DNA of 64,000 bases. It comes from Candidatus Binatia bacterium (GTDB taxonomy: Bacteria; Desulfobacterota; Binatia; Bin18). The notes beneath the pieces are model-generated. The model did not search any database. It saw only the letters and a program-made list of their open reading frames with translations, and was not told the origin of the DNA. The position numbers and the translations under genes were made by a program. The stretch covers positions 32,001-96,000 of the forward strand of contig CAXXHG010000024.1 in assembly GCA_963666315.2 (NCBI GenBank), written 5' to 3'. Shown here piece after piece: positions 1-64,000 of the stretch (the stretch's first letter is position 1; every line of letters starts with the position of its first letter).

Positions 1-1213
1 CTCTGTTTTGGCGCGGTGTTCTTTTTCGTGGTACCCTCGTTGTAACTTTTTCGCGATGAATCGTTTGATTTGCCCGTTATAAGGTCTTTGAAGCTTCTTG
101 GGGCATCGTCGCCTTGGACACTGCGCAGATGGTCGAGCTGCGCACGGAGATAGGACTCGGCTGAGGCACGGCTGTTGCCGCTGATCGCCCGTACTGCGTC
201 AAGCGGCTGGTTTTCCACGATTACTTTCTGGGTCATTCACGTGCCCTTCAAATCGTGGAGCCAGAGCCCGACGATGCCTGTTTTTTTCCGGGCCTGGCGG
301 AAGGGCCACTCGACTTTGCTGTATGCGACCGGTTGCCCGGCGGGCGCCAGAAATAGGCGGTTGCTCAGGGATCTTATTTTTTTGCCTTTGCGCGCCTCCC
401 AGAGGGTGAGCAAGGTCTCGGCCGCATATTGGCTCAACGGCACGAGACGCGGCTTTTTGGTTTTGGTGTGGGTGGAGGTGACGCGGATAAGCGCCTGGTC
501 AAAGTCGATGGTCGGTGGCATGGGGTCGTTCCACTCACCTGTTGGCCATTCGAGCTGTATCACCTCGTTGGCCCGCATACCTGTCTGACGTTGCAGGATG
601 AGGGGCGGGCGCGCATAGTCGGCATGGCGTCCAATATCTGGGCGAGCTCTTCTGGTGACGCGATACGCGTCCGCTTGTTGTTCTCTTGCTCTAAATGGAT
701 CACTGGGCGTCGGTCGATCTTCCCGCCTTGTTCGGCCAGGATGAACATGGAGCGTAGGAGTGCCAGCTCCCTGTTCATCCTGGCGATGGAAGGGGGGCGT
801 TTGTGACGTGTGATCTGCTGTCCGCGCCACAGTTTGTATTCTGCGACACGACTCGTTGTGACGTCTTCGAGTCGATCTTCTCCGAAGAAGTCTGTGAGTG
901 ATCGTGCGGAATAATGGTCTCTCCTGATGCTGCGTTTGTTGGCGTGGAGGGTCAGCCAGGTCTGCGCCCACTCTGCAAAGGTCAGGTGGTTGCGCTCCTG
1001 CTCTTGTTGCTCACGGTCGAAGTCGAAGCGCTGGGCATTTTGGACCAAGCGGCGGTCACGTTCCTTGAGCGCGAATCTGAGATTGTCGCCGCAGGGAAAG
1101 CGCCGCCGGACTTGTTTCCAGTCACGGAAGGCCACGTAGTACTGGAGGCGCTGCTTGGCGTCTTGAGTTGTGTATTCCTGGGTCGCGATGTGATGGTGTT
1201 TTTTGCGTGGCAT
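1..1213 (-). pseudogene. Tyrosine recombinase/phage integrase, disrupted by a frameshift (~620) and an in-frame TGA (237-239); runs off the window start
   Basis: N-terminal half in ORF 560-1213 (core-binding-like, 'SIARMNRELALLRSMF'). Catalytic half in ORF 237-971 ('TGMRANE', 'TKTKKPRLVPL', 'LHDLKGT'). Reading past the TGA gives 'MTQKVIVENQPLDAVRAISGNSRASAESYLR', which includes a plausible catalytic Tyr. Confidence 0.85.
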
Positions 1214-1222
1214 GGGCTACTC

Positions 1223-1560
1223 TCACGACAGCAGAGATTTCAGGTCTTCCGCTGGTTCCCACGGCTCTATGAGGATGCTGTCCATGAGCTGTTCGCGCAC
1301 GGGCTTTGAAACATAGCCGTCGACATCCATGCAGCGGACCAAGAGTTCGCTACCATACAGATAGTCGTGTAGCCCATGGTCAAAGGCACCGTCACGGGCA
1401 CGGACACGGTCAAGGTTAAGGTCAAGGGCAACGTCACGGTCACCGGCACGGTCAAAGGCAAGCTCAAGAATATAGAAAAGAGCGAGTAAGCGTGACGCCG
1501 AAGGTGACAGGGGGGTAGCAGGTTTCACGCACTCAGCGGCTTGCTGCCACCTAGGGGACC
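1223..1560 (-). pseudogene. C-terminal fragment of a NACHT-type NTPase (NCH2-like helical domain)
   Basis: 'AFDRAGDRDVALDLNLDRVRA' low-complexity repeat followed by 'DYLYGSELLVRCMDVDGYVSKPVREQLMDSIL', resembling the ends of bacterial NACHT proteins. No NTPase domain upstream. Confidence 0.55.
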
Positions 1561-1654
1561 GCCCTGAGCCAAGACCTATGTTTCTAGAAATCGGGGCTAT
1601 CCCTAAAAGGTAATGAGGACGTATCCCTAGAGGAAGCGTCTTTTTGAAGTCTAC

Positions 1655-1790
1655 CGGCTCCCAAACACGGGATTATGATTCCGAGACAGGGCGATGGACG
1701 GCGAAAGATCCGATTCGGTTTGGTGGGAGTGATATTAATCTCTACGAATATGTCTTCAATGATCCGGTAAATGAAGTAGAGTATAAGCCA
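1655..1790 (+). pseudogene. RHS repeat-associated core remnant
   Basis: '[35 protein letters not shown]' matches the RHS core C-terminal signature. The remainder of the gene is absent. Confidence 0.8.
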
Positions 1791-1804
1791 ACCAACGATT
1801 GTCC

Positions 1805-2644
1805 ATGTCGAGCATCTTTTTTATCTTTTTCATTTGGGTCTCAGCCTGTGCCCTTGCTGGCTGCCTGGAATTCAAGGGCGACCCGCCTGAACTGGGTCAC
1901 TATGCCTATGGCCCCGATCAATCTGTAACAAGGTGTGTCTTAAACGAACGACAGGGCAGGGGTGGCGTGACGAATGACGAGCAATCAGAAAGCGGAATTA
2001 CATTCTCCGTCCGAACGCCGGTCAATTATGACCCCACGCTCTCTCATCCGCTCCTCATGGTATACGCCCCTGCTGGATCGAGCCGTTTTCGCTCCGAGCG
2101 TTTTACTGGTCTGACTTTTGCAGCCACTGCGGCTGGGTTTGTGGTCGCCTACGCGGATGCGCGCCGACTCTCGCTCGACGGTATTCCGGACCTGGGGACT
2201 ATCCCTCAGCTCATTGCAAAAAAATGGTGTATCGATGAAAAGCGCATCTATCTGACTGGCCATTCCGATGGCGGCACGGTTGCGCTTGCTCTCGCGCTCT
2301 TAGACGAGACGCGCCATATCCCGGCTGCTATTGCTCCGAGCGCGGCTGGATTCACGGAGGCGGATTTAGAAACGTTTATGTGTCCAGACGCGCTGCCCGC
2401 TATGATTTTGCACAGTGCCGATGATCAGCTTTTCCCTGGGTACGGAGCGGAAATCGCTTCTTGGTTGGCCGCTTGTAATGGATGTCAGGCGCATCCCGGT
2501 GAAAAGGACGAAAACGGGTGTATGACCTACTCCGGCTGCGAGGAGGGAAGGCAGACTGTGTATTGTGAAGGAACAGGCGCGCATAGTGTATGGCCCACTC
2601 TCGATACCGTACTCCTTTCTTTTTTCGCGGGCAAACCTCAGTAG
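1805..2644 (+). CDS. PHB-depolymerase/LpqC-family alpha/beta-hydrolase, predicted lipoprotein
   Basis: Lipobox 'LAGC'; '[15 protein letters not shown]' nucleophile elbow; 'ILHSADD' Asp region; 'GAHSVWP' His; 'NGC' motif. Confidence 0.8.
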
Positions 2645-2676
2645 TGGCGGGGGCAGGGGCACGGCATGCTGCGTAC

Positions 2677-2720
2677 GGGCGGGTGCTGGGCGGGTGCTGG
2701 GTGTGTGCTGGGTGTGTGAG
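2677..2720 (+). repeat. 11-bp G-rich tandem repeat x4
   Basis: GGGCGGGTGCT GGGCGGGTGCT GGGTGTGTGCT GGGTGTGTGAG. Confidence 0.85.
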
Positions 2721-2796
2721 GAGTTGTCTGTATAGCTTCAGCCTGCTATCAGAATGCTGTTTATGTAGCTGATACTGTTGGTGAATGGTTGAAATT

Positions 2797-2862
2797 TCAG
2801 AATTATTCTGAGAATAATTCTCAGAATAATTCTCAGAATAGTTGCTATAATAGTTACTATAG
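2797..2862. promoter_or_regulatory. Overlapping 7-1-7 Fur-box-like palindromes with a 12-bp period
   Basis: TCAGAAT-T-ATTCTGA (2797-2811, perfect), TGAGAAT-A-ATTCTCA (2809-2823, perfect), TCAGAAT-A-ATTCTCA (2821-2835). AT-rich and directly before the ATG at 2863. Confidence 0.55.
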
Positions 2863-3450
2863 ATGAGTAGTGCCAGCCGTATCTTCTTTTCTCTCTTGTT
2901 GCTGACAGTGATTGGTTGCTTAGGCTCCCCTGTCGCGTGGGCGCATCGAGACAGAGGACCGGATGACCCCTGTCGACGGGAAATCGGAACTTCGCTCCTC
3001 CATATCACCGTCTACCAGACCCAGTTTGACCCCGTGGCTGAATATTGTGAAGAAGTCCCACACGCGGGGAAGGCCTTCTTAGTTGTAGATGTGACCCCGG
3101 ATCTGTGGGGGATGCCCATCGGGGTGGAACTCGTTGCGACAAATGAAGTCGGCCAGACGCGTACTATCCTCTCGCTGCCTACACAAGTGTATGAGCGCGG
3201 GGTGGCCAATACGGAAGTGGTTTTGAACCCTGAGGTCAGCTATGAGGTGCGCGTTGTCTTAGAGCTGGGATCCGACCGAGAACCGCAGGAATTTTCATTT
3301 CCCTTTCAGGTTGCAGCATGGTATAAGGCCCTGATCATCCCAGCCCTGATTGTGCTCGGGCTGATCGTTATCATGGCCGTATCCGTAGTTCGGTATAATG
3401 TAGTCTCGCGGCGGGAAGAAGCGCTAGCGGAACAAATGGATGCAGTATAA
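2863..3450 (+). CDS. PmoD/AmoD-family periplasmic copper protein, copy 1
   Basis: Signal peptide AWA|H; 'DPC-x9-HITVYQ...EYCEEVPHAGKAFLVVD' PmoD/AmoD pattern; C-terminal TM anchor. Confidence 0.8.
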   Translation: MSSASRIFFSLLLLTVIGCLGSPVAWAHRDRGPDDPCRREIGTSLLHITVYQTQFDPVAEYCEEVPHAGKAFLVVDVTPDLWGMPIGVELVATNEVGQTRTILSLPTQVYERGVANTEVVLNPEVSYEVRVVLELGSDREPQEFSFPFQVAAWYKALIIPALIVLGLIVIMAVSVVRYNVVSRREEALAEQMDAV

Positions 3451-3513
3451 GGTGATAGCATCACAAAGTGACAACGTCACCAACACAGGCGCGAATATAG
3501 AGGAGGGACACTT

Positions 3514-4362
3514 ATGGCTCAGGCACAAGCTGTGCAAAAGGCACCAAAGGGTTCTGGCGACGGCTCGATGACGAGTGGTAGCCCTGTCAATCCGATGGAC
3601 TGGTCGGTTGGATGGCATCCGTTGTTCTGGGGCTGCGGGCTCATCATGTTAGCCAACGTCTTTTTCTGGTACTGGAATTACGCCTTCATGTTAACGGCTG
3701 GACTCAACTCGGCCAGTCCGGAATTCAGCACGTATTACATGACGCTGTTCTGGGGCGAGCTCATCGTCTTAGGCATCTTTAGTGGCGTATGGTTTGGCTG
3801 GTTGATACGGACCGGCCGTGCCATTCAAGGCCAAGAGTGCTCGCCTGCCGAAGAGGTACGCCGGATCGCAATTTTGTGGAGCCTCATTGGCGCGCTGAGT
3901 CTGTCCGTTTATATGGAAGCGAGCTTCTGGCCCAACTGGGATGGATCTTGGCATCAAACCATGGTGCGGGACACCGCGCTCACGCCGACCCATATTCCGA
4001 TGTTTTATTTCTTCTTCCCCCTGTCGGCCATTCTGGCCATCGGCACCTATGTCTACGGGCGGTATTACATTCCCGCTCTGTACGGTAAAGACAAGGGCTT
4101 TCCGTGGTCGTTCTTCTTGTTGATTAGTGCGTGTGCGCTCGAAGTTATGGGTGTTGCGTTCAACGAATGGGGCCATAGTCTGTGGATCTCGGAGGAGATT
4201 TTCTCCGTGCCCTTTCACTGGCCGTTCGTCATCTATGGCTGGCTTGCCGCCGGCATGTTCGCCGTGTGGGGTGAGACTGCCCTGCGTCTATACGAGGTTG
4301 AGAAGATTGAGGAGGACGCCAATTTAGAATCCTCGCTTGAGCCGAACATGGTCGCTGACTGA
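3514..4362 (+). CDS. pmoC: Copper membrane monooxygenase subunit C (PmoC/AmoC family)
   Basis: 'DGSWHQTMVRDTALTPTH' (CuC Asp/His/His) and 'NEWGHSLWISEEIFSVPFHW' (CuD Asn/His/His); RBS GGAGG. Confidence 0.95.
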   Translation: MAQAQAVQKAPKGSGDGSMTSGSPVNPMDWSVGWHPLFWGCGLIMLANVFFWYWNYAFMLTAGLNSASPEFSTYYMTLFWGELIVLGIFSGVWFGWLIRTGRAIQGQECSPAEEVRRIAILWSLIGALSLSVYMEASFWPNWDGSWHQTMVRDTALTPTHIPMFYFFFPLSAILAIGTYVYGRYYIPALYGKDKGFPWSFFLLISACALEVMGVAFNEWGHSLWISEEIFSVPFHWPFVIYGWLAAGMFAVWGETALRLYEVEKIEEDANLESSLEPNMVAD

Positions 4363-4442
4363 TACTGGTACAGGTTTGCGTTCGATTGAACACGGATAAC
4401 CTCAGATAACCTCGGGGATCCTGGTACAGAGAGGCAGCACGC

Positions 4443-5246
4443 ATGGCGGCAGGCACGACAACGGTAACGGACCTTGCAGACGCAGCCGAACGGCAAAAAC
4501 GGCTCGAACTCAAGGAACTGCTCAACAAAAAATACAAATGGCTAGACTGGAAGTGGGACCTCGTCTTCTGGACCACGGCCATCTTCGTGGTTGCCGGCGC
4601 TGGCGATATTACCAAGCAGTTGTTCGCCGGCGATTGGGACTTCTGGACTGACTGGAAAGATCAGCAGTGGTGGCCGGTTATCACGGCCTTTGCCACCATC
4701 ATCATCCCGTCCGCGCTCCAATACATTCAGTGGGCAGCCTGGCGGTTTCCGACCGGCGCGACCTACACCGCCTGCTGCATGTTTATGGCGGCCTGGGTGG
4801 GGCGTTATTTTCAGTGGGATTTGGCAACCCACTACCCGCTGAACTTTGTGTGGCCCATCTCCTTGGTGTGCGCTGGGATCTTGATGGACTGGACCCTGAT
4901 GAAGACGAAGAGCTTCATCCTGACATCACTCGTTGGCGCGCATGTCTGGGCGATCGCGGTGTGGGCGTATAATTATGTTCCGTTGGCTGCCTTTCTGCAG
5001 CCGGCCCATTTTATGGACCATGTAATCACGATCGCGGATGTCCAAGGAATCGCGTATATCCGGTCACAGACGCCGGAATACCTGCGCATGATCGAGCGCG
5101 GTGCGTTGCGCAGTTTCCTGGGTGAGACCCAGTATGTCTCGCTGGTGTTCGGTGGTACTGTCGCGTTTCTCGGATACTGGGTGGGTCAGTTCATTGGCCG
5201 CTACTTGGCAATTTGGCCGATTCGACGCTACTTGAAAACCTTGTGA
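4443..5246 (+). CDS. pmoA: Copper membrane monooxygenase subunit A (PmoA/AmoA family), divergent
   Basis: 'GDWDFWTDWKDQQWWP', 'RFPTGAT', 'YPLNFVWP', 'YIRSQTPEYLRMIERGALRSF'. Confidence 0.95.
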   Translation: MAAGTTTVTDLADAAERQKRLELKELLNKKYKWLDWKWDLVFWTTAIFVVAGAGDITKQLFAGDWDFWTDWKDQQWWPVITAFATIIIPSALQYIQWAAWRFPTGATYTACCMFMAAWVGRYFQWDLATHYPLNFVWPISLVCAGILMDWTLMKTKSFILTSLVGAHVWAIAVWAYNYVPLAAFLQPAHFMDHVITIADVQGIAYIRSQTPEYLRMIERGALRSFLGETQYVSLVFGGTVAFLGYWVGQFIGRYLAIWPIRRYLKTL

Positions 5247-5253
5247 GACGGCT

Positions 5254-5589
5254 ATGATGAGCGTAGCGAAATCGGTCAGAAATTGCATAGTGCCGTTTGT
5301 GTTCATGTGTATTGCGCCCTCGCTGGCGCATGCGCACGGGATGGACGCGGCGGCGATGGCGCCACCTCTTATTACCTCCGGGCTGCTGGCGTTTGTGTGT
5401 TATTGGTTGGTGATGTTGTGGCCTGCGTCAAAAAGAGAAGGCGCCTGGATGAATGGGTCTGGGGCTGCGCAGCCCTCGGAAAAGTTTCAGACCATACGCA
5501 TTAAGCGCAAGCCGCGCCTGCGTGTCATAGAGACGAGCAGGCAGCGCGAGGACGACCAGCCGGCGACAAGGAGAGCGGCCGATGGCTAG
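5254..5589 (+). CDS. Small single-pass membrane protein between the A and B subunits (unknown family)
   Basis: Starts 8 nt after the pmoA stop and overlaps the pmoB start by 8 nt. Signal-like 'AHA|HGMDAAAM', TM 'LITSGLLAFVCYWLVMLW', basic tail. Confidence 0.75.
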   Translation: MMSVAKSVRNCIVPFVFMCIAPSLAHAHGMDAAAMAPPLITSGLLAFVCYWLVMLWPASKREGAWMNGSGAAQPSEKFQTIRIKRKPRLRVIETSRQREDDQPATRRAADG

Positions 5590-6829
5590 GCGATTCGTCA
5601 TCAGCGTCTGCACGCTGGCTCTTGCCGGACTTATCAGTGTCCCCAGGGTGTTCGCTCATGGTGAAGCCGCTGACGAGCCTTTTCTCAAGAACATGACCAC
5701 GGCGTTTTTCAATGTATCGATTTCTCCCACCGAAATCGAAGTCGGAGAGCCTATTCGCATTACTGGTTCCGTGAAGATCTTGGAGATCTGGCCGCATACC
5801 TTAGATACACCGGAAATGGCCTCCATTATTCCCGTCGTGCCTGGTCCGGTGTTTGTCTTGAGGGAACGGCTGGTCAATGGGCAGGCCTCGATAGGTTCGT
5901 TCTTCGCGCAAAAAGGCGGCATTTATGAGTTCGACATGGAGCTCTTGGGCAAAGAACCCGGAGACTGGCACGTCCATCCCGGTATAGCCATCCAGGGGAC
6001 GGGCACGCTGCTGGGACCAGGTGAATGGGTCCGAGTCAAACCCAGCGCTACGCCGCTTGAATTTCCGGTGACCTTGCTGTCCGGGGAGACGATCGAACTC
6101 AGCACGTATGGCGGTCAATTCGTCTGGTGGTGGTCATTTGCCGGATTCTTGCTCGGTGTCGTCTGGATATTGTACTGGACGCTGAACAAAAGGACGGTGG
6201 CAACCCTTGCCGTAACTATCCAGCTTCCGGTCAATGATGATGCGCCCGACATTGGCTTGATCACCCCGCGTGACCACATGTGGATGAATGTCATTGCCGG
6301 CGTCACCTTGGTGATGCTCGTTGTCGGCTGGACCTATGCCACAACAAATGCACCGGTCCGGTGGCCGCAGCAGACCGACTGGTTTACGCCCCGCTTTATT
6401 TCTTCGGGCGAAAAGATGGCCGAGGTGCATACCAACGGAGCAACCTTTGATGAGGCGTCCGACACCCTGGAAATGAAGCTCCAGGTTACGAATGTGCTAG
6501 ACAGCGAAATCCAGCTCAAGCAACTCATCGTGGCCATGGCGACGTTTGTGAACGGCGGCGAGCAGGAGCAAGCCCAAGCCGGGCCGAGTGATTTCGTTGG
6601 CGCTCTGGAAGTGTCGCCGAATGGAACCGTTGCCCCTGGAGAAACCAAAGATCTCACGTTGACGGTAACGAGCACGCTGTTCAGTCAAGAACGGCTGATA
6701 CCTCAGAACGCCCCGCAGCAATTTCTTGGTGGAGTCCTCCGGTTCGAGAATGCGCAGGGCGAGCATGAATTAGTGACGGTTCGTTCGGGTGTCATATCAA
6801 CACAGTTCCGTTCGACCTACCGCCCGTAA
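5582..6829 (+). CDS. pmoB: Copper membrane monooxygenase subunit B (PmoB/AmoB family)
   Basis: Signal 'VFA|HGEAADEPF' (N-terminal His), 'PGDWHVHP' (CuB His-x-His), 'LLGPGEW', two TM helices, second cupredoxin domain 'VAPGETK'. Confidence 0.95.
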   Translation: MARRFVISVCTLALAGLISVPRVFAHGEAADEPFLKNMTTAFFNVSISPTEIEVGEPIRITGSVKILEIWPHTLDTPEMASIIPVVPGPVFVLRERLVNGQASIGSFFAQKGGIYEFDMELLGKEPGDWHVHPGIAIQGTGTLLGPGEWVRVKPSATPLEFPVTLLSGETIELSTYGGQFVWWWSFAGFLLGVVWILYWTLNKRTVATLAVTIQLPVNDDAPDIGLITPRDHMWMNVIAGVTLVMLVVGWTYATTNAPVRWPQQTDWFTPRFISSGEKMAEVHTNGATFDEASDTLEMKLQVTNVLDSEIQLKQLIVAMATFVNGGEQEQAQAGPSDFVGALEVSPNGTVAPGETKDLTLTVTSTLFSQERLIPQNAPQQFLGGVLRFENAQGEHELVTVRSGVISTQFRSTYRP

Positions 6830-6882
6830 ACGGTCTTGCCGGCAGCCCGACTCCCCCTGTTGGATGGAATCCAGGAATCAAA

Positions 6883-7464
6883 TTGGTGGGCAGTATCTTG
6901 TCAGTGTTCTCTCTCGTCGCTATCTTCCTCGTGCCAATATCGGCCTGGGCGCACGGTGGCGTCGCGATCGACATGGACCCGTGCGTGCAGCGTGCCGGCG
7001 CCTATCTGGTCCATTTTTCTGCGTACCAACCGCAAGTGAATGCAATCGAGGAATTCTGTAGTAGCGTTCCGCAAACGGGCAATGTGATCCTCGTTTTCGA
7101 TCTGATTGATCCCGAACTGCGCAAGAAATCGGCTGCCGTTCGCATTGTTGAAGAGACCGGGGCGGCTGAACCTCGTCTGCTGCTCGATATCCCGCCAAAA
7201 ATCTATCCCAATGGGGTCGTGAATGCTGAGGTTAGGCTTGATACGCCGGGCCGGTATACGGCCATTCTGACGATTGATGATGTCGACGACTCGATCGAAT
7301 TTCCTATCCGCGTGGCGGTGCTCTCGACCACGATGATGGTGCTGATCGGTGGCATCGTGGTCGGCAGTGGTGTGGGCTATTATGCGGTCAGTCGGAAACA
7401 GGGTTGGCCTCCATTCAAAGCAAAAAACGAGTCGTCACTCCGGTTGGTGAAAGGGGAAGGATGA
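6883..7464 (+). CDS. pmoD: PmoD/AmoD(AmoE)-family protein, copy 2
   Basis: 'AWA|HGGVAIDMDPC...VHFSAYQP...EEFCSSVPQTGNVILVFDLID'; C-terminal TM anchor; lies directly after the B subunit. Confidence 0.88.
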   Translation: MVGSILSVFSLVAIFLVPISAWAHGGVAIDMDPCVQRAGAYLVHFSAYQPQVNAIEEFCSSVPQTGNVILVFDLIDPELRKKSAAVRIVEETGAAEPRLLLDIPPKIYPNGVVNAEVRLDTPGRYTAILTIDDVDDSIEFPIRVAVLSTTMMVLIGGIVVGSGVGYYAVSRKQGWPPFKAKNESSLRLVKGEG

Positions 7465-7494
7465 GCGGAAAACGCCCTGCCGGCGGGAGAGGCC

Positions 7495-7520
7495 CCGTTC
7501 GTGCTGAGCTTGTCGAAGCA
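7495..7520. repeat. REP-like half element
   Basis: CCGTTCGTGCTGAGCTTGTCGAAGCA; same family as the paired element at 20721-20806. Confidence 0.7.
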
Positions 7521-7544
7521 GGAACGCGAAGGGATAATGATCAA

Positions 7545-7664
7545 ATGGAAACAATATCGGAGCGCCAAACGAAGCGCGTGGCGGACTATGCGGCAGGCCG
7601 TGCAGATGCTCAAGCAGTTTTGAAGGACCTTGAGATGCTGCAGTTAGAGTTGCTGAAAAACTGA
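7545..7664 (+). CDS. Possible 39-aa peptide
   Basis: 'METISERQTKRVADYAAGRADAQAVLKDLEMLQLELLKN', co-oriented in the cluster with a purine-rich upstream region. No recognised homology. Confidence 0.3.
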   Translation: METISERQTKRVADYAAGRADAQAVLKDLEMLQLELLKN

Positions 7665-7730
7665 GACCACGACTATCCTTTGTCCCTTCCCCCCTTTCCC
7701 TTACGCGTTCCTCACAGTACATGGTGGACG

Positions 7731-9425
7731 ATGCTGGTGCGTCGTTTGCTCTTTGTTTTTCTCTTGTGTGGCCTCGTCGCGGGTAGTGCGATCTTTGTCG
7801 TGCCGCGCTCCTGGCTGCCCGCTCCACTCAAAAACCTGGCGTATCGCTATATTGGTGAAACAGCCTATCGAGCCCCCCCGGAAAGTCGTCACATTGATCC
7901 GGTGCCAGTCGAGCCGTTTTGTCTGGATAAGCATCCGGACTGGCGTAAACGCCAGACGGTTGAAGGCGTAAGCATAGAAGAATCGCCTGTGTGTGATCCG
8001 GATAATCCAGCCGAAGTCGCCGCTTTTGTCAAAGGCACGAACAATATTTCTGTGCATACATTGATGCAGACACGGCTGACGCCGACTACGGTGCTGAAAG
8101 AGAACGACGTGGACGGTGATGGCGATCCGGATGAGATCCATATCCGGTTCGAGGTAGTGGAGTTAAACGGGTACTCGCCGGATGATCCTGCTCCCTTTCC
8201 GGCGTATGCCATCGCTCCCGGAGTACAGCCCGGCCTGTGGGTATTTGCTCCGAAATCGCGCGGCATGGCGACCGAAAATTTTGCAAGCGAGGACGCCCAC
8301 GCCACTCTCCGCGCCCCGTCGCCGGTTATCCGCATTGAACAGGGCGACACGCTACGCGTGACGTTGGAAAATACCCACTATCTGCCGCATACGATACATT
8401 TCCACGGAGTTGACCATCCCTTCGTCGATGCCGCCGGGGAGGGCAATGACGGTGTCCCTATTACGAGTGAAATGCCGGTCGCGCCGGGTGAGAGCCGAAT
8501 ATATGAAATGACTCCACGTCAGACCGGGACCATGTTTTATCACTGCCATGTCCAACCCCAGGTGCATATTCTCATGGGACTGCAAGGCATGTTTGTGGTT
8601 GAGGAGAATCGGCCGAATAATTGGCTACAGACCTTAAACGTCGGCGCTGGTCGGGTCCGGCATTCGTCGGTAGCTATCCGTGAGACTTTTGATCGCGAGT
8701 TTGATCTGCACTATCAGGATATCGATCGTTCGCTGAATAATATGATTCAGACTGCCAATGATCCGCGTCTGATCGCGCAAGCAACGAATCGGCGGTACGA
8801 TATCACGGATCACAGTCCGGACTACTTCTTACTGAACGGGCGCTCGTTTCCGTACACGATGCGTGAATCCCTTATTGTGGTTGTGCCTGATGAAGATATC
8901 AAACTGCGCGTATTGAACGGTGGTGCCGAAGGGCTGTCGCTCCATACGCACGGACATAAAGTCACGATTACCCACTATGACGGCGTCGAGCATAATCCGG
9001 CTGCGCAAATCACGCGCGATGTCGTCTGGGTCAGCCCCGCCCAGCGGGTGGACCTGCACCTCAAAACAATAAACGACGGGCTGCATAATTACGGCGCAGG
9101 TATCTGGCTCCTACACGACCACAAGGAAAAGGCGATTACGACCGACGGCATCAACCCTGGTGGGAATATCAGCGCCATTGTGTACAAAGCGTTTCTGGGC
9201 GAAGCCGGCCGGCCTCAAACCCAGGGCATGGATTGGGCGCCGTTTTTTACCGAAGAGTATTACCAGAAGAAAATTCCGATCTGGGCCGGATTGGATGAGA
9301 GAGGACTGCTTGGAGAGGCCGGTGGTGAGCCTTTCCCTTTCAGCTATGCGCTCTTGTGGGGCCTGGGCATAGGGCTCTTACTCAGCGGTGCGTTTGCGCT
9401 CGGTCGGTCCGTGCGGCGAGCGTGA
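7731..9425 (+). CDS. Multicopper oxidase, two-domain type-C-like, with N-terminal extension and C-terminal membrane anchor
   Basis: Domain 1 'HTIHFHG' and 'YHCHVQPQVHILMGL' (T1 site); domain 2 'LHTHGH' and 'WLLHDH' (no T1 Cys); hydrophobic N- and C-termini. Confidence 0.88.
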   Translation: MLVRRLLFVFLLCGLVAGSAIFVVPRSWLPAPLKNLAYRYIGETAYRAPPESRHIDPVPVEPFCLDKHPDWRKRQTVEGVSIEESPVCDPDNPAEVAAFVKGTNNISVHTLMQTRLTPTTVLKENDVDGDGDPDEIHIRFEVVELNGYSPDDPAPFPAYAIAPGVQPGLWVFAPKSRGMATENFASEDAHATLRAPSPVIRIEQGDTLRVTLENTHYLPHTIHFHGVDHPFVDAAGEGNDGVPITSEMPVAPGESRIYEMTPRQTGTMFYHCHVQPQVHILMGLQGMFVVEENRPNNWLQTLNVGAGRVRHSSVAIRETFDREFDLHYQDIDRSLNNMIQTANDPRLIAQATNRRYDITDHSPDYFLLNGRSFPYTMRESLIVVVPDEDIKLRVLNGGAEGLSLHTHGHKVTITHYDGVEHNPAAQITRDVVWVSPAQRVDLHLKTINDGLHNYGAGIWLLHDHKEKAITTDGINPGGNISAIVYKAFLGEAGRPQTQGMDWAPFFTEEYYQKKIPIWAGLDERGLLGEAGGEPFPFSYALLWGLGIGLLLSGAFALGRSVRRA

Positions 9426-9438
9426 AGGGAAGCGTAGT

Positions 9439-10155
9439 ATGGGGGTACATTTTCAAAAGATCGTGCGGAAAATCATGAGAGTACGAAAAGGGCAGCCACA
9501 TAGGGCTGCCCCTACACTGCTTGTGCTCATTATCTCGGTGCTTCTTTCAAGTCTAGTCAGTTCGGCCCAAGAGCATCAGCACCACCCGATGCAGCATAAT
9601 ATGCAGCTAGATGAGACCGGCATGGTCATGAACGAAAACACCGACCAGTTGCCGCGTGGCTGTCCTCGTATTGCGGGCGAGCAATCAATTACTGTCCGCG
9701 CAGGGAAAGAATTTGCCTCTCCAGGCAGCATGTTTTCTTATGATCAGCATGAATGGCATGTCGAGCCGTGTACCAAACTCACCGTGACGCTTGAGAATAC
9801 GGACAACGTCCGCCATCAGTGGATGCTGCACGGCCTGCCGCGCTATGTGTATCTGCAGGGCATGTTCACTTTAGAGGTGGCCGGCCGAGGGCAACGCACG
9901 GGTACGTTTATCCTCCCCGCAGGCAACAAAACCTATCTGGTTCACTGCGACGTGTCCCAGCATATGGAAAAAGGCATGAAAGCGCAGCTGAAGGTCGGCA
10001 CTGGGGACGGCGATTTGCCGAGTATTCCCGGCATAACCGGCCCACGTGTGTATGATACGTATCCCCTGGTCTGGAACTGGTGGACGCATGGGGCTTTGCT
10101 ACTGACGGGGATAGTCAGTGTGGTTTTTGTCGGCAGGCACTTGCATATTTTCTGA
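9439..10155 (+). CDS. Membrane-anchored cupredoxin (type-1 blue copper)
   Basis: 'HQWMLHG' and 'YLVHCDVSQHMEKGM' (H-C-H-M); His/Met-rich N-terminus 'QEHQHHPMQHNM'; C-terminal TM. Start codon uncertain (9439 or 9475). Confidence 0.85.
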   Translation: MGVHFQKIVRKIMRVRKGQPHRAAPTLLVLIISVLLSSLVSSAQEHQHHPMQHNMQLDETGMVMNENTDQLPRGCPRIAGEQSITVRAGKEFASPGSMFSYDQHEWHVEPCTKLTVTLENTDNVRHQWMLHGLPRYVYLQGMFTLEVAGRGQRTGTFILPAGNKTYLVHCDVSQHMEKGMKAQLKVGTGDGDLPSIPGITGPRVYDTYPLVWNWWTHGALLLTGIVSVVFVGRHLHIF

Positions 10156-10189
10156 GAGATCTGAAGCTCGCGAGCTTGACTGCCTTCCC

Positions 10190-10218
10190 TTGACCTTCAA
10201 AATAAAAATGAGTAGGGT
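10190..10218 (+). promoter_or_regulatory. Sigma70-like promoter of the PQQ dehydrogenase
   Basis: TTGACC-N17-TAGGGT. Confidence 0.5.
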
Positions 10219-10236
10219 TCGACCACATTCGTGTAA

Positions 10237-10271
10237 TAAGACATCGCAGTAAGACATCACAGTAAGACATG
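10237..10271 (+). repeat. 13-bp direct repeat x2.7 in the PQQ-ADH leader
   Basis: TAAGACATCGCAG TAAGACATCACAG TAAGACATG. Confidence 0.85.
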
Positions 10272-10290
10272 ATTTGGGGAGGAATAACCC

Positions 10291-12003
10291 ATGCGAGATT
10301 TCTGGTTGCGGGGATTGCTATATTTTACCCTCGCTCTCGTCCTTGTATCGCCCTCGACTCTGTATGCCGATCATCATGGACAGAGTGACCATGCCCTCAA
10401 GCCGGTCACGCATGAGCGCTTGGTTAATAGTGCCGCCAATTATGCTGACTGGCTGATGTACGGCGGGAATTATGAAGGCTGGCGTTTCAGCGCACTCGCC
10501 GACATCGACCGTCAAAATGTAAAGAAGCTCCAGGCTGCGTGGATTTTTCAGACCGGCGTGCCTGCCCAAATGCAGGCTTCGCCCGTGGTGGCCGATGGCG
10601 TGATGTATGTGACTGCGGCGTATAACAAAATTTTCGCCTTAGACGCGGCGACGGGCAAGCCGCTGTGGAAATACGACCATTCATTGCCGGATGATATGCG
10701 CATATGCTGTGGTCCCGGCAACCGTGGCGTCGCGCTTGCCGGGGATAAAGTCATCATGGCCACCCTGGATGCGCGTGTTGTGGCGCTGGATCGCAAAACC
10801 GGCGAGGTGGTGTGGAATACAGAGGCCGACAACTACGCCCGAGGCTTCAGCTTCACGCTCGCGCCGCTGATTGTCAAAGACAAAGTCATCGTCGGCATTG
10901 CCGGTGGTGAATACGGCATACGCGGTTATATCGACGCGTATGATGTTGAGACCGGAGAGCGTCAGTGGCGGCGTTACACTGTCCCCGACGAGGGTGAGCC
11001 CGGAGTCGAAACCTGGGCGGGCGACTCATATAAAAACGGCGGGGCCCCGGCTTGGGTGACCGGTTCGTATGACGCTGACCTGGACCTTGTATATTGGGCT
11101 ACCGGAAACCCTGCGCCGGACTGGAACGGTGATGGACGTGAAGGGGATAACCTGTACTCCAACTCCGTTCTGGCACTTGATCCGGAGACGGGCGAGGTCA
11201 AATGGTATTTCCAGTTCACCCCGCACGATGTCTGGGATTATGACGGCAATACCGGCCTGTTCCTGCTTGACGTTATGCGTAGTGGTCAATCTGTCAAAGC
11301 CTTGGCCCAGCCGAATCGTAATGGCTTCATGTATGTGCTGGATCGCACCGATGGAAAATTCCTGCACGGCGCGCAATATGTCGAACAGCTGAACTGGGCG
11401 AAGGGGCTAGATGAAAAGGGCCGCCCACTGGTTGACCCCAAATATGTTCCCATGAAAGGCGGCAATCTGGAACTGATCTGTCCGGGCAATGCGGGCGGCC
11501 AAAATGGGTCGTACGCTGCGGCCTATAGTCCGCGTGTTAACCTCATTTTTGTGCCGACGATTGAGAGCTGCGCCAAAATGGAAAAAGCGAAGTCTATTTT
11601 CATCAAAGGCATTCCGTTCTGGGGCGGCGGTCCTGGCCAAACGCAAGGCGACCTGGGGGTCGCGTATGGCCATGTCTCAGCTATTGATCCTACCAGCGGC
11701 GAAGTAAAATGGCGCTATAAGGACGAGTGGCCCATGATGGGTGGTGCACTTGCGACCGCAGGCGGATTAGTTTTTACCGGGAACCAACAGGGCTATGCGC
11801 TCGCGCTAGACGAGGCGACTGGAAAAGTCTTATGGAAGTTCCAAACCGGCTCGGCTGTCCGCGGGCAACCGATTACGTATAAAGTTGGTGGCAAGCAATA
11901 TGTGGCCGTGCCGAGTGGGGCCGGCGGCTTGGTCGTCGATATTGTGGGAAAATACCCGCACACGACACTCGGCAGTTCGGTTGCCGTGTTTGCGCTGCCT
12001 TAG
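10291..12003 (+). CDS. PQQ-dependent alcohol dehydrogenase (methanol/ethanol family), probable lanthanide type
   Basis: Signal peptide; vicinal 'CCG'; 'GGEYG' Glu; 'TGNPAP' Asn; 'PHDVWDYDG' D-x-D; Trp-docking propeller motifs; no cytochrome c domain. Confidence 0.92.
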   Translation: MRDFWLRGLLYFTLALVLVSPSTLYADHHGQSDHALKPVTHERLVNSAANYADWLMYGGNYEGWRFSALADIDRQNVKKLQAAWIFQTGVPAQMQASPVVADGVMYVTAAYNKIFALDAATGKPLWKYDHSLPDDMRICCGPGNRGVALAGDKVIMATLDARVVALDRKTGEVVWNTEADNYARGFSFTLAPLIVKDKVIVGIAGGEYGIRGYIDAYDVETGERQWRRYTVPDEGEPGVETWAGDSYKNGGAPAWVTGSYDADLDLVYWATGNPAPDWNGDGREGDNLYSNSVLALDPETGEVKWYFQFTPHDVWDYDGNTGLFLLDVMRSGQSVKALAQPNRNGFMYVLDRTDGKFLHGAQYVEQLNWAKGLDEKGRPLVDPKYVPMKGGNLELICPGNAGGQNGSYAAAYSPRVNLIFVPTIESCAKMEKAKSIFIKGIPFWGGGPGQTQGDLGVAYGHVSAIDPTSGEVKWRYKDEWPMMGGALATAGGLVFTGNQQGYALALDEATGKVLWKFQTGSAVRGQPITYKVGGKQYVAVPSGAGGLVVDIVGKYPHTTLGSSVAVFALP

Positions 12004-12093
12004 AAACACTAACGAAACCCCGTCTTATGCCGTAGGCCTAGTGGGCCTGGATACCTGCTTGCGCAGGTATGACACATAAAGGACTGTCGTTTT

Positions 12094-12119
12094 GTAGGGG
12101 CGGCCGACCGGTCGCCCCT
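12094..12119. repeat. GTAG-type REP palindrome between convergent genes
   Basis: GTAGGGGCGGCCGACCGGTCGCCCCT; relatives at 9490, 54431, 57282 and 61335. Confidence 0.7.
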
Positions 12120-12127
12120 CCTTTGTT

Positions 12128-12754
12128 TTACCGCAACACCTGCATAATCTGCCGGCTGACCTCGTTAGGGGCCGCGTCGCCGTCGACGCGTTTGAGAACG
12201 CCTTTCTCTTTATAGAATGGAATGATAGGCGCGGTTTCTGAGTGATATTTTTCTAATCGAGTGCGGCAGGCTGCTTCCGTGTCGTCTTTCCGCTGAATGA
12301 CGCGCGAGACAATATCTGCGGGTGGTGGTTTGAATTTGATGTGATAAATATCGCCCGTCTCGGGGTCCATGCGACGGCCGGTAATCCGCTCTACAATCAA
12401 TGCATCCGGCACTTCAATTTGCAGCACTACATCGAGCGCGACTCCGGCTTTCTCAAGTTCGGCATCCAGGGCCTCAGCTTGGGGCCGGGTACGGGGAAAA
12501 CCATCCAGCATAAAGCCCTCGGAACAGTCCGGCTTGCCTATGCGCTCGATAACCATGGCAATCACCAGGTCATCCGGAACCAGTCCGCCAGCCTTCATGA
12601 ACCCGTCTGCCCGTTTGCCTAAATCCGTGCCTGCACTCACCGCAGCACGCAACATATCGCCTGTTGATATATGAGAAATCTTAAATTTCTCGACCAGATG
12701 AACGGCCTGAGTACCTTTGCCTGCCCCTGGGGGACCGACTAAAATCATGTGCAT
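12128..12754 (-). CDS. adk: Adenylate kinase
   Basis: 'GPPGAGKGTQA', 'HISTGDMLR', 'LDGFPRT', 'QRKDD'. Confidence 0.97.
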   Translation of the reverse strand: MHMILVGPPGAGKGTQAVHLVEKFKISHISTGDMLRAAVSAGTDLGKRADGFMKAGGLVPDDLVIAMVIERIGKPDCSEGFMLDGFPRTRPQAEALDAELEKAGVALDVVLQIEVPDALIVERITGRRMDPETGDIYHIKFKPPPADIVSRVIQRKDDTEAACRTRLEKYHSETAPIIPFYKEKGVLKRVDGDAAPNEVSRQIMQVLR

Positions 12755-12945
12755 ATGCTCAATTCTCCCTCCCTTGCCACAGACTCTGTGTCGCCTGAAA
12801 TCGTATTAGTGACTAAAATCTTATCGAAGAATACCACAAAATGACACCGGCACTTCTAGGCGGGTCTGGGGGCGCATGCTAGGGTTACGCGCACGGCATC
12901 TGAACGTGGCATCTGGGGCGGAATAAGAGACAAAAGGAGGGAAGT

Positions 12946-13803
12946 ATGAAAATTGGCGTCTTTGAGTTTGTTATTGATACATCGGTTGATCCCGCTGTGA
13001 TCGCAAAGCGAGCCGAGGAGTTGGGTTTTGGCTCGTATTGGGTGCCTGAGCATGCTGTTATTCCGATTAAAACGAGTACGCCCTATCCAGGCTCGGACGA
13101 CGGAATAATTCCAGATGCATATGGGCGTATCACCGATCCGTTTGTCTCCCTCGCTCGTGCGTCTGCGGTGACCAAGACTATTGAGCTCGGCACCGGTATT
13201 TGTCTGATTCCAGAACATAATCCGCTCGTACTGGCTAAGGCCGTGGCGACTTTAGACCATTTTTCAGGTGGCCGTTTTATCTTCGGCATTGGGGCCGGCT
13301 GGCTTAGAGAAGAAACCGAAATCATGGGTGGTGATTTTGACCACCGCTGGGGCCAGACCAAGGATGCCGTCCTGGCCATGAAGGAATTGTGGACCCAGGA
13401 AGAGGCCGAGTATCACGGCAAGTATTACAACTTCCCGGCTGTCCGCTCTTTCCCCAAACCTGCCAGGAAACCACATCCCCCTATTTTCATGGGCGGATCG
13501 TCCAAATATGTCTTCAAACGTGTGGTCGAATGGGGCGACGGCTGGATGCCTGTTCTCTCGCCGGTCGAATATATCAAAGAAGGGCGGCAACGCCTCAATG
13601 AGCTGGCTGAGCAAGCCGGCCGCGACCCCAAGGAAATCGCTGTCATGGCCTTCGGCTGGCCTGGAAAATTCCGTACCGGAGACGAAATCAAAGAACTTGA
13701 ATCAGCCGGTGTCGATCATGTCACTATTTGGTTGCAGCAAAGCGAAAGCGGAGAAGAGGCTGTCGTGGCGGAATTGGAGTCGTTAGCGAAGTCAGTTCTA
13801 TAG
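12946..13803 (+). CDS. LLM-class (probably F420-dependent, Rv2161c-like) oxidoreductase
   Basis: 'AEELGFGSYWVPEH', 'DPFVSL', 'LAKAVATLDHFSGGRFIFGIGAGW', 'PKPARKPHPPI'. Confidence 0.9.
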   Translation: MKIGVFEFVIDTSVDPAVIAKRAEELGFGSYWVPEHAVIPIKTSTPYPGSDDGIIPDAYGRITDPFVSLARASAVTKTIELGTGICLIPEHNPLVLAKAVATLDHFSGGRFIFGIGAGWLREETEIMGGDFDHRWGQTKDAVLAMKELWTQEEAEYHGKYYNFPAVRSFPKPARKPHPPIFMGGSSKYVFKRVVEWGDGWMPVLSPVEYIKEGRQRLNELAEQAGRDPKEIAVMAFGWPGKFRTGDEIKELESAGVDHVTIWLQQSESGEEAVVAELESLAKSVL

Positions 13804-13901
13804 GTGCGGGAGGGGCGCCGCATTTTTCTATGATTTTGCTTGGTCGTTTCTCGTCTTGCAAAAAATGCTGCGCCCTTACGGTGTGAGAGGAGGCCGCTGT
13901 C

Positions 13902-14909
13902 TTGATAAAATTCGGCATCATGGTGATGCCTCAGCATCCGCGAACGGATTCGCCGGTAAAGCGGTTCCGAGAGGCGGTTGCGTTGACGCGTATAGCACGT
14001 GACGCCGGGCTGGACTCGATTGCGTGTGGCCAGCACTTCCTCGCTCCGCCGTATCAGAACATCCAAAGTCTGCCCCTTCTTGCGCGGCTTGCGGCCGAGA
14101 GTGGTGCGATGTCACTCGTGCTGTCTGTCATTCTTCTGCCGCTCTACAGTCCAGTCGGCATCGCCGAAGATGTTGCCTCGCTTGACGTCATCAGTGAAGG
14201 CCGCGTTGTCTTTGGTGTCGGGCTGGGCTACCGGGATATCGAGTATCAAGCTTTTAATACGCGCCGACGTGAGCGCATTCCGCGTTTTGAGGAATCTTTG
14301 GCACTCATCCGGCGCTTGTGGACAGAAGAGGCGGTCTCGTTTCAGGGCAAGCATTTCAGTATCGAAAGCGCGACCTGCACGATACGGCCCGTCCAGCAGC
14401 CGCATCCGCCTATCTGGATTGCCGCGAATAACGATAGTGCCATTGAACGGGCAGGGCGGCTGGGCTGCTCTTGGCTCGTAAATCCGCATGCCACAATGGA
14501 AACGCTACAACGCCAGATGAAGCTATATACAGATACCCTGGTTGCATCCGGTCATCATGCTCCTGCAGAAATCCCCGTTATTAAAGAGATGCATGTCGCC
14601 AAGACGCGCGAAGAGGCGATTGCGGTTGCCCAGCCCTATTTAGAGAAAAAATATCAAGCGTATGCAGACTGGGGACAGGATAAGGAACTCCCTGGCGGGG
14701 AGTCCTTTCGCATGTCGTTTGAAGCCTTAGCTAAAGACCGCTTCATCCTGGGTAGTATTGAAGAGGTTATTCAACAGATTGAGGTCCATCACCGGCAGCT
14801 TGGGATTAACCATTTCATCTTTCGCATCTGGTGGCCGGGCATGGAGGCCTACCACGCCTACCGCGTGGTCGAGCTGATGGCTGAATACATCATCCCGTAT
14901 TTCCGATAG
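13902..14909 (+). CDS. LLM-class flavin-dependent oxidoreductase
   Basis: 'IAEDVASLDVISEGRVVFGVGLGYR', 'RPVQQPHPPIWIA'. Confidence 0.9.
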   Translation: MIKFGIMVMPQHPRTDSPVKRFREAVALTRIARDAGLDSIACGQHFLAPPYQNIQSLPLLARLAAESGAMSLVLSVILLPLYSPVGIAEDVASLDVISEGRVVFGVGLGYRDIEYQAFNTRRRERIPRFEESLALIRRLWTEEAVSFQGKHFSIESATCTIRPVQQPHPPIWIAANNDSAIERAGRLGCSWLVNPHATMETLQRQMKLYTDTLVASGHHAPAEIPVIKEMHVAKTREEAIAVAQPYLEKKYQAYADWGQDKELPGGESFRMSFEALAKDRFILGSIEEVIQQIEVHHRQLGINHFIFRIWWPGMEAYHAYRVVELMAEYIIPYFR

Positions 14910-14983
14910 GGCACAGGGCAAGAGAAGAATACGAGGCGTTCGTAGCGCTGTCCCGGTGAGCGTCTCCACGTATAGACACGCGC

Positions 14984-15510
14984 CTAATTGGCTGCCAGCT
15001 GATCTATCAGTTCCTGTGTAGGTAAGACCTCGGCAAACATGGATGCTTCGGTAATCAGGGTAGAACGGTGTAATTCGCCGTGATCCACCTTCCCCCATGT
15101 CGGGTGCTCACCGTCCCGCGTGGCTGTGGCATCGTTCAGGAATAGGACACGAAAGTCGCGCCGAAAATCTTCGCGCGCAGTGGCGTCGCAACACATATGC
15201 GTCATATAGCCCGAGATGACTAAGGTCTCGATGCCGTCTTTTCGTAGTATTTCTCCTAGACCGGTTTTCATAAAAGAACCTGGGTAATTTTTGACGATGC
15301 CCCGGTCGTCGGAACGAGGGTTGAGACGCGGGTGCAGTTCAAATCCTTTCGTCCCCCGAATGAAAATTCTACGCTCTGGGTTGAGCACTTCGTGTTGGAC
15401 ATAGGTGACCTTTGCGCCTGCTTGTTGACTCGCCTCAATCGTCTCTTCAATCTTGTCCAGGGCGGCAGTGCCATCCGGAATGGGCCACTTCCCCACGTAT
15501 TATTTGTCTG
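14984..15510 (-). pseudogene. Isochorismatase/cysteine hydrolase, N-terminally truncated
   Basis: 'KNYPGSF', 'SGYMTHMCCDATAR', 'DATAT'. The N-terminal 'LIIDxQ' catalytic strand is missing. Confidence 0.7.
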
Positions 15511-15550
15511 TCCCCTCTTCTTATTTTTCCGTTTACATGACTGCACTCTT

Positions 15551-15568
15551 GTTGTAAAATATTACAAC
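15551..15568. promoter_or_regulatory. Palindromic operator upstream of a TA pair
   Basis: GTTGTAA-AATA-TTACAAC. Confidence 0.55.
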
Positions 15569-15580
15569 GCTGGGGACGTG

Positions 15581-15868
15581 ATGACCGATGTAATCATTAT
15601 CTGGGATTTGGAGGATGACCCGGATGGCAATATACAGCACATTGCCGAGCACGGTATCACTATCGAAGAGTTGGAAGAAGTTCTGCATGACCGAGACGCC
15701 GAAGACACCACAAGTAGGTCTTCAGGCCGACCGATCACCTTCGGATACACCTGAAGCGGACGTTATCTTGCTGTGGTGTGGGAGCATGTTGATGACGATC
15801 CGCTAACGATCTACCCAATTACCGCCTAGGATGCCCCAGAACGAAGAAGAAGGAGACAACGTTCATGA
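15581..15868 (+). pseudogene. BrnT/DUF4258-like toxin with two in-frame stops
   Basis: 'IWDLEDDPDGNIQHIAEHGITIEELEEVL...FGYT*SGRYLAVVWE...IYPITA*DAPERRRR'; TGA 15752, TAG 15827; ATGA overlap with the next gene. Confidence 0.8.
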
Positions 15869-16263
15869 AACGAGTGTATCGCAAAACAAGTCGTACCGCC
15901 GAAGAAAAGAGGCGCTTGAAGGTGGTCCGAGGCAAGTTTCAAGTCGAGCGTCCGTCATCGGACGACCTGGTTGAATCAGGGGACTACACCGAACCCGTAA
16001 AGCACGGAGTTACGCTGGACGCTCTGCATCTCGCCGCGTTATTGAAACAAGCACGGAAAGAGGCCCACTTAAGTCTCGCGGACGTTTCCGAGCGTTGCGG
16101 CCTCGACCGTTCCGCGATCAGCCGGCTTGAGAACGGTATGTACGAGAATACAACTCTTCATACGCTGCATCGTTTGGCGGAAGCCTACGGAAAACGATTC
16201 ATTGCCCAACTTGTGGATGACAGTCCTGATGCCTCTGTCATCCCTCCCGTTGTGGCCCCATAA
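15865..16263 (+). CDS. XRE-family HTH antitoxin/regulator
   Basis: 'LKQARKEAHLSLADVSERCGLDRSAISRLENG'. Confidence 0.88.
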   Translation: MKRVYRKTSRTAEEKRRLKVVRGKFQVERPSSDDLVESGDYTEPVKHGVTLDALHLAALLKQARKEAHLSLADVSERCGLDRSAISRLENGMYENTTLHTLHRLAEAYGKRFIAQLVDDSPDASVIPPVVAP

Positions 16264-16722
16264 CTCCCGCAAAGCGAGGCCCAGCCTGTTACCTCGTAAA
16301 GTTTCAAAGTTTGATAATCCTAAAGCAGGGATGGCGCGAGCGTATTTGACTGGCGATTGCACCATGAAGAAGCTTACCGGTCACTTGGGGGGGGGCATGA
16401 CGCGACAGGGAGCAGAGCGGTGAAAAGGGGAGAGCAAGGGGGATGATGGTCAGAAATGTGGGGTTGTGTGATTGCAAGACCTGACCCTAAAGCGATTCAG
16501 GGACTGAGCGCGATAGCCCGGATGTGTGTGGAAGGTGCTGTCAAGTTATTAAATCAATGAGTCTGACTCTCCCCCGTGAGGCCAGGTTCGTGACTTGTCG
16601 TTGGCTGTATATTCCACGGCAAACCGAAAGAACGCTTGTGGACGAGATGTTCCCCACTTCGTGTGCGCATTATGCGCGACTACGCGCGATTTTATACAGT
16701 GCGATCCGCTGAGTTGTTGAGT

Positions 16723-16940
16723 TTATTGAGGGAGTGGTGCTTCTTGCCTAGCTCCCATTCTTTCCGCAAATTCCTGTGTCGATAATACCTCGGCAAACAT
16801 CGAAGCTTGGGTAATCAGGGTGGAACGGTGTAATTCGCCGTGATCCACCTTGCCCAATGTCGGATGCTCACCGTCCCGCGTGGCTGTGGCGTCGTTCAGG
16901 AATAGGACACGAAAGTCGCGCTGAAAGCCTTCGCGTGCTG
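16723..16940 (-). pseudogene. Second, 3'-only copy of the isochorismatase gene
   Basis: Near-identical 'RDFRVLFLNDATATRDGEHPT..KVDHGELHRSTLIT' to the copy at 15010-15185. Confidence 0.85.
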
Positions 16941-17057
16941 TGGGCGCGCTGGGCCAAGGACCCACGCCGTGTCGAGGTTGCGAAACGCCTGCGGGGTGTT
17001 ATTTTGAGCCAGACCAATAAGATTCTGGCTCCGACTGAGTTTTCAGCCATACAATGA
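16941..17057 (+). pseudogene. NIPSNAP-family C-terminal fragment
   Basis: 'ARWAKDP...VILSQTNKILAPTEFSAIQ*' resembles NIPSNAP C-termini. Confidence 0.5.
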
Positions 17058-17144
17058 GCGCGCAATGAGCGCGTAATAGAGGCATGTGGCGTCAGCACTG
17101 AATACTCGATATCCCGTCTGATTCCGCATCAAAAGTGTATCCAC

Positions 17145-17558
17145 GTGAAATACTGTATTGCCCTTTGTCTCATCCTGCTCATCTTGCCCCTCCTCTCGTG
17201 CGGTCCGCCGCCGTCTCCAGAGATCTTGCTTGGGGAAGGCACGGTCAAAAAAGTGGTTGTTCCGGACAGGCGGGTTGTCATCGCGCATGAAGATATTCCA
17301 GGCTTTATGCATGCCATGACCATGAGTTTCGAGGTCAATAAGCCGAGCTTGCTGCATAATCTCGAGCCTGGGGACCGAGTACGATTTACGCTGGAGATGA
17401 CCAAGCTCACACTCTACTTGGTCGCTGTGGAGAAAATCGCAGCACTGAAGAGCGTGACTTCACGAGCTGAATCCGAGACCAAGCAGGGGGAGGCGGGTGC
17501 AGACCTGACAAAAACGGACGATCATTCAAACTCTTCGTCCTTCTTCGGCCAGAAATAG
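17145..17558 (+). CDS. CusF-like copper-binding lipoprotein
   Basis: Lipobox 'LLSC'; 'IAHEDIPGFMHAMTMSF' His/Met/Met motif; 'LEPGDRVRFTL'. Confidence 0.85.
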   Translation: MKYCIALCLILLILPLLSCGPPPSPEILLGEGTVKKVVVPDRRVVIAHEDIPGFMHAMTMSFEVNKPSLLHNLEPGDRVRFTLEMTKLTLYLVAVEKIAALKSVTSRAESETKQGEAGADLTKTDDHSNSSSFFGQK

Positions 17559-17833
17559 CGCCAGATTTTGGCTGGAGCGTTCAGCAGAGAAAAAGGGTCA
17601 GCCTCGTCTTCTTCTTGTAATTCCTGTTCGTATAATCGATCCTCATACATCTGCTCCCACGACGTGCCTGCATAATCGTCGTCTTCAACATCGTCCGCTG
17701 GTCGTGGTGATGACGTGCCCCACTGCCACGTACCAAGATTACCCCCCGCATCGCGATAACGCGACGGTTGGGCTGCGACTGACGCGCTTAATAAGAGGCC
17801 TATACAAACGCAAGTGACCTGTAGTATGCGCAT
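17522..17833 (-). CDS. Hypothetical secreted acidic protein
   Basis: Signal peptide followed by an acidic body. Confidence 0.5.
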   Translation of the reverse strand: MRILQVTCVCIGLLLSASVAAQPSRYRDAGGNLGTWQWGTSSPRPADDVEDDDYAGTSWEQMYEDRLYEQELQEEDEADPFSLLNAPAKIWRYFWPKKDEEFE

Positions 17834-18155
17834 TTTCCTACGCGCATTGTACCATAATCACACGTGAGGACCAATGTAAAATAGGCGGTCTAAGACGACG
17901 CGGATGGTTGTGAGGTGATCGCTACATGACATGGCGAAACAGCAGGTTTCATGCTACGAAGGCCGCGGCCTGAAGAGGAGACAGAGGAGGCAGGCCGTGG
18001 AGCCACTCTCGAGCCTGACCACTGGATTCCTCCTTGGCGTATAGCTTGCCTTTGCTGCTGACCGTCTCGTGAGGGGGGTGAGTCTGACGATGGGGCTCTG
18101 GATTATTTTTGAACTCAGTTTTATGAACGGCCTCTTTCTGACGTAACGAGTCCTC

Positions 18156-18953
18156 ATGCTGCTTGCTCCTGCTCCTGTATGGGCCGCCCTCCTTTCGGGT
18201 GTCATTCATATACTTGTCCTGGGATGGATTACCACGCTGTCGGTGGCAACTCCAGCACCGCGACAGAAGCTCCTGAAAGTTGCCTTGATACAACCGGCGA
18301 CACCCCTCCCAGTCGGAGAACCTCAAGGAGAGAGAGGGGAAGCTCCAGCCCCCCCGGTGAAAAAGCCGGCTCGACCAGTCCGGCCACGACAACAACCCCA
18401 GGTCAAAAAAACTCAGCCCAAGCCAAAAAGAACGGCAAAACTATCTCTCCCTGCTCCGCCTGTGACCGAAAAGCCAAGACCCCCTGTCGCAGCGCTCCCG
18501 CTTGAGAAGATGGAGGCTGATCCCCAGGCAGAAGACGCCGGCAGCGGAAGTGTTGGAGACCGCGGCCTCACCGCTCCGAACGCGATTACCAGCAGGGGAC
18601 TCGAGGGTCCCATTTCAGGCAACGGAGTTCATGCTGGAGACGGGCAGGGATCAGGTCGCGGGGGAGGCGGTAGGGCAGCCCGGCCGAATTATGATGTGAA
18701 TCCAAAACCGCCCTATCCGAGAATTGCGCGTCGATTAGGAGCCCAAGGGGTGGTGACGCTGCGCGTCTTTGTCCTCAAGGACGGCAGTGTGGGGCAAGCG
18801 GCCGTCCTGCGTTCGTCGGGGTTTCGTATGCTTGATGATTCAGCCCTGCGGACCGTTCGGTCGGCCTGGCGCTTTCTCCCTGCGCGGCGGGATGGGATGG
18901 CAATTGAGAGTTGGGTTGAGATCCCCATCAAGTTTGTGCTTGAAGTATCCTGA
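18156..18953 (+). CDS. TonB-family energy transducer
   Basis: N-terminal TM with His, Pro/Lys-rich linker, 'PPYPRIARRLGAQGVV...SSGFRMLDDSAL'. Confidence 0.9.
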   Translation: MLLAPAPVWAALLSGVIHILVLGWITTLSVATPAPRQKLLKVALIQPATPLPVGEPQGERGEAPAPPVKKPARPVRPRQQPQVKKTQPKPKRTAKLSLPAPPVTEKPRPPVAALPLEKMEADPQAEDAGSGSVGDRGLTAPNAITSRGLEGPISGNGVHAGDGQGSGRGGGGRAARPNYDVNPKPPYPRIARRLGAQGVVTLRVFVLKDGSVGQAAVLRSSGFRMLDDSALRTVRSAWRFLPARRDGMAIESWVEIPIKFVLEVS

Positions 18954-18961
18954 GTCGCCCC

Positions 18962-20140
18962 ATGAGGATAGCCTATTTCGACACTTTTTCCGGCATTAGC
19001 GGCGATATGGTCATAGGCGCGCTCCTTGATCTGGGGGTGCCGCTTGAGCTGCTGAAGACCGAATTCGCCAAGCTGCCCAATCTTGCCTTAGACGGCTATA
19101 CGCTGAGCCAATCCGAGCGTGTCCAGAGTGGCATACGTGCGGTCAAGTTCAACGTTGAGGTGACTGCTAAACAATTTGAGCGCAGCTTTCATTCTATTGC
19201 GGACATGCTCGGCCGGAGTACGCTGAGTCTGACGGTGAAAGAGACCGCGCTGAAGATTTTTACTCGCTTAGCCGAGGCAGAGGCGCACGTGCACAACGTT
19301 GCGCTGGAAGACGTGCACTTTCATGAGGTCGGCGCGGTTGACTCTATTCTGGATATTGTTGGTGCAGCGATTGGTTTTGAAGCGCTTGGTATTCAAACGA
19401 TCTATACGAGTCCTTTGCCGCTGGGCAGTGGTTTTGTGTCGACCCGTCACGGGACGTTGCCGGTGCCAGGCCCGGCGACTGTGGAACTCTTGAAGGGCCT
19501 GCCGGTTCGTTTTGAGGACGGCCAGTCTGAGCTTGTGACGCCCACTGGCGCGGCTATTCTGTCCGCCTTGGCAAAGCCCGGACCCCCACCGCTTTCGATA
19601 ACAAAGATTGGCTATGGGGCAGGCGAGCGCACGCTTCCTGATCGGCCGAATTTGCTGCGAGTCTGTCTCGGTCAGGCTGTACCTGAAATGCAACACGAAC
19701 AACTGCTGGTTTTGGAAACCAATATCGATGATCTCAACCCGGAATGGTATGAGCACGTCATGGAGCAGCTTTTTGCCGCAGGCGCACGCGACGTGTTTCT
19801 GACGCCGATTCAAATGAAGAAAAACCGACCCGGCATATTGCTGTGGGTTTTGTGTAGTCCAAAAGACCAGGGACAACTCTCAATAATTATTTTTAATGAG
19901 ACCTCGACGCTGGGCATACGGTCGTATCTTGTTGAGCGGTTAGCCCTGCGCCGCGAGCAGAAAGAAGTCCGGACCGAGTATGGTGCCGTCACGGTCAAAA
20001 TCGCCTATCAGCCTAACGGGCAGATGAATATCGCCCCGGAATACGACGACTGTAAACGGATCGCCCAAGAAAAAAATATTCCGCTCAAGTTGGTGTATGA
20101 GGCGGCAATACGGGGGGTGCACGGTCTGAGGGATGCCTGA
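18962..20140 (+). CDS. larC: Nickel pincer cofactor biosynthesis protein LarC
   Basis: 'GISGDM', 'VHFHEVGAVDSI', 'ELVTPTGAA', 'LETNIDD', 'MKKNRPG', 'PEYDDC'. Confidence 0.95.
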   Translation: MRIAYFDTFSGISGDMVIGALLDLGVPLELLKTEFAKLPNLALDGYTLSQSERVQSGIRAVKFNVEVTAKQFERSFHSIADMLGRSTLSLTVKETALKIFTRLAEAEAHVHNVALEDVHFHEVGAVDSILDIVGAAIGFEALGIQTIYTSPLPLGSGFVSTRHGTLPVPGPATVELLKGLPVRFEDGQSELVTPTGAAILSALAKPGPPPLSITKIGYGAGERTLPDRPNLLRVCLGQAVPEMQHEQLLVLETNIDDLNPEWYEHVMEQLFAAGARDVFLTPIQMKKNRPGILLWVLCSPKDQGQLSIIIFNETSTLGIRSYLVERLALRREQKEVRTEYGAVTVKIAYQPNGQMNIAPEYDDCKRIAQEKNIPLKLVYEAAIRGVHGLRDA

Positions 20141-20193
20141 GGAAAAAGAGAGGGGCGAAGCAGAGTATGCTCCGCCCCGAAAGAAGAGTAGTC

Positions 20194-20637
20194 TCACGAA
20201 ATAAGATCAGCCAGTACTTCGGCTGGATGGGACCTGGTATTCACCGATGCATAGGCTTTTTGGATCTTGCCATATTCATCTATGAGATAACTGATCCGCT
20301 TCGCATAACCAGCGCCGGCATCATCGCACGCGTCATACGCCAGGCCCAGGCTCCGGGTGGTGTCGCACAGAGGCAGGAAAGGAAGGTCGAATTTTTTGGC
20401 AAAATCGGCGTTTTCTTCAACCGTGTCAAAACTGACACCAAGAACTTCAACATTTTGTGATTTAAAATCTTCGATTTGGTCACGGAACCCGCGACCTTCT
20501 GTCGTTCAACCAGGCGTATCGGCCTTGGGGTAAAACCACATGAGCGTTTTCTTGCCGCGCAGATTCGTGAGGGACAGGTCGTTGCCCTGGTGGGTTTTGA
20601 CCGTGAAGTCGGGTGCTATGTCTCCGGGTTGTAACAT
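20194..20637 (-). CDS. bcp: Selenocysteine-containing BCP/PrxQ peroxiredoxin (147 aa, U44)
   Basis: Manual translation 'MLQPGDIAPDFT...WFYPKADTPG[TGA]TTEGRGFRD...VLGVSFD...AKRISYLID'. The TGA (20506-20508) sits at the peroxidatic Cys position. RBS GGAG. Confidence 0.9.
20478..20496 (-). promoter_or_regulatory. Putative bacterial SECIS hairpin
   Basis: GGUCGCGG-GUU-CCGUGACC, starting 9 nt after the UGA, with G in the apical loop. Confidence 0.7.
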
Positions 20638-20720
20638 TGATTTTTGCTCCTTCCTTGTCAATTCTGAAACGGTCGTTCAGGCTACTGCCCTGTCTACCTT
20701 GAAACTATGAGTGTTGTCGC

Positions 20721-20806
20721 CGTTCCCCTTCGACAAGCTCAGGCCGAACGGGAAGAGGCCGTGGAGAACGGACCCGTTCGTGCTGAGCCCCGTCGAAGCA
20801 TGAACG
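20721..20806. repeat. Paired REP-like inverted element
   Basis: CTTCGACAAGCTCAGGCCGAACGGG ... CCCGTTCGTGCTGAGCCCCGTCGAAG. Confidence 0.75.
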
Positions 20807-20840
20807 CGCGGACATGCACAATTTTAGCCTGGATACTCTA

Positions 20841-22757
20841 CTACGACGCGCCTAGCAGCGCTCGTTGGTTGTATTCTATGCTGGATTGCTCCTTTAAATG
20901 GCGGATGAACTCGCGGTTAGCCGCTGTCTGCTTGCGTTGCAGCAGGGATTTGCGCAGATCGTCACGCTTTTTCTCAAGTTCTTCGGAATCGGCAGGGATA
21001 TGCTCTTTGAGCACCGCAATAAACGCATTCCCCCCCCAGGCGTAACTCTTCGGCACGACCGGATCTTCCGGGGTCAATCGAAACGCCGCTGTTTTGAGAT
21101 CCGGAATATTTCCGATTTTCGGAATATAGTTTCCGCGCCGTGCGAAGGGACCGGTTTCTTCAACCGTGAGACCTTCGGCCTTGGCTAAGCTATTAATATC
21201 TTTGGTTTTTTTGAGATGGGCGTACAGCTTCTGGGCTTTTTCCTCTGCCAATTGTTCGGCCTGCTCACCCCGATAGCGTTCTTCTACTTCTTCTCGAACC
21301 TGCGCAAGTTCGGGAATATGGGACTCGACACGTTCATGCAGAGACACAATATACCAACTTTCGTCAATGCGGACAGGTTCACTTATTCCTTGCAGCGCAA
21401 GATCCGAGGCTGTCTGGATGAGTTTCGGACGACTGCCGAGGCCGGGGATCGTTTCGTTTTTGGCGACAAGAGGAGTTTCGTCAACGCTCACTTCTACGGA
21501 TGCTGCGAACTGACGCAGTGTCATGTTGTCTGCAATCTTGGCTCTGTCCTTGCGCGCTCGATTTTCTGCAACCTCACGGCTGCCCTGAGTTCTGAGTGTT
21601 TCAGTGACTTCCTGTGCAACTTCATCCAGAGGTTGCACCCGCTCGGGGTGTATTGCTTCGACCTTGATGATGTGGAACCCGTAGGTGGTCTCCACAAGAT
21701 CGCTAATCTCTTCTGCCGCTAGACTAAAGGCTGCCTCTTCAAACGGCTTGACCATACGCCCTCGGGCGAAGAGACCCAAATCTCCTCCATTCTCCGCAGT
21801 CGCGGTATCTTCGGAGTATTCCTCGGCCAAGGCCGCAAAATCCTCTCCAGACTGTGCGCGTTTCAGAATCCTTGCTGCGCTGGCTCGAATCTGACTTTTT
21901 TCTTCTTCTGAGACGTAGTCTGCAACAAGGAATAAAATGTGACGTACCTGCACTTGTTGTTCTTCCGTAAATTGAGCCGCTTTGTTCGTATCGTAAAACT
22001 TTTGCAGATCTTGTTCTGATACGACCACCTCCGCATCGTACTCTTCGGCCGCATAGGTCACATAGGTAAAACGGATGCGCTCAGGCTCGCGGAATGACTC
22101 CTTGTTTGTGTCGTAAAAATCCTGCACTTGTTGTTCGTCTACCGTGACTTTATCGACTAAGTCGACGGAGGCGATTTTAATAAATGCCAGATCAATCTGT
22201 TCCTGCTCAAAGTGAAACAGCTCCTCTACCTCGTGGTCGGTGGCCCGGGCTGAGGCATCGATGAACTTCTGGAGCTTGGTCACCACAAGTCGATCGCGCT
22301 GCCGCTCCTCGAATTCGCGTGGGGTCATCCGCAAATAGCGTAAAACGCGCCGGTAACGGTCGGAGCTGAAAGAGCCATAACCCTGAAAGGCTGGATACGC
22401 GGAAATGTCATCGCGCACTTCTTCATCCGTGGCACGGAAGCCGATCCGGCGCGCCTCCTTGGCCAGCAGTTTGGCATCGATAAGCTGGTCGAGCGTTTGC
22501 TGCCGCAAATTCAGCTGCTGCACCAGCTCGGGGGTAAAGCGCTCTTTATATAACTCCTGGTAGTGCGACCGTACATTCCGATAGGCTTGCTGGAACTCCT
22601 TAAGCGAAATGGGATCTTCGTTCACGGTGGCTACCGTCTGTACTTGGGCGTTATCATCAAAGCTATCCACACCCCAAAAAACAAATACCAGGACAATGAT
22701 CGAAAAGAGGATTTTCGTCCAGACTGACTGGACCCTGCGACGCATAAAATCAAGCAT
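20841..22757 (-). CDS. ppiD: PpiD/SurA-type periplasmic chaperone with parvulin PPIase domain
   Basis: N-terminal TM 'IIVLVFVFWG'; 'VRHIL...FAALAEEYSED...GGDLG...MVKPFEEAAF...VETTYGFHIIKV'. Confidence 0.9.
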   Translation of the reverse strand: MLDFMRRRVQSVWTKILFSIIVLVFVFWGVDSFDDNAQVQTVATVNEDPISLKEFQQAYRNVRSHYQELYKERFTPELVQQLNLRQQTLDQLIDAKLLAKEARRIGFRATDEEVRDDISAYPAFQGYGSFSSDRYRRVLRYLRMTPREFEERQRDRLVVTKLQKFIDASARATDHEVEELFHFEQEQIDLAFIKIASVDLVDKVTVDEQQVQDFYDTNKESFREPERIRFTYVTYAAEEYDAEVVVSEQDLQKFYDTNKAAQFTEEQQVQVRHILFLVADYVSEEEKSQIRASAARILKRAQSGEDFAALAEEYSEDTATAENGGDLGLFARGRMVKPFEEAAFSLAAEEISDLVETTYGFHIIKVEAIHPERVQPLDEVAQEVTETLRTQGSREVAENRARKDRAKIADNMTLRQFAASVEVSVDETPLVAKNETIPGLGSRPKLIQTASDLALQGISEPVRIDESWYIVSLHERVESHIPELAQVREEVEERYRGEQAEQLAEEKAQKLYAHLKKTKDINSLAKAEGLTVEETGPFARRGNYIPKIGNIPDLKTAAFRLTPEDPVVPKSYAWGGNAFIAVLKEHIPADSEELEKKRDDLRKSLLQRKQTAANREFIRHLKEQSSIEYNQRALLGAS

Positions 22758-22895
22758 AGATTTGAACCTCCCGCGTACTGATGGCATAGTAGATGTGTGA
22801 AGAAAAAGCAACAGCATTCCAAGGACTTGCCCTCATATTGGAATTTTGATAGAAACCATTTTTGCGGGTACGAGCAGAGGGGCTGGGAGAAATAA

Positions 22896-23933
<1,038 letters not shown>

Positions 23934-23971
23934 GAAAGCAGCGATTTTTCGCAACACCCTGAGTGTGGATC

Positions 23972-24823
23972 ATGTTCGAGGTTCTGCATAGATACCGAAT
24001 ACTCTTATCCTGTGGGTTCATTCTCTTCATCTCGTTATTATTAGCGACGGTAAACGCACGCTTTCCCTATCGGATGGATCCGGTCGGCGTGCTTTTTCTT
24101 GAAGTGATGCAACCCCTCCAGGGCGGCTTGACCGCGTTGACCCAGGGCTCGGTGCAGATCTGGGATCAATATCGAGATCTGCTCTCTGTGCATCAAACCA
24201 ACGAAGTCCTGCGTACGCGCCTGGCTGCTCTTGAGCGTATGCACGAGCAGTTGATTGAACTCGAACTGGATAATCAGCGCTTGGAGCTCTTATTAGGTCT
24301 GGGGGCGCAGGCGCCCGGCTCGCCTATTGCCGCTCGTGTTATTGGACGGAACCCTGGTGTATGGACGCATAGCGCCGTTCTGGATAAAGGCGAACGACAC
24401 GGTATTCGTAAGGGCATGGCTGTCTTGTCCCCGGCCGGTGTGGTTGGCCAGGTTGTTTCTGCTGGACCGCACGCTGCCCACATCTTGTTTATATCCGCCC
24501 CGAACAGCGGAATCGATGCGTTAGTGCAGCGTTCGCGTGTTCCTGGTATTGTGTCTGGAACGCTGGCTGGACACTGTCATCTCAAATATGTCCAACGCGG
24601 CAGTGATGTGCAGGTCGGCGATGTGGTTATTGCGTCTGGTCTGGATGGAATTTTCCCAAAAGGACAACAGATTGGGCGTGTGATACGAATCGCTACACGC
24701 GACGACGGGATGTTCCAAGACATAGAGGTCAGGCTGAGTGCCGAGCTTGCAAAAATTGAAGAAGTCTTGGTGGTTGCCCCAGCGGTCGTCCGAGCAGGAG
24801 CCGCGCAACTCGGAGGTGGGTAG
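23972..24823 (+). CDS. mreC: Rod shape-determining protein MreC
   Basis: Coiled coil plus 'LDKG..GI..GM', 'SGLDGIFPKG'; operon position. Confidence 0.93.
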   Translation: MFEVLHRYRILLSCGFILFISLLLATVNARFPYRMDPVGVLFLEVMQPLQGGLTALTQGSVQIWDQYRDLLSVHQTNEVLRTRLAALERMHEQLIELELDNQRLELLLGLGAQAPGSPIAARVIGRNPGVWTHSAVLDKGERHGIRKGMAVLSPAGVVGQVVSAGPHAAHILFISAPNSGIDALVQRSRVPGIVSGTLAGHCHLKYVQRGSDVQVGDVVIASGLDGIFPKGQQIGRVIRIATRDDGMFQDIEVRLSAELAKIEEVLVVAPAVVRAGAAQLGGG

Positions 24824-25307
24824 GCTCCGTACGTTTGGACTCATTGGAGGCTGCGGGGCTGTCGCCATTCTGTTGCAAACCAGCGTGCTGCCGGCTCTCC
24901 CGTTTGCGCCCGATCTCTTGCTCATTGTGTGTGTGTATCTTGGCATCTACCACCGATCTGTGGGCGGCGCGGCGTGGGCTTTTTTCCTGGGCTATGCCCT
25001 CGATAGCTGTTCGGGTTTACCGGTGGGCGCGCATACGCTTGCGATGAGTCTCGTTTTCTCTGCTGCGGCACTCATGTCGCAAAGCTTGTGGATGAACAAT
25101 CCTGTATCGGTTTGTGGACTCATCGCCATGGCCGTCCTCCTCAAAATGGTGACTTTTCTTTTTCTGCATGGAGTAGAGTGGGCGTCAGTTCTGTTCTTGC
25201 CCCTCGTTGCGCGCTACGTATTATGGGATGTGCTGTTTTCCATTCTCCTCACCCCGCTGATCTTTGCTCTGCTGGCAATGGGCGAGCGGGCGCCTTCCCG
25301 AGCGTAA
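24816..25307 (+). CDS. mreD: Rod shape-determining protein MreD
   Basis: Hydrophobic, 'PDLLLI', 'GYALD'; lies between mreC and mrdA. Confidence 0.88.
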   Translation: MGRLRTFGLIGGCGAVAILLQTSVLPALPFAPDLLLIVCVYLGIYHRSVGGAAWAFFLGYALDSCSGLPVGAHTLAMSLVFSAAALMSQSLWMNNPVSVCGLIAMAVLLKMVTFLFLHGVEWASVLFLPLVARYVLWDVLFSILLTPLIFALLAMGERAPSRA

Positions 25308-27182
25308 ATGAACGAGACGCCTGAAGTTTTTACGTCGCAAGAGACGCTCGCCGCGTGTTATCGTCGAGTCGGGGTGATGAGTCTCATTATCCTGCTCGTC
25401 TTGTGCGTCCTTGGGTTTCGCTTGTGGCAGCTCCAGATTGTCGACGGAAGTCGCTTGCGGACCTTGTCGGAAAAAAATCGGCTACGCCTCAGACGCTTGC
25501 CACCTATGCGCGGACTGATGCATGATCGAACCGGGCGGGTGGTGGTTGCTAATCGTCCTTCGTTTGATGTGGTTATTGTCCCCGCAGATGTGCAAGAAAT
25601 GTCGCTGCTGTTGCACAAGCTTGCACGGTATGTACCGGATGTGAAGGATCTGGGGAACGGCAATCTGCCGCGCAATCTTCGGCGTCCTGCGTACGAAGAT
25701 ATTGTCGTGGCTCGGGATGTCTCACGGCAGACCTTAGTTGCCATCGAAGCCCATCAAATGGACCTGCCTGGGGTCCGTATTGACGTGAGCTCAAAACGGT
25801 ATTATCCCGCAGAGAGCGTTGCGGCGCATCTGCTCGGACATGTTGGAGAAGTGAATAATACCGAAATGGAGCTATTTTCGGGTTACCGTCTTGGTGATCT
25901 GACGGGAAAGGTGGGACTTGAGAAAGCCTGGGAAGAAGCGCTGCGGGGGCATAGTGGGGGCCAACAAGTTGAGATTGACGCGTCCGGAAGAACGCTCAGA
26001 GTCTTGGATGAAGTGCGGGCGCAACCCGGACGAAATTTGATACTCACGCTAGACCTTGAACTCCAAGAAGAAGCCGAGCGTGCGCTCGCAGAGGTCGAAG
26101 GTGCACTAGTCGTCCTCAGCGTGCATACCGGGGAAGTCTTGGTCATGGTGAACCGCCCCGCCTTTAACCCGAATTTGTTTGCGCGCGGCATTCGCCGGAG
26201 TGAATGGCGTCAACTGCTTGAGAACCCGTTGCACCCGCTCACAAATAGGGTGATCCAAGGCCAATACCCGCCCGGTTCGACGTTTAAACCCATCATGGCA
26301 GCAGCAGCATTAGAAGAGGGTGTCATTACTCCGGAGACGCAATTTCGATGTCAGGGCGGGCTGCCGTTTGGTGGGCGGGTGTTTCGCTGTTGGAAACGGT
26401 CCGGCCACGGCAGGGTTGATCTGAAACAAGCCTTGGCCCAGTCGTGCGATGTGTATTTCTACCAAATCGGCCAGCTGCTTGGAATCGAGAAAATTGCCGA
26501 ATATGCGCGTCGATTTGGGTTAGGGCGGGATATGCATATTGCCCTGGGTCATGCTGCTGCGGGCATTATCCCGGATGCGGCATGGAAAAAAGACCGCTTC
26601 GGTATACCCTGGTACGCGGGCGAGACCTTGTCGGTTGTCATTGGGCAGGGCTACGTCACGGCAACGCCTTTGCAGATGGCCGTCGCGATCGCTGCCATAG
26701 CCAATGGAGGCACCGTATACCGCCCCGCATTCGTTACACAGGTGCTAGGAGCCGACAATACGCCCATCCAGACCTATCCGCCTGAGATCGTTACTCAGGT
26801 TGATATCCGAGCCGAGCATTTGCAGACCGTACGGGAAGGGATGTGGGAGGTAGTCCACGGCAAAGCGGGGACGGGAAGGAAAGCCCGACTGATGGATATT
26901 GAGGTGGCGGGAAAGACAGGCACGGCTCAGGTCATTAGTGGAGCGCGGGGGAGCGCGGCTGACGCACCGCGCCGGTACCGTGACCATGCCTGGTTTGTGG
27001 CTTTTGCACCGGCGTCTGATCCGGAAGTTGTTGTTGTCTGTCTGATTGAGCACTCCGGCAAGGGCGGCGGAAAGGTTGCGGCTCCCGTTGTGCGTGCGGT
27101 CTTAGAGGCATATTTCCGAATCACCCAGCATTCAAGCGAGGAGAGCCATGGGATTCGACAGGCGACTCATCGAGCATTTTGA
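25308..27182 (+). CDS. mrdA: Penicillin-binding protein 2
   Basis: 'PPGSTFK' SxxK, 'SCD', 'KTGTAQ', 'DHAWF'. Confidence 0.96.
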   Translation: MNETPEVFTSQETLAACYRRVGVMSLIILLVLCVLGFRLWQLQIVDGSRLRTLSEKNRLRLRRLPPMRGLMHDRTGRVVVANRPSFDVVIVPADVQEMSLLLHKLARYVPDVKDLGNGNLPRNLRRPAYEDIVVARDVSRQTLVAIEAHQMDLPGVRIDVSSKRYYPAESVAAHLLGHVGEVNNTEMELFSGYRLGDLTGKVGLEKAWEEALRGHSGGQQVEIDASGRTLRVLDEVRAQPGRNLILTLDLELQEEAERALAEVEGALVVLSVHTGEVLVMVNRPAFNPNLFARGIRRSEWRQLLENPLHPLTNRVIQGQYPPGSTFKPIMAAAALEEGVITPETQFRCQGGLPFGGRVFRCWKRSGHGRVDLKQALAQSCDVYFYQIGQLLGIEKIAEYARRFGLGRDMHIALGHAAAGIIPDAAWKKDRFGIPWYAGETLSVVIGQGYVTATPLQMAVAIAAIANGGTVYRPAFVTQVLGADNTPIQTYPPEIVTQVDIRAEHLQTVREGMWEVVHGKAGTGRKARLMDIEVAGKTGTAQVISGARGSAADAPRRYRDHAWFVAFAPASDPEVVVVCLIEHSGKGGGKVAAPVVRAVLEAYFRITQHSSEESHGIRQATHRAF

Positions 27183-28248
27183 CTGGGTGTTGTTCTTCTT
27201 GACTGCGGGACTCCTCAGCGTTGGCATCCTCGGTATCTATAGTGCAACGTATGAAGGTGCGGGGTACGCGAGTCCCTGGGTGACCCGCCAGATTGTCTGG
27301 GTAGCGGTTGGGCTGGCAGGTATGGCGCTTGCCTTCGCCATAGATTATCGCCACTTTGAGCAGTGGGCCTATGTGTTTTACGCTGCGGCGCTGTTCCTCC
27401 TTATTCTTGTTCCCCTCATCGGCTCTTTTGGCGGCGGCGCGCGGCGCTGGATCCACCTCGGACCGTTTTCCCTGCAGCCAGCTGAGTTCATGAAAATCGG
27501 TTTGCTACTCGTCATTGCGCGGTTTGTTAATCGCTATGTGCCGATTGAAGGCTATGGTATCCGCGAGATCCTCATCCCCGCACTCTTTGTCGCACTCCCC
27601 GCCGGCTTGATTCTCCTCCAACCCAATTTGGGAACTGCGGTAACATTAGGACTGCTCTTTTTAACCCTCACGTTTGTCTCCGGCCTGCGTCTGCGTTCTC
27701 TCGCGGTGCTGGGACTGATAGGGAGTGGGATCCTGCCCTTTGTGTGGGCGCACCTCGAACCGTACCAACGGCAGCGGATCACGTCGTTTCTGCATCCCGA
27801 CCTTGATCCTCTTGGTGCGGGATATCACATGATCCAAGCAAAAGTGACCGTGGGGTCGGGTATGCTGTGGGGCAAAGGCTTTCTCCTGGGTACCCAAAAT
27901 CGCCTTGACTTTTTGCCTGAAAAGCACACCGACTTTGTTTTTGCGGTATTGGCTGAAGAGTGGGGATTTGTCGGAATGATCGGGCTATTGCTCCTCTACG
28001 GCGCGCTTTTAGCGCGTCTGATCGTTATTGCACTGCGGGCACGTGAACGATTCGGCCTCCTGATCGCTGTCGGCGTTGCGGGGATGGTATTCTGGCAGCT
28101 CATTATCAATATCGGGATGAATGTTGGGGTTTTACCGGTCGTTGGCGTCCCTTTGCCGTTATTAAGTTACGGCGGTTCATCCCTGTTAACGATGATGCTG
28201 GCCCTTGGCCTGGCGCTTAACGTCAGCACCAGGCGTTTTCTGTTTTGA
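27148..28248 (+). CDS. rodA: SEDS glycosyltransferase RodA
   Basis: 'QPAEFMK', 'PEKHTDF', 'LPLLSYGGSS'. Confidence 0.96.
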   Translation: MGFDRRLIEHFDWVLFFLTAGLLSVGILGIYSATYEGAGYASPWVTRQIVWVAVGLAGMALAFAIDYRHFEQWAYVFYAAALFLLILVPLIGSFGGGARRWIHLGPFSLQPAEFMKIGLLLVIARFVNRYVPIEGYGIREILIPALFVALPAGLILLQPNLGTAVTLGLLFLTLTFVSGLRLRSLAVLGLIGSGILPFVWAHLEPYQRQRITSFLHPDLDPLGAGYHMIQAKVTVGSGMLWGKGFLLGTQNRLDFLPEKHTDFVFAVLAEEWGFVGMIGLLLLYGALLARLIVIALRARERFGLLIAVGVAGMVFWQLIINIGMNVGVLPVVGVPLPLLSYGGSSLLTMMLALGLALNVSTRRFLF

Positions 28249-28572
28249 TCAGACCACGTTGTCTATGGCTTTGACAAGCTGGGCTTTGGGAACAGCTCCG
28301 ACGATCTGTTCCTTGACCTCGCCACCCTTAAATAATATGAGATTCGGAATGCCCCGGACCCCGTATTGAGACGGCGTGCGCGGATTATCGTCGACATTCA
28401 TCTTCACGATTTTCAACTTGCCCTCATACTCTGCGGCGAGTTCTTCCACGATCGGCGCAATGGCCTTGCAGGGACCGCACCATGGAGCCCAGAAATCAAT
28501 CAGAACGGGAACCTCAGCCTTGAGCACATCTCCGTCAAAACTGTCATCCGAAATCTGTAGAATATCAGCCAT
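28249..28572 (-). CDS. trxA: Thioredoxin
   Basis: 'WAPWCGPCK'. Confidence 0.97.
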   Translation of the reverse strand: MADILQISDDSFDGDVLKAEVPVLIDFWAPWCGPCKAIAPIVEELAAEYEGKLKIVKMNVDDNPRTPSQYGVRGIPNLILFKGGEVKEQIVGAVPKAQLVKAIDNVV

Positions 28573-28670
28573 AACCTGCCTCCTCACAGCATGATCTTTT
28601 TTCTTCTCATAGCAGAGAAGGCGGGCTGAACCTATCCCCTTGACACTAGCGAGCAAGCACTTTACGGGGG

Positions 28671-29693
28671 ATGCCTATGCGCGTGTTAGTTACCGGTGCG
28701 TCGGGGTTTGTTGGCGGCGCTGTGGCACGCGCATTGGTGCAAGCCGGCTTCGAGGTCCGGGTGCTGATACGACACGGTGCCGACGGCCATTTGTTGCAGG
28801 ATCTGCCGGTCGAGGTGGCTAGGGGCGATATCCGTGACTACGCATCCGTACTCCAGGCTAGCCGAGGTTGTAGCCAAGTCTATCATGTCGCAGCGCTGTA
28901 CAGATTATGGGTGCGCCGCAAGCAAGACATGTACACAAGCAATGTGACCGGCACAGAAAATATACTCCAGGCCGCACGCGAAGCTGAGGTTGAGAAAATC
29001 GTATACACCAGTTCGGTGGCAACTCTGGGGTTGCCTCGCGACGGGACCCTCGGCTCAGAAGTCACACCAGTTTCTCTTGCCGACATGGTGGGCCATTATA
29101 AACGGAGTAAATTTTTGGCTGAACAAGTCGTCCTTCGCTACGCAGGCCAAGGGCTGCCGGTAGTGATTGTCAATCCGAGTACGCCGGTCGGCGTGGGTGA
29201 TCTGAAGCCGACGCCAACCGGAAAACTCATCGTTGACTTTCTGAATGGCAATATGCCCGGCTATGTGGATACCGGACTCAATCTGATTGATGTTGAGGAT
29301 GTTGCCCAAGGGCACATCCTTGCGGCACAGCGAGGAGAAACTGGAGAGAAATACATCCTTGGGCATGAAAACCTGACCCTACAACAGATCCTGATGCTCT
29401 TATCCGAGTTGACGGGCCGTCCGGCTCCGCGTTTCAAAGTTCCTTATGCCCTGGCCTTAGCGGTTGCCTACGGGGACGCCGCTCTGGCGCGCTTGATTCC
29501 CGGTCGCGAGCCGTTTGCTCCCCCAGTGGGTGTCAAACTGAGCAAGAAAAAAATGTTCTTTAGTCCGGACAAAGCCGTTCGCGAGTTAGGATTGCCGCAA
29601 ACTCCAGTGCGTACGGCGTTGGGCAAGGCAACTGCCTGGTTCCAGGAGTACGGCTACGTCAAAAGGGCGAAAGGGGTAGGGGATGAGGGCTGA
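28671..29693 (+). CDS. hpnA: Hopanoid-associated sugar epimerase/NAD-dependent dehydratase
   Basis: 'TGASGFVG', 'YKRSK', 'VNPSTPVG.GD.KPTPTG'. Confidence 0.88.
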   Translation: MPMRVLVTGASGFVGGAVARALVQAGFEVRVLIRHGADGHLLQDLPVEVARGDIRDYASVLQASRGCSQVYHVAALYRLWVRRKQDMYTSNVTGTENILQAAREAEVEKIVYTSSVATLGLPRDGTLGSEVTPVSLADMVGHYKRSKFLAEQVVLRYAGQGLPVVIVNPSTPVGVGDLKPTPTGKLIVDFLNGNMPGYVDTGLNLIDVEDVAQGHILAAQRGETGEKYILGHENLTLQQILMLLSELTGRPAPRFKVPYALALAVAYGDAALARLIPGREPFAPPVGVKLSKKKMFFSPDKAVRELGLPQTPVRTALGKATAWFQEYGYVKRAKGVGDEG

Positions 29694-29726
29694 GTCACGG
29701 CTACATCAGAAGCATACGAGGGACCA

Positions 29727-30953
29727 TTGATCTTTTTAGCTCTTCTTGGCGGAATCTCCATTCTCGTTTGGCTTGGTATTTTTTTTCATCCGGCCCGCCC
29801 ATGGGATTTTCAACTTGTTGAAGAAGACCTCCCTGCCGCGCCCTCTCCCGCTTCTCCTGCCTCTCTTGAAAGATGGCCGACTGTTTGCGCGCTCATTCCT
29901 GCCCGAAATGAAGCGCTCTCGTTGCCGGCTACTCTGCCGGCTTTGCTGCAACAAGAATATCCAGGCGCTTTTTCCGTCATCGTGATTGATGACCGTTCCG
30001 CCGATGAGACTGCTGCTGTGGCGCGCAGGCTTGCAGAACGAACCGGTGCGACTGACCGATTGACCGTAGTGGCCGGCACTGCGCTTCCTGCCGGCTGGGT
30101 GGGGAAAATGTGGGCTCTTGAACAAGGTGCTCGCAGGTGCGGTTTGGAGGACCCTACCGATTCTTCACGTCCCGATTATCTCTTATTGACTGATGCCGAC
30201 ATTTGGCACGCCCCTGACTCAGTCCAACGTTTGGTCGTGGAAAGTGAGGCCTCTCAGCTTGGACTCAACAGCCGTATGGCCCATCTGCGGTGTGTTTCTC
30301 GTCCGGAGCACTTCCTTATTCCCCCGTTTGTGTTCTTTTTTAACTTGCTCTATCCCCTGCGTTGGGTGAACGATCCTCACAAGACTGTTGCCGCGGCTGC
30401 AGGCGGGTGTGTCCTGCTGTCTGCAGCCGCCCTTGTTCGCAGCGGTGGTTTTCAGGCATTACGCGCGCACCTTATTGACGATGTGAATCTCGGACGGCGT
30501 GTCAAGCAGGCCGGCTTCGCTATCCGGCTCTCACTGAGCCATTCTGTTGTGAAGAGTGTGCGTGCGTATGAGACCGCGCGCGCTATCTGGAGTATGGTCC
30601 GTCGAACGGCATTTACCGAACTCAACTACTCCTGGCTGCGGCTTGCCGGAACCCTGTTCGGCATGGGGATCACCTTTGCCGTGCCTCCGCTGTGGTTCAT
30701 CAGCGGTGCCGTTACCTGCCTGGGGATATGGATAGCCGGGGCGGGTGTCTCGTACCAGCCGGCTCTTGTGCTGATGGCAGAAGGCGCTTTTGCCTGGGCG
30801 CTTATGGCTCGTATCTATCTCCCCGCGGTTCGTTTTTTTGGCCTGCCTCTACCCTGGGCATGGACCCTACCGTTCGCGGCTGTTTTGTACGAAGCGATGA
30901 CGCTTGATTCCGCGTGGCGCTACGCAACCAAGAAGCAAATCGACTGGCGCTAG
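29727..30953 (+). CDS. Hopanoid-associated GT2 glycosyltransferase (HpnB-like)
   Basis: 'IPARNE', 'DDRSAD', 'LPAGWVGK', 'LTDAD', 'LIDD', 'MVRRTAF'. Confidence 0.85.
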   Translation: MIFLALLGGISILVWLGIFFHPARPWDFQLVEEDLPAAPSPASPASLERWPTVCALIPARNEALSLPATLPALLQQEYPGAFSVIVIDDRSADETAAVARRLAERTGATDRLTVVAGTALPAGWVGKMWALEQGARRCGLEDPTDSSRPDYLLLTDADIWHAPDSVQRLVVESEASQLGLNSRMAHLRCVSRPEHFLIPPFVFFFNLLYPLRWVNDPHKTVAAAAGGCVLLSAAALVRSGGFQALRAHLIDDVNLGRRVKQAGFAIRLSLSHSVVKSVRAYETARAIWSMVRRTAFTELNYSWLRLAGTLFGMGITFAVPPLWFISGAVTCLGIWIAGAGVSYQPALVLMAEGAFAWALMARIYLPAVRFFGLPLPWAWTLPFAAVLYEAMTLDSAWRYATKKQIDWR

Positions 30954-30963
30954 AGATGGGATC

Positions 30964-31725
30964 ATGAGACCGCCTATCGGCGTCTTTACTGCGCTTGCCT
31001 GGGAGAGTGCGGCCGTCCGCTCTGTCCTGCGTCAGGTGCGGCGTGAAGGGGCAGAGGTGTGGAAAGGATCAACCGGTCGGTCCGACGTTATCATTGTCAC
31101 TGGTGGGATCGGTCCGCGCCGAACCCGGCAGACCGTTGAGCAATTTGTAGCAACTCCTCTGACAGCTGTGTTCTCTGTCGGTTGTGCCGGGGCGCTTATC
31201 CCTGGTCCAACCACCGGCCAGCTTATTCTTGCGCCGACTGTGCGGATGTATGCTGCGGAGCAAGAAGAGCGCCTCGACACGTTCCCGGTGCATCCCGACC
31301 TCCTTGATGCCGCTCGAACTGCAGCGACTCACGCCGGCGTGGGAACGGCTGAGGGGGCAATTTTTACTAGTCGGCGGGTGCTATTGAGCCCTGAAGAGAA
31401 ACACAAGCGCGGACGTGAGACGGACTGTATTGCGGTTGAGATGGAGAGTGGGGTATATGCCGAATTTGCTGCCAAACGGAAGCTTCCTTTTTTAGTCCTC
31501 CGAGTCATCCTCGATGCTGTTGATATGACGATTCCGCCTTTGAAAGGTGTCACAATGCCAGATGGAAAGATCCATCTGACACGAGCGCTTACCCACGTGC
31601 TGACCCACCCGCAGCACCTGCCTGGCTTGCTCCGGCTCAAGCGCTGTCGCGCCGGAGCAGCCGAAGCCATCGCGCGTATATGTCGGGCGTTGTTTCCGTT
31701 GCTTAATGATCGAGATTTTACCTAA
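30964..31725 (+). CDS. Nucleoside phosphorylase family, HpnG-like
   Basis: 'SVGCAGAL', 'AVEMES', 'LRVILD'; hpn gene context. Confidence 0.8.
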   Translation: MRPPIGVFTALAWESAAVRSVLRQVRREGAEVWKGSTGRSDVIIVTGGIGPRRTRQTVEQFVATPLTAVFSVGCAGALIPGPTTGQLILAPTVRMYAAEQEERLDTFPVHPDLLDAARTAATHAGVGTAEGAIFTSRRVLLSPEEKHKRGRETDCIAVEMESGVYAEFAAKRKLPFLVLRVILDAVDMTIPPLKGVTMPDGKIHLTRALTHVLTHPQHLPGLLRLKRCRAGAAEAIARICRALFPLLNDRDFT

Positions 31726-31984
31726 TAGGAGAGTGTAAGGGTGTATTTGATCCACACCAGGATGGCCCTCGAAGAGGGATATTTTAAGAGTCCGGACGGC
31801 TCGCCGATGTTTCTTCTGAGGCACGACACAATCCGCGCCAAAAGGAAAAATTGGCGCGGTTGTCCTGCTCTGACTCTGCTTCTACTCACACTGACAACGG
31901 AACCCTGACCGACATGTGTCGTGCCTTGGTGTGCCGACTGCGGCTGCCGCCCGCTCGTCGCGTCTTTCCCCGATAGGGTCCCTA

Positions 31985-32770
31985 TTACTTTTTGGTCACG
32001 TGTTTTTCCGCGAGCAGTTTCTTTTGTAATTTATACGCTGGCCTCGCCTGCTCTCGCTCACCGCGGATGAGGTAAAATCGAACCGCCTGTCCCAGCGTTT
32101 CTATCGCTTTATCCCGCTGGTCGGTTTTACTATAGGCGACGCCTAAGCCATCGTGGGCAACAGGATCGCGAGGATTTTGCTTAATGACCTCTTGGTACGC
32201 CTGGATAGCCTCTGGGTATTGTCCTATGCCCGTATAAGCCGCAGCCAGGTGGGTATGGGCCGTACTCTTGTCTGGATCGAGGCGAATGGCCGCTTGATAT
32301 TCTTGTATGGCTTGATTTATTTGGCCATGGCGTTCTAACTCCTGACCCAGTTCAAAATGGGCGGCCGCTGATGAGGCATTAATACCCAGGGCCTGTTGGA
32401 AAGCCGCGCGTGCCTTGTCAAATTGCTTTTCTCGGCGGAATGCCATCCCTTCGTTGACGTAATAGCCTTCGAGGTATCTGCTCGCGCCTGAGTGGCCGGG
32501 ACTGAGCCGCAGGACGGTTCGATAGGATTGGAGAGCATCCTCAATTGCCCCAACTTTTTCACGCACGACGCCCAGTCGGTAGTGGGCATCGACATGATTG
32601 GGGTCAATCTCGGTGAGAATCCAATGGTATTCTGCCATGGCTTCACCCCAGCGCATTTCGGCCTCAAATTTCTGACCACTATCGATGTAATGCTGGGGAT
32701 CGGCTCCCATCAGAAGAAAAGCACTGAGGCTTATCCCGAGTGCAAGCCGACTGACATATCTTCGTTTCAT
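31985..32770 (-). CDS. TPR-repeat protein
   Basis: Multiple TPR units ('AHYRLG', 'AHFELG', 'AHDGLGVAY'); signal peptide. Confidence 0.88.
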   Translation of the reverse strand: MKRRYVSRLALGISLSAFLLMGADPQHYIDSGQKFEAEMRWGEAMAEYHWILTEIDPNHVDAHYRLGVVREKVGAIEDALQSYRTVLRLSPGHSGASRYLEGYYVNEGMAFRREKQFDKARAAFQQALGINASSAAAHFELGQELERHGQINQAIQEYQAAIRLDPDKSTAHTHLAAAYTGIGQYPEAIQAYQEVIKQNPRDPVAHDGLGVAYSKTDQRDKAIETLGQAVRFYLIRGEREQARPAYKLQKKLLAEKHVTKK

Positions 32771-32868
32771 ACGACCTCCAGTGTGTGTGTCCTGAGCCGA
32801 GCAACCAGATAACCCCGTCCGGAGCTCTTTTCATCAGAGCCTCTTTTCATTCCCCTAGTCAAGCCCAA

Positions 32869-33035
32869 GTGTATGCCTGTGTATGCCTGTGTATGCCTGT
32901 GTATGCCTGTGTATGCCTGTGTATGCCTGTGTATGCCTGTGTATGCCTGTGTATGCCTGTGTATGCCTGTGTATGCCTGTGTATGCCTGTGTATGCCTGT
33001 GTATGCCTGTGTATGCCTGTGTATGCCTGTGTATG
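32869..33035. repeat. Perfect 10-bp tandem repeat (GTGTATGCCT) x~16.7
   Basis: Directly visible; intergenic between divergent genes. Confidence 0.98.
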
Positions 33036-33100
33036 ATAGATGAAAGCGAGAACCCACTAGGCGCTGCGAGGGAGGTCGGCTACAATATGTTCCTATGGCA

Positions 33101-33349
33101 ATGTCATCAAACGTGACGGAGGATCGGATGGCTTCGTGTGAGCACTTAACGCATGCTGAAGAACAAATGCGGGACTTGCTCCGTGTCATTAACGATCATC
33201 TCAAGCTGTATGAACCTGAAGAAGATGCGTATGGTTCTCTGCTGTCGGTCGCCCATCATCTGAACGAAGGGCTCCGGGAGCTGACCTATTTGCTGGATCA
33301 AACCGATGAAGCCGGAGTGCAAGGCTTTGTCAAAGAAGTGGGCCATTAG
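33101..33349 (+). CDS. Small helical hypothetical protein
   Basis: Amphipathic helical composition; no recognised family. Confidence 0.55.
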   Translation: MSSNVTEDRMASCEHLTHAEEQMRDLLRVINDHLKLYEPEEDAYGSLLSVAHHLNEGLRELTYLLDQTDEAGVQGFVKEVGH

Positions 33350-33611
33350 ATACGTATGCACGGGAAGGTAGCCGAGACGATACTAAGGAAGATGGTACGA
33401 AACATTCAGCCGCGCAGCCACAGAAGCAACAACGTCTCTTAACGGTAAAAAAGGGGTTCGTCTTGCACATCTCCCCACGGACGAAACCCAAAGAGGTCAC
33501 CATCTCAAAATCGACAGGCCCGCACGTTATTTACGGAATCTGGTATGCCTAACCTATCCCCATGCCTGTAACACTGAGTAATTGAGGATCGGCAACAATT
33601 TCTTACGCGCT

Positions 33612-33938
33612 TTAGCCTTCGTAGATCATCACCGATTTGCCTGCTGATTGGCATACGATCAAGGTCGCTTTTTCGAAATCGATAGCCACTTTTGCGGGAG
33701 GCAGATCGGGAATATTTCCCGGGGTGCCATGGAAGGGACGGCAGAACAATACCAGTTGCTCCGCCACTTCTTCTTCAACAAAAGATTGGTGGCACAGGGG
33801 ACAGACTAAGGCGGGAATATTCCAAATCGTGATCTCGGCTCGGCTGCCGGGCTGGCTGAAGCGTTGCTTGACCCGGTGGGGACGCGGCTGGGCTGCACAC
33901 CCTGCCGTGCATTGCTGCAAAACTATATTCATATTCAA
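33612..33938 (-). CDS. YgiT/MqsA-type zinc-finger protein
   Basis: 'CTAGC' ... 'NIPALVCPLC..SF'. Confidence 0.7.
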   Translation of the reverse strand: MNMNIVLQQCTAGCAAQPRPHRVKQRFSQPGSRAEITIWNIPALVCPLCHQSFVEEEVAEQLVLFCRPFHGTPGNIPDLPPAKVAIDFEKATLIVCQSAGKSVMIYEG

Positions 33939-34204
33939 TGCATGGTTGGGAATGGAAACAAATAGCCGGTCTGCTCATCAAGCACAGATATCTTGGGCCG
34001 AGTGCCGGTCCGTTCCGTTGGAGGCAGCGCGCGCGCAAGATACTCTGCCGCGGCTTTGCGCGGAATGCGGTATGAGCGTCCGATTCGCAAGGCCGGAATC
34101 TCTCCCGTACGGCTTAAATCTCGAACACGGCGAGGAGAGAGTGCAAAAGCCTGGGCAAACTCAGCAACGGTATAGACTTTTGGTCGGATGCGAGTCTGGT
34201 GCAT
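33935..34204 (-). CDS. Excisionase-like HTH_17 DNA-binding protein
   Basis: 'YTVAEFA...GEIPALRIGRSYRIPR'. Confidence 0.8.
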   Translation of the reverse strand: MHQTRIRPKVYTVAEFAQAFALSPRRVRDLSRTGEIPALRIGRSYRIPRKAAAEYLARALPPTERTGTRPKISVLDEQTGYLFPFPTMH

Positions 34205-34401
34205 GATCTCCTCGGGGGAGACTCCTTTCGTGCATCGCGGTTAACGCGTGCAGCGCGGTCAACCGCGGGGCGCCTTGCGACGCCCCGCCCGGTACGTGAC
34301 CGGCCCACTGGAGAGGACCCTCAGCTTCCTACCCCGCATGCAGCTTGCCTCCCTTTCCCCACAACGAAGCTTCCTCCTGCGCTGTATGCGCATATGGAGG
34401 T

Positions 34402-37230
34402 TTATGAACAACCGCTGGTTGATCCGCAGTCCAAACATTTGTAACACGAGCCGTTACGGATCATGATGGATCCACAATCCGCACAACTCGGAGCATCAGC
34501 CTGGGATTGCCAGGTTGGTTTTGTATATCCCGTGGCTGCTGGCGACTGAGCAATGGCTGACAAACGGTCATTGGCTATGGTTTTCGCGGCATCCTTGATC
34601 GGTAGGACAAGCGTGGACGGCTTAGGTTCGGCTTCTGTCAGCCCGGCTTCCTGTTTCTGCTCGGTGGACAAGAAGCGGCTGCCCAGAAAACGGAAAATAT
34701 AGTCCGTGAGTGATTTGGCAAATGGGATATCCGGGTTCTTAGTGAATCCCGAGGGCTCAAAACGCACATGGCTAAACTTACTCACCAAGGCTTCGAGCGG
34801 CACGCCGTACTGTAAGGATACGGAAGTCAACGTAGCGATTGTGTCCATCAGACCCGAGATGGTACTACCTTCTTTCGCCATGCGAATGAACATTTCTCCA
34901 GGGGTGCCGTCTTCGTAAAAGCCGACGTGGATATAGCCCTTATGTCCGGCAATCTCAAACTTATGACAAATCGCTTGCCGATCCTCGGATAAGTGGCGAC
35001 GCACCGGGTTGGGCCCTGCAGCGGCAGCCGTCTGGTCCTGGGGCTCTTCGGTTTGCTTTTTCGTCCCGAGCGGTTGGACCCGTTTGCATCCATCTCGATA
35101 GATCGCAACCGCTTTCAAGCCGAGCTTCCAGGCCCCTATATACGCGTCGGTAATCTCTTCGACGGTCGCATCGTTGGGCATATTGATGGTTTTCGAGATG
35201 GCTCCGGAGATAAAGGGCTGCGTCGCACCCATCATGCGCAGATGTCCGAGGTGGTGGATCGTCCGGCTGCCGTTGGCAGCCTTAAAGGCACAGTCGAACA
35301 CCGGTAAATGCTCGTCGCGCAAATTCGGTGCGCCTTCGATGGTTTCCTGTTCATCAATATACTCAACGATGGCCTGTACTTCTTTACTGTCGTAACCGAG
35401 CCGTTTGAGCGCTCGCGGGACCGTATTATTCACGATCTTGAGCATGCCGCCACCAACGAGGCGTTTATATTTCACAAGGGCAATATCGGGTTCTATGCCC
35501 GTAGTATCGCAATCCATCAAAAAGGCGATGGTTCCCGTCGGAGCCAATACGGTCGCTTGGGAATTGCGATAGCCGGCCGTTTCTCCCAACGCCAAGGCTT
35601 CATCCCATACCTTTCGGGACTCAGATAACATCTCGAGCGGGACCAGCGCGGGATTGAGCTTGTGTGCGTACGAGCGGTGCTGATCGATGATCTTCAACAT
35701 AGGCTTGGTATTGACTGCGTAGCCTGCAAACGGGCCCATTTGTTTGGCAATACGGGCGGACTGCAGATAGGCTTCGCCCGTCATCAGGGCCGTGATAGCA
35801 CCAGCATACTGTCGACCGGCTTCGGAGTCGTAGGCCAGACCGAGCGACATGAGCAATGCCCCCAGGTTGGCATAACCTAGGCCCAGCTGACGAAAGGATT
35901 TCGCATTCCGGGTGATTTCTTCGGTTGGGTAACTGGAGTTATCAATAATGATGTCTTGAGCCGTGATGCTGATATCGACTGCGTGCTTAAACGCTGCCGT
36001 ATCAAATCCGCCGTCTTCTCTGGCAAATTTCAGCAGATTGAGAGAGGCCAGGTTGCAGGCACTATTGTCGAGGTGCATATACTCCGAACAGGGATTCGAG
36101 GCGTTAATGCGTCCGCTATTCGCACACGTGTGCCAGTCGTTAATCGTGGTATCAAACTGCATGCCCGGATCACCACAATGGTGCGTCGCTTCGGCTAGAA
36201 TCTGCATGAGGTCGCGAGCCTGGAAAGACTCACACGCTTCGCCCGTTGTAACAAAGCGGGTTTGCCATTCCCGGTCCTTGACAACCGCCTGCATAAAGCC
36301 GTCCGTTACCCGGACCGAATTATTCGCGTTCTGAAAGAAAATCGAGCCATAGGCATCACCGTCGATGGAGCCATCATAGCCGGCTTCAATCAGGGTCCAG
36401 GCTTTTTTCTCTTCGTTCGCCTTACACCGGATGAATGCGACGATGTCCGGATGATCTGCATTGAGCACCACCATCTTGGCTGCTCGCCGAGTTTTTCCGC
36501 CCGACTTGATTACTCCGGCCGAGGCATCCGCCGCACGCATAAAAGAGACCGGCCCGGACGCGGTTCCACCGCCGCCTAATTTTTCTTTGGATGAACGGAT
36601 GTGGGAAAGATTGACCCCGGCTCCTGAGCCACCTTTGAAAATGAGACCTTCTTTGCGATACCAGTCAAGAATGGAAGCCATGGTGTCGTCGACTGACAAA
36701 ATAAAGCAGGCCGAGCACTGCGGGTGGGGCTCGACGCCAACGTTGAACCAGACCGGGCTGTTAAACGCGAGTTTTTGTTGGACGAGCAGATGGGTCAGAT
36801 CGTCAGCAAAATTTTGGGCATCCTCATTGCTTGCAAAGTATCCGTCTCGTTTCCCCCAGGTGGTAATCGTCTGCACCACCCGACTAATCATTTGGCGTAC
36901 GCTGGACTCTCGTTGCGGAGTCCCAAGAGGACCACGGAAATATTTTGAGACAACAACATTGGTCGCGAGCTGTGACCAGGGTTTCGGAATCTGTACATCG
37001 TGTTGTTCGAAAAAAACTTCTCCTTTTTCGCCTGATATAACGGCACTGCGTTGCTCCCATTCCACCTCATCGAACGGGTCGACCGTCGGCTGCGTAAAAT
37101 AGCGTGAGATCGTGATGCCCTTCTGTTCGCGTGCTGTCTGCTGTTTGGGCTGTTCCGTCACGGGTGTCCCCTCTGCCTTGGCCGTGAGCGTTTCCTCCAT
37201 CCGAGCTTTCCTCCGCACCTTTGTTGCCAT
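34402..37230 (-). CDS. nrdJ: Class II (B12-dependent) ribonucleotide reductase with TSCPD domain and C-terminal Zn ribbon
   Basis: 'FNSPVWFN', 'CSACFI', 'SNPCSEY', 'ACNLASLNL', 'APTGTI', 'ISKTIN', C-terminal 'CxxC...CxxCGSTSGCS'. Confidence 0.96.
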   Translation of the reverse strand: MATKVRRKARMEETLTAKAEGTPVTEQPKQQTAREQKGITISRYFTQPTVDPFDEVEWEQRSAVISGEKGEVFFEQHDVQIPKPWSQLATNVVVSKYFRGPLGTPQRESSVRQMISRVVQTITTWGKRDGYFASNEDAQNFADDLTHLLVQQKLAFNSPVWFNVGVEPHPQCSACFILSVDDTMASILDWYRKEGLIFKGGSGAGVNLSHIRSSKEKLGGGGTASGPVSFMRAADASAGVIKSGGKTRRAAKMVVLNADHPDIVAFIRCKANEEKKAWTLIEAGYDGSIDGDAYGSIFFQNANNSVRVTDGFMQAVVKDREWQTRFVTTGEACESFQARDLMQILAEATHHCGDPGMQFDTTINDWHTCANSGRINASNPCSEYMHLDNSACNLASLNLLKFAREDGGFDTAAFKHAVDISITAQDIIIDNSSYPTEEITRNAKSFRQLGLGYANLGALLMSLGLAYDSEAGRQYAGAITALMTGEAYLQSARIAKQMGPFAGYAVNTKPMLKIIDQHRSYAHKLNPALVPLEMLSESRKVWDEALALGETAGYRNSQATVLAPTGTIAFLMDCDTTGIEPDIALVKYKRLVGGGMLKIVNNTVPRALKRLGYDSKEVQAIVEYIDEQETIEGAPNLRDEHLPVFDCAFKAANGSRTIHHLGHLRMMGATQPFISGAISKTINMPNDATVEEITDAYIGAWKLGLKAVAIYRDGCKRVQPLGTKKQTEEPQDQTAAAAGPNPVRRHLSEDRQAICHKFEIAGHKGYIHVGFYEDGTPGEMFIRMAKEGSTISGLMDTIATLTSVSLQYGVPLEALVSKFSHVRFEPSGFTKNPDIPFAKSLTDYIFRFLGSRFLSTEQKQEAGLTEAEPKPSTLVLPIKDAAKTIANDRLSAIAQSPAATGYTKPTWQSQADAPSCADCGSIMIRNGSCYKCLDCGSTSGCS

Positions 37231-37288
37231 AACCTCCTCCTCTCCTCACCTCGTAGTTGGAATAAAACGGCGACGAAAACTTGATTAC

Positions 37289-37336
37289 ACACTATATATA
37301 GTATTGTCAAGTTTTGAGGGCCGCAAGACTTGGGGG
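37289..37336. promoter_or_regulatory. NrdR box, plus a degenerate second box 32 bp away
   Basis: ACACTATATATAGTAT (37289-37304) matches the NrdR consensus and adjoins a minus-strand TTGACA; weaker CCGCAAGACTTGGGGG at 37321. Confidence 0.8.
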
Positions 37337-37387
37337 GTGATAAAATCTCTTCTCTTTTCGCGGGCTTTGCTTTATTCTCGATGAGAC

Positions 37388-37861
37388 ATGAGCGAGAGAG
37401 CCAAGAATCAGCACTGGAATTCTGCTGCAGCGATCCTCCGCACGGTCTTTCCGGACAGTGCTGAACCCGAGAAATTGCGGGTGTATCGGGTGTGGGAGGT
37501 CTGGCCCAAGGTGGTCGGTGCAGCGAATGCACGCGGCGCACAGCCGACCAAATTTCGGAATGGAAAACTTTTTGTGACGGTCTTTCATCCCGCCTTGATG
37601 CAAGAGCTTCAGTTTGTGAAGGCGCGCATCCGAAAACGTCTCAATCACTATATTGGGGCAGACCTGATCTCCCAAATCTACTTCGTACGCGGATCGGTGC
37701 GACCTGATGACCTGCCGCTGCAATCAGTTCCCCAACGGACACTGCCCGAGTTTCGCGATGTGGTTATTCCGCCCATAGAGAATCCGCAAGTCAAAGCGGC
37801 CTTCGCCTCTCTCCTGGCCGCTCACCGTCGCCGTGTGGCAAAGATACAGTCGGGTGAATAA
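37388..37861 (+). CDS. DUF721/DciA-family protein
   Basis: 'VWEVWPKVVG...AQP...GKLFVTV..PALMQELQF'. Confidence 0.85.
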   Translation: MSERAKNQHWNSAAAILRTVFPDSAEPEKLRVYRVWEVWPKVVGAANARGAQPTKFRNGKLFVTVFHPALMQELQFVKARIRKRLNHYIGADLISQIYFVRGSVRPDDLPLQSVPQRTLPEFRDVVIPPIENPQVKAAFASLLAAHRRRVAKIQSGE

Positions 37862-38069
37862 GGCTCAGCCCCGCAGTCCGGCAGCCCGGTTGGCTCGGCT
37901 ATTTCGCACAGCCGGCGTGTTTCTCGCAAAAGGGAATATGTTGCAGGGCCTCAAAACTTTTCGTGCTTGCGAGAGCCTGGCGCAAACCCTGGGTGATGAA
38001 GAAAAGCTGGCCCTCTTTCGGCAGGAGATTGCACGCCGTGCGACACGAGATAGAGCGTCGATGCCATAA
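37854..38069 (+). CDS. Small hypothetical protein (single TPR-like hairpin)
   Basis: GTG start overlapping the upstream stop; helical pattern. Confidence 0.45.
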   Translation: MNKAQPRSPAARLARLFRTAGVFLAKGNMLQGLKTFRACESLAQTLGDEEKLALFRQEIARRATRDRASMP

Positions 38070-38400
38070 CCCGATGCGGTAGCGGTGATCGCCCTCCTGT
38101 CCTTTCGGAGTGTGGCTGTTGCCATCTCATGTAGCTGCGCATGATCGGTTTTATCCCCGCGTCGATAACGGTAGTACTCGTCCGTTCGTACTCGCGGTAT
38201 CCGCAGCTCAGCTGATGAGACATGGGTACGAATATATGCGGACACTCTCGATGCAGAACAGCCTGCATAGCCAGTTTGTGCTGCGGGGTGGCTATACGAC
38301 GAATCCAACCCTGTAGAAAGCTGTTGGATTTCTTCTCCTACGGTTGGGGACTCTGCTGGAGGGGCGGGGGGGGAAGGGTGCGATCTGCGAGTCGGGTAGG

Positions 38401-38588
38401 CTGGAGGTGCTTCAGAAAGACAGCCCCGCAAGGAGGATTGAGAAGCAGGCAAAAAAAACGCCGCGTGATTCGCGACGGGATCTTTGCAGCATATCAAACT
38501 TTCGTCCCAAAAGTCAAATGGAAACAGAAGTAGCTGATTTGACTAGCCTTATTGTTCACCCTTTTGGTTGAGGGTCTGGAAGGAAGAC
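38401..38588. repeat. ~190-bp imperfect direct repeat, copy 1, with minus-strand sigma70 promoter
   Basis: Aligns with 39249-39437; minus-strand TTGACT-N18-TATGCT with extended TG (38488-38517). Confidence 0.85.
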
Positions 38589-38656
38589 AATTCGTACATG
38601 AGGAAAGGGCATCTCATTGTTGCTATATGTATATACATTAGTATAGTGATTGCGCT

Positions 38657-38974
38657 ATGGTGAAGCTACGGATAGACGGATTCGATCGGGATGAAGGTAA
38701 TCGGGAGAAATGCCAGAACCACGGGGTTTCCATTGCGGAGATCGAAAACGTTTCCAGCAAAGATCCCCGCGTTGCGGCTGATATGAAACATTCAGCAAAC
38801 GAGGACCGTTTGCTTGCCGTTGGTCGAACAAGCAAGGGCCTCCCTGTGTTTGTTGCCTTCACCTTGAGAACGAAGAAGGGGCGACGATCGGTCCGCCCTG
38901 TCAGCGCTCGATATATGCATTACAAGGAGATTGCGGCCTATGAAGAGGAAAGTGCCAAGACTGAAGACCGATAA
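38657..38974 (+). CDS. BrnT-family toxin
   Basis: 'FDRDEGNREKC.NHGVS..E.E', 'EDRLLAVG', 'RPVSARYM'; upstream palindrome ATGTATATACAT. Confidence 0.85.
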   Translation: MVKLRIDGFDRDEGNREKCQNHGVSIAEIENVSSKDPRVAADMKHSANEDRLLAVGRTSKGLPVFVAFTLRTKKGRRSVRPVSARYMHYKEIAAYEEESAKTEDR

Positions 38975-39194
38975 GGAAGCGGAAGCGTTTCTAGCGCAAG
39001 ATCTGTCAGACCTTGATTTTTCTCAGTTCAAGCCTGCCCGGTTTGAATTTGAGAAAAAATCCGCTCAAATTAACATGCGCGTTCCCCGGCCTTTGCTTGA
39101 AGCCGTGAAGGCGCGGGCAAAGGCGCGCGGTATTCCTTACACGCGGTTTATCCGTGAAACCCTCGAACAGGTCCTAATGACAAAGGGATCGTAG
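38940..39194 (+). CDS. BrnA/CopG-family antitoxin
   Basis: 'INMRVP..LLEAVKARA..RGIPYTRFIR'. Confidence 0.85.
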   Translation: MKRKVPRLKTDKEAEAFLAQDLSDLDFSQFKPARFEFEKKSAQINMRVPRPLLEAVKARAKARGIPYTRFIRETLEQVLMTKGS

Positions 39195-39248
39195 GGATAC
39201 CCCCTTTTTTTCACCTGATTGGGCTAAATCTCCCTGTTCGTATTGTGC

Positions 39249-39437
39249 CTGGAGGCGATTCAGAAACCCGGCCCGCGAGGAGGCTTGAGAAGCGGGCATA
39301 GAATAAACGCCGCGTGAGTCACGATAGTATTCACTTAGTATATCAAACTTTCGTCCTGAAAGTCAAATGGAAACAGAAGTATATGATTTGACTGGGCTTA
39401 TTATTCACCCTGTTGGTTGAGGGTTCAGAGGAAAGAT
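39249..39437. repeat. ~190-bp imperfect direct repeat, copy 2
   Basis: Minus-strand TTGACT-N18-TATACT (39337-39366); conserved AGTCAAAT..ATTTGACT inverted pair. Confidence 0.85.
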
Positions 39438-39559
39438 GAAAAGAGGGCCGAATAGAGGCCCTTCTAGGATTCCAAGTAGTGCCCAGTCCAGGCGAAAGCG
39501 GGATGTGGCGTCTGCTAATAAGGTCACCGAGAGGCTCAGTATTCAAGAAGAATTTTCTT

Positions 39560-39697
39560 GAGAATATAGGAAATTTCCTATATATGTGCCATGCCTTCAG
39601 AAAGAAATCAAAGAAAGGGATCACTACACCAAAGTCGGACGTTGACCTGATCAAACAGCGCTACCAAGAAGCACAGGAGCTTGTGAAATATGGGTAA
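39560..39697 (+). pseudogene. RelE/Gp49-like toxin C-terminal remnant
   Basis: 'YMCHAFRKKSKKGITTPKSDVDLIKQRY'. Confidence 0.75.
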
Positions 39698-39943
39698 GCA
39701 AAAAGGGACATCGTCTTTGAAGAAAGTTCAGGCAATATTTTTGCAGATCTGGGCCTAGAGGACGCTGAGGAACTCCAGGCGAGGGGTATGATTGGGTATC
39801 ACGTGATCTAACTGTTGAAGGCTCAAGACCTGAAACAGCGTGAAATTGCGGCTCGGCTTGGAATTAAACAGGCTGAAGTATCTCACCTGTTAAACGGTCA
39901 TTTTAGCCGTTTTACGACGGATAAACTGCTCGACTTCCTCTGA
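39690..39943 (+). pseudogene. HigA/XRE antitoxin pseudogene
   Basis: 'EESSGNIFADLGLEDAEEL...VI*LLK..LKQREIAARLGIKQAEVSHLLNG.FSRFTTDKL'; frameshifted start, internal stop, truncated end. Confidence 0.8.
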
Positions 39944-40400
39944 CCGGGCCAAAACGCTGACGGAGGCAAAACAACGAGCTATTGAATTACGCACCGATCT
40001 CCTGGCCCGAAGTGTTCACCCCGATGTTATCGCCTTTTGCCCGGAGGAGCTGTTAGCAGATAACTACTTTCATGCCGTTCTTGAGGCCACAAAGAGTATT
40101 GCCGACAAAATGCGGACGCGTACCGGGCTAACAGATGACGGAGCGCTTTTGGTGGACAGGGTATTAGCCGGGGATATTCCTATACTGGCTATTAATTCCC
40201 TGGAAACGGAGAGCAAGAGGAGCGAGCAAAAGGGCTTTGCTAATCTTGTAAAGCGAATTTCTGGAATGTTCAGAAACCCGACCGCGCATGCCCCAAGGGT
40301 ATCCTGGGCCATGGAAAAGTCAGATGCAGAAGACCTTTTATCCCTGGTCACTTTAGTACATCGGAGACTTGATAGCGCCCATATGCCGCCCCGCGTATGA
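39942..40400 (+). pseudogene. TIGR02391-family protein, 5'-truncated
   Basis: 'VHPDVIAFC..ELLADNYFHAVLEATKS', 'SEQKGFANL..G.FRNPTAH'. Confidence 0.75.
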
Positions 40401-40493
40401 GAGTTGGCCAAGGAGAGCAAAACCTTGTCTGATAACGTCCGTTATGACTAACAGGGGTTCTCTCAAAAGGTTTAGCCTTACTTCCCCATGACC

Positions 40494-42143
40494 CTACACC
40501 GTCTTCAGACTCCCCACTGCCTTGACTTTGATCCGTACCGCATTCCCAGGCAGATAGGCGAGCGGAATTTCTTCCAGATCAAGAATCTCAACGGTGTCCG
40601 GATCAGCACCTGCGGCTTTTGCACGTTTACGAGCAAAAGCCGTGGCTTCGTCTATGGCCTCCGTGCGACTCATCTTCTCGAGTGAAAAAACTCGATCGAT
40701 CGTCCCGCTGACTTGCGCGATGGCGACGCCTATCGCATTGGCCACGCCTGCATGCTCAGGACGGATAATCTGCGACACACCACGAAGTACATCCGGAAAA
40801 AGAATGCTCCCGCCGCCAACGGCCACAACCGGGAGCGGCTCGGCCGACAGTTTCATGCGGTCGATGTGGTCTTCGAGGCTGTGCTGAATATAGGCGAGAC
40901 CCTTCTCTATCGTTGTCTTCGAGACGGTTTCGACTTTCGAGGCGTCGCCCAGCTGTACGTGGCCGGCTGCTACAGCCAGATCGGTGGCGGTCAGTTGCCG
41001 ACCGCCGAATACCTTGGCTTCTTGTGTAAGCCGATACCCGACGCTATCCGGTCCAACCCGCACCTCATCTGTTCTATGGACTCGACTTCCCCCGCTTAAA
41101 CCTATGGAAATCAGATCCGGCATGGGGAAGTTCGTTACGACCCCGCCGATTTCAACCGCTAATTGCGACTCACGCGGAAAGCCCTTGTGCAGTACGCCTA
41201 TATCGGTTGTCGTACCCCCAATATCAACCACAATTGCGTCCTGCGCGTCCCCCAGTTGGCCCAGCGCCGCCGCCCCGCGTATGCTATTGGCCGGGCCTGA
41301 AGCAATAGTAAAGATCGGATACTGCAAGGCATAGTCAAGAGACATCAGGCTGCCGTCATTTTGGCCCAGGAAGAGCGTGGCAGGAATGTTGAGCTGGCGG
41401 ATGGCCTGTTGAAAGCCTGAGATGGCCGCATGCGCGACTCGAATCAAGGCGGCATTTAGCACGGTTGCATTTTCTCGTTCCAGCAGATTCACGCTGCCGA
41501 TTTCGCTCGACAGACTGACCGGAATCTCTTCACCCAGCTCAGCCTGCAGGATCTCGCGGGCGCGCAACTCATGCTCTTGATTGACTGGCGAGAAGACTCC
41601 GGTCACCGCAACGGCTTGGACCTGACCTTTCATTTGACGCGCAGTCTGACGAACTTCCTGCTCGTCCAGCGCAGAGAGCGGCTCACCGTTATATTCGTGT
41701 CCGCCGTGCAGAATCGCGTGTTGCGTACCGACGATCCGGCGAAGATCGGCCGGCCATGTACGCAAGGGTTCCACTGCGCGGGTTGCCGGTGCGCCCAGAC
41801 GGATGATTCCGACTGTATTCAGTTCACGCCGGGTGACGACCGCATTCGCGCAGTGCGTGGTCCCGAGCATGGCGTACCGCAGCGCAGACGCGGGTAGCCC
41901 GGATGTCGTCAACACGTCCTGTAGCGCTTGTACTATGCCGGCTGTGACATCCGGCGTTGTTGGCGTCTTGGTGCTTGCGACTACCTGATCTTGGGCATCA
42001 AGAATCACCGCATCGGTATTCGTTCCGCCGACATCAATACCTAAGCGAAACTCTGGGCCAAGCTGGCTGTCAGGTTCCTCATGTTCAATGTGATCAATTT
42101 GGTTTTTTTGCTGATTTTCTTGATCAGCTTTGGAGTGGGACAT
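40494..42143 (-). CDS. Hydantoinase/oxoprolinase A-family protein
   Basis: 'GIDVGGTNTDAV', 'SGPANSIRGA', 'DIGGTTTD', 'VANAIG'. Confidence 0.92.
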   Translation of the reverse strand: MSHSKADQENQQKNQIDHIEHEEPDSQLGPEFRLGIDVGGTNTDAVILDAQDQVVASTKTPTTPDVTAGIVQALQDVLTTSGLPASALRYAMLGTTHCANAVVTRRELNTVGIIRLGAPATRAVEPLRTWPADLRRIVGTQHAILHGGHEYNGEPLSALDEQEVRQTARQMKGQVQAVAVTGVFSPVNQEHELRAREILQAELGEEIPVSLSSEIGSVNLLERENATVLNAALIRVAHAAISGFQQAIRQLNIPATLFLGQNDGSLMSLDYALQYPIFTIASGPANSIRGAAALGQLGDAQDAIVVDIGGTTTDIGVLHKGFPRESQLAVEIGGVVTNFPMPDLISIGLSGGSRVHRTDEVRVGPDSVGYRLTQEAKVFGGRQLTATDLAVAAGHVQLGDASKVETVSKTTIEKGLAYIQHSLEDHIDRMKLSAEPLPVVAVGGGSILFPDVLRGVSQIIRPEHAGVANAIGVAIAQVSGTIDRVFSLEKMSRTEAIDEATAFARKRAKAAGADPDTVEILDLEEIPLAYLPGNAVRIKVKAVGSLKTV

Positions 42144-43194
42144 AGTCAACGTCATACCCAAAATATCGAGGTCCTACCAGCTTGAGACCTTGGGCCGTGC
42201 GCCACTGCTCATAACACGGAAAGCCGAGCACGGCGATGCGCAAACCATATTTGAGTCCTTCGGTCGTAATCGGGAGCCCGGTCTGTTCGTCAACCACAGT
42301 AATCAAATCCGGGACAGTCACCTCGGGCTGGTCACCGTTCCAGAAGACGAGATTCTCATTCTGAAACGAGAGGCGAAACTGCTGTCCGGCATCTGGACCC
42401 AGCCCCAGGATCTGGAGCTCCCCGCGCGCAAACGCGCCTTCAGTCCTGCGCTGGATATCCGTAATTTTGCCTTCACACAGCTGCCGGCCAGACAGCAGCG
42501 TGGTGAGTGCCTGAATAGGATGAGTCTTTTCCTGCTGACACCTTTTGAGCGTCCGCCCGATTTCTTGGGCAAGTGACAGCGTTCCTTTGACCAGCGCACG
42601 TTTGGCTATCTTGCCTTGCATGGCGTATAAGGCAACGCAGGTCGAGCAGCCCATTTGAATAGTCACCGCCCGTGAAATCCGCTCGGCCCACAGATTGTCT
42701 GGGGTTTCGAGCAGGACGTGATTGCCCTTTTCATCAGCGACAGCCATGGGCGTGGCCGCCACACCGTGCAGGGTTGGAATGACCATCTGGATTTCTGGAA
42801 ACGCCCGGCCCATGCCATCCGCGTCAACAATGGGCAGCCCAAACGTTGCGGCAACAACCATGGGGATCATGGAGTTTACGCCCCCGGCTTCAATAGAAAA
42901 GGTTGCCACCGCTCGGCACTCAAGCCGACGTTCGACCATCCGAAACGCGTCCAATACCTCCGTGCCGCTCGGAATCTTTTCCACTAAGACGGTTGGCGCA
43001 CCCATCATTGCAGTGGGGATAATCCACTCCTCGTCTGCGATCTGATCCAGAGAGATCAACGAAATCGGGCCGTGTTGGGCGACTGCCTGCTGGGCCATCA
43101 GCTTACCCAGGGTGGGGTCGCCGCCACCGCCGGTTCCCAGGACGGCTGCTCCCACGGCAATATCTTCGAGTGCGTCTACATCAAGCTGCGTCAT
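42124..43194 (-). CDS. DUF917 (S-methyl thiohydantoin desulfurase-like) protein
   Basis: 'GAAVLGTGGGG', 'EAGGVN', 'DADGMGRAFPE', 'FQNE', 'VPDLI', 'VGPRYFG'. Confidence 0.9.
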   Translation of the reverse strand: MTQLDVDALEDIAVGAAVLGTGGGGDPTLGKLMAQQAVAQHGPISLISLDQIADEEWIIPTAMMGAPTVLVEKIPSGTEVLDAFRMVERRLECRAVATFSIEAGGVNSMIPMVVAATFGLPIVDADGMGRAFPEIQMVIPTLHGVAATPMAVADEKGNHVLLETPDNLWAERISRAVTIQMGCSTCVALYAMQGKIAKRALVKGTLSLAQEIGRTLKRCQQEKTHPIQALTTLLSGRQLCEGKITDIQRRTEGAFARGELQILGLGPDAGQQFRLSFQNENLVFWNGDQPEVTVPDLITVVDEQTGLPITTEGLKYGLRIAVLGFPCYEQWRTAQGLKLVGPRYFGYDVDYVPLQS

Positions 43195-44323
43195 GGTGTA
43201 AAAATCTCTTATACGACAGAAAATCAATTGGCAGACGTGTCCGTCCGTCAAGCACCAGCTCCGTGAGCGCCTCGCCCAGCACGCCGACAAACTTAAAACC
43301 ATGTCCGGACAGCCCGGCCGCAAAAGCGACCTGGGGATGCTCGGGATGACGATCGACAACGAAATGCTCGTCAGGACTCATGGTATACATGCAGGCCACA
43401 TGCTTGAGACACGTGCTCGTCGCACTGGGCATATAGTCGTGTAGGAAACGTTCAATACGACGCTGATCGTCAGTGTCAATGGCTAGATCGAGATTGAGCG
43501 GGTCTGAAACCGGCTGCCCACCTGTGTGCTCGGCGATTTTCAGTCCAAATTGGTCAGTGTGAGGAAATCCGTAAAAATCGCCCTCAGGCAGCTCGTAGAA
43601 AAAAGTTGGACAGCCCGCGTCCACGGCGTACTCTCGATTATTGACGCCATACCAAAACAAGGCCTTGCGTCGTACTGCAAGCGGAACGTGCAGGGCGCTC
43701 AAGAAGTCGGCCGCCCATGCACCGACGGTAATGATAATATGCTGGGCTGCATAGCGCTCCTGGTCTGTGACAACAATGACTCCAGAGCCGTCAGTCTGCC
43801 AGCCCAGAACGGTTTCACCTGTCCGGACCTGCGCGCCCAGTTTGACGGCTGCATTTGCATAGGCCAGCACGCAGGCTTCCACTCGTAAATATCCGGCCCG
43901 AGGGTCGAGGACGGCGCTCATGGACTCAGGCACCCGAAAGCCGGGGAAGCGCTGCTCGACTTCGGTGCCAGACAGCGCTTCGATGGTCAGTTGGTGCTGG
44001 CGGGCGCTGGCGAGCGTACCCTGGACAGTCGGGCCGTTGCTCGGCCCGATCTGTAGAAAACCGGTTTCGCGATACAGCTGCTGTCCCGTGTGCTGTTCGA
44101 GTTCCTCCCAGAGCACAAAGGCACGCCGCAGGAGGGGCACATAATCGGGATGCTCAAGATAGGCCAGTCGAATGATGCGTGTATCACCATGTGAACTACC
44201 GCGGTCATGACCCGGGGGAAAGCGATCTAAACCGAGTGCGTGCACACCACGCTTTGCAAGTTGATATAGCACTGCACTGCCAACGCCGCCCGTACCAATG
44301 ACAATACAGTCATACTGCTGCAT
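43181..44323 (-). CDS. solA: N-methyl-amino acid oxidase (SolA/monomeric sarcosine oxidase family)
   Basis: 'GSSHGDTRIIR', covalent-FAD 'CMYT', 'GLSGHGFKF'. Confidence 0.88.
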   Translation of the reverse strand: MQQYDCIVIGTGGVGSAVLYQLAKRGVHALGLDRFPPGHDRGSSHGDTRIIRLAYLEHPDYVPLLRRAFVLWEELEQHTGQQLYRETGFLQIGPSNGPTVQGTLASARQHQLTIEALSGTEVEQRFPGFRVPESMSAVLDPRAGYLRVEACVLAYANAAVKLGAQVRTGETVLGWQTDGSGVIVVTDQERYAAQHIIITVGAWAADFLSALHVPLAVRRKALFWYGVNNREYAVDAGCPTFFYELPEGDFYGFPHTDQFGLKIAEHTGGQPVSDPLNLDLAIDTDDQRRIERFLHDYMPSATSTCLKHVACMYTMSPDEHFVVDRHPEHPQVAFAAGLSGHGFKFVGVLGEALTELVLDGRTRLPIDFLSYKRFLHHDAA

Positions 44324-44422
44324 GACGTTCTCGTACGATTGGTCCAGCCAGATGTCAAGCCAACCCGGCGGCCATAAATTTTCTGTTTGCCCTCAAAATT
44401 GAAAGCTGCTAGCTGAGGGCTT

Positions 44423-45289
44423 ATGAAACCAGCTCCATTTATGTATGCGCGCCCTGACTCTGTGGAAGAGGCCTTAGCCCTGCTGCAGGCTGGTGGGGAT
44501 GAAGCAAAAGTGCTTGCCGGGGGACAGAGTTTCGTGCCGCTGCTCAATCTGCGTATAGCGTCGATTGATGCCGTGGTCGATCTCAACCGTTTGTCTGAGC
44601 TGGCATATATTAAACGAGACGCTGACACTCTGTGCATCGGTGCCATGACGCGTCATCGACAGGTCGAGGTTTCTGAAGAGGTGCAAGCGGTTCAACCCCT
44701 TCTGGCTCGCGCCGCCGCAGAGGTGGGGCATTTGGCGATTCGCAATCGAGGTACAATCGGAGGCAGTCTGGTCCATGCCGACCCAGCGGCTGAATGGCCT
44801 TTGGTGGCGGTCATGCTGGATGCGCAACTCGTTATGCGCTCACACCAGAGCACGCGCACGGTTGCCGCGCGTGAGTTTTTTCTTGGGCCGCTTATGACGG
44901 CTATCGAGCCAAACGAGATTCTGTGTGAAGTGCGCTTTCCGCTTGCTCCTCCCAGCGCGGTGTGGGGTTTTCAGGAGTTGTGCCGTCGGCCGGGTGATTT
45001 TGCCATTGTGGCGGTGGCGTGTCAGCTCTCTCGTGGTCACAGCGGAATATGCTCGGCTGCTGCACTCGCCGTTGGCGGAGCGCATGCAACTCCGCTGCAT
45101 ATTCCTGAGGTCGAAACAGTTATCTCAGGCAGCAAAGGCGAGGACGCTGTGATTGCTGCGGCCGCAGAAAAAGCTGCTGCTGCGGTTGATCCATCGGGTG
45201 ACGTGCATGGCTCAGCCGACTATCGACGTCGCATGGTCAAGGTTCTCACCGCACGAGCGTTGAAAGAAGCGTGGGGGAAGGCGGCGTAG
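44423..45289 (+). CDS. Mo-hydroxylase FAD subunit (CoxM-like)
   Basis: 'KVLAGGQS', 'IRNRGTIGGS', 'ADPAAE'. Confidence 0.93.
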   Translation: MKPAPFMYARPDSVEEALALLQAGGDEAKVLAGGQSFVPLLNLRIASIDAVVDLNRLSELAYIKRDADTLCIGAMTRHRQVEVSEEVQAVQPLLARAAAEVGHLAIRNRGTIGGSLVHADPAAEWPLVAVMLDAQLVMRSHQSTRTVAAREFFLGPLMTAIEPNEILCEVRFPLAPPSAVWGFQELCRRPGDFAIVAVACQLSRGHSGICSAAALAVGGAHATPLHIPEVETVISGSKGEDAVIAAAAEKAAAAVDPSGDVHGSADYRRRMVKVLTARALKEAWGKAA

Positions 45290-45301
45290 GGGCAATGAAA
45301 A

Positions 45302-45793
45302 ATGAATAACTCACAATTTACAGAACGGCTAACCATACACGTACGCGTCAACGGTCAAGATTTTGAACGTGAAGTCGAGGTGCGCAGACTCCTGGCGGAT
45401 TTTCTCCGCCACGATCTCGGCCTGACTGCAACGCATCTGGGTTGTGAGCACGGCGTGTGCGGCGCATGCACAATTATGATGGACGGCGAGAGCGTTCGGT
45501 CGTGTCTGCTGTTTGCCGTGCAAGCTGACAGGGCGGAGATTCTCACGGTTGAGGGGTTGGCACAGGGCGACGACATGCATCCACTTCAGCAAGCCTTTTG
45601 GGATAAGCACGCCCTCCAGTGCGGTTTCTGCACGTCCGGGTTTTTGATGAGTGCGTATGATCTCTTGCAAAAAAATCCTCATCCAACACAGGATGAGATT
45701 CGGCACGGACTCTCAGGCAATCTGTGTCGCTGTACGGGCTACGCCAATATTATTAAAGCCGTGCAGGCAGTGGCAGATCAGTCACACTCATAA
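45302..45793 (+). CDS. Mo-hydroxylase 2x[2Fe-2S] subunit (CoxS-like)
   Basis: 'GCEHGVCGAC', 'QCGFC', 'NLCRCTGY'. Confidence 0.95.
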   Translation: MNNSQFTERLTIHVRVNGQDFEREVEVRRLLADFLRHDLGLTATHLGCEHGVCGACTIMMDGESVRSCLLFAVQADRAEILTVEGLAQGDDMHPLQQAFWDKHALQCGFCTSGFLMSAYDLLQKNPHPTQDEIRHGLSGNLCRCTGYANIIKAVQAVADQSHS

Positions 45794-45801
45794 GCGCAGG
45801 C

Positions 45802-48201
45802 ATGGGCACCGGGGTAAAGAATATGGAATCAACGCAAGGTGGGACCGGAAAAATGATTGGCGCCCGGGTGCGCCGGGTTGAAGATCCACGCGTCCTGTTG
45901 GGCAAAACCCTGTACGTGGATGACCTTGATCTGCCTGATGCCGTCGCCCTGGCTTTTGTCCGCAGCCCGTACGCCCACGCACGCATCACCGGCATTGATG
46001 TGAGCGCGGCACAGGCGCACTCCGATGTGCTCTTGGTGTTAACCGGGACAGATGTCGCCGGCGTGATTAAGCCGCTCCGGGTCGAGTACGAGGCGAGTAA
46101 GGCTCCTACGCATAAGCCCTGTGACTGGCCGGTCCTGGCTCAGAAAAAAGTGCGCTTTGTGGGCGAGGCAGTTGCAGTTGTGGTTGCCACTGATCGCTAC
46201 ACTGCCGAAGACGCTGCGGACCTGGTTGATGTCGAGTACGAGGCCCTGGATACAATCTGGGACGTGGAGCAGGCGCTCGACCCTAACTCTCCGCTCGTCC
46301 ACGAGGAGTGGGGCGACAACGTTATGCAAACCGTGCAGGTTGAGATTGGAGCGGTCGGCAGCGCGTTTCAGGAAGCAGACTGTGTTGTTTCGGAACGCTT
46401 TGAGACGGGCCGCCACATGGCGTTGCCCATGGAAACACGCGGCTGTGTGGCCAGCTTTGAGCCCAGTCGAGATGCTTTGACGCTGTGGTCCTCAACGCAG
46501 GTGCCGCATGTCTTACGAACGCATATCGCGGCCTTGCTCGACTTCCCGGAGCATCACATTCGCGTGGTGGCACCTGATGTTGGCGGCGGGTTTGGACAGA
46601 AGGCTCACGTCTTTCCTGAGGAAGTGGTTGCGTCGTATATTGCCCTACAGCTTAAAAAACCGGTCAAATGGATTGAAGACCGGCGTGAGAATTTGTCGGC
46701 CTCAATGCACGCCAAGCAGCAGGTAGTACACGCCGAGCTGGCCTTCAACAAGGATGGCACCATCCTGGCAGCTAAAGGCCGTTTTGTGGCTGATGTTGGT
46801 TCGTATTCCGAATTTCCCTGGGGGTCGGCGTTTGAGGCCGGCCATGCGGCCTCCACCATGCCGGGGCCATACAAAGTCCCGGCGTTCAGTTTCGAGGCCG
46901 TCTCAGTCGCGACCAATAAAACCACCATCGGCGTATACCGCGGAGTGGGCTTGCCCATCGGCGTTCTCACCATGGAGCGCCTCATGGATATGGCTGCCCA
47001 AAGACTCGGTCTTGATCCGGCTGAACTCCGCTTGCGTAATATGATACGCAAAGAAGATCATCCCTATACCACCATTGTAGGCGCGGAGATTGAAAGCGGC
47101 AGCCATCAGGAATCCTTGCAAAAAGCGTTAGATATGCTGGGCTATCAAGGTTTCCGAACGGAACAGGCGCAGGCGCGACAGCACGGCCGCTATCTGGGTG
47201 TCGGCATCGGCTGTTATGTCGAGGGGACTGCGCCTAGTTCGGTGGCCTTCGAGTCGATGGGCCTGAACCTGGGCGGCTATGAGTCGGCAACGGTTCGTAT
47301 GGATGTTGCCGGCAAGGTAACCCTTTTGGTTGGCACTCACTCGCATGGACAAAGCCACGAGACAACCTATGCCCAGGTCGCGGCTGACGAACTGGGGGTG
47401 CCTGTGGCTGACGTCCGAGTGATTGAGGGTGATACGACCGCCGTGCCGTACGGCATGGGTACCTGGGGCAGCCGCAGTGCAGTAACCGGAGGGGGGGCGA
47501 TCTCCAAGGCGTCACAAAAACTGCGCAATAAGATGCTGCGTATAGCGGCGCGTCTTTCCGAGGTGCCGGATGACGACCTTGAGCTGGCCGAGGGACTGAT
47601 CCGGCGCAAAACCGATGGGACCCCGTTAATGCCGATCAAAGACCTGGCGCAGCGTATCCTCATGAGGCCCGGCGGTTTACCCCCGGATGAAGAACCCGGC
47701 CTGGACATGACCGCCCACTATGAACCTCCCCCCGCAACGCACGCCAATGCGAGCCATGTGGCCACGCTCGAAGTGGATATTGAAACCGGACAGATCACTC
47801 TGCTGCGCTATATTGTGGTCGAAGACTGCGGCACCATTATCAATCCCATGGTCGTTGATGGCCAGATTCAAGGCGGCGTGGCGCAGGGGATAGGCACGGC
47901 CATGTATGAACACGCCATCTATGACGAAAACGGTCAATTTCTGACCGGCACGTTGATGGACTATCTCATCCCGACTGCAGTCGACGTGCCCCAGGTGGAA
48001 ATCGGCCATATCGAAAGTCCGTCTCCGCATACGCCGCATGGCATTAAAGGCGTAGGCGAGGGCGGCGCTATTGCCCCGCCTGCGGCTATTGCCAATGCTG
48101 TGGCGGACGCATTGTCGCCGTTTGGGGTACGGGTAAACGAGATTCCGCTCACACCTGAGCGAGTGCTGACCCTGCTTGATGGGGCGAAGTCGGAGCAATA
48201 A
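45802..48201 (+). CDS. Xanthine dehydrogenase-family molybdopterin subunit (CoxL-like, not form I CODH)
   Basis: 'VGGGFGQK', active-site loop 'VYRGVG', 'HGQSHET', 'GIKGVGE'. Confidence 0.92.
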   Translation: MGTGVKNMESTQGGTGKMIGARVRRVEDPRVLLGKTLYVDDLDLPDAVALAFVRSPYAHARITGIDVSAAQAHSDVLLVLTGTDVAGVIKPLRVEYEASKAPTHKPCDWPVLAQKKVRFVGEAVAVVVATDRYTAEDAADLVDVEYEALDTIWDVEQALDPNSPLVHEEWGDNVMQTVQVEIGAVGSAFQEADCVVSERFETGRHMALPMETRGCVASFEPSRDALTLWSSTQVPHVLRTHIAALLDFPEHHIRVVAPDVGGGFGQKAHVFPEEVVASYIALQLKKPVKWIEDRRENLSASMHAKQQVVHAELAFNKDGTILAAKGRFVADVGSYSEFPWGSAFEAGHAASTMPGPYKVPAFSFEAVSVATNKTTIGVYRGVGLPIGVLTMERLMDMAAQRLGLDPAELRLRNMIRKEDHPYTTIVGAEIESGSHQESLQKALDMLGYQGFRTEQAQARQHGRYLGVGIGCYVEGTAPSSVAFESMGLNLGGYESATVRMDVAGKVTLLVGTHSHGQSHETTYAQVAADELGVPVADVRVIEGDTTAVPYGMGTWGSRSAVTGGGAISKASQKLRNKMLRIAARLSEVPDDDLELAEGLIRRKTDGTPLMPIKDLAQRILMRPGGLPPDEEPGLDMTAHYEPPPATHANASHVATLEVDIETGQITLLRYIVVEDCGTIINPMVVDGQIQGGVAQGIGTAMYEHAIYDENGQFLTGTLMDYLIPTAVDVPQVEIGHIESPSPHTPHGIKGVGEGGAIAPPAAIANAVADALSPFGVRVNEIPLTPERVLTLLDGAKSEQ

Positions 48202-48284
48202 CTACCGTTCGCATCCGACACCCATCCCGTAAGGCTGGTTAACGGAGCGTAACCAGACATCGGGCTGAGCTATAATCAATCTCA

Positions 48285-49202
48285 TCAATCTAGCCCCTCT
48301 CGCAGGGGCGTATGCGGAACACGCTCTTTCCAGGGTGTGTAGGTACGCGCGTTTTCTTGGGTGATGAGCCGCCCCAGCGCAGCGATGGACAGTTCACCTT
48401 GCAGATCTTCCTTATCAATCAACACGCGCGTGACTAAGTCCCCAACCGTAGCGCCAATATCAGTGATACCAATATCCCAGGTCCCGTGGCAGCGTCCGGC
48501 TACAACCGCCTCAACCGCTTTGGGGCTCCCATTGCGAGACACGAGTTTCATTTCTCCTGCGCGTCCGACCTCTTCAATGGCATCTAGGGTTACCAGCATG
48601 GTTTCGTCGTTAAACGGAATCAGGCCATCTAAACGACCAAAATCCGCTAACACCCGCCGGGCCGCTGTACGCCCGCCCTTGGCAACGTCTTCCAGATTCC
48701 GATAATGCGCTTCAAAAGGATCGTTCAGCAGCGTGAGACCGCTCTGTTTCACCCCATGTACAATGCCGAGAACCAGCTCGCTATCATCAATGACTTCCGG
48801 ACCACCGATCACGACCACCTCCGCTTTGGGGGACAGCAGCGAAGCCAGATACTCCGCCATATACACCCCGTGATTAAAGTTCGCGTAGACCAGCGACGCT
48901 GCGACCGGGTAACGTGGCCGCTCAAAGGTAAACACCGGGATGCCGTGCGTGCGCGCGGCCGCAACGGCATCGGCCGGTTCCAGCGGGTCCAAGACGTAGA
49001 CGACGATCGCGTCTACGCCTGCAGCGATCCCGCGCTGAACCGCTTGTGTCTGGCCCTCGATCCAACCGGACTCGCGTACGTCAACCGTGAGGGTGCGTAA
49101 CTCAACGCCAGATTGTTGCAGCCGGTGATCCAGGCCGTGGGCCAGCGCGTCCAGACCGGGATGGGCGCCGTAGGCCATGACATTGACGTATAACACCTGC
49201 AT
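48285..49202 (-). CDS. Sugar-binding-protein-fold (RbsB/LacI-effector type) protein without signal peptide
   Basis: 'VDAIVVY', 'GIPVFT', 'NDETML', 'RNGSP.AVEAV..G'. Confidence 0.7.
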   Translation of the reverse strand: MQVLYVNVMAYGAHPGLDALAHGLDHRLQQSGVELRTLTVDVRESGWIEGQTQAVQRGIAAGVDAIVVYVLDPLEPADAVAAARTHGIPVFTFERPRYPVAASLVYANFNHGVYMAEYLASLLSPKAEVVVIGGPEVIDDSELVLGIVHGVKQSGLTLLNDPFEAHYRNLEDVAKGGRTAARRVLADFGRLDGLIPFNDETMLVTLDAIEEVGRAGEMKLVSRNGSPKAVEAVVAGRCHGTWDIGITDIGATVGDLVTRVLIDKEDLQGELSIAALGRLITQENARTYTPWKERVPHTPLREGLD

Positions 49203-49230
49203 GAATTCCCCTTCTTACAGTCCAGCTGTC

Positions 49231-49965
49231 TTACAGTCCTATCGACAGCGGCGTCCAACTAACGCGCTCCGACCACGGTCGCCAAACATCGATATTGTCC
49301 TGGGTGATGATTCTGCCGACCGGACCCACGGTCTGAAATCCTTCAAACACTTCTTTGTCGACCAGATGTCGGACAATGACCTCTCCGAGCGTCGTGCCTA
49401 TGCCCGAAGCATCTAGGTCCGAGGTACCAACTATACGGCCCGCGCGCACGGCTTCCACTGCTGCCGGCGAACCGTTACGGGAAATGATTTTCATCTCCTT
49501 GGCCCGCCCGGCTGCTTCAACACATGCCAGCGCGCCGAGCATGGTCTCATCGTTATATGGAATCAGGCCGTCGATACACGGAAATTCCTCCAAAATTCTC
49601 AGTGTTGGTTCCCGCGCACCAGCGGCTATATCTTTGTGATTACAATACCGTTGCTCGCCTGGATCGTTCAGTAGCTGGCAATGGCTGCGTTTGAGGGTAA
49701 ACACCAAACCTGCCAGTTCTTCAGAGTCATCGACGGAATCCGGTCCGCCTATGATGGCCACCTTGCTGCCGTCGGCCAAGATCGAGGTGAGATATTCGGC
49801 CATGCCGACACCATGGTTAAAGTTCGGATACACCACAGACGCATTCACGGCGTAGCGTGGACGCACAAAAGTAAAAACCGGAATACCGGCTGCCCGGGCT
49901 GTGGTGACGGGCTCCTCAAACGCCGTAAGATCAATGATGTACACTATGATCGCATCGACCTGCGC
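49231..49965 (-). pseudogene. 5'-truncated paralog of the adjacent binding-protein gene
   Basis: Same motifs as 48285-49202 but lacks the first ~60 aa; joined to the LDH 3' end. Confidence 0.7.
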
Positions 49966-50940
49966 CCGCTCTAGCTCTGAATCCGGCCCTAGCACGCGGG
50001 GTAGCCAGGCGCAAGTCAGACCTGCTGTATCGTATCTTCAATTTGTGAATCGCGCTGCGAACGACGCGGGCCGAGCGTCGAAAATCACGCTTTTCCTTGC
50101 CGTTGAGCTGAGGATGAAGCTGGCGAACGATGCCATGGCGGCCGATGCCGACGGGAATTGAGAGGCACACGTCCTGCACGTCTTCAAAGCCGTCAATAAG
50201 CGTCGATACCGGCATGGTGCGATGGGCGTCGTGCACGATGCTGTCAATAATAAGCACAGCCGCTGGCGCAACAGTAAAATTTGTATGGCCTTTGTGCTGA
50301 ACGACTTCATAACCGGAACGGACAGTTTGTTTAAACAGGCGGCGGGCAGCGTGATGCCCGCCGACCCACTCCCCGCCGCTTAAGGTAAGACTTAAAGCCG
50401 GAAACTGGGTGTCTTCGTGCTCACCCAAAACATACGTCCGCAAGTCGTCCGGGTGGATGCCGACTTCTTGGCTCAATAACCCGCGAAACCGAGCGCTATC
50501 GATAATAGTGCCGGTACCAAAAACACGCTGGGGTTCCACACCCGACAGCTTCCATGCCACGTAGGTCATCACATCGACCGGATTCGTAATGATCAACACA
50601 CACGCGCGAGGACTGTACTCGACAAGTTCGGGGATATATTGGCAGAGAATTTCTACGTTGCCCGCTGCCAGATCATGCCGCGTTGTGTGTTGTGGTCCGA
50701 GCGGCACGGACGCGCACATCACGATGATCTCCGATTGCTGCGTATCCGCGATCCTGCCTGCGTGTATCTGTAACGGGTTCAGACACAAGCGTGCTGGCAT
50801 GGGCTCAAATCGAGGGCTTCGCCCACCGCGACTTGGTGAGACCGATTGACGAGGACCAGCTCGTCGGCGAAGCCCTTTACCACCAGTGCAAAGCCGAGTG
50901 TCGAACCAACCCGGCCCATGCCGATAAGAGCGATCTTCAT
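49931..50940 (-). pseudogene. L-lactate/malate dehydrogenase, frameshifted near 50790, native stop lost
   Basis: 'MKIALIGMGRVG' Rossmann start at 50940; other frame has 'ITNPVDVMT', 'IDSARFR', 'LGEH', 'KGHTN'. Confidence 0.8.
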
Positions 50941-51017
50941 GGCTGGCCCTCACTGGCCCCACATTCTCTGTTCCGAATCTGAGGGAGCTGTCTAGCGCTT
51001 GCTTGCACCAGTAGCCG

Positions 51018-51386
51018 CTAGCCAGCCTTGGGCGTGACCGGTCGATGATAATCGCGCAGTTCTTTGATCTTGCCGTCAACGATACCGGCAATCTCAGCTC
51101 CCAGTGCTTCGACGACCTTGCCCACGCGCGGACGTGTCCCGTGGAAGAACGATTCGGCGACGGCATGACCGTCATGGCTAGTGAGAGTGTGCAGGTCGCA
51201 GTGGCCGTCAGGGAACAGGGCAAAAGACGTCTCATACGAGCGCCGGACCTCATCCTTACCCTCTATCTGGCGTCCTTGGGAATCAATAATGCGAGCGGAG
51301 TCGTGAAAGCAGGCCATGACTCCTTCGATATCGTGACTGTTAAAGGCGTCGAAATACTGTTGGATGAGCGTTTCTTCTGGCGTCAT
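51018..51386 (-). CDS. SnoaL/NTF2-like protein
   Basis: 'YFDAFNSHDIEGV', 'DGKIKELRDY'. Confidence 0.88.
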   Translation of the reverse strand: MTPEETLIQQYFDAFNSHDIEGVMACFHDSARIIDSQGRQIEGKDEVRRSYETSFALFPDGHCDLHTLTSHDGHAVAESFFHGTRPRVGKVVEALGAEIAGIVDGKIKELRDYHRPVTPKAG

Positions 51387-51732
51387 GGTGATTCCCTCCC
51401 TGCTCCGATATTAGCGCGGTTTTCACTTGGCCGGAACCTCGCATGTGCAGGACTTCGGTAAAGCCTCTATGTTCCGTGTAGAGGGACGTAGGGTCAGACC
51501 ATTTGTCACACCTTCGGGGTGGAGTCCGGCTTTTTGGTTGTGAAGCGACGGTCTGGGTGCCTTCTCCCTGAAGGGAGAAGGCTAGGATGAGGGGGAAAGA
51601 AAGGGTGGTATTCCTTATTTTCTCATTCCTCAGGGAAGCGAGGGGTAATATGAGTTCTCGAAAGGGAAGGGCTATGCTAATCAGCAATTAAACTGGCAAA
51701 CTGGCAAACAGGAACGAATGTGAGAGAAGATA

Positions 51733-52074
51733 ATGAGTGAAAGCAATACCAAAGGCATAGTCTCTGACTATCAAGAGACGATCTCTAAATTCGGCACGCA
51801 TGAACCACGTCCCTATGGTTTGGGACTAGCGCATGGCTCTATGTACACCTTGGTCTACCGTCCACCCAATCCAGACGATCAGCAACCGCACGATCAAGAC
51901 GAGCTATATATCCCGATGAACGGCAGCGGGACGCTCGTCGTTGGTGATGAGTGCCATCCGTTCAAGACGGGAGATATGTTGTTCGTCCCAGCTCATGCAG
52001 AACATCGCTTTGAGGACTTTACGGTTGGGCTGATGCTGTGGGCGGTTTTTTATGGCCCGAAGGGCGGGGAGTAG
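51733..52074 (+). CDS. Cupin domain protein
   Basis: 'QQPHDQDELY', 'FVPAHAEHRF', 'VFYGPKGGE'. Confidence 0.9.
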   Translation: MSESNTKGIVSDYQETISKFGTHEPRPYGLGLAHGSMYTLVYRPPNPDDQQPHDQDELYIPMNGSGTLVVGDECHPFKTGDMLFVPAHAEHRFEDFTVGLMLWAVFYGPKGGE

Positions 52075-52143
52075 GGGGAAACCCGCCCCGGCGCCACGCG
52101 CCACCCCTCCAAGGAGGGGATTTATGATATTCGATCTGAGACT

Positions 52144-52338
52144 ATGCTGCTCTTGGCCCTTTTGCTCTTCTTCTCCGCCTGTGATCTCTCTGATTCAAAT
52201 GAATCAAACCCGCCCGCCAAATGCACCAAGATCGGAGCCCTGTGCCAACTCCCGGACGGTCCGCTCGGCGTCTGCCTATCCGCTCCATGCTCCGGAGATG
52301 AAACTCCGCCGTGCTTTGCTTGTACCCCGCAGCACTAA
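52144..52338 (+). CDS. Small Cys-rich lipoprotein
   Basis: Lipobox 'FSAC' followed by six further Cys in ~40 aa. Confidence 0.6.
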   Translation: MLLLALLLFFSACDLSDSNESNPPAKCTKIGALCQLPDGPLGVCLSAPCSGDETPPCFACTPQH

Positions 52339-52353
52339 AGGAAGCTCCCCATC

Positions 52354-52641
52354 TTATTCTGGACTTTCTTGAGTCAAGAATTCACGCAGCAGCTCATAGA
52401 CCGTCTGTCGCGGTCCCACATAGATAATCAGGATCCTCGTGGTCTCGATCTGATAAAAAATCCGATAGCGGGCAACAGGGAAAGACCATAGGCCTGAGAG
52501 TGCTCTTTGGAGGGGTCTCCCTTTGCGTGAATTTTTGGCCAGCTCATCCATTGTCCTGCGCAGAATTCGCTTGAGATCAGGATGAAGATGGCGGAGAACG
52601 CGCTGCGTTGTTTCTGAAACAAATACGGGAAGTCGCTTCAT
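52354..52641 (-). CDS. RelE/ParE toxin
   Basis: 'GRPL..ALSGLWS..VARYRIFY', 'VGPRQTVYE'. Confidence 0.88.
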   Translation of the reverse strand: MKRLPVFVSETTQRVLRHLHPDLKRILRRTMDELAKNSRKGRPLQRALSGLWSFPVARYRIFYQIETTRILIIYVGPRQTVYELLREFLTQESPE

Positions 52642-52904
52642 TCGTCGAATGCGTCAGCAAGGCGAACGACTCGGCCAGCCTGAACGTCCTTTAGCCCAGC
52701 TCGGATTGCTCGTACCGCCTGTCGACCGGCGAGAATATCAATAGTCTCTAACAGACCTGAGAACTCTTCGTAGTTGAGGAGAACGGCTTTTGGCAATCTA
52801 TTGTTGGTAATCACAATATTCTCGTGCTCGTCTTCAACCCGACGTAACAATTCGAGCAATTTAGCCTTAGCCAACGAGACCGGAATATGTTTCTCAATAT
52901 TCAT
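52638..52904 (-). CDS. Phd/YefM antitoxin
   Basis: 'AKAKLLELLRRV', 'VIT..PKAVLL..EEF..LLETIDIL'; 4-nt overlap with the toxin. Confidence 0.9.
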   Translation of the reverse strand: MNIEKHIPVSLAKAKLLELLRRVEDEHENIVITNNRLPKAVLLNYEEFSGLLETIDILAGRQAVRAIRAGLKDVQAGRVVRLADAFDE

Positions 52905-53053
52905 AACAGCCTAGTCATTTAAATGTCTGTTATTCTGTCTGTAGCAAAAACCCGGTACAGTCAATGAAATAGCCTCCATAGCTCCTAAGTTGACCATCAC
53001 CGCCTGGTATGATTAGCGGCTAGGTTGAGCTTTGCAATCGGGAGAAAACACGC

Positions 53054-54406
53054 ATGAGCAATTACGATTATGATTTCTTTGTCTTAGGTGCCGGTTCCGG
53101 TGGGGTGCGGGCGAGTCGGATTGCGGCATCGTATGGGGCTAAGACTGCGGTTGTTGAAGAACGCTATCTGGGCGGAACCTGTGTGAATGTGGGCTGTATC
53201 CCCAAAAAACTGCTCGTGTATGCCTCGGAGTTCAACGATCATTTTGAGGATGCAGCTGGCTTTGGCTGGACCGTGGGCGAACGCAGGGTCGATTGGAAAA
53301 AGCTGATCGCGAACAAAGACAAAGAAATCAATCGGCTCAATGGCGTGTACCGCAATCTACTGGAAGGCGCCGGCGCGGAGATTATCGAAGGTACGGCACG
53401 CCTGACCGATGCGCATACGATAGAAGTGGAGGGAAAGCCGTATACTTCAGAATATATTTTGATTGCCACTGGTGGCTGGCCGCACTTCCCCCCAACCCCG
53501 GGCATCGAATATGCCATCACGTCCAACGAAGCTTTTCACTTAGACGAGCTGCCCACACGCGTCATCATTGTCGGTGGCGGTTATATTGCGGTCGAGTTTG
53601 CAACGATTTTCCACGGCCTTGGTGCACGAGTAACAGAACTCTACCGGGGCGCGCTGTTCTTGCGTGGCTTTGATGTGGATGTGCGCGAAATGTTGGCTGC
53701 TGCAATGCGCAAGCGCGGTGTGGGTCTACGCTTCAACGCGGACGTGAGTCGCATCGAGAAAACCGCAGATGGTATCAAAGCCTCTCTCCAGGACGGTAGC
53801 GAGCTCGAAGCCGATATCATCATGTACGCTGCCGGCCGTTTACCAAATACAAAAGACCTGGGTCTTGAGCAGGCTGGCATTGAGATGAACGATATCGGCG
53901 CGGTGTTGGTAGACGAATACTCCCGTTCCCGCGTGCCGCATATCTTTGCGGTCGGCGATTGTACAGACCGGCTGAATCTTACCCCGATGGCCGTTGCCGA
54001 GGGCCACGCAGTTGCTGAAACGCTGTTCAATAACAATCCAACCCGGCCAGATCACATGAATGTGGCGACAGCGGTCTTTAGCCATCCCAATATTGGAACA
54101 GTGGGCTTGACCGAAGAAATAGCTCGCAAAGAATACGAAGCTATTGACGTGTATACATCCGCCTTCCGTCCGCTGAAGCACACCTTGAGCGGGCGAGACG
54201 AAAATACGTTTATGAAACTGGTTGTCGATCAAAAGTCAGATCGGGTGATTGGCTGCCATATGGTCGGCCCGGATGCCGGGGAGATCATTCAGGGCATTTC
54301 TATTGCTGTCAAATGCAATGCAACTAAAGCCCAGTTCGACGCCACAATCGGCATTCATCCCACATCGGCGGAAGAGTTTGTGACCATGCGCCAAAAGGCG
54401 GCGTGA
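53054..54406 (+). CDS. gor: Glutathione-disulfide reductase
   Basis: 'GGTCVNVGCIPKK', 'GGGYIAVE', 'HPTSAEEFVTM'. Confidence 0.95.
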   Translation: MSNYDYDFFVLGAGSGGVRASRIAASYGAKTAVVEERYLGGTCVNVGCIPKKLLVYASEFNDHFEDAAGFGWTVGERRVDWKKLIANKDKEINRLNGVYRNLLEGAGAEIIEGTARLTDAHTIEVEGKPYTSEYILIATGGWPHFPPTPGIEYAITSNEAFHLDELPTRVIIVGGGYIAVEFATIFHGLGARVTELYRGALFLRGFDVDVREMLAAAMRKRGVGLRFNADVSRIEKTADGIKASLQDGSELEADIIMYAAGRLPNTKDLGLEQAGIEMNDIGAVLVDEYSRSRVPHIFAVGDCTDRLNLTPMAVAEGHAVAETLFNNNPTRPDHMNVATAVFSHPNIGTVGLTEEIARKEYEAIDVYTSAFRPLKHTLSGRDENTFMKLVVDQKSDRVIGCHMVGPDAGEIIQGISIAVKCNATKAQFDATIGIHPTSAEEFVTMRQKAA

Positions 54407-54430
54407 ACCGCAGGCTATCGGCTCACGCCC

Positions 54431-54454
54431 GGGCGAGGTGACCTCGCCCCTACA
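54431..54454. repeat. GTAG-type REP palindrome
   Basis: GGGCGAGGTGACCTCGCCCCTACA; near-identical copy at 57282-57305. Confidence 0.75.
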
Positions 54455-54461
54455 TCATTAA

Positions 54462-55151
54462 TTACGGCCAAATAACCCGGACTTCTTCGACCAGCAGGCC
54501 GACTGAATTTCGAATATCAACAAAATTCGGTACGTCGTTAAACTGCTCGACTTGCATCTCGTCAGAATGCCAGCCTTTTTCAAATGAGGCCATATCCGCC
54601 CAGGACAGTTCGGCGACGCCGTCGTACTTGGGCGTTTCGGCTCCATATGTCTCCGGTGCCACGTGGCATTGGACGTAGCGCTGCAGTCCAGGAGTTTTGG
54701 GAACTATGGGTGCATGTTTATTATGCCAATAATCCTGGAACTCGGCGACACTCAGGCCTGGTTTACGCTTGATCAGGAAAAGTGCTTTCACCCCGGGTGT
54801 GTCTTTGGCAAGCTCAGGTCCAGGTACGACCACATTCTCGCGCGTCATTAAAAACGACGGGCCTTCGTCAGAAATAAAATTCGGCTCATCCGCGTACGCG
54901 CCGTTAATGTAATCAGGATTGTCTCCCAGCCCCTGGCCCGTCTGCACATCTTCAAACCAAATTTCAGCCAAGCCTTCGTACGGACTGGTCGTAAAACCCG
55001 GAATATCTTGCGGAATCCGATGGCTCTGGACGTAGCGCTTGAGAGCCTTGATGCGCAGCGCCAACGGTGCGTGCACCTCACGCCAGTGACGGTGGAATTG
55101 TTCGAGGCTGATGTCCGGCTTTTTGGGAATGAGGGCATATCCTTTAATCAT
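54462..55151 (-). CDS. Tandem EthD-domain protein
   Basis: Two repeats of 'KP..S..F..W...HAP...L.RYVQ.H...Y.G.AE'. Confidence 0.9.
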   Translation of the reverse strand: MIKGYALIPKKPDISLEQFHRHWREVHAPLALRIKALKRYVQSHRIPQDIPGFTTSPYEGLAEIWFEDVQTGQGLGDNPDYINGAYADEPNFISDEGPSFLMTRENVVVPGPELAKDTPGVKALFLIKRKPGLSVAEFQDYWHNKHAPIVPKTPGLQRYVQCHVAPETYGAETPKYDGVAELSWADMASFEKGWHSDEMQVEQFNDVPNFVDIRNSVGLLVEEVRVIWP

Positions 55152-55225
55152 TGTTCTTCCTCCTTACGAAGCGAAACCTTAGGGCAGGCTGAGTTTTTCA
55201 TGCGGGGCGGGGGATTGCAAGCAAT

Positions 55226-56388
55226 TCACTCAAACAAAGCCTCAAACAAAGCCTCAAACCACGGCAACACTAGCTCTTCGTTTATCGAGTATGTATACCG
55301 TGACCCCAATCGGCTAACTTTTTATAGGTGACTTCGGCAAACCCGTTCCCGATGAGGGTGGCGTTCGCCATGCGGGCGGTCATGAACGGAAAGATGAAAT
55401 CCTGCGCGCCGTGGATAATCAGAATAGGCAGAGCTCTGGCCTTTTTGACATCAAACCAGGGTGGCAGCACGCCTGCGATAGGGGCAACACCACCAAATAG
55501 GTTCGGCCGGCTTGAGCCTAGGGTGTAGGCGAAGGTTCCGCCGTCAGACAAGCCGGTAACGAGAATCCGATCCGGGTCTATGGCGTACTCTGCGCGGATG
55601 CGATTGAGCATGGCTACTATTGAGAGCACATCTGAGAGCACATCGGGATCTGGGTTTTCGATCGCCCAGGTGCGACCCAACGACTTCGGGGCAAGCACGA
55701 TATAGCCTTTACTCTTCGCCTGCCGCAGCCACGTCAACAGATATTCATCATCCATCCCACTCCCGCCGTGCAGGGCTATAATCAGCCGCCAGTGCCGGTC
55801 TGGATCATAGTTCTCCGGCACATACAGGGAATACGCGCCGTGGTTACTGGATCGTGGCTGGTGCATGAAACCGACTTTTCTCTTCTGATTGGCAGCTCTT
55901 TTTTCGAGAGCTGCGAGGCGGGCGACTGCCTCCGGCAGCACCCAATACTGCTGCAGGGTCGGTGTGTATTGACGAATGGCGTACAAGCGGTAGCGGGCGC
56001 GGGGAAACGCAGCCCGACTTTGCAAAAATGCGCCAATAAGACTGGACCGATCACTCCGCACGAAGATGCCATACGTCGTATCCAGCAGACCTATAGCTGC
56101 ACGCCAGGTTTGGTCGAAATCCTCCAGTTCCGGCAGAGACGTCAGCTCATTCAGGTCCGCTCGAATTTGGACAAATTGATTGCCGACGGTTTTTGAGAGA
56201 ACGGATTGGAGTTGGACGAATTTTGCGGGGTGTAGTTGTTCCTGAAGGGCTTCGAATGTTCTCAGGAATTCAAGCACCGGCTTCTCTTGACCGGCAATCA
56301 CTGAGCGGTATGTGTCGCTCGCATAGGTGGGGGTGGCGAGCAGGGCAAGTATGGTTAATGTGGTTAGTACGGCTATGGGGAAGCGCAA
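55226..56388 (-). CDS. Phospholipase/carboxylesterase with an apparent frameshift near 55297
   Basis: 'ALHGG', 'TGLSDGG', 'HGAQD', 'WGH'; the natural tail 'YTYSINEELVLPWF' lies in another frame. Confidence 0.75.
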
Positions 56389-56510
56389 CCAGTGTAGCTG
56401 GTGTGACAGTGTGCTGAGCCTGGAGCATGGTCCTCGCTTATATCAGAGATTCGACCAAAGATGAGACGGGACTGGCTACGCCTGACTGATCCTTCTTCCC
56501 AGGCAGCTTC

Positions 56511-57159
56511 TTACGACCCCGACGCGGCAACCTGCCACTCTTTGAGTTTGAGAACAACGCGGTCTTTAAGGGTTGGATGGATGCTGAAGCTGCCTTCAAC
56601 ATGTGGAAACGTTTCATTCCGCATAACCACACCTACGCCGGGTGCATAATGCGTAACGATGGTGACCGTCTCGCTGGTATTTTTATACGTGATTTCGACA
56701 CAGTGTTGAAATGTTCCGGCAGGAACTATGAGCTTTTTATCTATAGCCGTTACCCCAAAATGTCCCTCTTTATTCCGCCAGGTTGCTCCAGCCGGTGAGG
56801 GCGATTTGAGGATAAATGGGAACTTGGGGATGGTGTTGTCTAGGAGGTCGGGTTCGTACATGGAACGCCGGATCCCGCTCGGGGTCGGGACAAAGAACAA
56901 CTCAAAGCCGTTTCCCCCCAGGGAGCCTGGTATCACGCGTACGACCAACGCGTCCTCCTCCTCTCGGAGTACTTCCCAGGATTCATCCGTGACTCTATCA
57001 TCCGGATATTCAGTGGACTCGTAGACCCAGCGATTGCCGACAGTAAGTGGAAAATATTGAGCTGCCCGAGTCTTCCATTCCCGACGCAGGGCTAGCGATG
57101 AGCACGCCGCCGAGTGCAATCAGGGCCAAAGAAAAACTGAGACAAGACCTACGTTTCAT
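56511..57159 (-). CDS. Secreted beta-rich hypothetical protein; signal peptide out of frame (~57065)
   Basis: 'YFPLTVGNRWVY', 'VPAGTF', 'YAPGVGVV'; the 'MKRRSCLSFSLALIALGG' leader is in a different frame. Confidence 0.65.
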
Positions 57160-57372
57160 AATGGAATCCCTCCGGACGGAATAATTCTCTTTGATAGATG
57201 CTCGTCCCAGGAAAAGCGTTACCCAAAAAGGAGGACGGTATGTGATCGTTCGTGAATGTCGGTGAAACTGCGTGAACCGCTGGGCGAGGTACCCTCGCCC
57301 CTACAAGGTGAAGATGCCAAGATGCGAACATGCATGCCGAGATTGCCAAGATTATATACATCCGCGCTGCCG

Positions 57373-57817
57373 TTAATGGGCCGCTTTTTTCTTCTTCTTG
57401 CTTTTGCGTTTGGCCGGCGTGAGTAGCGAGACATAACTGATACCGTCTCTATTGTCCGCAGTCGTCGGCAGATTGGCCGCCTTCCAGCCAGGCATTGCCG
57501 GCTTCCATAATACTGACGTTGGTATAGCCTGCAGCAGTCAGCTTCTCCGCGGCTTGTTTCGCCCGCGGACCCTTTTCGCAACCGACGATCAGTGCGGTCT
57601 CTTTGGGACAGACGTCGTCCATAACCAGGTCAAAACTCTCATTCCGAAAGACTTCGTCCGTTGTAGGATGAAAGAACACAATGGGGACGTTGATCGTTTT
57701 GCCTTTTGGGTGGCCCTGGACGAATTCGGCCACGGTGCGCACATCGACATAGGTCACCGCAGAGTCATTATTCAGGCGCTCAAACGCTTCTTGTGGGGTG
57801 AGGGTCGCGAGACTCAT
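57373..57817 (-). CDS. Rhodanese-like protein with an apparent frameshift near 57495
   Basis: 'YVDVRT..EF..GHP', loop 'CEKGPR'; the tail 'GMPGWKAANLP' is in a shifted frame. Confidence 0.8.
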
Positions 57818-57828
57818 GCGACAGCTCC

Positions 57829-58095
57829 TTACGCGGTTGGAAATTCCGGTGGGTCAAACTCACGGACAAATGGAGGAATAATGCGGCACCGTTCTCGTCC
57901 GTCTTTCGGTGCTGTGCCGGTCAGCGTGTACTCAATCCCAGCGTCTATTTCTCCACTACTCTCGCCGATACTGACTTCTTCTAGGTGATGATGCACGATT
58001 TTCCCGTTGGGCGACAGCGCAAAGATACACTCCAAGACCTTCCGGGCCGGCAGGCGGCCGTATTCAGAGTGGACCAGAGTTTCACGTTTTTTCAT
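57829..58095 (-). CDS. Hypothetical protein
   Basis: Co-oriented with the rhodanese gene and ends just before its RBS. Confidence 0.55.
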   Translation of the reverse strand: MKKRETLVHSEYGRLPARKVLECIFALSPNGKIVHHHLEEVSIGESSGEIDAGIEYTLTGTAPKDGRERCRIIPPFVREFDPPEFPTA

Positions 58096-58223
58096 GCCTG
58101 TTCCCATCCCCGGCCAGGGTACACACCGGCGCGCAATGATCCCATGTACTTACGGGGTTTTGTCTTGACAGGCAAACGACATCAGGCATAGCATCGCAAG
58201 CAACGAGGAGGGACCGCATTACT

Positions 58224-58874
58224 ATGCCTGATGTCAGACAGAAAGAACTCGTGAATGGGGAGGTCTGGTACCAGCCCGGAGACGAGGTGCCGAATGTTCC
58301 GACCAAGCTCTTCGCACTCCAAAATCTGTGCACCGATTGCAAGATGTGCGAGATCGCATGTTCTCTGATCCACTCACCCGATGGCATGCTGAACCCGGTC
58401 TGGACACGTATTAAAATCGACCACGCGCCCCAGGTCTCTCGGGTGTCAAAAGACGGCTTCGGATTCATGCCCGCGCTATGTCATCACTGCGCTAATCCGC
58501 CTCCGTGCGCCGAAGTCTGTCCGACGGATGCGTTCTATTATGATCCGAAAACACAAGCCGCAGTGATAGACCAGGATAAATGCATTCAGTGTATGGAATG
58601 CGTCCCCGGCTGTCCGTTTGACACCGTCTTTGTTGCTCCGACCGGTGAGCTGCTCAAGTGTGATCTATGCGGCGGCGACCCGGTTTGTGTGAAAGCCTGC
58701 TCCACCCGGCCTGAGATGTTAAATAAGGGTAAACAGTATTCTCGACTGCCCGTTCTCTTTTATGAAGATAAGGCCGCGTTCGGAAAAATCTTACGCCAGA
58801 AGCCGGAAGCGCGGGACGAAGTCGGCCTCATGCAGGCGATGTTATCAAAAGGAAAAGTGAGCTCAGCGGCGTAG
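58224..58874 (+). CDS. 4Fe-4S ferredoxin-type electron-transfer subunit (AorA/DmsB-like)
   Basis: 'CTDCKMCEIAC', 'CHHC..PPCAEVCP', 'CIQCMECVPGCP', 'KCDLC..DP.CVKAC'. Confidence 0.93.
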   Translation: MPDVRQKELVNGEVWYQPGDEVPNVPTKLFALQNLCTDCKMCEIACSLIHSPDGMLNPVWTRIKIDHAPQVSRVSKDGFGFMPALCHHCANPPPCAEVCPTDAFYYDPKTQAAVIDQDKCIQCMECVPGCPFDTVFVAPTGELLKCDLCGGDPVCVKACSTRPEMLNKGKQYSRLPVLFYEDKAAFGKILRQKPEARDEVGLMQAMLSKGKVSSAA

Positions 58875-58951
58875 CAACGTGGGCGCCTGTGGAGTGGATT
58901 ACCGAAGACGTCTGTGGAGCGGAACACAGGGAAGACAAAGGAGCCGCCATC

Positions 58952-60979
58952 ATGGAAAGTGGATTATTACGGGTAGATCTATCAACGGGAGAAATTAAAC
59001 GCGAAATACTTCCGCATTCCATGTTCGAACGCTGGGTGGGCGGCTCAGGCATTAATGATTGGCTGTTGTGGGAGCATTTCCTCAAGCATGACATCACGTG
59101 CGATGCGCGTAGTCCGGACAACGTGCTCATCTTCGGTGTGGGTCCCCTGGCTGGTGTGGGCTCAGGAATCGGAGTCAAAGGTCGGCTGACGTTTAAAAGC
59201 CCGTGTTACGGGTCTTTTGGCGACTCGACCGGGGGTGGCAAATTTCCGTATATAGTCCGCTTTAGCGGCTATGACTATATCGTTGTGACCGGCAAGGCGC
59301 CCCGACCCGTGTATATTCATATTTGCAATTCAGAAGTGACTATCTGTGACGCGACGCATCTGTGGGGCAAGGACAGCACCCAAACGCATGAAGCCCTGAA
59401 AAAAGAATTAGGCGATTATCCGTCAGAAGCGTATACGCTCTCGATAGGCCAGGCGGGTGAAAATCAGGTTGGTATCGCCGGGGTGATCTCTGACGGCTGG
59501 CGCATTCATGCCCGCTGCGGCGGCGGCGCTGTCATGGGTTCAAAGAACCTCAAAGCCATTGTTACCCAAGGTACGCAGGGCATTAAGATTGATAACCCAG
59601 CGGGTCTGCTCGAATGGTCGGATGACTTTCGCCAGAAGCTCGACGCGAACGAAGCCGCTTACGGCTTTAAGCGCCGCGGCACGCTGGGTGCAGTCGAGAT
59701 GTACCAAAAGATCGGCGGCAATTTCTGGCGCAATAACCAAGGGGCGATGTTTCGTGGTGACGAAGTGAACTCCGACAACTGGGTTAAAAAATATCATAAA
59801 TACTCGGAGGTGTGTTCGTCCGACTGCTATATCGCCTGTGACGGGCGCTATAAGATCGAAGGCCATGAATCAGACAAGGCCCAAAAGTATATTGGCGAGT
59901 CTTTTCGCCATCCGGAATATCTGACGACGGGCAGTAGCGCTGGTGCCTTGGATGTCCGCGACTGGGCAGAGGTCGCCCATTGGGGCAAGATTACCAACGA
60001 ATACGGCATCGATAATCAGGATTTAAGCTGCTCGATTAGTTTCCTCATGGAGCTCAAACAGCGTGATATTATTTCTGATCGCGATGTGGAAGAGCTGTTC
60101 GGTAAACCCCAGAGTTTGGAATGGGGCAACATGGAAGACATCGAAGCCCTGGTTGAAGATGTGGTCTATCAGAAAAATCCTTTTGGCTGGTTGTTCCGGG
60201 ATGGGGCCTATCATGGCGCCCTGCGCTATTCGGAACAAAAGGGCCAGAATTTTATGAAGTATGCCATGTATGGCAAGGGCGGTGCGAGTTTTACCGAAGA
60301 GATGCGGGCTTTCCCGACCTGGATGAACAATATGGCCGTGGCTTCGCGTGGTGCCGACCACCTGAAGGGCATCGGCCTTATCGAGAAATTTCAACGCAGA
60401 GATTTGTCCAAGGCCTACTTCAACGGCCGGACGGAAGCTGCCGATCCGACGATACCGGATCTCAAAGGAGCCAGTTCGGCTGTCCTGGAAAATCAGGTAG
60501 CGCTGCTTAATTCCTACGGAGTATGCCTGTTCCACTGGCTGCTCGATCCGCTCAGTTATGCGCCGGAGAGCTATTACGGTGAGGTGTATGCGGCAGTGAC
60601 CGGCATTGATCGGACCAAGGAAGAACGCATGCTGGACGGCGAGCGCATTTGCAATCTCGAAAAGGCATTTAACTCGCGCATAGGGATGCGGCGTGAGCAC
60701 GATACGATCTGCGAGCGCTGGATGCATGAACCATGTCCCGAAGGACCGTACAAAGGCCGTGTAGCTGGCGACATGTTTGAGCAAGTCCTGGACGAATATT
60801 ATGAGTGGCGTGGCTGGGACAAGGACACTGGTCTGCAAACGCGTAAAAAAATGGAAGAGCTAGGCCTGGAAGATGTTGCCGACGTGCTGGCAGCCGACAA
60901 TGCCATGGCAGGCGAAAGCCGCAGCAGTCGAGCGGTGCACGTCAAGGTCAACGTCTCTGATGTCGGTATTCCAGATTGA
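58952..60979 (+). CDS. Tungsten aldehyde:ferredoxin oxidoreductase-family protein
   Basis: 'LRVDLS', 'KSP', 'IGQAGEN', 'GAVMGSKNLKAI', 'CSSDCYIAC', 'RGADH', 'YYEWRGWD'. Confidence 0.93.
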   Translation: MESGLLRVDLSTGEIKREILPHSMFERWVGGSGINDWLLWEHFLKHDITCDARSPDNVLIFGVGPLAGVGSGIGVKGRLTFKSPCYGSFGDSTGGGKFPYIVRFSGYDYIVVTGKAPRPVYIHICNSEVTICDATHLWGKDSTQTHEALKKELGDYPSEAYTLSIGQAGENQVGIAGVISDGWRIHARCGGGAVMGSKNLKAIVTQGTQGIKIDNPAGLLEWSDDFRQKLDANEAAYGFKRRGTLGAVEMYQKIGGNFWRNNQGAMFRGDEVNSDNWVKKYHKYSEVCSSDCYIACDGRYKIEGHESDKAQKYIGESFRHPEYLTTGSSAGALDVRDWAEVAHWGKITNEYGIDNQDLSCSISFLMELKQRDIISDRDVEELFGKPQSLEWGNMEDIEALVEDVVYQKNPFGWLFRDGAYHGALRYSEQKGQNFMKYAMYGKGGASFTEEMRAFPTWMNNMAVASRGADHLKGIGLIEKFQRRDLSKAYFNGRTEAADPTIPDLKGASSAVLENQVALLNSYGVCLFHWLLDPLSYAPESYYGEVYAAVTGIDRTKEERMLDGERICNLEKAFNSRIGMRREHDTICERWMHEPCPEGPYKGRVAGDMFEQVLDEYYEWRGWDKDTGLQTRKKMEELGLEDVADVLAADNAMAGESRSSRAVHVKVNVSDVGIPD

Positions 60980-60996
60980 TGTCGGTATTCCAGATT
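60958..60996 (+). repeat. 19-bp perfect tandem duplication across the AOR stop codon
   Basis: TGATGTCGGTATTCCAGAT x2. Confidence 0.9.
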
Positions 60997-61013
60997 AAGG
61001 AAAGGACACCAAC

Positions 61014-61295
61014 GTGATTACAGTCCAAGCTGAGTATATGGCTCGTTTTAAAGAGATTACGCAGGTCACGCGCGAGACCATCCAACTGGAGCAGCCCAGC
61101 ATGGCGGAGCTGGCGCAGATCCTGACGACCAAATATGGTTCGGTGATGGAGGCGTTGCTGATTGATCCGAATACGAAAGACCTGAACACCAATGGCACTC
61201 TGTTTATGGATTCAACCGGACGCCGCTTGTTTATTGAGGATAGCTTGGCAGATGGTGAAACCGTCTCCTTCATGGTTGGTATAGCCGGGGGCTAG
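61014..61295 (+). CDS. MoaD/ThiS sulfur carrier
   Basis: Ubiquitin-like size with C-terminal 'IAGG'. Confidence 0.88.
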   Translation: MITVQAEYMARFKEITQVTRETIQLEQPSMAELAQILTTKYGSVMEALLIDPNTKDLNTNGTLFMDSTGRRLFIEDSLADGETVSFMVGIAGG

Positions 61296-61334
61296 ACGAC
61301 TCCTCAGGAGGGGCACCCGTCTGGTTTCGGGTGT

Positions 61335-61362
61335 GTAGGGGCGCAGCTTGCTGCGCCCCTAC
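61335..61362. repeat. GTAG-type REP palindrome
   Basis: GTAGGGGCGCAGC-TT-GCTGCGCCCCTAC, perfect inverted repeat. Confidence 0.8.
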
Positions 61363-61395
61363 GTTGTTGTGCCGTATGAAAAAAGTGTAACGAAT

Positions 61396-62814
61396 ATGTC
61401 CGAACCCATCCCCGAAATAGACTGCGACGTTGTGGTCATAGGCGGTGGTATTGCCGGTCTCTCGACTGCTGTCAGCGCACTGAACGAAGGTGCTGAGGTC
61501 ATCTTGCTCGAAAAGGCCCCCAAGCTCCAACGCGGTGGCAATTCGGCCATTGCTGACGCCCAAATTCGGTATCCGCATGAACCCGACGGATACTGCCCGA
61601 CTCGACAAACCAAAGAAGACTTTTTTAACGCCTTTATGCGGATGTCGCGCGGTCGGGCGAATAAAGAACTCATTCAGGTTGTTGTCGATAACGCGGCTGA
61701 CGCGGTCGATTGGCTGACCGAGATGGGCATCGAATGGGAGAAGGGCTATCCCAATGTTGCGGGCTATCGCCGTCAACCGGTTGGCGGTGGCTGGCAGTTG
61801 GTGGATACGCTGTACAAGCATATTGAGCGGGCTGGGGTGCATATTGCCTACGAGACCGCTGCTGAGAAGCTCTTGACGGATCGTAGCGGGCGCGTAGTCG
61901 GGGTACGTGTGCTTGAACCCGATGGGTACACGGACATCAAATCCCGAGGCGGCGTTGTCATTGCCTGCGGTGGCTTCGAAGCCAACGTGGAAATGCGCGT
62001 ACGGTATCTAGGCCGTCATATGGATGGACTCATTCTTCGCGGCAGTCGTTATAACACAGGGGATGGTCTGCGGATGGCCTTAGAAATTGGGGCCATGCCT
62101 GCAGGCCAATGGGGAGATTTTCATTCAGCTGTGATTGATGCCCGCTCCACGCCGTTCGAATGTGGTGTGACTGCAATCTATATCTTTCAGCTGGGCTTAT
62201 TCCTTGATGAAGACGGCGAGCGCTTTATGAACGAAGGCGAAGACTTTCGTGATCAAACCTATGTCAAATTCAGTAAGACGATCATGGCCCATAAGAGCGG
62301 CGTCGCGTTTAATGTGTTTGACAATAAGCCACGCGCCGAAGATCCAGAAGCATGGAAGCGGGCGATTCGAACAAAAGAGGACGCGTTTGAAGCCCCGAGC
62401 ATTCGTGAGTTAGCCGCGTGTATCGAAGTCCCAGCTGACCGCATGGAACGAACGATAGAAGAGTATAACGCTGCCTGCCAAACCGGGACATTTGATCCGC
62501 TCAAACTCGACGGCCTGGCCACGCAAGGACTCGCCGTCGACAAAACCAACTGGGCCCGTCCGCTCGACAGCCCACCGTATCTTGCCTATCCCGTGACCGG
62601 CGGAATCACCTTTACCTTCGGCGGTCTCAAGTCCGATTCGAAAGCCGAGGTCATCCACTCCACAGGCCGTATTATTCCCGGTCTGTATGTCGCTGGTGAA
62701 CCTATGGGCGAGCTGTATTACTACAACTACATGGGCGCGACGTCTGTTTTACGAGGCGTGGTATTTGGGCGGATAGCGGGCAGAGAGGCGGCCAAGCCGA
62801 GTCGGGAAGAGTGA
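61396..62814 (+). CDS. FAD-dependent oxidoreductase, TcuA/fumarate-reductase flavoprotein family
   Basis: 'VIGGGIAG', 'RGGNS', 'ACGGFEAN', 'NTGDG', 'ITFTFGGL', 'GLYVAGE'. Confidence 0.88.
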   Translation: MSEPIPEIDCDVVVIGGGIAGLSTAVSALNEGAEVILLEKAPKLQRGGNSAIADAQIRYPHEPDGYCPTRQTKEDFFNAFMRMSRGRANKELIQVVVDNAADAVDWLTEMGIEWEKGYPNVAGYRRQPVGGGWQLVDTLYKHIERAGVHIAYETAAEKLLTDRSGRVVGVRVLEPDGYTDIKSRGGVVIACGGFEANVEMRVRYLGRHMDGLILRGSRYNTGDGLRMALEIGAMPAGQWGDFHSAVIDARSTPFECGVTAIYIFQLGLFLDEDGERFMNEGEDFRDQTYVKFSKTIMAHKSGVAFNVFDNKPRAEDPEAWKRAIRTKEDAFEAPSIRELAACIEVPADRMERTIEEYNAACQTGTFDPLKLDGLATQGLAVDKTNWARPLDSPPYLAYPVTGGITFTFGGLKSDSKAEVIHSTGRIIPGLYVAGEPMGELYYYNYMGATSVLRGVVFGRIAGREAAKPSREE

Positions 62815-63065
62815 AGTTGGTTACTCACATCTATCCGGAGAACCCCGTAAAAAATAAGTGGAAATACGAAATTATTCTTTGCTGGAGTGACGAGGACCAA
62901 GCCTATATTGCTGAGGTGCCAGAGTTGCCAGGCTGCATAGCAGATGGACTGACTTATCAAAGAGCTCTCGCTAACGTTGAAGTAATTATCCACGAATGGA
63001 TCGAAACGGCTAAAGAATTGAATCGGTCAGTCCCGGAACCAAAGGGTCGGCTCATGTACGCCTAG
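62811..63065 (+). CDS. HicB-family antitoxin (orphan)
   Basis: 'WSDEDQAYIAEVPELPGC.ADG.T', 'VPEPKGRL'; no hicA adjacent; start uncertain. Confidence 0.8.
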   Translation: MKLVTHIYPENPVKNKWKYEIILCWSDEDQAYIAEVPELPGCIADGLTYQRALANVEVIIHEWIETAKELNRSVPEPKGRLMYA

Positions 63066-63098
63066 CATCGTCAGAAAATCGTGCGGTCCTGCTAACCC

Positions 63099-63551
63099 TC
63101 ACTCATAATCCGCCCCAGGATTAAACCCGGCGTCTTTGGCTAACACGCCTTTACCTGGAACGTGATTCACCTCGATCCGGCTGCCGTCCGGGTCTTCAAA
63201 CAAGACAGAGTAATATCCCGGTGCCCAAGGGCCTTCTTCGGGTGGGGTGATGATTTTTGCACCCATCTCTTGGAGCAGGCTGTAGATCTGGTCGACATCT
63301 GCTGTGGAACGTGCGCGAAAACAGAAATGGTGTAGACCGACGCGAGTCTGGATAAAGCGCTCGTCTTGATGCTCAGGGGCGCAGCGCCGTATGCCAACGG
63401 CCGTCCGGGCGCCTACGTGGTAGCACATGTCTTTACCGTCAAAGACCAGCTTTAAGCCCAGAAACGGCAAGAGCTTCTTATAGAACTTCTGGCATTCTTC
63501 GAACTGACTGACGGTCAGAATAATATGCGCAATGCCGTTCACTTCGACCAT
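63099..63551 (-). CDS. VOC/glyoxalase-family protein
   Basis: 'GIAHIIL', 'GLHHFCF', 'YYSVLFEDPDG.RIE'. Confidence 0.9.
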   Translation of the reverse strand: MVEVNGIAHIILTVSQFEECQKFYKKLLPFLGLKLVFDGKDMCYHVGARTAVGIRRCAPEHQDERFIQTRVGLHHFCFRARSTADVDQIYSLLQEMGAKIITPPEEGPWAPGYYSVLFEDPDGSRIEVNHVPGKGVLAKDAGFNPGADYE

Positions 63552-63739
63552 GCTGATTTCTCCTCTAATCTCGTTAGGGCTCGCTGGAATTCTTGCGTCG
63601 TGACCTGAAAGCGTTGGAACAAGCGTCTTGCGTCAATCAGGTCATGCGACTGGCGCAGTAAGTGTTGGGCCAACCGTTCGGCAGGGTCATCATCCTGCGT
63701 GCCCGAGGCTGATACAGGCTGGTCAGGGTCTGACATCAA
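63539..63739 (-). CDS. Small hypothetical protein
   Basis: Overlaps the VOC start region; helical composition. Confidence 0.4.
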   Translation of the reverse strand: MMSDPDQPVSASGTQDDDPAERLAQHLLRQSHDLIDARRLFQRFQVTTQEFQRALTRLEEKSAWSK

Positions 63740-63895
63740 TGTTTCTCCTTCTTTTATTTTTTCTTGTCATAGGATGTACTTATATCATCAGAATCGGAAG
63801 TCCCCTGCGCTGCTTACAGCTGCAAAAGGTTGATTTTTGAAGTTTTGCGGGCCTAGTCGTCCGCCAATGTGGCGCCTGCGTTAGTCTGTGGAATC

Positions 63896-64000
63896 TCAGG
63901 GGGCCTTGAGGCCGAACACCTCTGCGGTGTGCTCTCCCAGCTTGGGTGCGGGTGACCGAAAATTCGGCCGTTTGCCGTCTATCGAAAAGGGTAAAGCCAT
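63896..64000 (-). CDS. C-terminus of a family III (CaiB/BaiF) CoA-transferase, partial
   Basis: 'LPFSIDGKRP...APKLGEHTAEVF' then stop. Confidence 0.7.
   Translation of the reverse strand: MALPFSIDGKRPNFRSPAPKLGEHTAEVFGLKAP

Follow-up and report, generated by a model that had tools for sequence, protein, structure and literature searches.

The window, a stretch of 64,000 nucleotides from a Candidatus Binatia genome (92% complete, family probably Bin18), carries ten ORFs on the + strand, which extend from 1799/1805 to 12003 with intergenic gaps of -8 to 266 bp (Table 1). Both the ten co-oriented genes and a host that is non-canonical for a copper membrane monooxygenase (CuMMO) are as the preliminary description had them. 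Hydropathy analysis reveals hydrophobic N- or C-terminal segments in nine of the ten proteins; the signal peptide of the alcohol dehydrogenase (ADH) was read from the sequence only. A promoter scan of the locus stayed at chance level (7 matches, 7.0 expected), and in two RNA-type runs only 5-6% of the sampled words were present.

Table 1. Features of the monooxygenase locus (positions refer to the window)
Feature	Position	Strand	Characteristics
Alpha/beta serine hydrolase (esterase)	1805..2644	+	PHB-depolymerase-like; lipoprotein-type N-terminus; G-x-S-x-G, Asp, His
PmoD homologue D1	2863..3450	+	Cx7LxHxnC type; His predicted as mature N-terminus; membrane anchor at C-terminus; 6CPD E 2e-4
XmoC	3514..4362	+	CuC D143/H147/H160; CuD N217/H221/H235; Ala155 at HMO specificity site; clade-specific N141, E210
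XmoA	4443..5246	+	Pfam AMO; altered pocket residues
X	5254..5589	+	Signal peptide; mature protein predicted to start with His-Gly; single membrane helix with YW-x3-LWP at its end; basic tail
XmoB	5582..6829	+	CuB H26/H130/H132 intact; bis-His site absent
PmoD homologue D2	6883..7464	+	Cx7LxHxnC type; mature His-Gly; C-terminal anchor; 6CPD E 2e-7
Two-domain multicopper oxidase (MCO)	7680..9425	+	Type-1 site in domain 1 only; axial Leu; a hydrophobic segment at either end; possible start at 7731
Membrane-anchored type-1 cupredoxin	9388..10155	+	N-terminus rich in His/Met; probable start at 9439 or downstream of it
PQQ alcohol dehydrogenase (ADH)	10291..12003	+	PedH/ExaF-like; D-x-D lanthanide motif
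Terminator-like hairpin after ADH	12096..12119	+	Strong; consensus match only; faces convergent adenylate kinase gene

Within the host family the accessory genes are kept beside xmoCAB. The complete ten-gene order was found again in 15 of 20 loci (L014-L032 and L055), three of the 15 having a frameshift in the esterase gene or xmoB. Among the other five, one is truncated, one has the ADH gene 3.6 kb further on, and three have it upstream or lack it. That the ten-gene unit defines the clade to which the enzyme belongs is not supported, because the MCO, the esterase and an ADH of this kind are missing from Binataceae (0/41 each) and none of the seven accessories was found by tblastn in clade members outside Binatia. 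Nor is the layout as unusual as first proposed, since CAxB/CAxxB with pmoD has been reported for Bin18/Binatales in the available part of Murphy 2021 (PMC8262859). By host, gene order and HMO-side placement, the locus is most likely a member of this described set, termed 'Actinobacteria/SAR324-affiliated' in PMC8262859 and 'Putative pmoA Binatales' in bioRxiv 10.64898/2026.02.02.703227, as far as the available text of both goes. Shared with it are the class, the CAxB/CAxxB layout, a nearby pmoD and two CuMMO copies in some genomes; in the same portions of these two sources, x is called only 'hypothetical'.

Copper sites and phylogenetic position of XmoCAB

Homologues of xmoC, xmoA and xmoB lie within one predicted operon, as in the CuMMO superfamily, and match AmoC PF04896 (2e-44), AMO PF02461 (1e-55) and Monooxygenase_B PF04744 (3e-71) above the Pfam cut-offs. 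All three subunits stay under the NCBIfam equivalog cut-offs for pMMO and AMO (bits/cut-off: A 172/318 and 198/290; B 184/395 and 260/336; C 148/281 and 166/319). Judged by the copper-site make-up given in PMC13058606 and the available part of PMC8262859, the ligands of CuC (Asp, two His) and CuD (Asn, two His) are invariant and the CuB histidines are present in XmoB. In the alignment of XmoA with the Methylococcus capsulatus Bath enzyme (1YEW; Bath numbering first), His38 is replaced by Asp55, His40 by Thr57, Met42 by Gln59 and Glu100 by Ala117. Position 55 is Asp or Asn in 115 of 120 homologues, and XmoC Asn141 and Glu210 occur in 22/22 rows of the clade and 0/10 others. The specificity site of subunit C, which is Asp in pMMO (PMC8630023), holds Ala155, the HMO state and not the Asp of methane enzymes. 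These clade-wide changes in XmoA and XmoC bear out the earlier suggestion of a substrate pocket that is probably remodelled.

In a concatenated CAB tree, calculated without named proteobacterial pMMO/AMO and without Nocardioides CF8 and SAR324 as named references, the enzyme falls in a 22-row clade with 100/100 support, which contains members of Binatia, Actinomycetota, Dormiibacterota and Chloroflexota. The clade forms a branch of its own outside the characterised ones, separate from HMO of strains NBB4 and WAY2, pXMO and PMO3, with the NBB4/WAY2 HMO as its weakly supported sister (88/86). The fragments L057 and L058 were omitted from the alignments and L077, which has no C, from the concatenated tree; the XmoA-only tree, also built without those references, had a non-monophyletic outgroup and long-branch warnings. 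From its homologies, XmoCAB belongs to the copper membrane monooxygenases and, within the HMO superclade, to an uncharacterised branch. Cultured relatives with 64-71% XmoA identity are Carbonactinospora thermoautotrophica, Caldinitratiruptor microaerophilus and a Lentzea strain. Most members of the window's genus carry a second CuMMO in which His38/Met42 are kept.

With HmoCAB of Mycolicibacterium chubuense NBB4 and Rhodococcus WAY2, a type that acts on C2-C4 alkanes and alkenes, the enzyme shares the HMO superclade, the specificity-site Ala and the CuB/CuC/CuD ligands, but it differs by an identity of 31-44%, a separate clade, different neighbours and the loss of XmoA His38 and XmoC Glu154, both kept in HMO. 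Methylacidiphilum PMO3 (PMC8630023, PMC12235487) likewise combines a CuMMO with PmoD and has lost PmoA His38; the enzyme itself is unrelated (27-30%), groups with the other verrucomicrobial PMO on the opposite side of the tree, has Glu at the specificity site and lacks the CuB histidines.

Accessory proteins

D1 and D2 are homologous in sequence to PmoD/AmoD/AmoE (6CPD), with conserved cysteines and His, but differ from these in lacking the Met of CuA. By the motif classes of PMC6189053, the CuA-type motif Cx7MxHxnC is absent from both, Leu standing for Met, and Met was found in 0/30 rows of the D2 set; a CuA role was rejected on this motif. That pmoD adjoins MCO genes has already been remarked in PMC6189053.

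The best solved relatives of the MCO are the two-domain enzymes 2ZWN and 3G5W, from which it differs by the axial Leu, the hydrophobic segments at its ends and a long additional region at the N-terminus. Domain 2 carries HDH, and the ligand layout is what we take to be type C in the A/B/C naming of two-domain MCOs. Homologues with 59-60% identity occur in Nitrosococcus. The cupredoxin shows the type-1 motif HC-x4-H-x4-M, a weak match to Cu-oxidase_2 and no significant PDB sequence match. D2, MCO, cupredoxin and esterase also follow, as a block, unrelated TUSC-like CuMMOs (L062, L068). The block is therefore general support machinery, and the substrate hints that had been read from esterase, MCO and cupredoxin are not supported. 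We rejected the idea that the esterase supplies an ester-derived substrate, since it stands after TUSC-like CuMMOs as well and was found in only 31 of the 251 Binatia genomes searched, none of them Binataceae. D1, D2, MCO and cupredoxin may serve general CuMMO copper handling or electron relay.

Protein X is a conserved, His-first protein with a single helix, and would be a small membrane protein tied to the clade. It has no match in Pfam or NCBIfam and no usable match in ESM Atlas. The NBB4/WAY2 HMO operon also encodes a small Ala-His-Gly single-helix ORF, but after B, whereas X lies between A and B. When X was compared by profile with the small ORFs that lie downstream of xmoB in Gram-positive operons, homology was not significant (best ranks 3, 5 and 8 of 166, E 0.7-1.2); only the architecture agrees. 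The predicted complex of mature X and the subunits A, C and B (score 0.00, partner fold uncertain) was counted neither for nor against an association. From its architecture, X is a candidate fourth subunit or copper chaperone.

ADH passes TIGR03075, and its nearest structure is PedH 6ZCV. The second Asp of D-x-D marks lanthanide binding in PQQ-ADH; here D-x-D lies at 316-318 and is kept in 20/20 rows, and the adjacent CC and catalytic Glu and Asn are present. By these motifs, ADH is predicted to belong to the lanthanide-dependent type (PedH/ExaF/XoxF). A further, XoxF-like gene lies elsewhere in the source genome.

Neighbouring genes and the probable substrate

Across phyla, the clade adjoins orthologues of the accessories of group-5 propane/acetone diiron monooxygenases (SDIMO), namely Adh1, amidohydrolase, DUF59 and GmcAB; a sigma-54 regulator is likewise shared with the PrmABCD/MimABCD clusters. 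Our reference was a Bradyrhizobium cluster with the order alpha-reductase-beta-coupling, which defines group 5 (PMC11825192). Identity to its genes is 67-75% for GmcA, 34-52% for GmcB, 47-64% for Zn-ADH, 53-71% for amidohydrolase and 34-44% for DUF59. Outside the Binatia subclade, 8 of 13 loci of the clade have amidohydrolase and/or DUF59 as neighbours, whereas GmcAB, amidohydrolase and DUF59 were found in 0/9 control loci of other CuMMO types (NBB4, WAY2, pXMO, four TUSC-like, two second-copy). The monooxygenase itself is of another family; SDIMO subunits and the GroEL of these clusters were not found in the CuMMO loci examined. The VOC protein and cytochrome c of Bradyrhizobium/Azospirillum have no orthologue there either, although genes for glyoxalase-family proteins and cytochromes c that are unrelated to these occur repeatedly. 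GmcAB of the clade is also homologous (55%/35%) to GmcAB of the Methylacidiphilum PMO3 cluster, GmcA being 55% identical to its GMC; this cluster has been described as an acetone monooxygenase cluster (PMC8630023).

The following counts are not independent, since the genomes are related. GmcA was found in 20 of 251 Binatia genomes, 19 of which have CAxB, in 18 within about 8 kb. Linked GmcAB with pmoD occurs in 18/53 CAxB genomes but in 0/24 of the window's genus, and not in the source genome. In the window's family, six of 40 genomes have GmcA, the other 34 a GldA-type diol dehydrogenase, and none has both. Acetol is a substrate of both enzyme types; the GldA of E. coli forms 1,2-propanediol from it by reduction (PMC5697356). 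The distance between GldA and the cluster is about 6 kb or less in 32 of 35 genomes, counting the source genome, where GldA is on another contig. GldA also gives scores with models for glycerol and glycolaldehyde reductases. Because GldA adjoins the cluster in relatives and the likely cytochrome partner of ADH is on a different contig of the source genome, the earlier proposal of a self-contained module is not supported. The source genome (at the completeness given above) has no GmcAB, Adh1 orthologue, amidohydrolase or DUF59. It does contain three acetone-carboxylase-family operons (436 bits for the one searched), an alternative ketone route; a PEP synthase above cut-off was not found there.

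These neighbours suggest, with a probability of roughly 0.55, that XmoCAB hydroxylates acetone or another C3 compound to acetol. It would convert acetone (perhaps butanone, or 2-propanol/propane on the way) at the CuC/CuD site and so fill the slot held elsewhere by group-5 diiron enzymes (Prm/Mim) or PMO3. In most clade members acetol would then be oxidised by GmcAB or Adh1; in the window's genus, which has GldA and PQQ-ADH in place of the GmcAB of the PMO3 cluster, a GldA-type dehydrogenase may interconvert acetol and 1,2-propanediol, and oxidation of the diol or of 2-propanol by the periplasmic lanthanide ADH may feed electrons back into the chain. As XmoCAB is unrelated to PMO3 and differs from it at the specificity site (Ala against Glu), any acetone activity would have arisen convergently. 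Group-5 accessories also serve the oxidation of propane, THF and dioxane, and therefore point more reliably to the C3/acetol node than to one particular substrate.

A short-alkane/alkene monooxygenase like NBB4 HMO (propane, butane, propene) is rather unlikely. The C3 accessories would then process 2-propanol, acetone and 1,2-propanediol, and ADH the first alcohol. The weak sister relationship to NBB4/WAY2 HMO, the specificity-site Ala and the placement of Binatia sequences near butane monooxygenases in published trees (PMC8262859 among them, in its available part) speak for this, as do a PedH-like ADH fitting primary alcohols and alpha/beta hydrolases after xmoB in four loci. However, the identity to HMO subunits is low, NBB4/WAY2 loci lack the Gmc/amidohydrolase/DUF59 set, and no SDIMO for the acetone step was found in the source genome, in a search that gave no positive-control signal; moreover, the second CuMMO of the genus could be the alkane enzyme. 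Another small polar substrate, such as 2-propanol (with 1,2-propanediol as direct product), acetaldehyde, cyclic ethers, amines or sulfur compounds, would suit the polar clade-wide substitutions in membrane helices (XmoA 55; XmoC Asn141, Glu210), the THF and dioxane enzymes among group-5 SDIMOs and the several diols accepted by GldA-type enzymes. We consider it improbable, since the recurring neighbours converge on 2-propanol, acetone and acetol, and no amine- or ether-specific family recurs in at least 3 of the 43 clustered loci.

That the substrate is neither methane nor ammonia, as first proposed, is probable from the specificity-site Ala, the sub-cut-off scores and the C3 neighbours. Methane oxidation has been assumed for bin18 symbionts, whose gene annotated pmoA, copy unspecified, is transcribed in sponges, according to the available part of PMC9999580, and intact copper sites and the XoxF-like gene would agree with it. 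We regard it as very improbable, because the enzyme lacks the Asp of methane enzymes, lies outside the pMMO/pXMO side of the tree and neighbours C3 and not C1 enzymes, and because a 2026 preprint puts the clade among hydrocarbon monooxygenases. Ammonia oxidation can practically be dismissed: AmoA/B/C_BACT scores lie slightly above the TIGR-model scores and the MCO has Nitrosococcus homologues, but all three subunits are far under the AMO cut-offs, identity to other CuMMO types is 29-38%, and the neighbours are organic-carbon enzymes.

Implications for Binatia and related phyla

The substrate of Binatia CuMMOs is stated as an open question in several papers (PMC8262859 among them, in its available part), and their transcripts in sponges were interpreted as methane oxidation (PMC9999580, likewise). 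The available main text of PMC8262859 contains no mention of acetone, multicopper or glycerol. Among the paper titles and abstract openings searched, with most subscription papers and supplements outside the search, none was found to link the clade to acetone. The neighbourhood evidence now gives a specific prediction, acetone to acetol. Taken together, the data tentatively suggest that a clade widespread in marine and soil Binatia, Actinomycetota, Dormiibacterota, Chloroflexota and Bacillota may be a second, independently evolved copper acetone monooxygenase, which would have taken the place of the Prm/Mim diiron enzyme within its own catabolic cassette and would possess a fourth, His-first subunit, whose counterpart behind hmoB in NBB4 would have escaped notice. 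In that case the Bin18 symbionts that were counted as methane sinks might be sinks for acetone and other oxygenated C3 volatiles, possibly with two CuMMOs in relay. If acetone is indeed the substrate, pmoA-like reads of this clade should not count as methanotrophy, the clade would become a possible biological sink for acetone, and the pocket changes conserved in it would offer a natural test of what sets substrate choice in CuMMOs.

Conservation and phylogenetic placement of the locus

The ten open reading frames (ORFs) of the cluster all lie on the forward strand where the preliminary description had placed them. Pfam and NCBIfam name XmoC, XmoA, XmoB, the multicopper oxidase (MCO) and the PQQ dehydrogenase (PQQ-ADH); D1 and D2 have no family match there, but both match PmoD (6CPD). 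The nearest loci are mostly labelled Candidatus Binatia. Murphy et al. 2021 (PMC8262859) describe copper monooxygenases (CuMMOs) in Bin18 (2/2) and Binatales (9/48), with CAB, CAxB (one gene, X, between xmoA and xmoB) or CAxxB order, pmoD in 5/11 genomes and putative butane monooxygenases as tree neighbours of most Binatia enzymes. A 2026 preprint names the group 'Putative pmoA Binatales' and puts it among hydrocarbon monooxygenases, and bin18 pmoA transcripts in sponges were interpreted as a methane sink (PMC9999580). Neither the gene inserted between xmoA and xmoB nor the linkage to PmoD nor the Binatia host, all of which had been presented as unusual, is therefore new. All 40 genomes of the window's family carry xmoB, most of them in two copies, and pmo-like genes are stated to occur in nearly all Bin18 genomes (PMC11264602), from which we infer that this family is Bin18.

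A concatenated CAB tree (32 rows) places the window enzyme in a clade of 22 (support 100/100) with Binatia, Actinomycetota, Dormiibacterota and Chloroflexota. Its sister, at just 88/86, is the NBB4/WAY2 HMO, and the opposite side of the tree holds the TUSC-like, pXMO and verrucomicrobial enzymes. Carbonactinospora, Lentzea and Caldinitratiruptor join the window clade in the XmoA tree. Four loci labelled 'uncultured Enterobacteriaceae' (L035, L038, L055, L058) nest among Binatia with Binatia-type CAxB order, and their labels are probably wrong. A 514-aa database protein (P0126) on the HMO side is an XmoC-XmoA fusion.

The CuB, CuC and CuD ligands are all intact in the window enzyme. Its XmoC specificity site is Ala, described as the HMO state (PMC8630023). 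Several changes extend across the clade: in XmoA, His38 is replaced by Asp/Asn in 115/120 homologues, His40 by Thr in 118/120 and Glu100 by Ser/Ala/Thr in 112/120, and XmoC Asn141 and Glu210 occur in 22/22 clade rows and 0/10 others. The window's genome encodes a second CuMMO in CAB order, whose XmoA is 33% identical to the window's, keeps His38 and Met42 and is accompanied by Ala at the specificity site. This enzyme is deep-branching and has counterparts in most genus members; of the genus assemblies listed, that of the window alone has its xmoB split by a frameshift. At the specificity site, XmoC of the TUSC-like loci L062 and L068 has Glu, as in Methylacidiphilum PMO3, and that of L069 and L070 has Ser.

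Split phage-integrase remnants lie directly upstream of the esterase gene, beside a short stretch that resembles an RHS-core signature. The relatives' esterase-upstream position is occupied by gldA, and the locus is rearranged in the window's genome. The D2-MCO gap is about 30 bp in relatives; here a 266-bp insert occupies it, carrying a short ORF as well as a palindrome-like element. A gene for an F420-dependent LLM oxidoreductase (TIGR03619) adjoins the cluster in both main family genera. The product of a small lipoprotein gene 5 kb downstream presumably resembles CusF-type copper-binding proteins.

Protein X and the accessory genes

Distribution was counted over 251 Binatia genomes, 56 of them with xmoB. 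X occurs in 53, always adjoining a CAxB-type B; the three xmoB genomes lacking it are two with TUSC-like copies only and one with a broken locus. X has a signal peptide and invariant Ala-His, Pro, Tyr-Trp and Leu-Trp-Pro (23/23 rows), the complete motif being present in 112/120 homologues. CAxxB reflects tandem duplication of X (L042, G107). A further, solitary copy is found in most genus members; in 19 genus genomes it adjoins fatty-acid oxidation genes, outside any CuMMO locus. X could be a CuMMO subunit or a copper chaperone. Small ORFs directly 3' of B share the Ala-His-then-helix build of X in NBB4, WAY2 and 5/6 Gram-positive loci of the clade; this build, a pattern picked post hoc, is found in 7/8 post-B ORFs versus 3/158 control small membrane proteins. 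Profile comparison of these ORFs with X gave no significant similarity. The small, unnamed Ala-His-Gly ORF after hmoB is possibly an overlooked HMO accessory.

The MCO gene is present in 41/251 genomes, every one CuMMO-positive, and in 0/195 CuMMO-negative and 0/41 Binataceae-type genomes; the esterase gene is found in 31/251. The block D2-MCO-cupredoxin-esterase also follows TUSC-like CAB (L062, L068), and Nitrosococcus has MCO homologues at 59-60%. The block is therefore general CuMMO support and no substrate clue, so the earlier linking of esterase, MCO and cupredoxin to the substrate is not supported. The MCO resembles the two-domain enzymes 2ZWN and 3G5W. Its type-1 axial position is Leu in 120/120 homologues, and an axial Leu at type-1 copper suggests a high-potential site. 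D1 and D2 share the motif Cx7LxHxnC; CuA is reported to be formed only by Cx7MxHxnC PmoDs (PMC6189053). The PQQ-ADH adjoins the cluster in 22/24 other members of the window's genus and 7/7 of a second genus, and is on the cluster's contig in none of the other 9 family genomes. A paralogue (72%) elsewhere in the window's genome is accompanied by an XoxJ-like binding protein, a cytochrome c and a beta-propeller protein; that locus probably provides the window's ADH with its electron acceptor.

Positions of individual features
Feature	Sequence	Position	Strand
Phage-integrase remnants and RHS-core-like stretch	window	237-1213	-
Phage-integrase remnants and RHS-core-like stretch	window	1644-1800	+
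Insert in D2-MCO gap	window	7465-7730	
F420-dependent LLM oxidoreductase	window	12946-13803	
Small lipoprotein	window	17145-17558	
Second CuMMO (L059)	contig C43, window's genome	124283-127300	
PQQ-ADH paralogue locus (L087)	contig C30, window's genome	15638-19980	
Solitary X paralogue	L066	about 5870-6090	
Solitary X paralogue	L067	about 5930-6130	
Ala-His-Gly single-helix ORF after hmoB (NBB4, WAY2)	L063	8056-8271	
Ala-His-Gly single-helix ORF after hmoB (NBB4, WAY2)	L064	5051-5332	

Neighbouring genes and the substrate

We slightly favour the reading (probability about 0.55) that the CuMMO hydroxylates acetone, or another C3 compound, to acetol. Neighbour clustering of 43 loci recovered a Zn-ADH in 14, a GMC large subunit (GmcA) in 12 and its TAT small subunit in 10, DUF59 in 10, an amidohydrolase in 9 and GldA in 5. 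A matching gene set surrounds diiron monooxygenases of Bradyrhizobium, Rhodococcus and Azospirillum (plasmid searches), and the Bradyrhizobium and Azospirillum clusters have the group-5 order given in a review (PMC11825192). Compared with its Bradyrhizobium counterpart, GmcA is 67-75% identical, the ADH 47-64%, the amidohydrolase 53-71% and DUF59 34-44%. That review proposes ketones as usual substrates of one group-5 subgroup, and the acetone-induced Mim cluster is described as including Adh1 and an amidohydrolase (PMC7176365). GmcA occurs in 20/251 Binatia genomes, of which 19 have CAxB and 18 have it within about 8 kb; where CAxB and TUSC-like copies coexist (G151, G163), it lies beside the CAxB copy. 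Outside the Binatia subclade, 8/13 clade loci carry the amidohydrolase and/or DUF59, the other five having little upstream flank. GmcAB, amidohydrolase and DUF59 were found in 0/9 control CuMMO loci, and diiron monooxygenase subunits and GroEL in none of the CuMMO loci examined. A Methylacidiphilum locus carries Glu at the specificity site and is thus PMO3; its cluster is described as converting acetone via acetol to pyruvate (PMC8630023, PMC12235487), and its GMC is 55% identical to that of Binatia.

Several points stand against acetone: the window enzyme is not an orthologue of PMO3; the Gmc/Adh1/amidohydrolase/DUF59 set is absent from the window's genome; this genome has three acetone-carboxylase-family operons; and a propane oxidiser would be served by the same accessories. 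The three operons (L082-L084, on contigs C32, C18 and C37) are divergent, with alpha subunits 26-38% identical mutually.

GmcA is found in 0/24 genomes of the window's genus. GldA is present in 34/40 family genomes, and these are precisely the ones without GmcA. In 32/35 genomes, the window's genome being among the 35, its distance from the cluster is about 6 kb at most. In the window's genome it is on contig C9, split from the esterase by the rearrangement beside the integrase remnants, and scores above the cut-off of the glycerol dehydrogenase subfamily model. E. coli GldA is reported to reduce acetol (PMC5697356). Two unrelated acetol-acting enzymes thus alternate at one locus, which suggests that the product node is acetol or 1,2-propanediol. 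Four genera show the swap, in a scattered pattern; as the genomes are kin, its count is no statistical test. The window's genome also has glyoxalase I and glcD/glcF-like genes (37-42%). The locus is real, conserved and of a kind already described; the argument about its substrate is new and testable.

Follow-up and report, generated by a model that had tools for sequence, protein, structure and literature searches.

The locus described here raises the question of whether a copper membrane monooxygenase (CuMMO) can dispense with the polar patch of its A subunit while keeping the copper ligands of its C subunit, and what such an enzyme would oxidize. Methane, ammonia and short-alkane oxidation are controlled by CuMMOs, and where their active site lies was a matter of dispute for decades. 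Subunits C and A bind each other as a textbook pair. Chan's group reportedly proposed a tricopper site at the PmoA polar patch, and we take PmoC Glu154 to be a member of that site. The proposed ligands are PmoA His38, Met42, Asp47, Asp49 and Glu100 (PMC9145241). Passages of PMC12576850 give His38, Met42, Asn103, Glu100 and Arg104 as the residues around the modelled ions; in 7ev9, according to the same passages, these five residues ring one small water-filled site where Arg104 hydrogen-bonds Glu100, and by quantum refinement the homologous pMMO site contains water instead of copper. AmoA TM1 and AmoC TM3-6 are described in part of PMC12804982 as the channel that holds CuC/CuD. The active site is placed in PmoC, and copper at the tricopper site is considered unsupported, in passages of PMC12576850, PMC11725843 and PMC13058606. 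A full-text search outside subscription papers, which also covered PMC6215863 and PMC9038741, returned no printed statement that the tricopper-site residues lack conservation outside methanotrophs.

The window, that is the whole stretch of 64,000 nucleotides analysed, encodes what its sequence identifies as a complete and selectively maintained CuMMO operon of a Candidatus Binatia bacterium. All its genes are on the + strand, in the order pmoD-pmoC-pmoA-x-pmoB-pmoD; genes for a multicopper oxidase, a cupredoxin and a PQQ alcohol dehydrogenase come next. Subunits C (282 aa, 3514..4362; PF04896, 152 bits for a cut-off of 26.7), A (267 aa, 4443..5246; PF02461, 189.8 bits, cut-off 27.5) and B (415 aa, 5582..6829; PF04744, 240.9 bits, cut-off 22.7) are contiguous and each scores above its Pfam gathering value, as expected for the CuMMO superfamily. 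Between pmoA and pmoB, a small ORF of 111 aa (x, 5254..5589, + strand) gives the C-A-x-B layout that part of PMC8262859 reports for Binatota CuMMO. ORF x has no match in Pfam or NCBIfam; in the loci of 65 of the 80 relatives, uncurated blastp matches occupy the corresponding position. The operon is flanked by two pmoD-like paralogues that share 29% identity (row L002). The upstream one (2863..3450, + strand) has a predicted signal peptide, a periplasmic domain and a C-terminal TM helix; it has no match in Pfam or NCBIfam, and many relatives' loci carry it upstream of pmoC. The downstream one (193 aa, 6883..7464, + strand) matches PDB 6cpd_A, 'PmoD', over query residues 34-132 (phmmer E 2.1e-07). 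Its similarity to 6cpd_A, which includes the aligned Cys, its position beside pmoCAB and a hydrophobic C-terminal stretch in its translation identify it as a PmoD/AmoD protein. Further downstream on the + strand are the multicopper oxidase (581 aa, 7680..9425; PF07732, PF07731, PF00394), the cupredoxin-like protein (255 aa, 9388..10155; PF07731, 25 bits, cut-off 20.4) and a PedH-like PQQ-dependent alcohol dehydrogenase (570 aa, 10291..12003; TIGR03075, 608.9 bits, cut-off 480). An integrase-like ORF is located near the window start (ORFs 237-1213); one ORF was searched there and has no Pfam match.

None of the three subunits reaches the equivalog models of canonical pMMO and AMO (TIGR03078-80, NF041557/640/641). 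The NCBIfam scores are 198.1 (cut-off 290) and 172.1 (cut-off 318) for PmoA, 165.6 (cut-off 319) and 148 (cut-off 280.6) for PmoC, and 259.9 (cut-off 336) and 183.5 (cut-off 394.9) for PmoB. With scores so far below these cut-offs, function is not transferable from pMMO or AMO.

Alignment of the window PmoA (4443-5246) with M. capsulatus Bath PmoA (1yew_B and others; phmmer E 5.6e-46) pairs Bath GSYHIHAMLTMGDWDFW with window GAGDITKQLFAGDWDFW. His38 thus corresponds to D55, His40 to T57 and Met42 to Q59, so that a D55-I56-T57-K58-Q59 stretch (4605..4619, + strand), here called the 'DITK(Q/L)' motif, stands in place of H38-I-H40-A-M42. Bath D47 and D49 are retained as D64 and D66 (4632..4640, + strand). 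In the same alignment, Bath 'LLLGEWINRYF' pairs with window 'MFMAAWVGRYF': Glu100 is replaced by A117 and Asn103 by G120, and Arg104 is kept as R121 (4791..4805, + strand). The original prediction, made by eye, had read H38D, H40T, M42Q and, in the 'GEWINRY' region, E100A; all four are reproduced by phmmer, and N103G adds a further substitution.

PmoC (3514-4362) was aligned with Methylocystis PmoC 4phz_K (E 1.1e-40) and with N. europaea AmoC 9cl6_C, and its Bath numbers are given by a constant offset to the ligand numbers of PMC12576850. The 'SFFTEQDG(T/A)WH' region pairs with window 'SFWPNWDGSWH'. Hence Glu154 becomes N141 and Gln155 becomes W142, and P140-N141-W142 (3931..3939, + strand) takes the place of pMMO/AMO T153-E154-Q155, directly before the CuC ligand D143. 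The predicted E154N change with its accompanying Trp therefore stands in both alignments. The altered codons of the two subunits, at 3934-3939 and 4605-4793, fall inside the interval 3910-4815 first pointed out. Of the polar patch kept by solved pMMO and AMO (PmoA His38, His40, Met42 and Glu100; PmoC Glu154), the window has D55, T57, Q59, A117 and N141 instead, and only Asp47, Asp49 and Arg104 are retained.

The copper ligands present a different picture. In Bath numbering, the relevant passages of PMC12576850 define CuC as Asp156/His160/His173 and CuD as Asn227/His231/His245. The window has the CuC set D143 (3940-3942), H147 (3952-3954) and H160 (3991-3993), within 3940..3993, and the CuD set N217 (4162-4164), H221 (4174-4176) and H235 (4216-4218), within 4162..4218, all on the + strand. 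Codons of all six residues were checked, which bears out the claim that both sites are intact, and those of the second-sphere residues R152 and F164 were verified as well. PmoB retains the three CuB histidines, equivalents of His33, His137 and His139, as H26 (5657-5659), H130 (5969-5971) and H132 (5975-5977), also on the + strand; H26 sits directly after the predicted signal peptide.

The substitutions are shared by a large set of relatives. Residues were counted in the window and 80 relatives from Binatia, Actinomycetes, Dormibacterota and Chloroflexota, which are kin, so that the counts are not independent events. PmoA position 38 is Asp in 79/81 and position 40 is Thr in 80/81. At the K58 position, K is found in 69 and R in 10 of 81, and at the Q59 position Q in 49 and L in 31. 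D64, D66 and the Gly at position 120 are each present in 81/81, as is an Arg codon at the R104 position; position 117 is always small (A 46, S 21, T 14 of 81). In PmoC, position 140 is P in 76/78, 141 is N in 76/78 and 142 is W in 70/78. Of 78 relatives, 76 retain the CuC and CuD ligands and two have alignment gaps there; the CuB histidines H26, H130 and H132 are kept in 78, 75 and 75 of 79 relatives, respectively. The Asp codons at PmoA position 38 are divided between GAT (45) and GAC (34), and those of PmoC Asn141 between AAC (69) and AAT (7). Synonymous codons thus turn over at the substituted positions as the residues persist, which indicates site-level constraint. The dN/dS comparison proposed with the original prediction gave 0.09-0.16 against the closest relative (L003; PmoA 0.089, PmoC 0.150, PmoB 0.158, with unsaturated dS of 0.20-0.24), in agreement with purifying selection. 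For the other 27 relatives per subunit among the matches listed, computable omega values are 0.03-0.17 with saturated dS; one PmoC and two PmoB pairs are too saturated for omega.

In a 38-row maximum-likelihood tree, read here for its groups and not for its deeper branching, the window belongs to a 21-row clade (SH-aLRT 100). HmoA of Mycolicibacterium chubuense NBB4 groups with P0178 (SH-aLRT 99), apart from the window clade, which therefore does not take the placement of the NBB4/CF8 type, represented in the tree by NBB4. A second paralogue of the genome groups with P0183 (SH-aLRT 100), also apart from the window clade, and the pMMO/AMO-like representatives form a separate group. On these alignments, a distinct CuMMO lineage is recognizable by the PmoA motif 'DITK(Q/L)LFAGDWD', common to Binatia, Actinomycetes, Dormibacterota, Chloroflexota and others. 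Its named carriers include Carbonactinospora and Caldinitratiruptor, with the cultivable C. thermoautotrophica and C. microaerophilus, respectively; neither genus was found tied to CuMMO function in the literature searched; these searches also returned no assayed member of the clade. The idea that the pocket had been rewritten in this gene in particular does not survive: both relatives and tree show the change to be clade-wide. Judged from the sequences compared, the change is a synapomorphy that unites a large clade of several phyla, an inherited hallmark and not a peculiarity of one gene. A feature unique to this genome is ruled out, since 80 relatives share the substitutions. Chance resemblance is likewise ruled out by E-values of 1e-40 and below.

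How unusual is this loss among CuMMOs at large? Representatives at 50% identity were aligned with MAFFT (rows of 100-330 aa only, 114/150, leaving out a 1981-aa protein). The H38/M42/E100 triad is kept in only 8 of the 30 usable representatives and E100 in only 10, so that loss of 'D-site' residues is common in CuMMOs. NCBIfam scores did not usefully separate clades of these representatives, and pMMO and AMO residues were read from PDB alignments. The original prediction was to fall if the same substitutions proved common in characterized enzymes. This is partly the case, since NBB4 HMO already has H40N, D49S and E100Q; the exact D/T/Q/A/N set is clade-specific and absent from solved pMMO and AMO. 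The prediction also presented the locus as a natural test in favour of a PmoC active site. The argument is sound: if an enzyme lacking His38, Met42 and Glu100 is active, it cannot depend on a copper cluster built from them. The view it favours is already held in the field, in passages of PMC12576850, PMC11725843 and PMC13058606.

Beyond the observed gene content, ligand conservation, clade-wide substitutions, purifying selection and synteny, we infer with fairly good confidence how the enzyme may work: it would be an active member of an uncharacterized CuMMO lineage in which the patch is replaced, catalysis takes place at CuC/CuD and a short-chain hydrocarbon is oxidized. The polar patch at the interface of PmoA helix 1 and PmoC, beside CuC, would have given way, in a single event at the root of the clade, to a different, equally conserved polar set. 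This set is made of PmoA Asp55, Thr57, Lys58, Gln/Leu59, Gly120 and a small residue at position 117, and of PmoC Pro140-Asn141-Trp142. PmoA Arg121, Asp64 and Asp66 would have been kept through this replacement. O2 activation and substrate hydroxylation would occur at the conserved PmoC CuC/CuD centre, PmoB CuB also being intact. From sequence, the rewritten patch would represent second-sphere, water-network or interface architecture and not a metal cluster, and Asp55 may replace Glu100 as the partner of the conserved Arg.

The substrate side of this reading is argued from one neighbouring gene and distant relatives, which make a C2-C4 alkane or alkene the likely substrate, its alcohol product passing to the adjacent PedH-like dehydrogenase. 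Among solved proteins, this dehydrogenase is best matched by the quinoprotein ethanol dehydrogenases (6zcv/6zcw, E 1e-126, compared with 1.7e-103 for XoxF 6dam). In 5/5 single-contig genomes of the genus, this pmoA type has an orthologue of the dehydrogenase (85-89% identity) 4.8-5.0 kb downstream. This synteny hints at C2+ hydrocarbons, and makes the different substrate range that the original prediction had suggested plausible on the basis of the conserved neighbouring gene. Three studies contribute contigs over pmoC-pmoA-pmoB from libraries that carry a metatranscriptomic label: a contig of 1778 nt spans 3468-5243 with 106 differences, and two contigs of the third study match the window without a difference for 194 and 196 nt. 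This is a weak hint that the operon is expressed, as contigs of RNA libraries may hold DNA carry-over. Coverage favours the genes that served as queries; as the runs had been selected by means of the pmoCAB stretch, the lack of contigs over the flanks 2800-3270 and 6725-7500 carries no meaning.

Conservation of all three copper sites would also suit a true methane monooxygenase, perhaps of the high-affinity or atmospheric kind, in which the patch is irrelevant to substrate choice. A passage of PMC8262859 reports a methanol dehydrogenase homologue in 5 of the 9 Binatota genomes that carry this type of CuMMO, and the PQQ dehydrogenase next to the operon belongs to the methanol/ethanol family TIGR03075. 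That dehydrogenase is nevertheless nearer PedH ethanol dehydrogenases than XoxF or MxaF, the subunits score under the pMMO equivalog cut-offs, and the clade stands apart from verified pmoA and, in the tree, from the pMMO/AMO-like representatives; we consider this explanation unlikely. The strong conservation of the replaced residues, on the helix and loop framing the CuC/CuD channel, could instead mean that Asp, Lys, Asn and Trp beside CuC determine specificity for another substrate: ammonia, acetone or some further oxygenate, for example, or hydrocarbons that are larger or cyclic. CuMMO homologues have reportedly been linked to acetone (PMC8630023) and to methylated cycloalkanes (bioRxiv 10.1101/2022.11.07.515388). 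No hydroxylamine-handling gene came to notice in the 34 kb inspected. Solved AMOs keep the H/H/M/E/E set lost in the window, so the enzyme is not AMO-like at those positions, and we regard such a substrate as quite unlikely.

Could the patch still bind a metal, through a carboxylate-rich set of Asp55, Asp64, Asp66 and perhaps Asn141? Three nearly invariant Asp lie within 12 positions, and His38 is replaced by Asp and not by a hydrophobic residue. All His and Met donors are gone, however, the conserved Lys58 and Arg121 favour salt bridges, and the water modelled instead of copper at the homologous pMMO site (quantum refinement in passages of PMC12576850) adds to making this reading highly improbable. 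A decaying or non-functional operon copy might be imagined in a genome that has a second CuMMO operon, with an integrase-like ORF near the window start. Intact frames, conserved ligands and dN/dS of 0.03-0.17 speak against it, the frameshifting duplication found in this assembly is in the pmoB of the other operon, and both CuMMO types are matched in 15 of 18 other genomes of the genus searched. The selection data effectively refute decay, to which we give almost no credence. More speculatively, the DITK lineage might be a functionally distinct CuMMO class, with a substrate range or affinity unlike that of pMMO, AMO or NBB4-type HMO. Exchange of Glu100/His38/Glu154 for Asp55/Lys58/Asn141/Trp142, with the acidic partner of the Arg moved from position 100 to 38, would be a second-sphere rewrite by CuC that retunes either the supply of protons or water or the entrance of the substrate channel. 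We hold this only tentatively and think it doubtful; if true, it would mean an altered substrate range or affinity in a group that ranks among the most widespread uncultured carriers of CuMMO in soils and sediments.

The DITK lineage provides the most complete natural removal of PmoA-side 'tricopper' ligands among the sequences compared, with His38, His40, Met42, Glu100, Asn103 and PmoC Glu154 gone. This removal coincides with every CuB, CuC and CuD ligand being kept under strong constraint. If one member is active, the lineage would offer a clean natural control on the placement of the active site in PmoC and a handle on the role of the conserved polar patch in pMMO and AMO. The Binatia operon type has already been reported and the conclusion of a PmoC site is mainstream, so the value of the locus is mainly as a target for expression and substrate profiling. 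It also calls for caution: a Binatia 'pmoA' should not be read as methanotrophy.

The window operon is the same at family level as the 'Actinobacteria/SAR324-type' CuMMO of Binatota/Binatia (Murphy et al. 2021, PMC8262859, as described in part of that paper), with the same phylum, C-A-x-B layout and pmoD. Genes of Binatia MAGs are 84-96% identical to the window PmoA. The type is named 'Putative pmoA Binatales' in a passage of bioRxiv 10.64898/2026.02.02.703227. PmoB His33/137/139 are conserved in the operons covered by the passages of PMC8262859, likewise in the window. The main-text passages of these two sources treat PmoB ligands and phylogeny, and do not discuss the PmoA/PmoC patch or the CuD ligands.

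NBB4 HmoCAB (plasmid NC_018022.1, L083), recombinantly expressed and mutagenized according to part of the review PMC13058606, is also outside pMMO/AMO and has a C-A-B order, with no match to the x gene or to the pmoD-like genes at its locus. Its expression host was reportedly Mycolicibacterium smegmatis. NBB4 HmoA is 39-43% identical to the window PmoA and, by E-values, about as distant as pMMO. Like the window, it has the CuB, CuC and CuD ligands. E100 (Gln), D49 (Ser) and H40 (Asn) are changed in NBB4, whereas the window keeps D49; conversely, NBB4 keeps His38, Met42 and PmoC Glu154, all three lost in the window. The pMMOs of M. capsulatus Bath and Methylocystis (1yew, 7s4h, 4phz and others) belong to the same three-subunit family, with identical CuB, CuC and CuD sets and the GDWDFW and NEWGH motifs conserved on both sides; the window differs by PmoA H38D, H40T, M42Q, E100A and N103G and PmoC E154N and Q155W. 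Bacterial AMO (9cl6, 9pxf, 9leg) has the same fold family and copper ligands, but it keeps His38, His40, Met42 and Glu100 (9pxf_D) and AmoC 'FTEQD' (9cl6_C), of which the window has none. The genome itself has a second CuMMO operon (G000 contig 43, L001), which probably represents the TUSC-like type known for Binatia from the literature. Its gene order is C-A-B, and its PmoA, 33-36% identical to that of the window, has Ser in place of His40 and Ala in place of Glu100. This operon keeps His38, Met42 and PmoC Glu154, so that the genus holds a natural within-organism pair for dissecting the patch.

The polar pocket shared by PmoA and PmoC was originally predicted to be rewritten, with the CuC and CuD ligands left intact. 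All of the claimed replacements were reproduced by alignment. In a phmmer search of all PDB chains, the window PmoA aligned with M. capsulatus Bath PmoA (E 5.6e-46), without gaps across the two motifs involved. His38, His40, Met42 and Glu100 (Bath numbering), as predicted, and also Asn103, are replaced by Asp55, Thr57, Gln59, Ala117 and Gly120, respectively; Asp47, Asp49 and Arg104 are kept as Asp64, Asp66 and Arg121. The window PmoC was aligned to Methylocystis PmoC (E 1.1e-40) and N. europaea AmoC. Its sequence FWPNWDGSWH lies opposite FFTEQDG(T/A)WH, so that Asn141 replaces Glu154, which we take to be part of the proposed tricopper site, and Trp142 replaces Gln155. Bath numbers for PmoC are derived through a constant offset from the ligand numbers in PMC12576850 (CuC, Asp156/His160/His173; CuD, Asn227/His231/His245), the chains actually aligned being those of Methylocystis and N. 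europaea. These offsets lead to D143/H147/H160 for CuC and N217/H221/H235 for CuD, and all six ligands are thus present. Second-sphere residues Arg165 and Phe177 correspond to R152 and F164. In PmoB, the CuB ligands are H26, which immediately follows the point where the signal peptide is predicted to be cleaved, and the HxH pair H130 and H132.

A scan of genome contigs yielded 577 matched stretches, 552 of which were confirmed by tblastn. The best 80 of these 552 relatives, with 67-96% PmoA identity to the window, were retained. Their record titles are mostly Candidatus Binatia, Binataceae or “delta proteobacterium” MAGs; a few read Actinomycetes, Acidimicrobiales, Dormibacterota, Chloroflexi or Methylomirabilota. 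The protein matches include named carriers such as Carbonactinospora thermoautotrophica, Caldinitratiruptor microaerophilus and a Lentzea sp. Three contigs with a Binatia-type operon (L024, L028 and L031; 82-86% PmoA identity) are filed as Enterobacteriaceae or Klebsiella pneumoniae MAGs, almost certainly through mis-binning or mislabelling.

The C, A and B subunits were taken from every locus. Across 81 PmoA sequences (window plus 80 loci), position 38 is Asp in 79 (Asn 1, gap 1), position 40 Thr in 80 (gap 1), position 41 Lys in 69 (Arg 10, Met 1, gap 1) and position 42 Gln in 49 or Leu in 31 (gap 1). Asp47, Asp49 and the Gly at 103 are found in all 81, and position 100 is always small (Ala 46, Ser 21, Thr 14). 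In 78 PmoC sequences, two of which have gaps at these sites, Pro153, Asn154 and each CuC and CuD ligand occur in 76, and position 155 is Trp in 70 (Gln 3, Ser 2, Glu 1). The PmoB CuB histidines are kept in 78/79, 75/79 and 75/79. These replacements thus mark the lineage as a whole, and the new residues are conserved as strongly as the copper ligands.

Purifying selection, a check suggested with the prediction, was confirmed by dN/dS (Nei-Gojobori). With L003, the closest relative (dS 0.20-0.24, unsaturated), values are 0.089 for pmoA, 0.150 for pmoC and 0.158 for pmoB. Computable values for the 27 further relatives listed per subunit range from 0.03 to 0.17 at saturated dS (above about 1); saturation precluded an estimate in one pmoC and two pmoB pairs. 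At the substituted sites synonymous codons vary while the residue is fixed: GAT 45 and GAC 34 for Asp55, four codons for Thr57, AAC 69 and AAT 7 for Asn141. These residues are under site-level constraint, the relatives being kin and the events not independent.

Exhaustively searching 1.84 billion representatives clustered at 50% identity gave 179 matches at E <= 0.001, of which the best 150, many of them fragments, were considered further. The resulting alignment contains 114 rows of 100-330 aa. The N-terminal motif is aligned in 72 of them, 18 of the DIT type (PmoA motif DITK(Q/L), as in the window) and 54 others. Among these 54, His38 is found in 37, Met42 in 30 and Asp47 in 53. Of the 30 non-DIT rows that also reach position 100, 10 have Glu there and 8 have the His/Met/Glu triad. 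Loss of residues of the proposed tricopper “D-site” is thus common in CuMMOs. The substitutions of the rewritten pocket are real, but they are not exceptional as losses, and the interpretation offered with the prediction is partly supported.

A maximum-likelihood PmoA-type tree (quick search, LG+G4, SH-aLRT support only) was built from 38 rows chosen by hand: the window and its paralogue, NBB4, 11 loci, 15 full-length representatives and 9 matches that were either named or long. All DIT-type sequences form one clade of 21 rows (support 100), with the non-DIT representative P0172 as sister (88). NBB4 with P0178 (99) and the second paralogue of the genome with P0183 (100) group outside this clade. 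pMMO/AMO-like representatives fall in another group, and the deeper branching order lacks resolution in this tree. In the simplest reading, the rewritten patch arose once, at the base of the DIT-type clade.

The second CuMMO operon of the genome (C-A-B, L001:554-3595) lies outside the window on contig 43. Its PmoA is 33-36% identical to that of the window. It keeps His38, Met42 and PmoC Glu154, with Ser at 40 and Ala at 100, and is probably, by analogy, one of the TUSC-like enzymes already described from Binatia. Among 18 other genomes of the genus that were searched, 17 have a close match to its pmoA (82-89% identity) and 15 have both CuMMO types. The pmoB of this second operon contains an exact tandem duplication of 31 nt (L001:2784-2845), which shifts the frame and splits the gene into ORFs of 200 and 195 aa; this could reflect either genuine inactivation or misassembly.

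In the window, pmoC (3514-4362, 282 aa), pmoA (4443-5246, 267 aa) and pmoB (5582-6829, 415 aa) lie on the + strand, as do the other genes between 2863 and 12003. The three subunits far exceed the Pfam gathering scores and stay well short of all NCBIfam pMMO/AMO equivalog cut-offs; the enzyme is thus a true CuMMO without being a canonical pMMO or AMO. Between pmoA and pmoB, ORF x (5254-5589, 111 aa, no family match) runs 8 nt into pmoB; a same-place blastp match (uncurated) is found in 65/80 relatives' loci. The pmoCAxB core is flanked by two PmoD-like paralogues (2863-3450 and 6883-7464, the latter matching solved PmoD 6cpd with E 2.1e-07), ~29% identical to each other and positionally conserved in closer Binatia relatives. 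Conservation of accessory genes was compared as far as the start of the next gene, encoding a multicopper oxidase (7680-9425, 581 aa). This protein and a cupredoxin-like one (9388-10155, 255 aa) each have a hydrophobic stretch near the C-terminus; placed between the operon and a PQQ alcohol dehydrogenase gene (10291-12003), they are possible electron-transfer or copper-handling partners. Further downstream, just past adenylate kinase, are two genes for luciferase-like F420-dependent oxidoreductases (12946-14909), the first above and the second just below the TIGR03619 cut-off. At the window start, ~1.6 kb upstream of the first pmoD-like gene, translations of overlapping − strand ORFs (237-1213) resemble by eye a frameshifted tyrosine recombinase/integrase. 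A Pfam scan of one of them (560-1213) gave no match. These ORFs might mark the boundary of a mobile island.

The CuB, CuC and CuD apparatus is intact and constrained, the patch beside CuC is conserved and still polar but without His or Met, and the core subunits are accompanied by accessory genes, conserved as far as they were compared (two PmoD paralogues, ORF x, multicopper oxidase, cupredoxin). We propose that O2 activation and hydroxylation would occur at CuC/CuD, the rewritten patch serving not as a metal site but as an element of hydrogen bonding, of water placement or of the interface. The invariant Arg121 may be partnered by Asp55 in place of Glu100. This pairing is geometrically plausible because His38, Glu100 and Arg104 touch the same waters in 7ev9 (PMC12576850). 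Trp142 and Pro140, adjoining ligand Asp143, may reshape the entrance of the copper centre. The substrate would be a C2-C4 hydrocarbon, whose alcohol product could pass to the neighbouring dehydrogenase for oxidation in the periplasm. This dehydrogenase is PedH-like, with ethanol dehydrogenases 6zcv/6zcw as best PDB matches (E 1e-126, versus 1.7e-103 for XoxF), and its orthologue lies 4.8-5.0 kb downstream of the DIT-type pmoA in 5/5 single-contig genomes of the genus. Contigs from libraries labelled metatranscriptomic, in three studies, cover pmoC-A-B; one spans pmoC-pmoA over 1778 nt at ~94% identity and two others are identical to the window. They give a weak hint of expression, as DNA carry-over or search bias could also produce such contigs.

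The window operon is a new member of an already reported, uncharacterised CuMMO lineage. Murphy et al. 2021 (PMC8262859) describe Binatota CuMMO operons laid out as CAB, CAxB or CAxxB, some of the genomes also having pmoD. PmoB His33/137/139 are conserved, and pmoA falls into two clades, one called “Actinobacteria/SAR324” and the other TUSC cluster 2; whether the former type uses methane, gaseous alkanes or both is left uncertain. A 2026 preprint (10.64898/2026.02.02.703227) places “Binatales pmoA-like” sequences from 81 MAGs among hydrocarbon monooxygenases, and finds little genomic support for methanotrophy, chiefly in MAGs with TUSC-like pmoA. Desulfobacterota_B (Binatota) is counted among HMO-bearing phyla in PMC12533140. 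The passages of these papers that were covered make no mention of the PmoA/PmoC patch, and full-text literature searches for such a statement gave no match. New here are the residue-level definition of the lineage (PmoA DITK(Q/L), small residue at 117 and Gly120; PmoC PNW) and the constraint on the replacement residues themselves. Because the same genus carries a second CuMMO keeping His38, Met42 and Glu154, the two enzymes form a natural comparison pair.

The prediction also held that an active enzyme would favour a PmoC active site. For a DIT-type enzyme this logic would be right, although it adds little to current belief. Quantum refinement of 7ev9 gives “no support” for copper at the tricopper site, the best model having two waters hydrogen-bonded to His38, Asn103, Arg104 and Glu100 (PMC12576850); native-membrane structures contain only the bis-His, CuB, CuC and CuD sites (PMC11725843); a 2026 AMO review cites HMO mutagenesis in assigning the active site to subunit C (PMC13058606); and in an AMO structure AmoA TM1 and AmoC TM3-6 make the channel holding CuC/CuD (PMC12804982). 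Solved pMMOs have His/His/Met at 38/40/42 and Glu at 100 (Bath PmoA), with Glu154 in PmoC (Methylocystis), and solved AMO is identical at these positions (9pxf_D; 9cl6_C, FTEQD). The plasmid-encoded HMO of Mycolicibacterium chubuense NBB4, a model that has been recombinantly expressed and mutagenised according to PMC13058606, has His/Asn/Met, Gln at 100 and Glu154. Thus a characterised enzyme already does without His40, Asp49 (D49S) and Glu100. In contrast, the window enzyme keeps Asp49 and has Asp/Thr/Gln, Ala at 100 and Asn at PmoC 154, and the exact D/T/K/Q-A-G plus P-N-W combination is specific to the DIT-type clade.

Follow-up and report, generated by a model that had tools for sequence, protein, structure and literature searches.

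The window, a stretch of 64,000 nucleotides, corresponds to positions 32001-96000 of contig C24 in genome G000 (4.99 Mb, 92% complete). It carries a CuMMO operon, the features of which are collected in Table 1. Our analysis concerns X, a 111-aa ORF with an ATG start in the ORF listing of the window, located between the genes of subunits A and B. The preliminary description of this DNA had presented X as tightly packed between these two genes, and this is what is found: xmoA ends at 5246, leaving a 7-nt gap before X, and the ATG of xmoB (5582) lies within the last codons of X, such that the two genes overlap by 8 nt.

The Pfam profiles of subunits A, B and C are matched over nearly their full length. 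None of the three reaches the NCBIfam equivalog cut-offs for bacterial AMO and pMMO, and the CuMMO of the window should thus be considered divergent. Its subunit A is 61-96% identical to the subunit A of 46 other loci. In alignments of 21 sequences, D143, H147, H160, N217, H221 and H235 of xmoC and H26 (preceded by A25), H130 and H132 of xmoB are invariant. Of the two PmoD-like genes, D1 is kept upstream of C in most loci with the long form of X (see below). It matches PmoD in a phmmer search against the PDB (6cpd_A, E 2e-4), finds no match in Pfam or NCBIfam and is about 30% identical to D2. The operon also carries a multicopper oxidase gene and, because of this gene and the two PmoD-like copper-protein genes, can be regarded as a copper-handling neighbourhood. 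A second CAB operon is found in the same genome on contig C43, where the A-B gap measures 40 nt and contains no X.

A scan of the window for promoters and terminators returned counts at chance level. RNA-library contigs of relatives (88-95% identity) span both junctions of X, namely A-X in run X8 (5028-5456) and X-B in run X4 (5407-5689). The runs contained just 0.05-0.11 of the sampled words. With DNA carry-over in the libraries being possible, these bridging contigs should be taken as a weak hint of A-X-B co-transcription.

Table 1 Features of the CuMMO operon and regions of X. Positions are those of the window; residue numbers refer to the X precursor.
Feature	Position	Strand	Basis or remark
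PmoD-like D1	2863..3450	+	upstream of xmoC; signal peptide, periplasmic domain, C-terminal TM helix
xmoC, CuMMO subunit C	3514..4362	+	PF04896 AmoC, E 2.3e-44
xmoA, CuMMO subunit A	4443..5246	+	PF02461 AMO, E 1e-55
X, whole ORF	5254..5589	+	ORF listing
X residues 1-27, predicted cleavable signal peptide ending A-H-A	5254..5334	+	sequence; AF2 helix 2-27
X residues 28-40, predicted periplasmic N-terminal peptide, His28-Gly29 to Pro37-Pro38 at its end	5335..5373	+	conserved columns
X residues 41-57, TM helix with conserved T41, G43, C49, Y50, W51, L55, W56, P57	5374..5424	+	conserved columns; AF2 helix 32-67
X residues 58-80, variable cytoplasmic linker	5425..5493	+	length differs among homologues; pLDDT <50 from residue 68
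X residues 81-93, conserved basic motif IRIKRKPRLRVIE	5494..5532	+	conserved columns; long-form members only
X residues 94-111 and stop codon	5533..5589	+	holds Shine-Dalgarno-like AAGGAGAG (5568-5575) and xmoB ATG (5582-5584)
xmoB, CuMMO subunit B	5582..6829	+	PF04744 Monooxygenase_B, E 3.4e-71, profile positions 1-378/380
PmoD-like D2	6883..7464	+	downstream of xmoB; PmoD 6cpd_A, E 2.1e-7 (phmmer against PDB)

Anatomy of X and selection on its sequence

A signal-peptide-like N-terminus, the residues from H28-G29-M30 onward, one TM segment and a basic tail, all reported in the preliminary description, can be read directly from the translation, with cleavage being predicted. The n-region contains K6 and R9 and is followed by a hydrophobic core and by A25-H26-A27. 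According to the -3/-1 rule, signal peptidase I would cleave after A27, leaving His28 as residue 1 of the mature protein. In most of the 168 stored X sequences, the His is preceded by A/V/S-x-A, and most show A before the predicted cut and HG after it. The positive-inside rule predicts an N-out/C-in topology, the tail (residues 58-111) containing 13 K/R vs 7 D/E. AlphaFold2, supplied with a 47-row alignment, returned a low-confidence model (mean pLDDT 58.8) with helices at residues 2-27 and 32-67 and disorder elsewhere. Being small, with a single hydrophobic stretch (41-57) after the signal peptide and no enzymatic domain, X fits the class of accessory single-TM proteins.

A word-indexed search yielded 73 homologues of X, 61-195 aa in length, none of which has a Pfam domain or an informative name. 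A profile search that covered 1.84 billion cluster representatives (50% identity) gave 98 matches at E <= 1e-3, 82 of them at E <= 1e-10. Across 26 members, among which are those of the most divergent loci, A27, H28, P38, Y50, W51, L55, W56 and P57 are invariant (26/26) and G29, P37, T41 and L45 are nearly so. Among 47 closer members, K84 is invariant, R88, L89, R90 and I92 are nearly invariant and C49 is conserved. The invariant residues remain so at an overall identity of about 33%. A TM helix this conserved suggests that it packs specifically against other helices. The Met residues of HGMDAAAM, on the other hand, vary across the family, with other members carrying HGGIAGPDELGPP or HGGGGGPEVVLPP, and the only general potential ligands on the periplasmic side are the N-terminal His and an acidic position before Pro-Pro.

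In a codon alignment of 28 copies, the entropy of X is 0.73, 0.68 and 1.14 at codon positions 1, 2 and 3, respectively. For the more distant pairs, pairwise dN/dS is 0.19-0.42 in the 11 for which the ratio is defined (dS is saturated in one further pair); it is 0.58-0.74 between the window and its two nearest relatives and 0.40 between those relatives. When pN/pS was pooled over the same 17 sequences, X scored 0.53, as compared to 0.25 for B, 0.19 for C and 0.11 for A. X is thus overall much less constrained than the three subunits, which counts against its reading as a subunit. Resolved by region, pN/pS is 0.74 for the signal peptide (residues 1-27), 0.33 for the N-terminus and TM helix (28-58), 0.85 for the linker (59-79), 0.31 for the basic motif (80-93) and 0.62 for the tail (94-111). 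Judged by these ratios, purifying selection acts on the N-terminus with the TM helix and on the basic motif, and the rest of X appears near-neutral. The conserved residues of the tail coincide with the ribosome-binding site and start of xmoB, and their conservation may lie at the nucleotide level.

Stops or frameshifts in related operons had been named in the preliminary description as one observation that would speak against its proposal for X. A relative of the window's subunit A is encoded in 46 GTDB-species loci, of which L046 ends within A and cannot be scored for X. Where a Binatia-type locus includes both A and B (L001-L030, L043, L044), the two genes are separated by an X ORF in every case (32 of 32), with the frame intact in 31. 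In L025, whose contig name carries cov_2.15, X is interrupted by one in-frame stop, 7 codons from its end. X is a real gene under selection. That it is instead a chance open frame, or merely reflects a constraint on the A-B spacer, is highly improbable: many overlapping ORFs do occur in the GC-rich DNA here and the signal and linker regions are almost neutral, yet the codon-position pattern, the frame kept in all loci other than L025 and the residues that do not change even in the most divergent members all argue for a gene, and the ORFs in alternative frames vary in length from locus to locus.

The X-B junction and the distribution of X

Two forms of X should be distinguished. The long form, found in the window and 27 loci, has the basic motif. 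The overlap with B measures 8 nt in 25 of 31 loci in addition to the window and 1 nt in L043, and L002 presents the same junction sequence with an irregular B start. The short form, of 77-104 aa, is found in four basal Binataceae-type loci; it has no basic motif and ends 41-93 nt before B. As the short forms keep just the signal peptide, the N-terminal His, the short periplasmic peptide and the TM helix, these elements constitute the family core. Since xmoB has its ribosome-binding site and start codon within the final codons of X, the two genes are considered translationally coupled. A search for fused or longer forms of X gave none at E <= 0.001, a result of little weight. Among the cluster representatives, there is a 235-aa fragment (P0091) in which X continues in frame into the start of B. 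Two other composite entries, P0116 (X with a transposase-like piece) and P0144 (a garbled end of A, followed by X), were taken as assembly or gene-calling artefacts.

Such a junction could also be read as regulatory. X would then be a translated leader controlling xmoB, i.e. a membrane-inserted monitoring peptide of the kind known from SecM, MifM and VemP, in which the basic motif modulates the progress of the ribosome and ties translation of B to targeting. The architecture of X would suit such a leader: a signal for export or insertion is followed by a variable linker and then by a conserved motif (residues 81-93, pN/pS 0.31), which precedes by 18-30 codons the stop overlapping the start of B. 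The RNA fold of the X-B junction is, however, without significant structure (z -0.73), the four short-form operons keep the His and TM core even though they have neither motif nor overlap, and the most conserved element, the TM helix, is one that a leader does not need. We thus consider a leader role very unlikely.

In the preliminary description, X was seen as specific to one clade, with A and B normally adjacent elsewhere, and the wider set of loci agrees on both counts. As opposed to the 32 Binatia-type loci, X finds no match in 13 sister-clade loci labelled Actinomycetota, Chloroflexota, Dormiibacterota, Gemmatimonadales and, in one case, Proteobacteria (A identity 61-80%), where A and B are 37-141 nt apart, with no ORF in between (the 473 nt of L037 is artefactual, the B hit being split there). 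On a subunit-A tree of 46 rows, obtained by a quick maximum-likelihood search, the 33 X-bearing rows make up one side of a branch with an SH-aLRT of 99, and the distribution of X therefore corresponds to one change among these rows.

At the genome level, a phylum-level sample was poor in relatives (4 of 401 genomes matched, two of them weakly) and was superseded by a search at the class level. Of 401 Binatia-class genomes, 82 gave hits to X, 88 to subunit A and 81 to the two together; the unpublished genome G595 is included in the counts, with one X hit and one A hit. X and subunit A are confined to families f1, f112, f113 and f5, i.e. 4 of the 20 GTDB families, and neither X nor CuMMO was found in the 243 genomes of the other 16. 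Most X hits (84/105) follow an A hit of the same strand at a distance of 42-395 nt, and 83 of 127 A hits have X behind them. The 44 A hits without X comprise 11 that are canonical-like (256-379 bits), 31 of a second type (194-212 bits) and 2 cut by contig ends. As the canonical-like copies and the second operon on C43 lack X, it is not a general requirement of CuMMO. All four metagenome loci fetched via the most divergent X members read C-A-X-B, one of them with two tandem copies of X. Genomic co-occurrence of X with its CuMMO thus holds, the exception being 20 orphan hits in one genus.

These orphans represent a paralogue, X2, of 72-82 aa, which has the His and TM module of X and was found in 20 genomes of the same genus; the genome of the window gave no X2 hit. 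X2 lies at least 0.7 Mb from any CuMMO gene in the five genomes checked, and in four genomes it is placed between an aminopeptidase-like gene and fatty-acid-oxidation-like genes. One genome (G529) has X2 together with a sole CuMMO operon, the X-bearing one. In light of X2, and of G529 in particular, the His and TM module can exist outside the operon and is not in one-to-one relation with CuMMO copies. The proposal that X2 serves a second, X-less CuMMO operon was rejected as a simple rule, as G529 has X2 and no second operon, and as three genomes (G422, G489 and G565) have a second operon and no X2 hit.

X2 is the main caveat to the reading of X as a CuMMO component. Its location amid aminopeptidase-like and fatty-acid-oxidation-like genes, far from CuMMO in the five genomes checked, would suit a small membrane protein that merely resides in the operon and serves another purpose, such as membrane or envelope homeostasis, as would the lack of detectable homology of X to known CuMMO components. 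Against this stand the position of X just downstream of A in most of its hits, the finding of X and CuMMO only in the same four families, the retention of that position down to about 33% identity and the embedding of the B start codon in X. An unrelated role should accordingly be seen as improbable, if less so than the leader role.

Relation to known families and accessory subunits

X belongs to no family in Pfam or NCBIfam. When 26 X members were compared with Pfam at E <= 1, only sub-threshold hydrophobic noise was obtained (MgtE, DUF7555, LapA), and a search with X in the ESM Atlas gave no usable hit. The profile of these 26 members, compared with all PDB chains of at least 20 residues, gave two chance-level hits (E 2 and 6.5). 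The PDB set included the native-membrane pMMO/AMO entries 9CL5, 9CL6 and 9LEG, and in this profile search, X showed no sequence homology to their solved accessory helices; the archaeal entry 9XJ2 is possibly not among the chains compared. Archaeal AmoX, AmoY and AmoZ, which were reportedly predicted in an earlier original paper, likewise gave no match to X in Pfam, NCBIfam or a PDB set that may omit the archaeal AMO entry. In the case of the cupredoxin-like domain of PmoD/AmoD/AmoE, X gave no hit to 6cpd, whereas its neighbours D1 and D2 do match.

PmoD/AmoD/AmoE (PDB 6CPD) are nonetheless comparable to X in being periplasm-facing, membrane-anchored and encoded in the CuMMO operon, with a proposed role in copper handling or assembly. 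The periplasmic part of PmoD is, however, a folded cupredoxin-like domain of about 120 residues, and the protein is anchored at its C-terminus, whereas X, which shows no similarity to PmoD, would expose some 13 periplasmic residues. A further parallel is CydX of cytochrome bd, an in-operon single-TM microprotein of another membrane oxidase. Like X, CydX is a small single-helix protein encoded within the operon of its enzyme; the enzyme is, however, unrelated and proteins of the CydX type have neither a signal peptide nor an N-terminal His, such that the analogy is one of logic only.

The precedent of extra small subunits and helices, to which the preliminary description had appealed, is real and has grown stronger (PMC11725843; bioRxiv 10.64898/2026.08.31.748207). 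In the passages of Tucci & Rosenzweig (PNAS 2024, PMC11725843) that deal with them, supernumerary TM helices adjoin PmoC and AmoC, and are assigned to a 23-residue protein in the pMMO of Methylocystis sp. Rockwell and to an unannotated 46-residue ORF in the AMO of Nitrosomonas europaea. Like X, these helices are small, lineage-specific and single-TM, with no catalytic domain, and the role suggested for them there is in array formation or activity. They were seen by cryoEM in the bound state, whereas X is known from its gene and its binding would have to be deduced; and X is encoded between A and B, whereas the passages on the pMMO/AMO helices are silent on where these are encoded. X is also longer (about 84 mature residues) and differs in its predicted cleavable signal peptide, invariant N-terminal His and long basic tail.

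According to the relevant parts of the second source (bioRxiv 10.64898/2026.08.31.748207), archaeal AMO has several accessory membrane subunits, some of them single-TM, with AmoX, AmoY and AmoZ being renamed AmoD, AmoF and AmoG and AmoE and AmoH being added. As with X, these are small, extra membrane subunits of one CuMMO lineage that are genetically linked to it, and they are described as stabilising the complex. They come, however, from another domain of life and no sequence relation to X was found. The archaeal single-TM AmoG is said in this source to compensate for a helix that is absent from archaeal AmoB, whereas X would be additive, as A, B and C are full-length with respect to Pfam. 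On the same grounds, the idea that X replaces a missing helix was rejected.

The gene itself has been recorded before. Murphy et al. 2021, in the passages concerned, list it as 'x, hypothetical protein' in 'CAxB or CAxxB' operons and place most such sequences in a clade affiliated with Actinobacteria/SAR324, the presumed substrates of which are short alkanes. Within the scope of our survey of the literature on Binatia/Binatota CuMMO, which did not extend to figures and supplements, no characterisation of X beyond that of Murphy et al. 2021 was found. X is thus already in print, recorded there as a hypothetical protein. When the comparisons above are combined, X presents as a new, sequence-unrelated family of candidate accessory components in one CuMMO clade.

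Possible roles of X

CuMMOs oxidise methane, ammonia and short alkanes, and most of their activity is lost on purification. Recent native-membrane structures have revealed that small, previously unknown helices belong to the working enzyme. We consider it quite probable that X works with CuMMO in some way. Its most likely form would be that of a clade-specific accessory membrane component, namely a stable supernumerary subunit of the Binatia-type (Actinobacteria/SAR324-affiliated) CuMMO, a reading for which, by analogy with the known accessory helices, we see the chances as evenly balanced; a transient copper-loading or assembly factor comes next.

As a supernumerary subunit, X would be made from one transcript with A and B, its translation being coupled to that of B through the ribosome-binding site and start of xmoB inside X. 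Sec export and cleavage by signal peptidase would leave a mature protein of about 84 residues with a free N-terminal His, comprising about 13 periplasmic residues, a single conserved TM helix and a cytoplasmic tail that is basic and disordered. The TM helix would pack on the membrane domain of the XmoCAB protomer, in analogy to the way in which lineage-specific single helices pack in Methylocystis pMMO, Nitrosomonas AMO and archaeal AMO, and the N-terminal His, at the periplasmic membrane surface, could help to bind copper or hand it over. A complex prediction of XmoC 26-282, XmoA 15-267, XmoB 26-415 and X 28-111 gave ipSAE values of 0.02 and 0.00; being those of a control-free run with 21-row alignments, they speak neither for nor against binding.

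Much of this evidence is shared by the second form, in which X acts transiently in biogenesis, either as a membrane-tethered N-terminal-His peptide that loads periplasmic copper onto XmoB/XmoC or as a chaperone of B insertion that then leaves. The operon position and the coupling speak for such a factor as they do for a subunit, and the copper-handling neighbourhood of D1, D2 and the multicopper oxidase suits it. The invariant N-terminal His resembles the N-terminal-His sites of PmoB, whose CuB has such a copper site in the account of PMC11725843. Moreover, the orphan X2 is more easily reconciled with a factor acting in trans than with a stoichiometric subunit. Yet, with translation of the two genes coupled, X should be made in about the same amount as B, and this would be unusual for a catalytic chaperone. 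It is also the TM helix, and not a metal-binding motif, that is most strongly conserved, and conservation on the periplasmic side extends to one His and one acidic position and no further. A biogenesis factor is, accordingly, a possible role to be kept in mind, to be ranked behind that of a supernumerary subunit.

As for copper, A27-H28, on which an N-terminal-His copper site would depend, is invariant in 26/26 members, with His expected from the sequence as mature residue 1. No second conserved His was found in the periplasmic segment in either the 26- or the 47-member alignment, and any copper site would thus need ligands from another subunit. The variation of the Met residues behind the copper-binding idea of the preliminary description counts against a copper role. 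A more specific proposal, which we regard as a rather unlikely one, is that the free N-terminal His of the short periplasmic peptide reaches the copper site of XmoB or builds an intersubunit, histidine-brace-like copper site, X then being the counterpart of the unidentified density in Methylococcus capsulatus pMMO. If true, X would be the first genetically identified counterpart of that density and would directly tune the copper loading or reactivity of a CuMMO.

The bacterial accessory helices are not, in the passages of PMC11725843 that describe them, said to be encoded within the structural operon, and their genetics and function are therefore hard to approach. If X is a subunit or loading factor, it would provide a defined gene to include in heterologous CuMMO expression, a test case for the role of accessory helices and, possibly, a novel mode in which an N-terminal His is presented to copper. 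Should it be neither, the operon annotation for this clade is still corrected, from CAB to CAXB. The lineage that carries X is uncultured but widespread, having been reported from sponges, sediments and soils.

Genes flanking the operon in the window

The C-A-X-B genes, in which X is the candidate accessory single-TM protein encoded between xmoA and xmoB, are bordered on either side by one PmoD-like gene (D1 and D2; see table), the two being paralogues of about 30% identity. Both retain the Cys and His residues that align with PmoD; the aligned Met residues are retained in neither. His is the first residue of the predicted mature N-terminus in D1 and D2 too. Genes of this type accompany loci with the long-form X, which carries a basic motif. 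The flanks of the four Binataceae-type loci, whose short-form X lacks that motif, showed none.

When considered together with the operon, the downstream genes (7680-12003) may form a complete oxidation module leading from alkane or methane to alcohol and then to aldehyde. On the 5' side, the translated ORFs and fragments hint that the upstream border (237-2644) could be mobile or rearranged.

Features considered in the analysis
Feature	Location	Position	Remarks
Recombinase/integrase-like ORF fragments	Window	237-1213	Minus strand; judged from translations only
RHS-core-like short fragment	Window	1644-1928	Judged from translation only
Esterase-like ORF	Window	1799-2644	Judged from translation only
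D1, PmoD-like	Window	2863-3450	Match to PDB 6CPD (PmoD), E 2e-4
D2, PmoD-like	Window	6883-7464	Match to PDB 6CPD (PmoD), E 2.1e-7
Multicopper oxidase	Window	7680-9425	Downstream, operon strand
Single-cupredoxin protein	Window	9388-10155	Downstream, operon strand
PQQ-dependent dehydrogenase	Window	10291-12003	Downstream, operon strand
Strong terminator-like hairpin	Window	12096-12119	After PQQ-dependent dehydrogenase gene
Second CuMMO operon (C, A, B)	L051	5284-8325	Same genome, contig C43
Tandem duplication in xmoB	L051	7514-7575	Perfect, 31 nt
X2	L052	5962-6210
X2	L053	6011-6241
X2	L054	5908-6270
X2	L055	6047-6265
Tandem duplicate X genes	L030	6767-7054 and 7026-7340
Tandem duplicate X genes	L058	about 2541-2974

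Second operon and orphan X paralogue

The second CuMMO operon of the same genome has an A-B gap of 40 nt without X. Its xmoB is broken into two ORFs by the frame-shifting duplication; the gene is then a recent pseudogene, unless the split is an artefact of assembly.

An orphan paralogue, X2, is present in 20 genomes of the same genus and was not found in the window's own genome. It shows the same module as X, namely a signal, His-(Arg)-Gly, Pro and a CYW..LWP TM helix, but differs in its short tail. X2 is neighbored by an aminopeptidase-like gene on one side and by fadB-like and dienoyl-CoA-reductase-like genes on the other, and lies at least 0.7 Mb from the nearest CuMMO in the five genomes checked.

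Tandem X genes and a possible X-B fusion

In addition to the two tabulated loci, tandem duplicate X genes are found in three genomes (G786, G764 and G482); such operons correspond to what Murphy et al. 2021 recorded as 'CAxxB'. In a metagenomic fragment of 235 aa (P0091), X reads in frame, with no stop, into the XmoB signal peptide and N-terminal domain. This could be a natural X-B fusion; alternatively, one lineage may have lost the stop codon of X.
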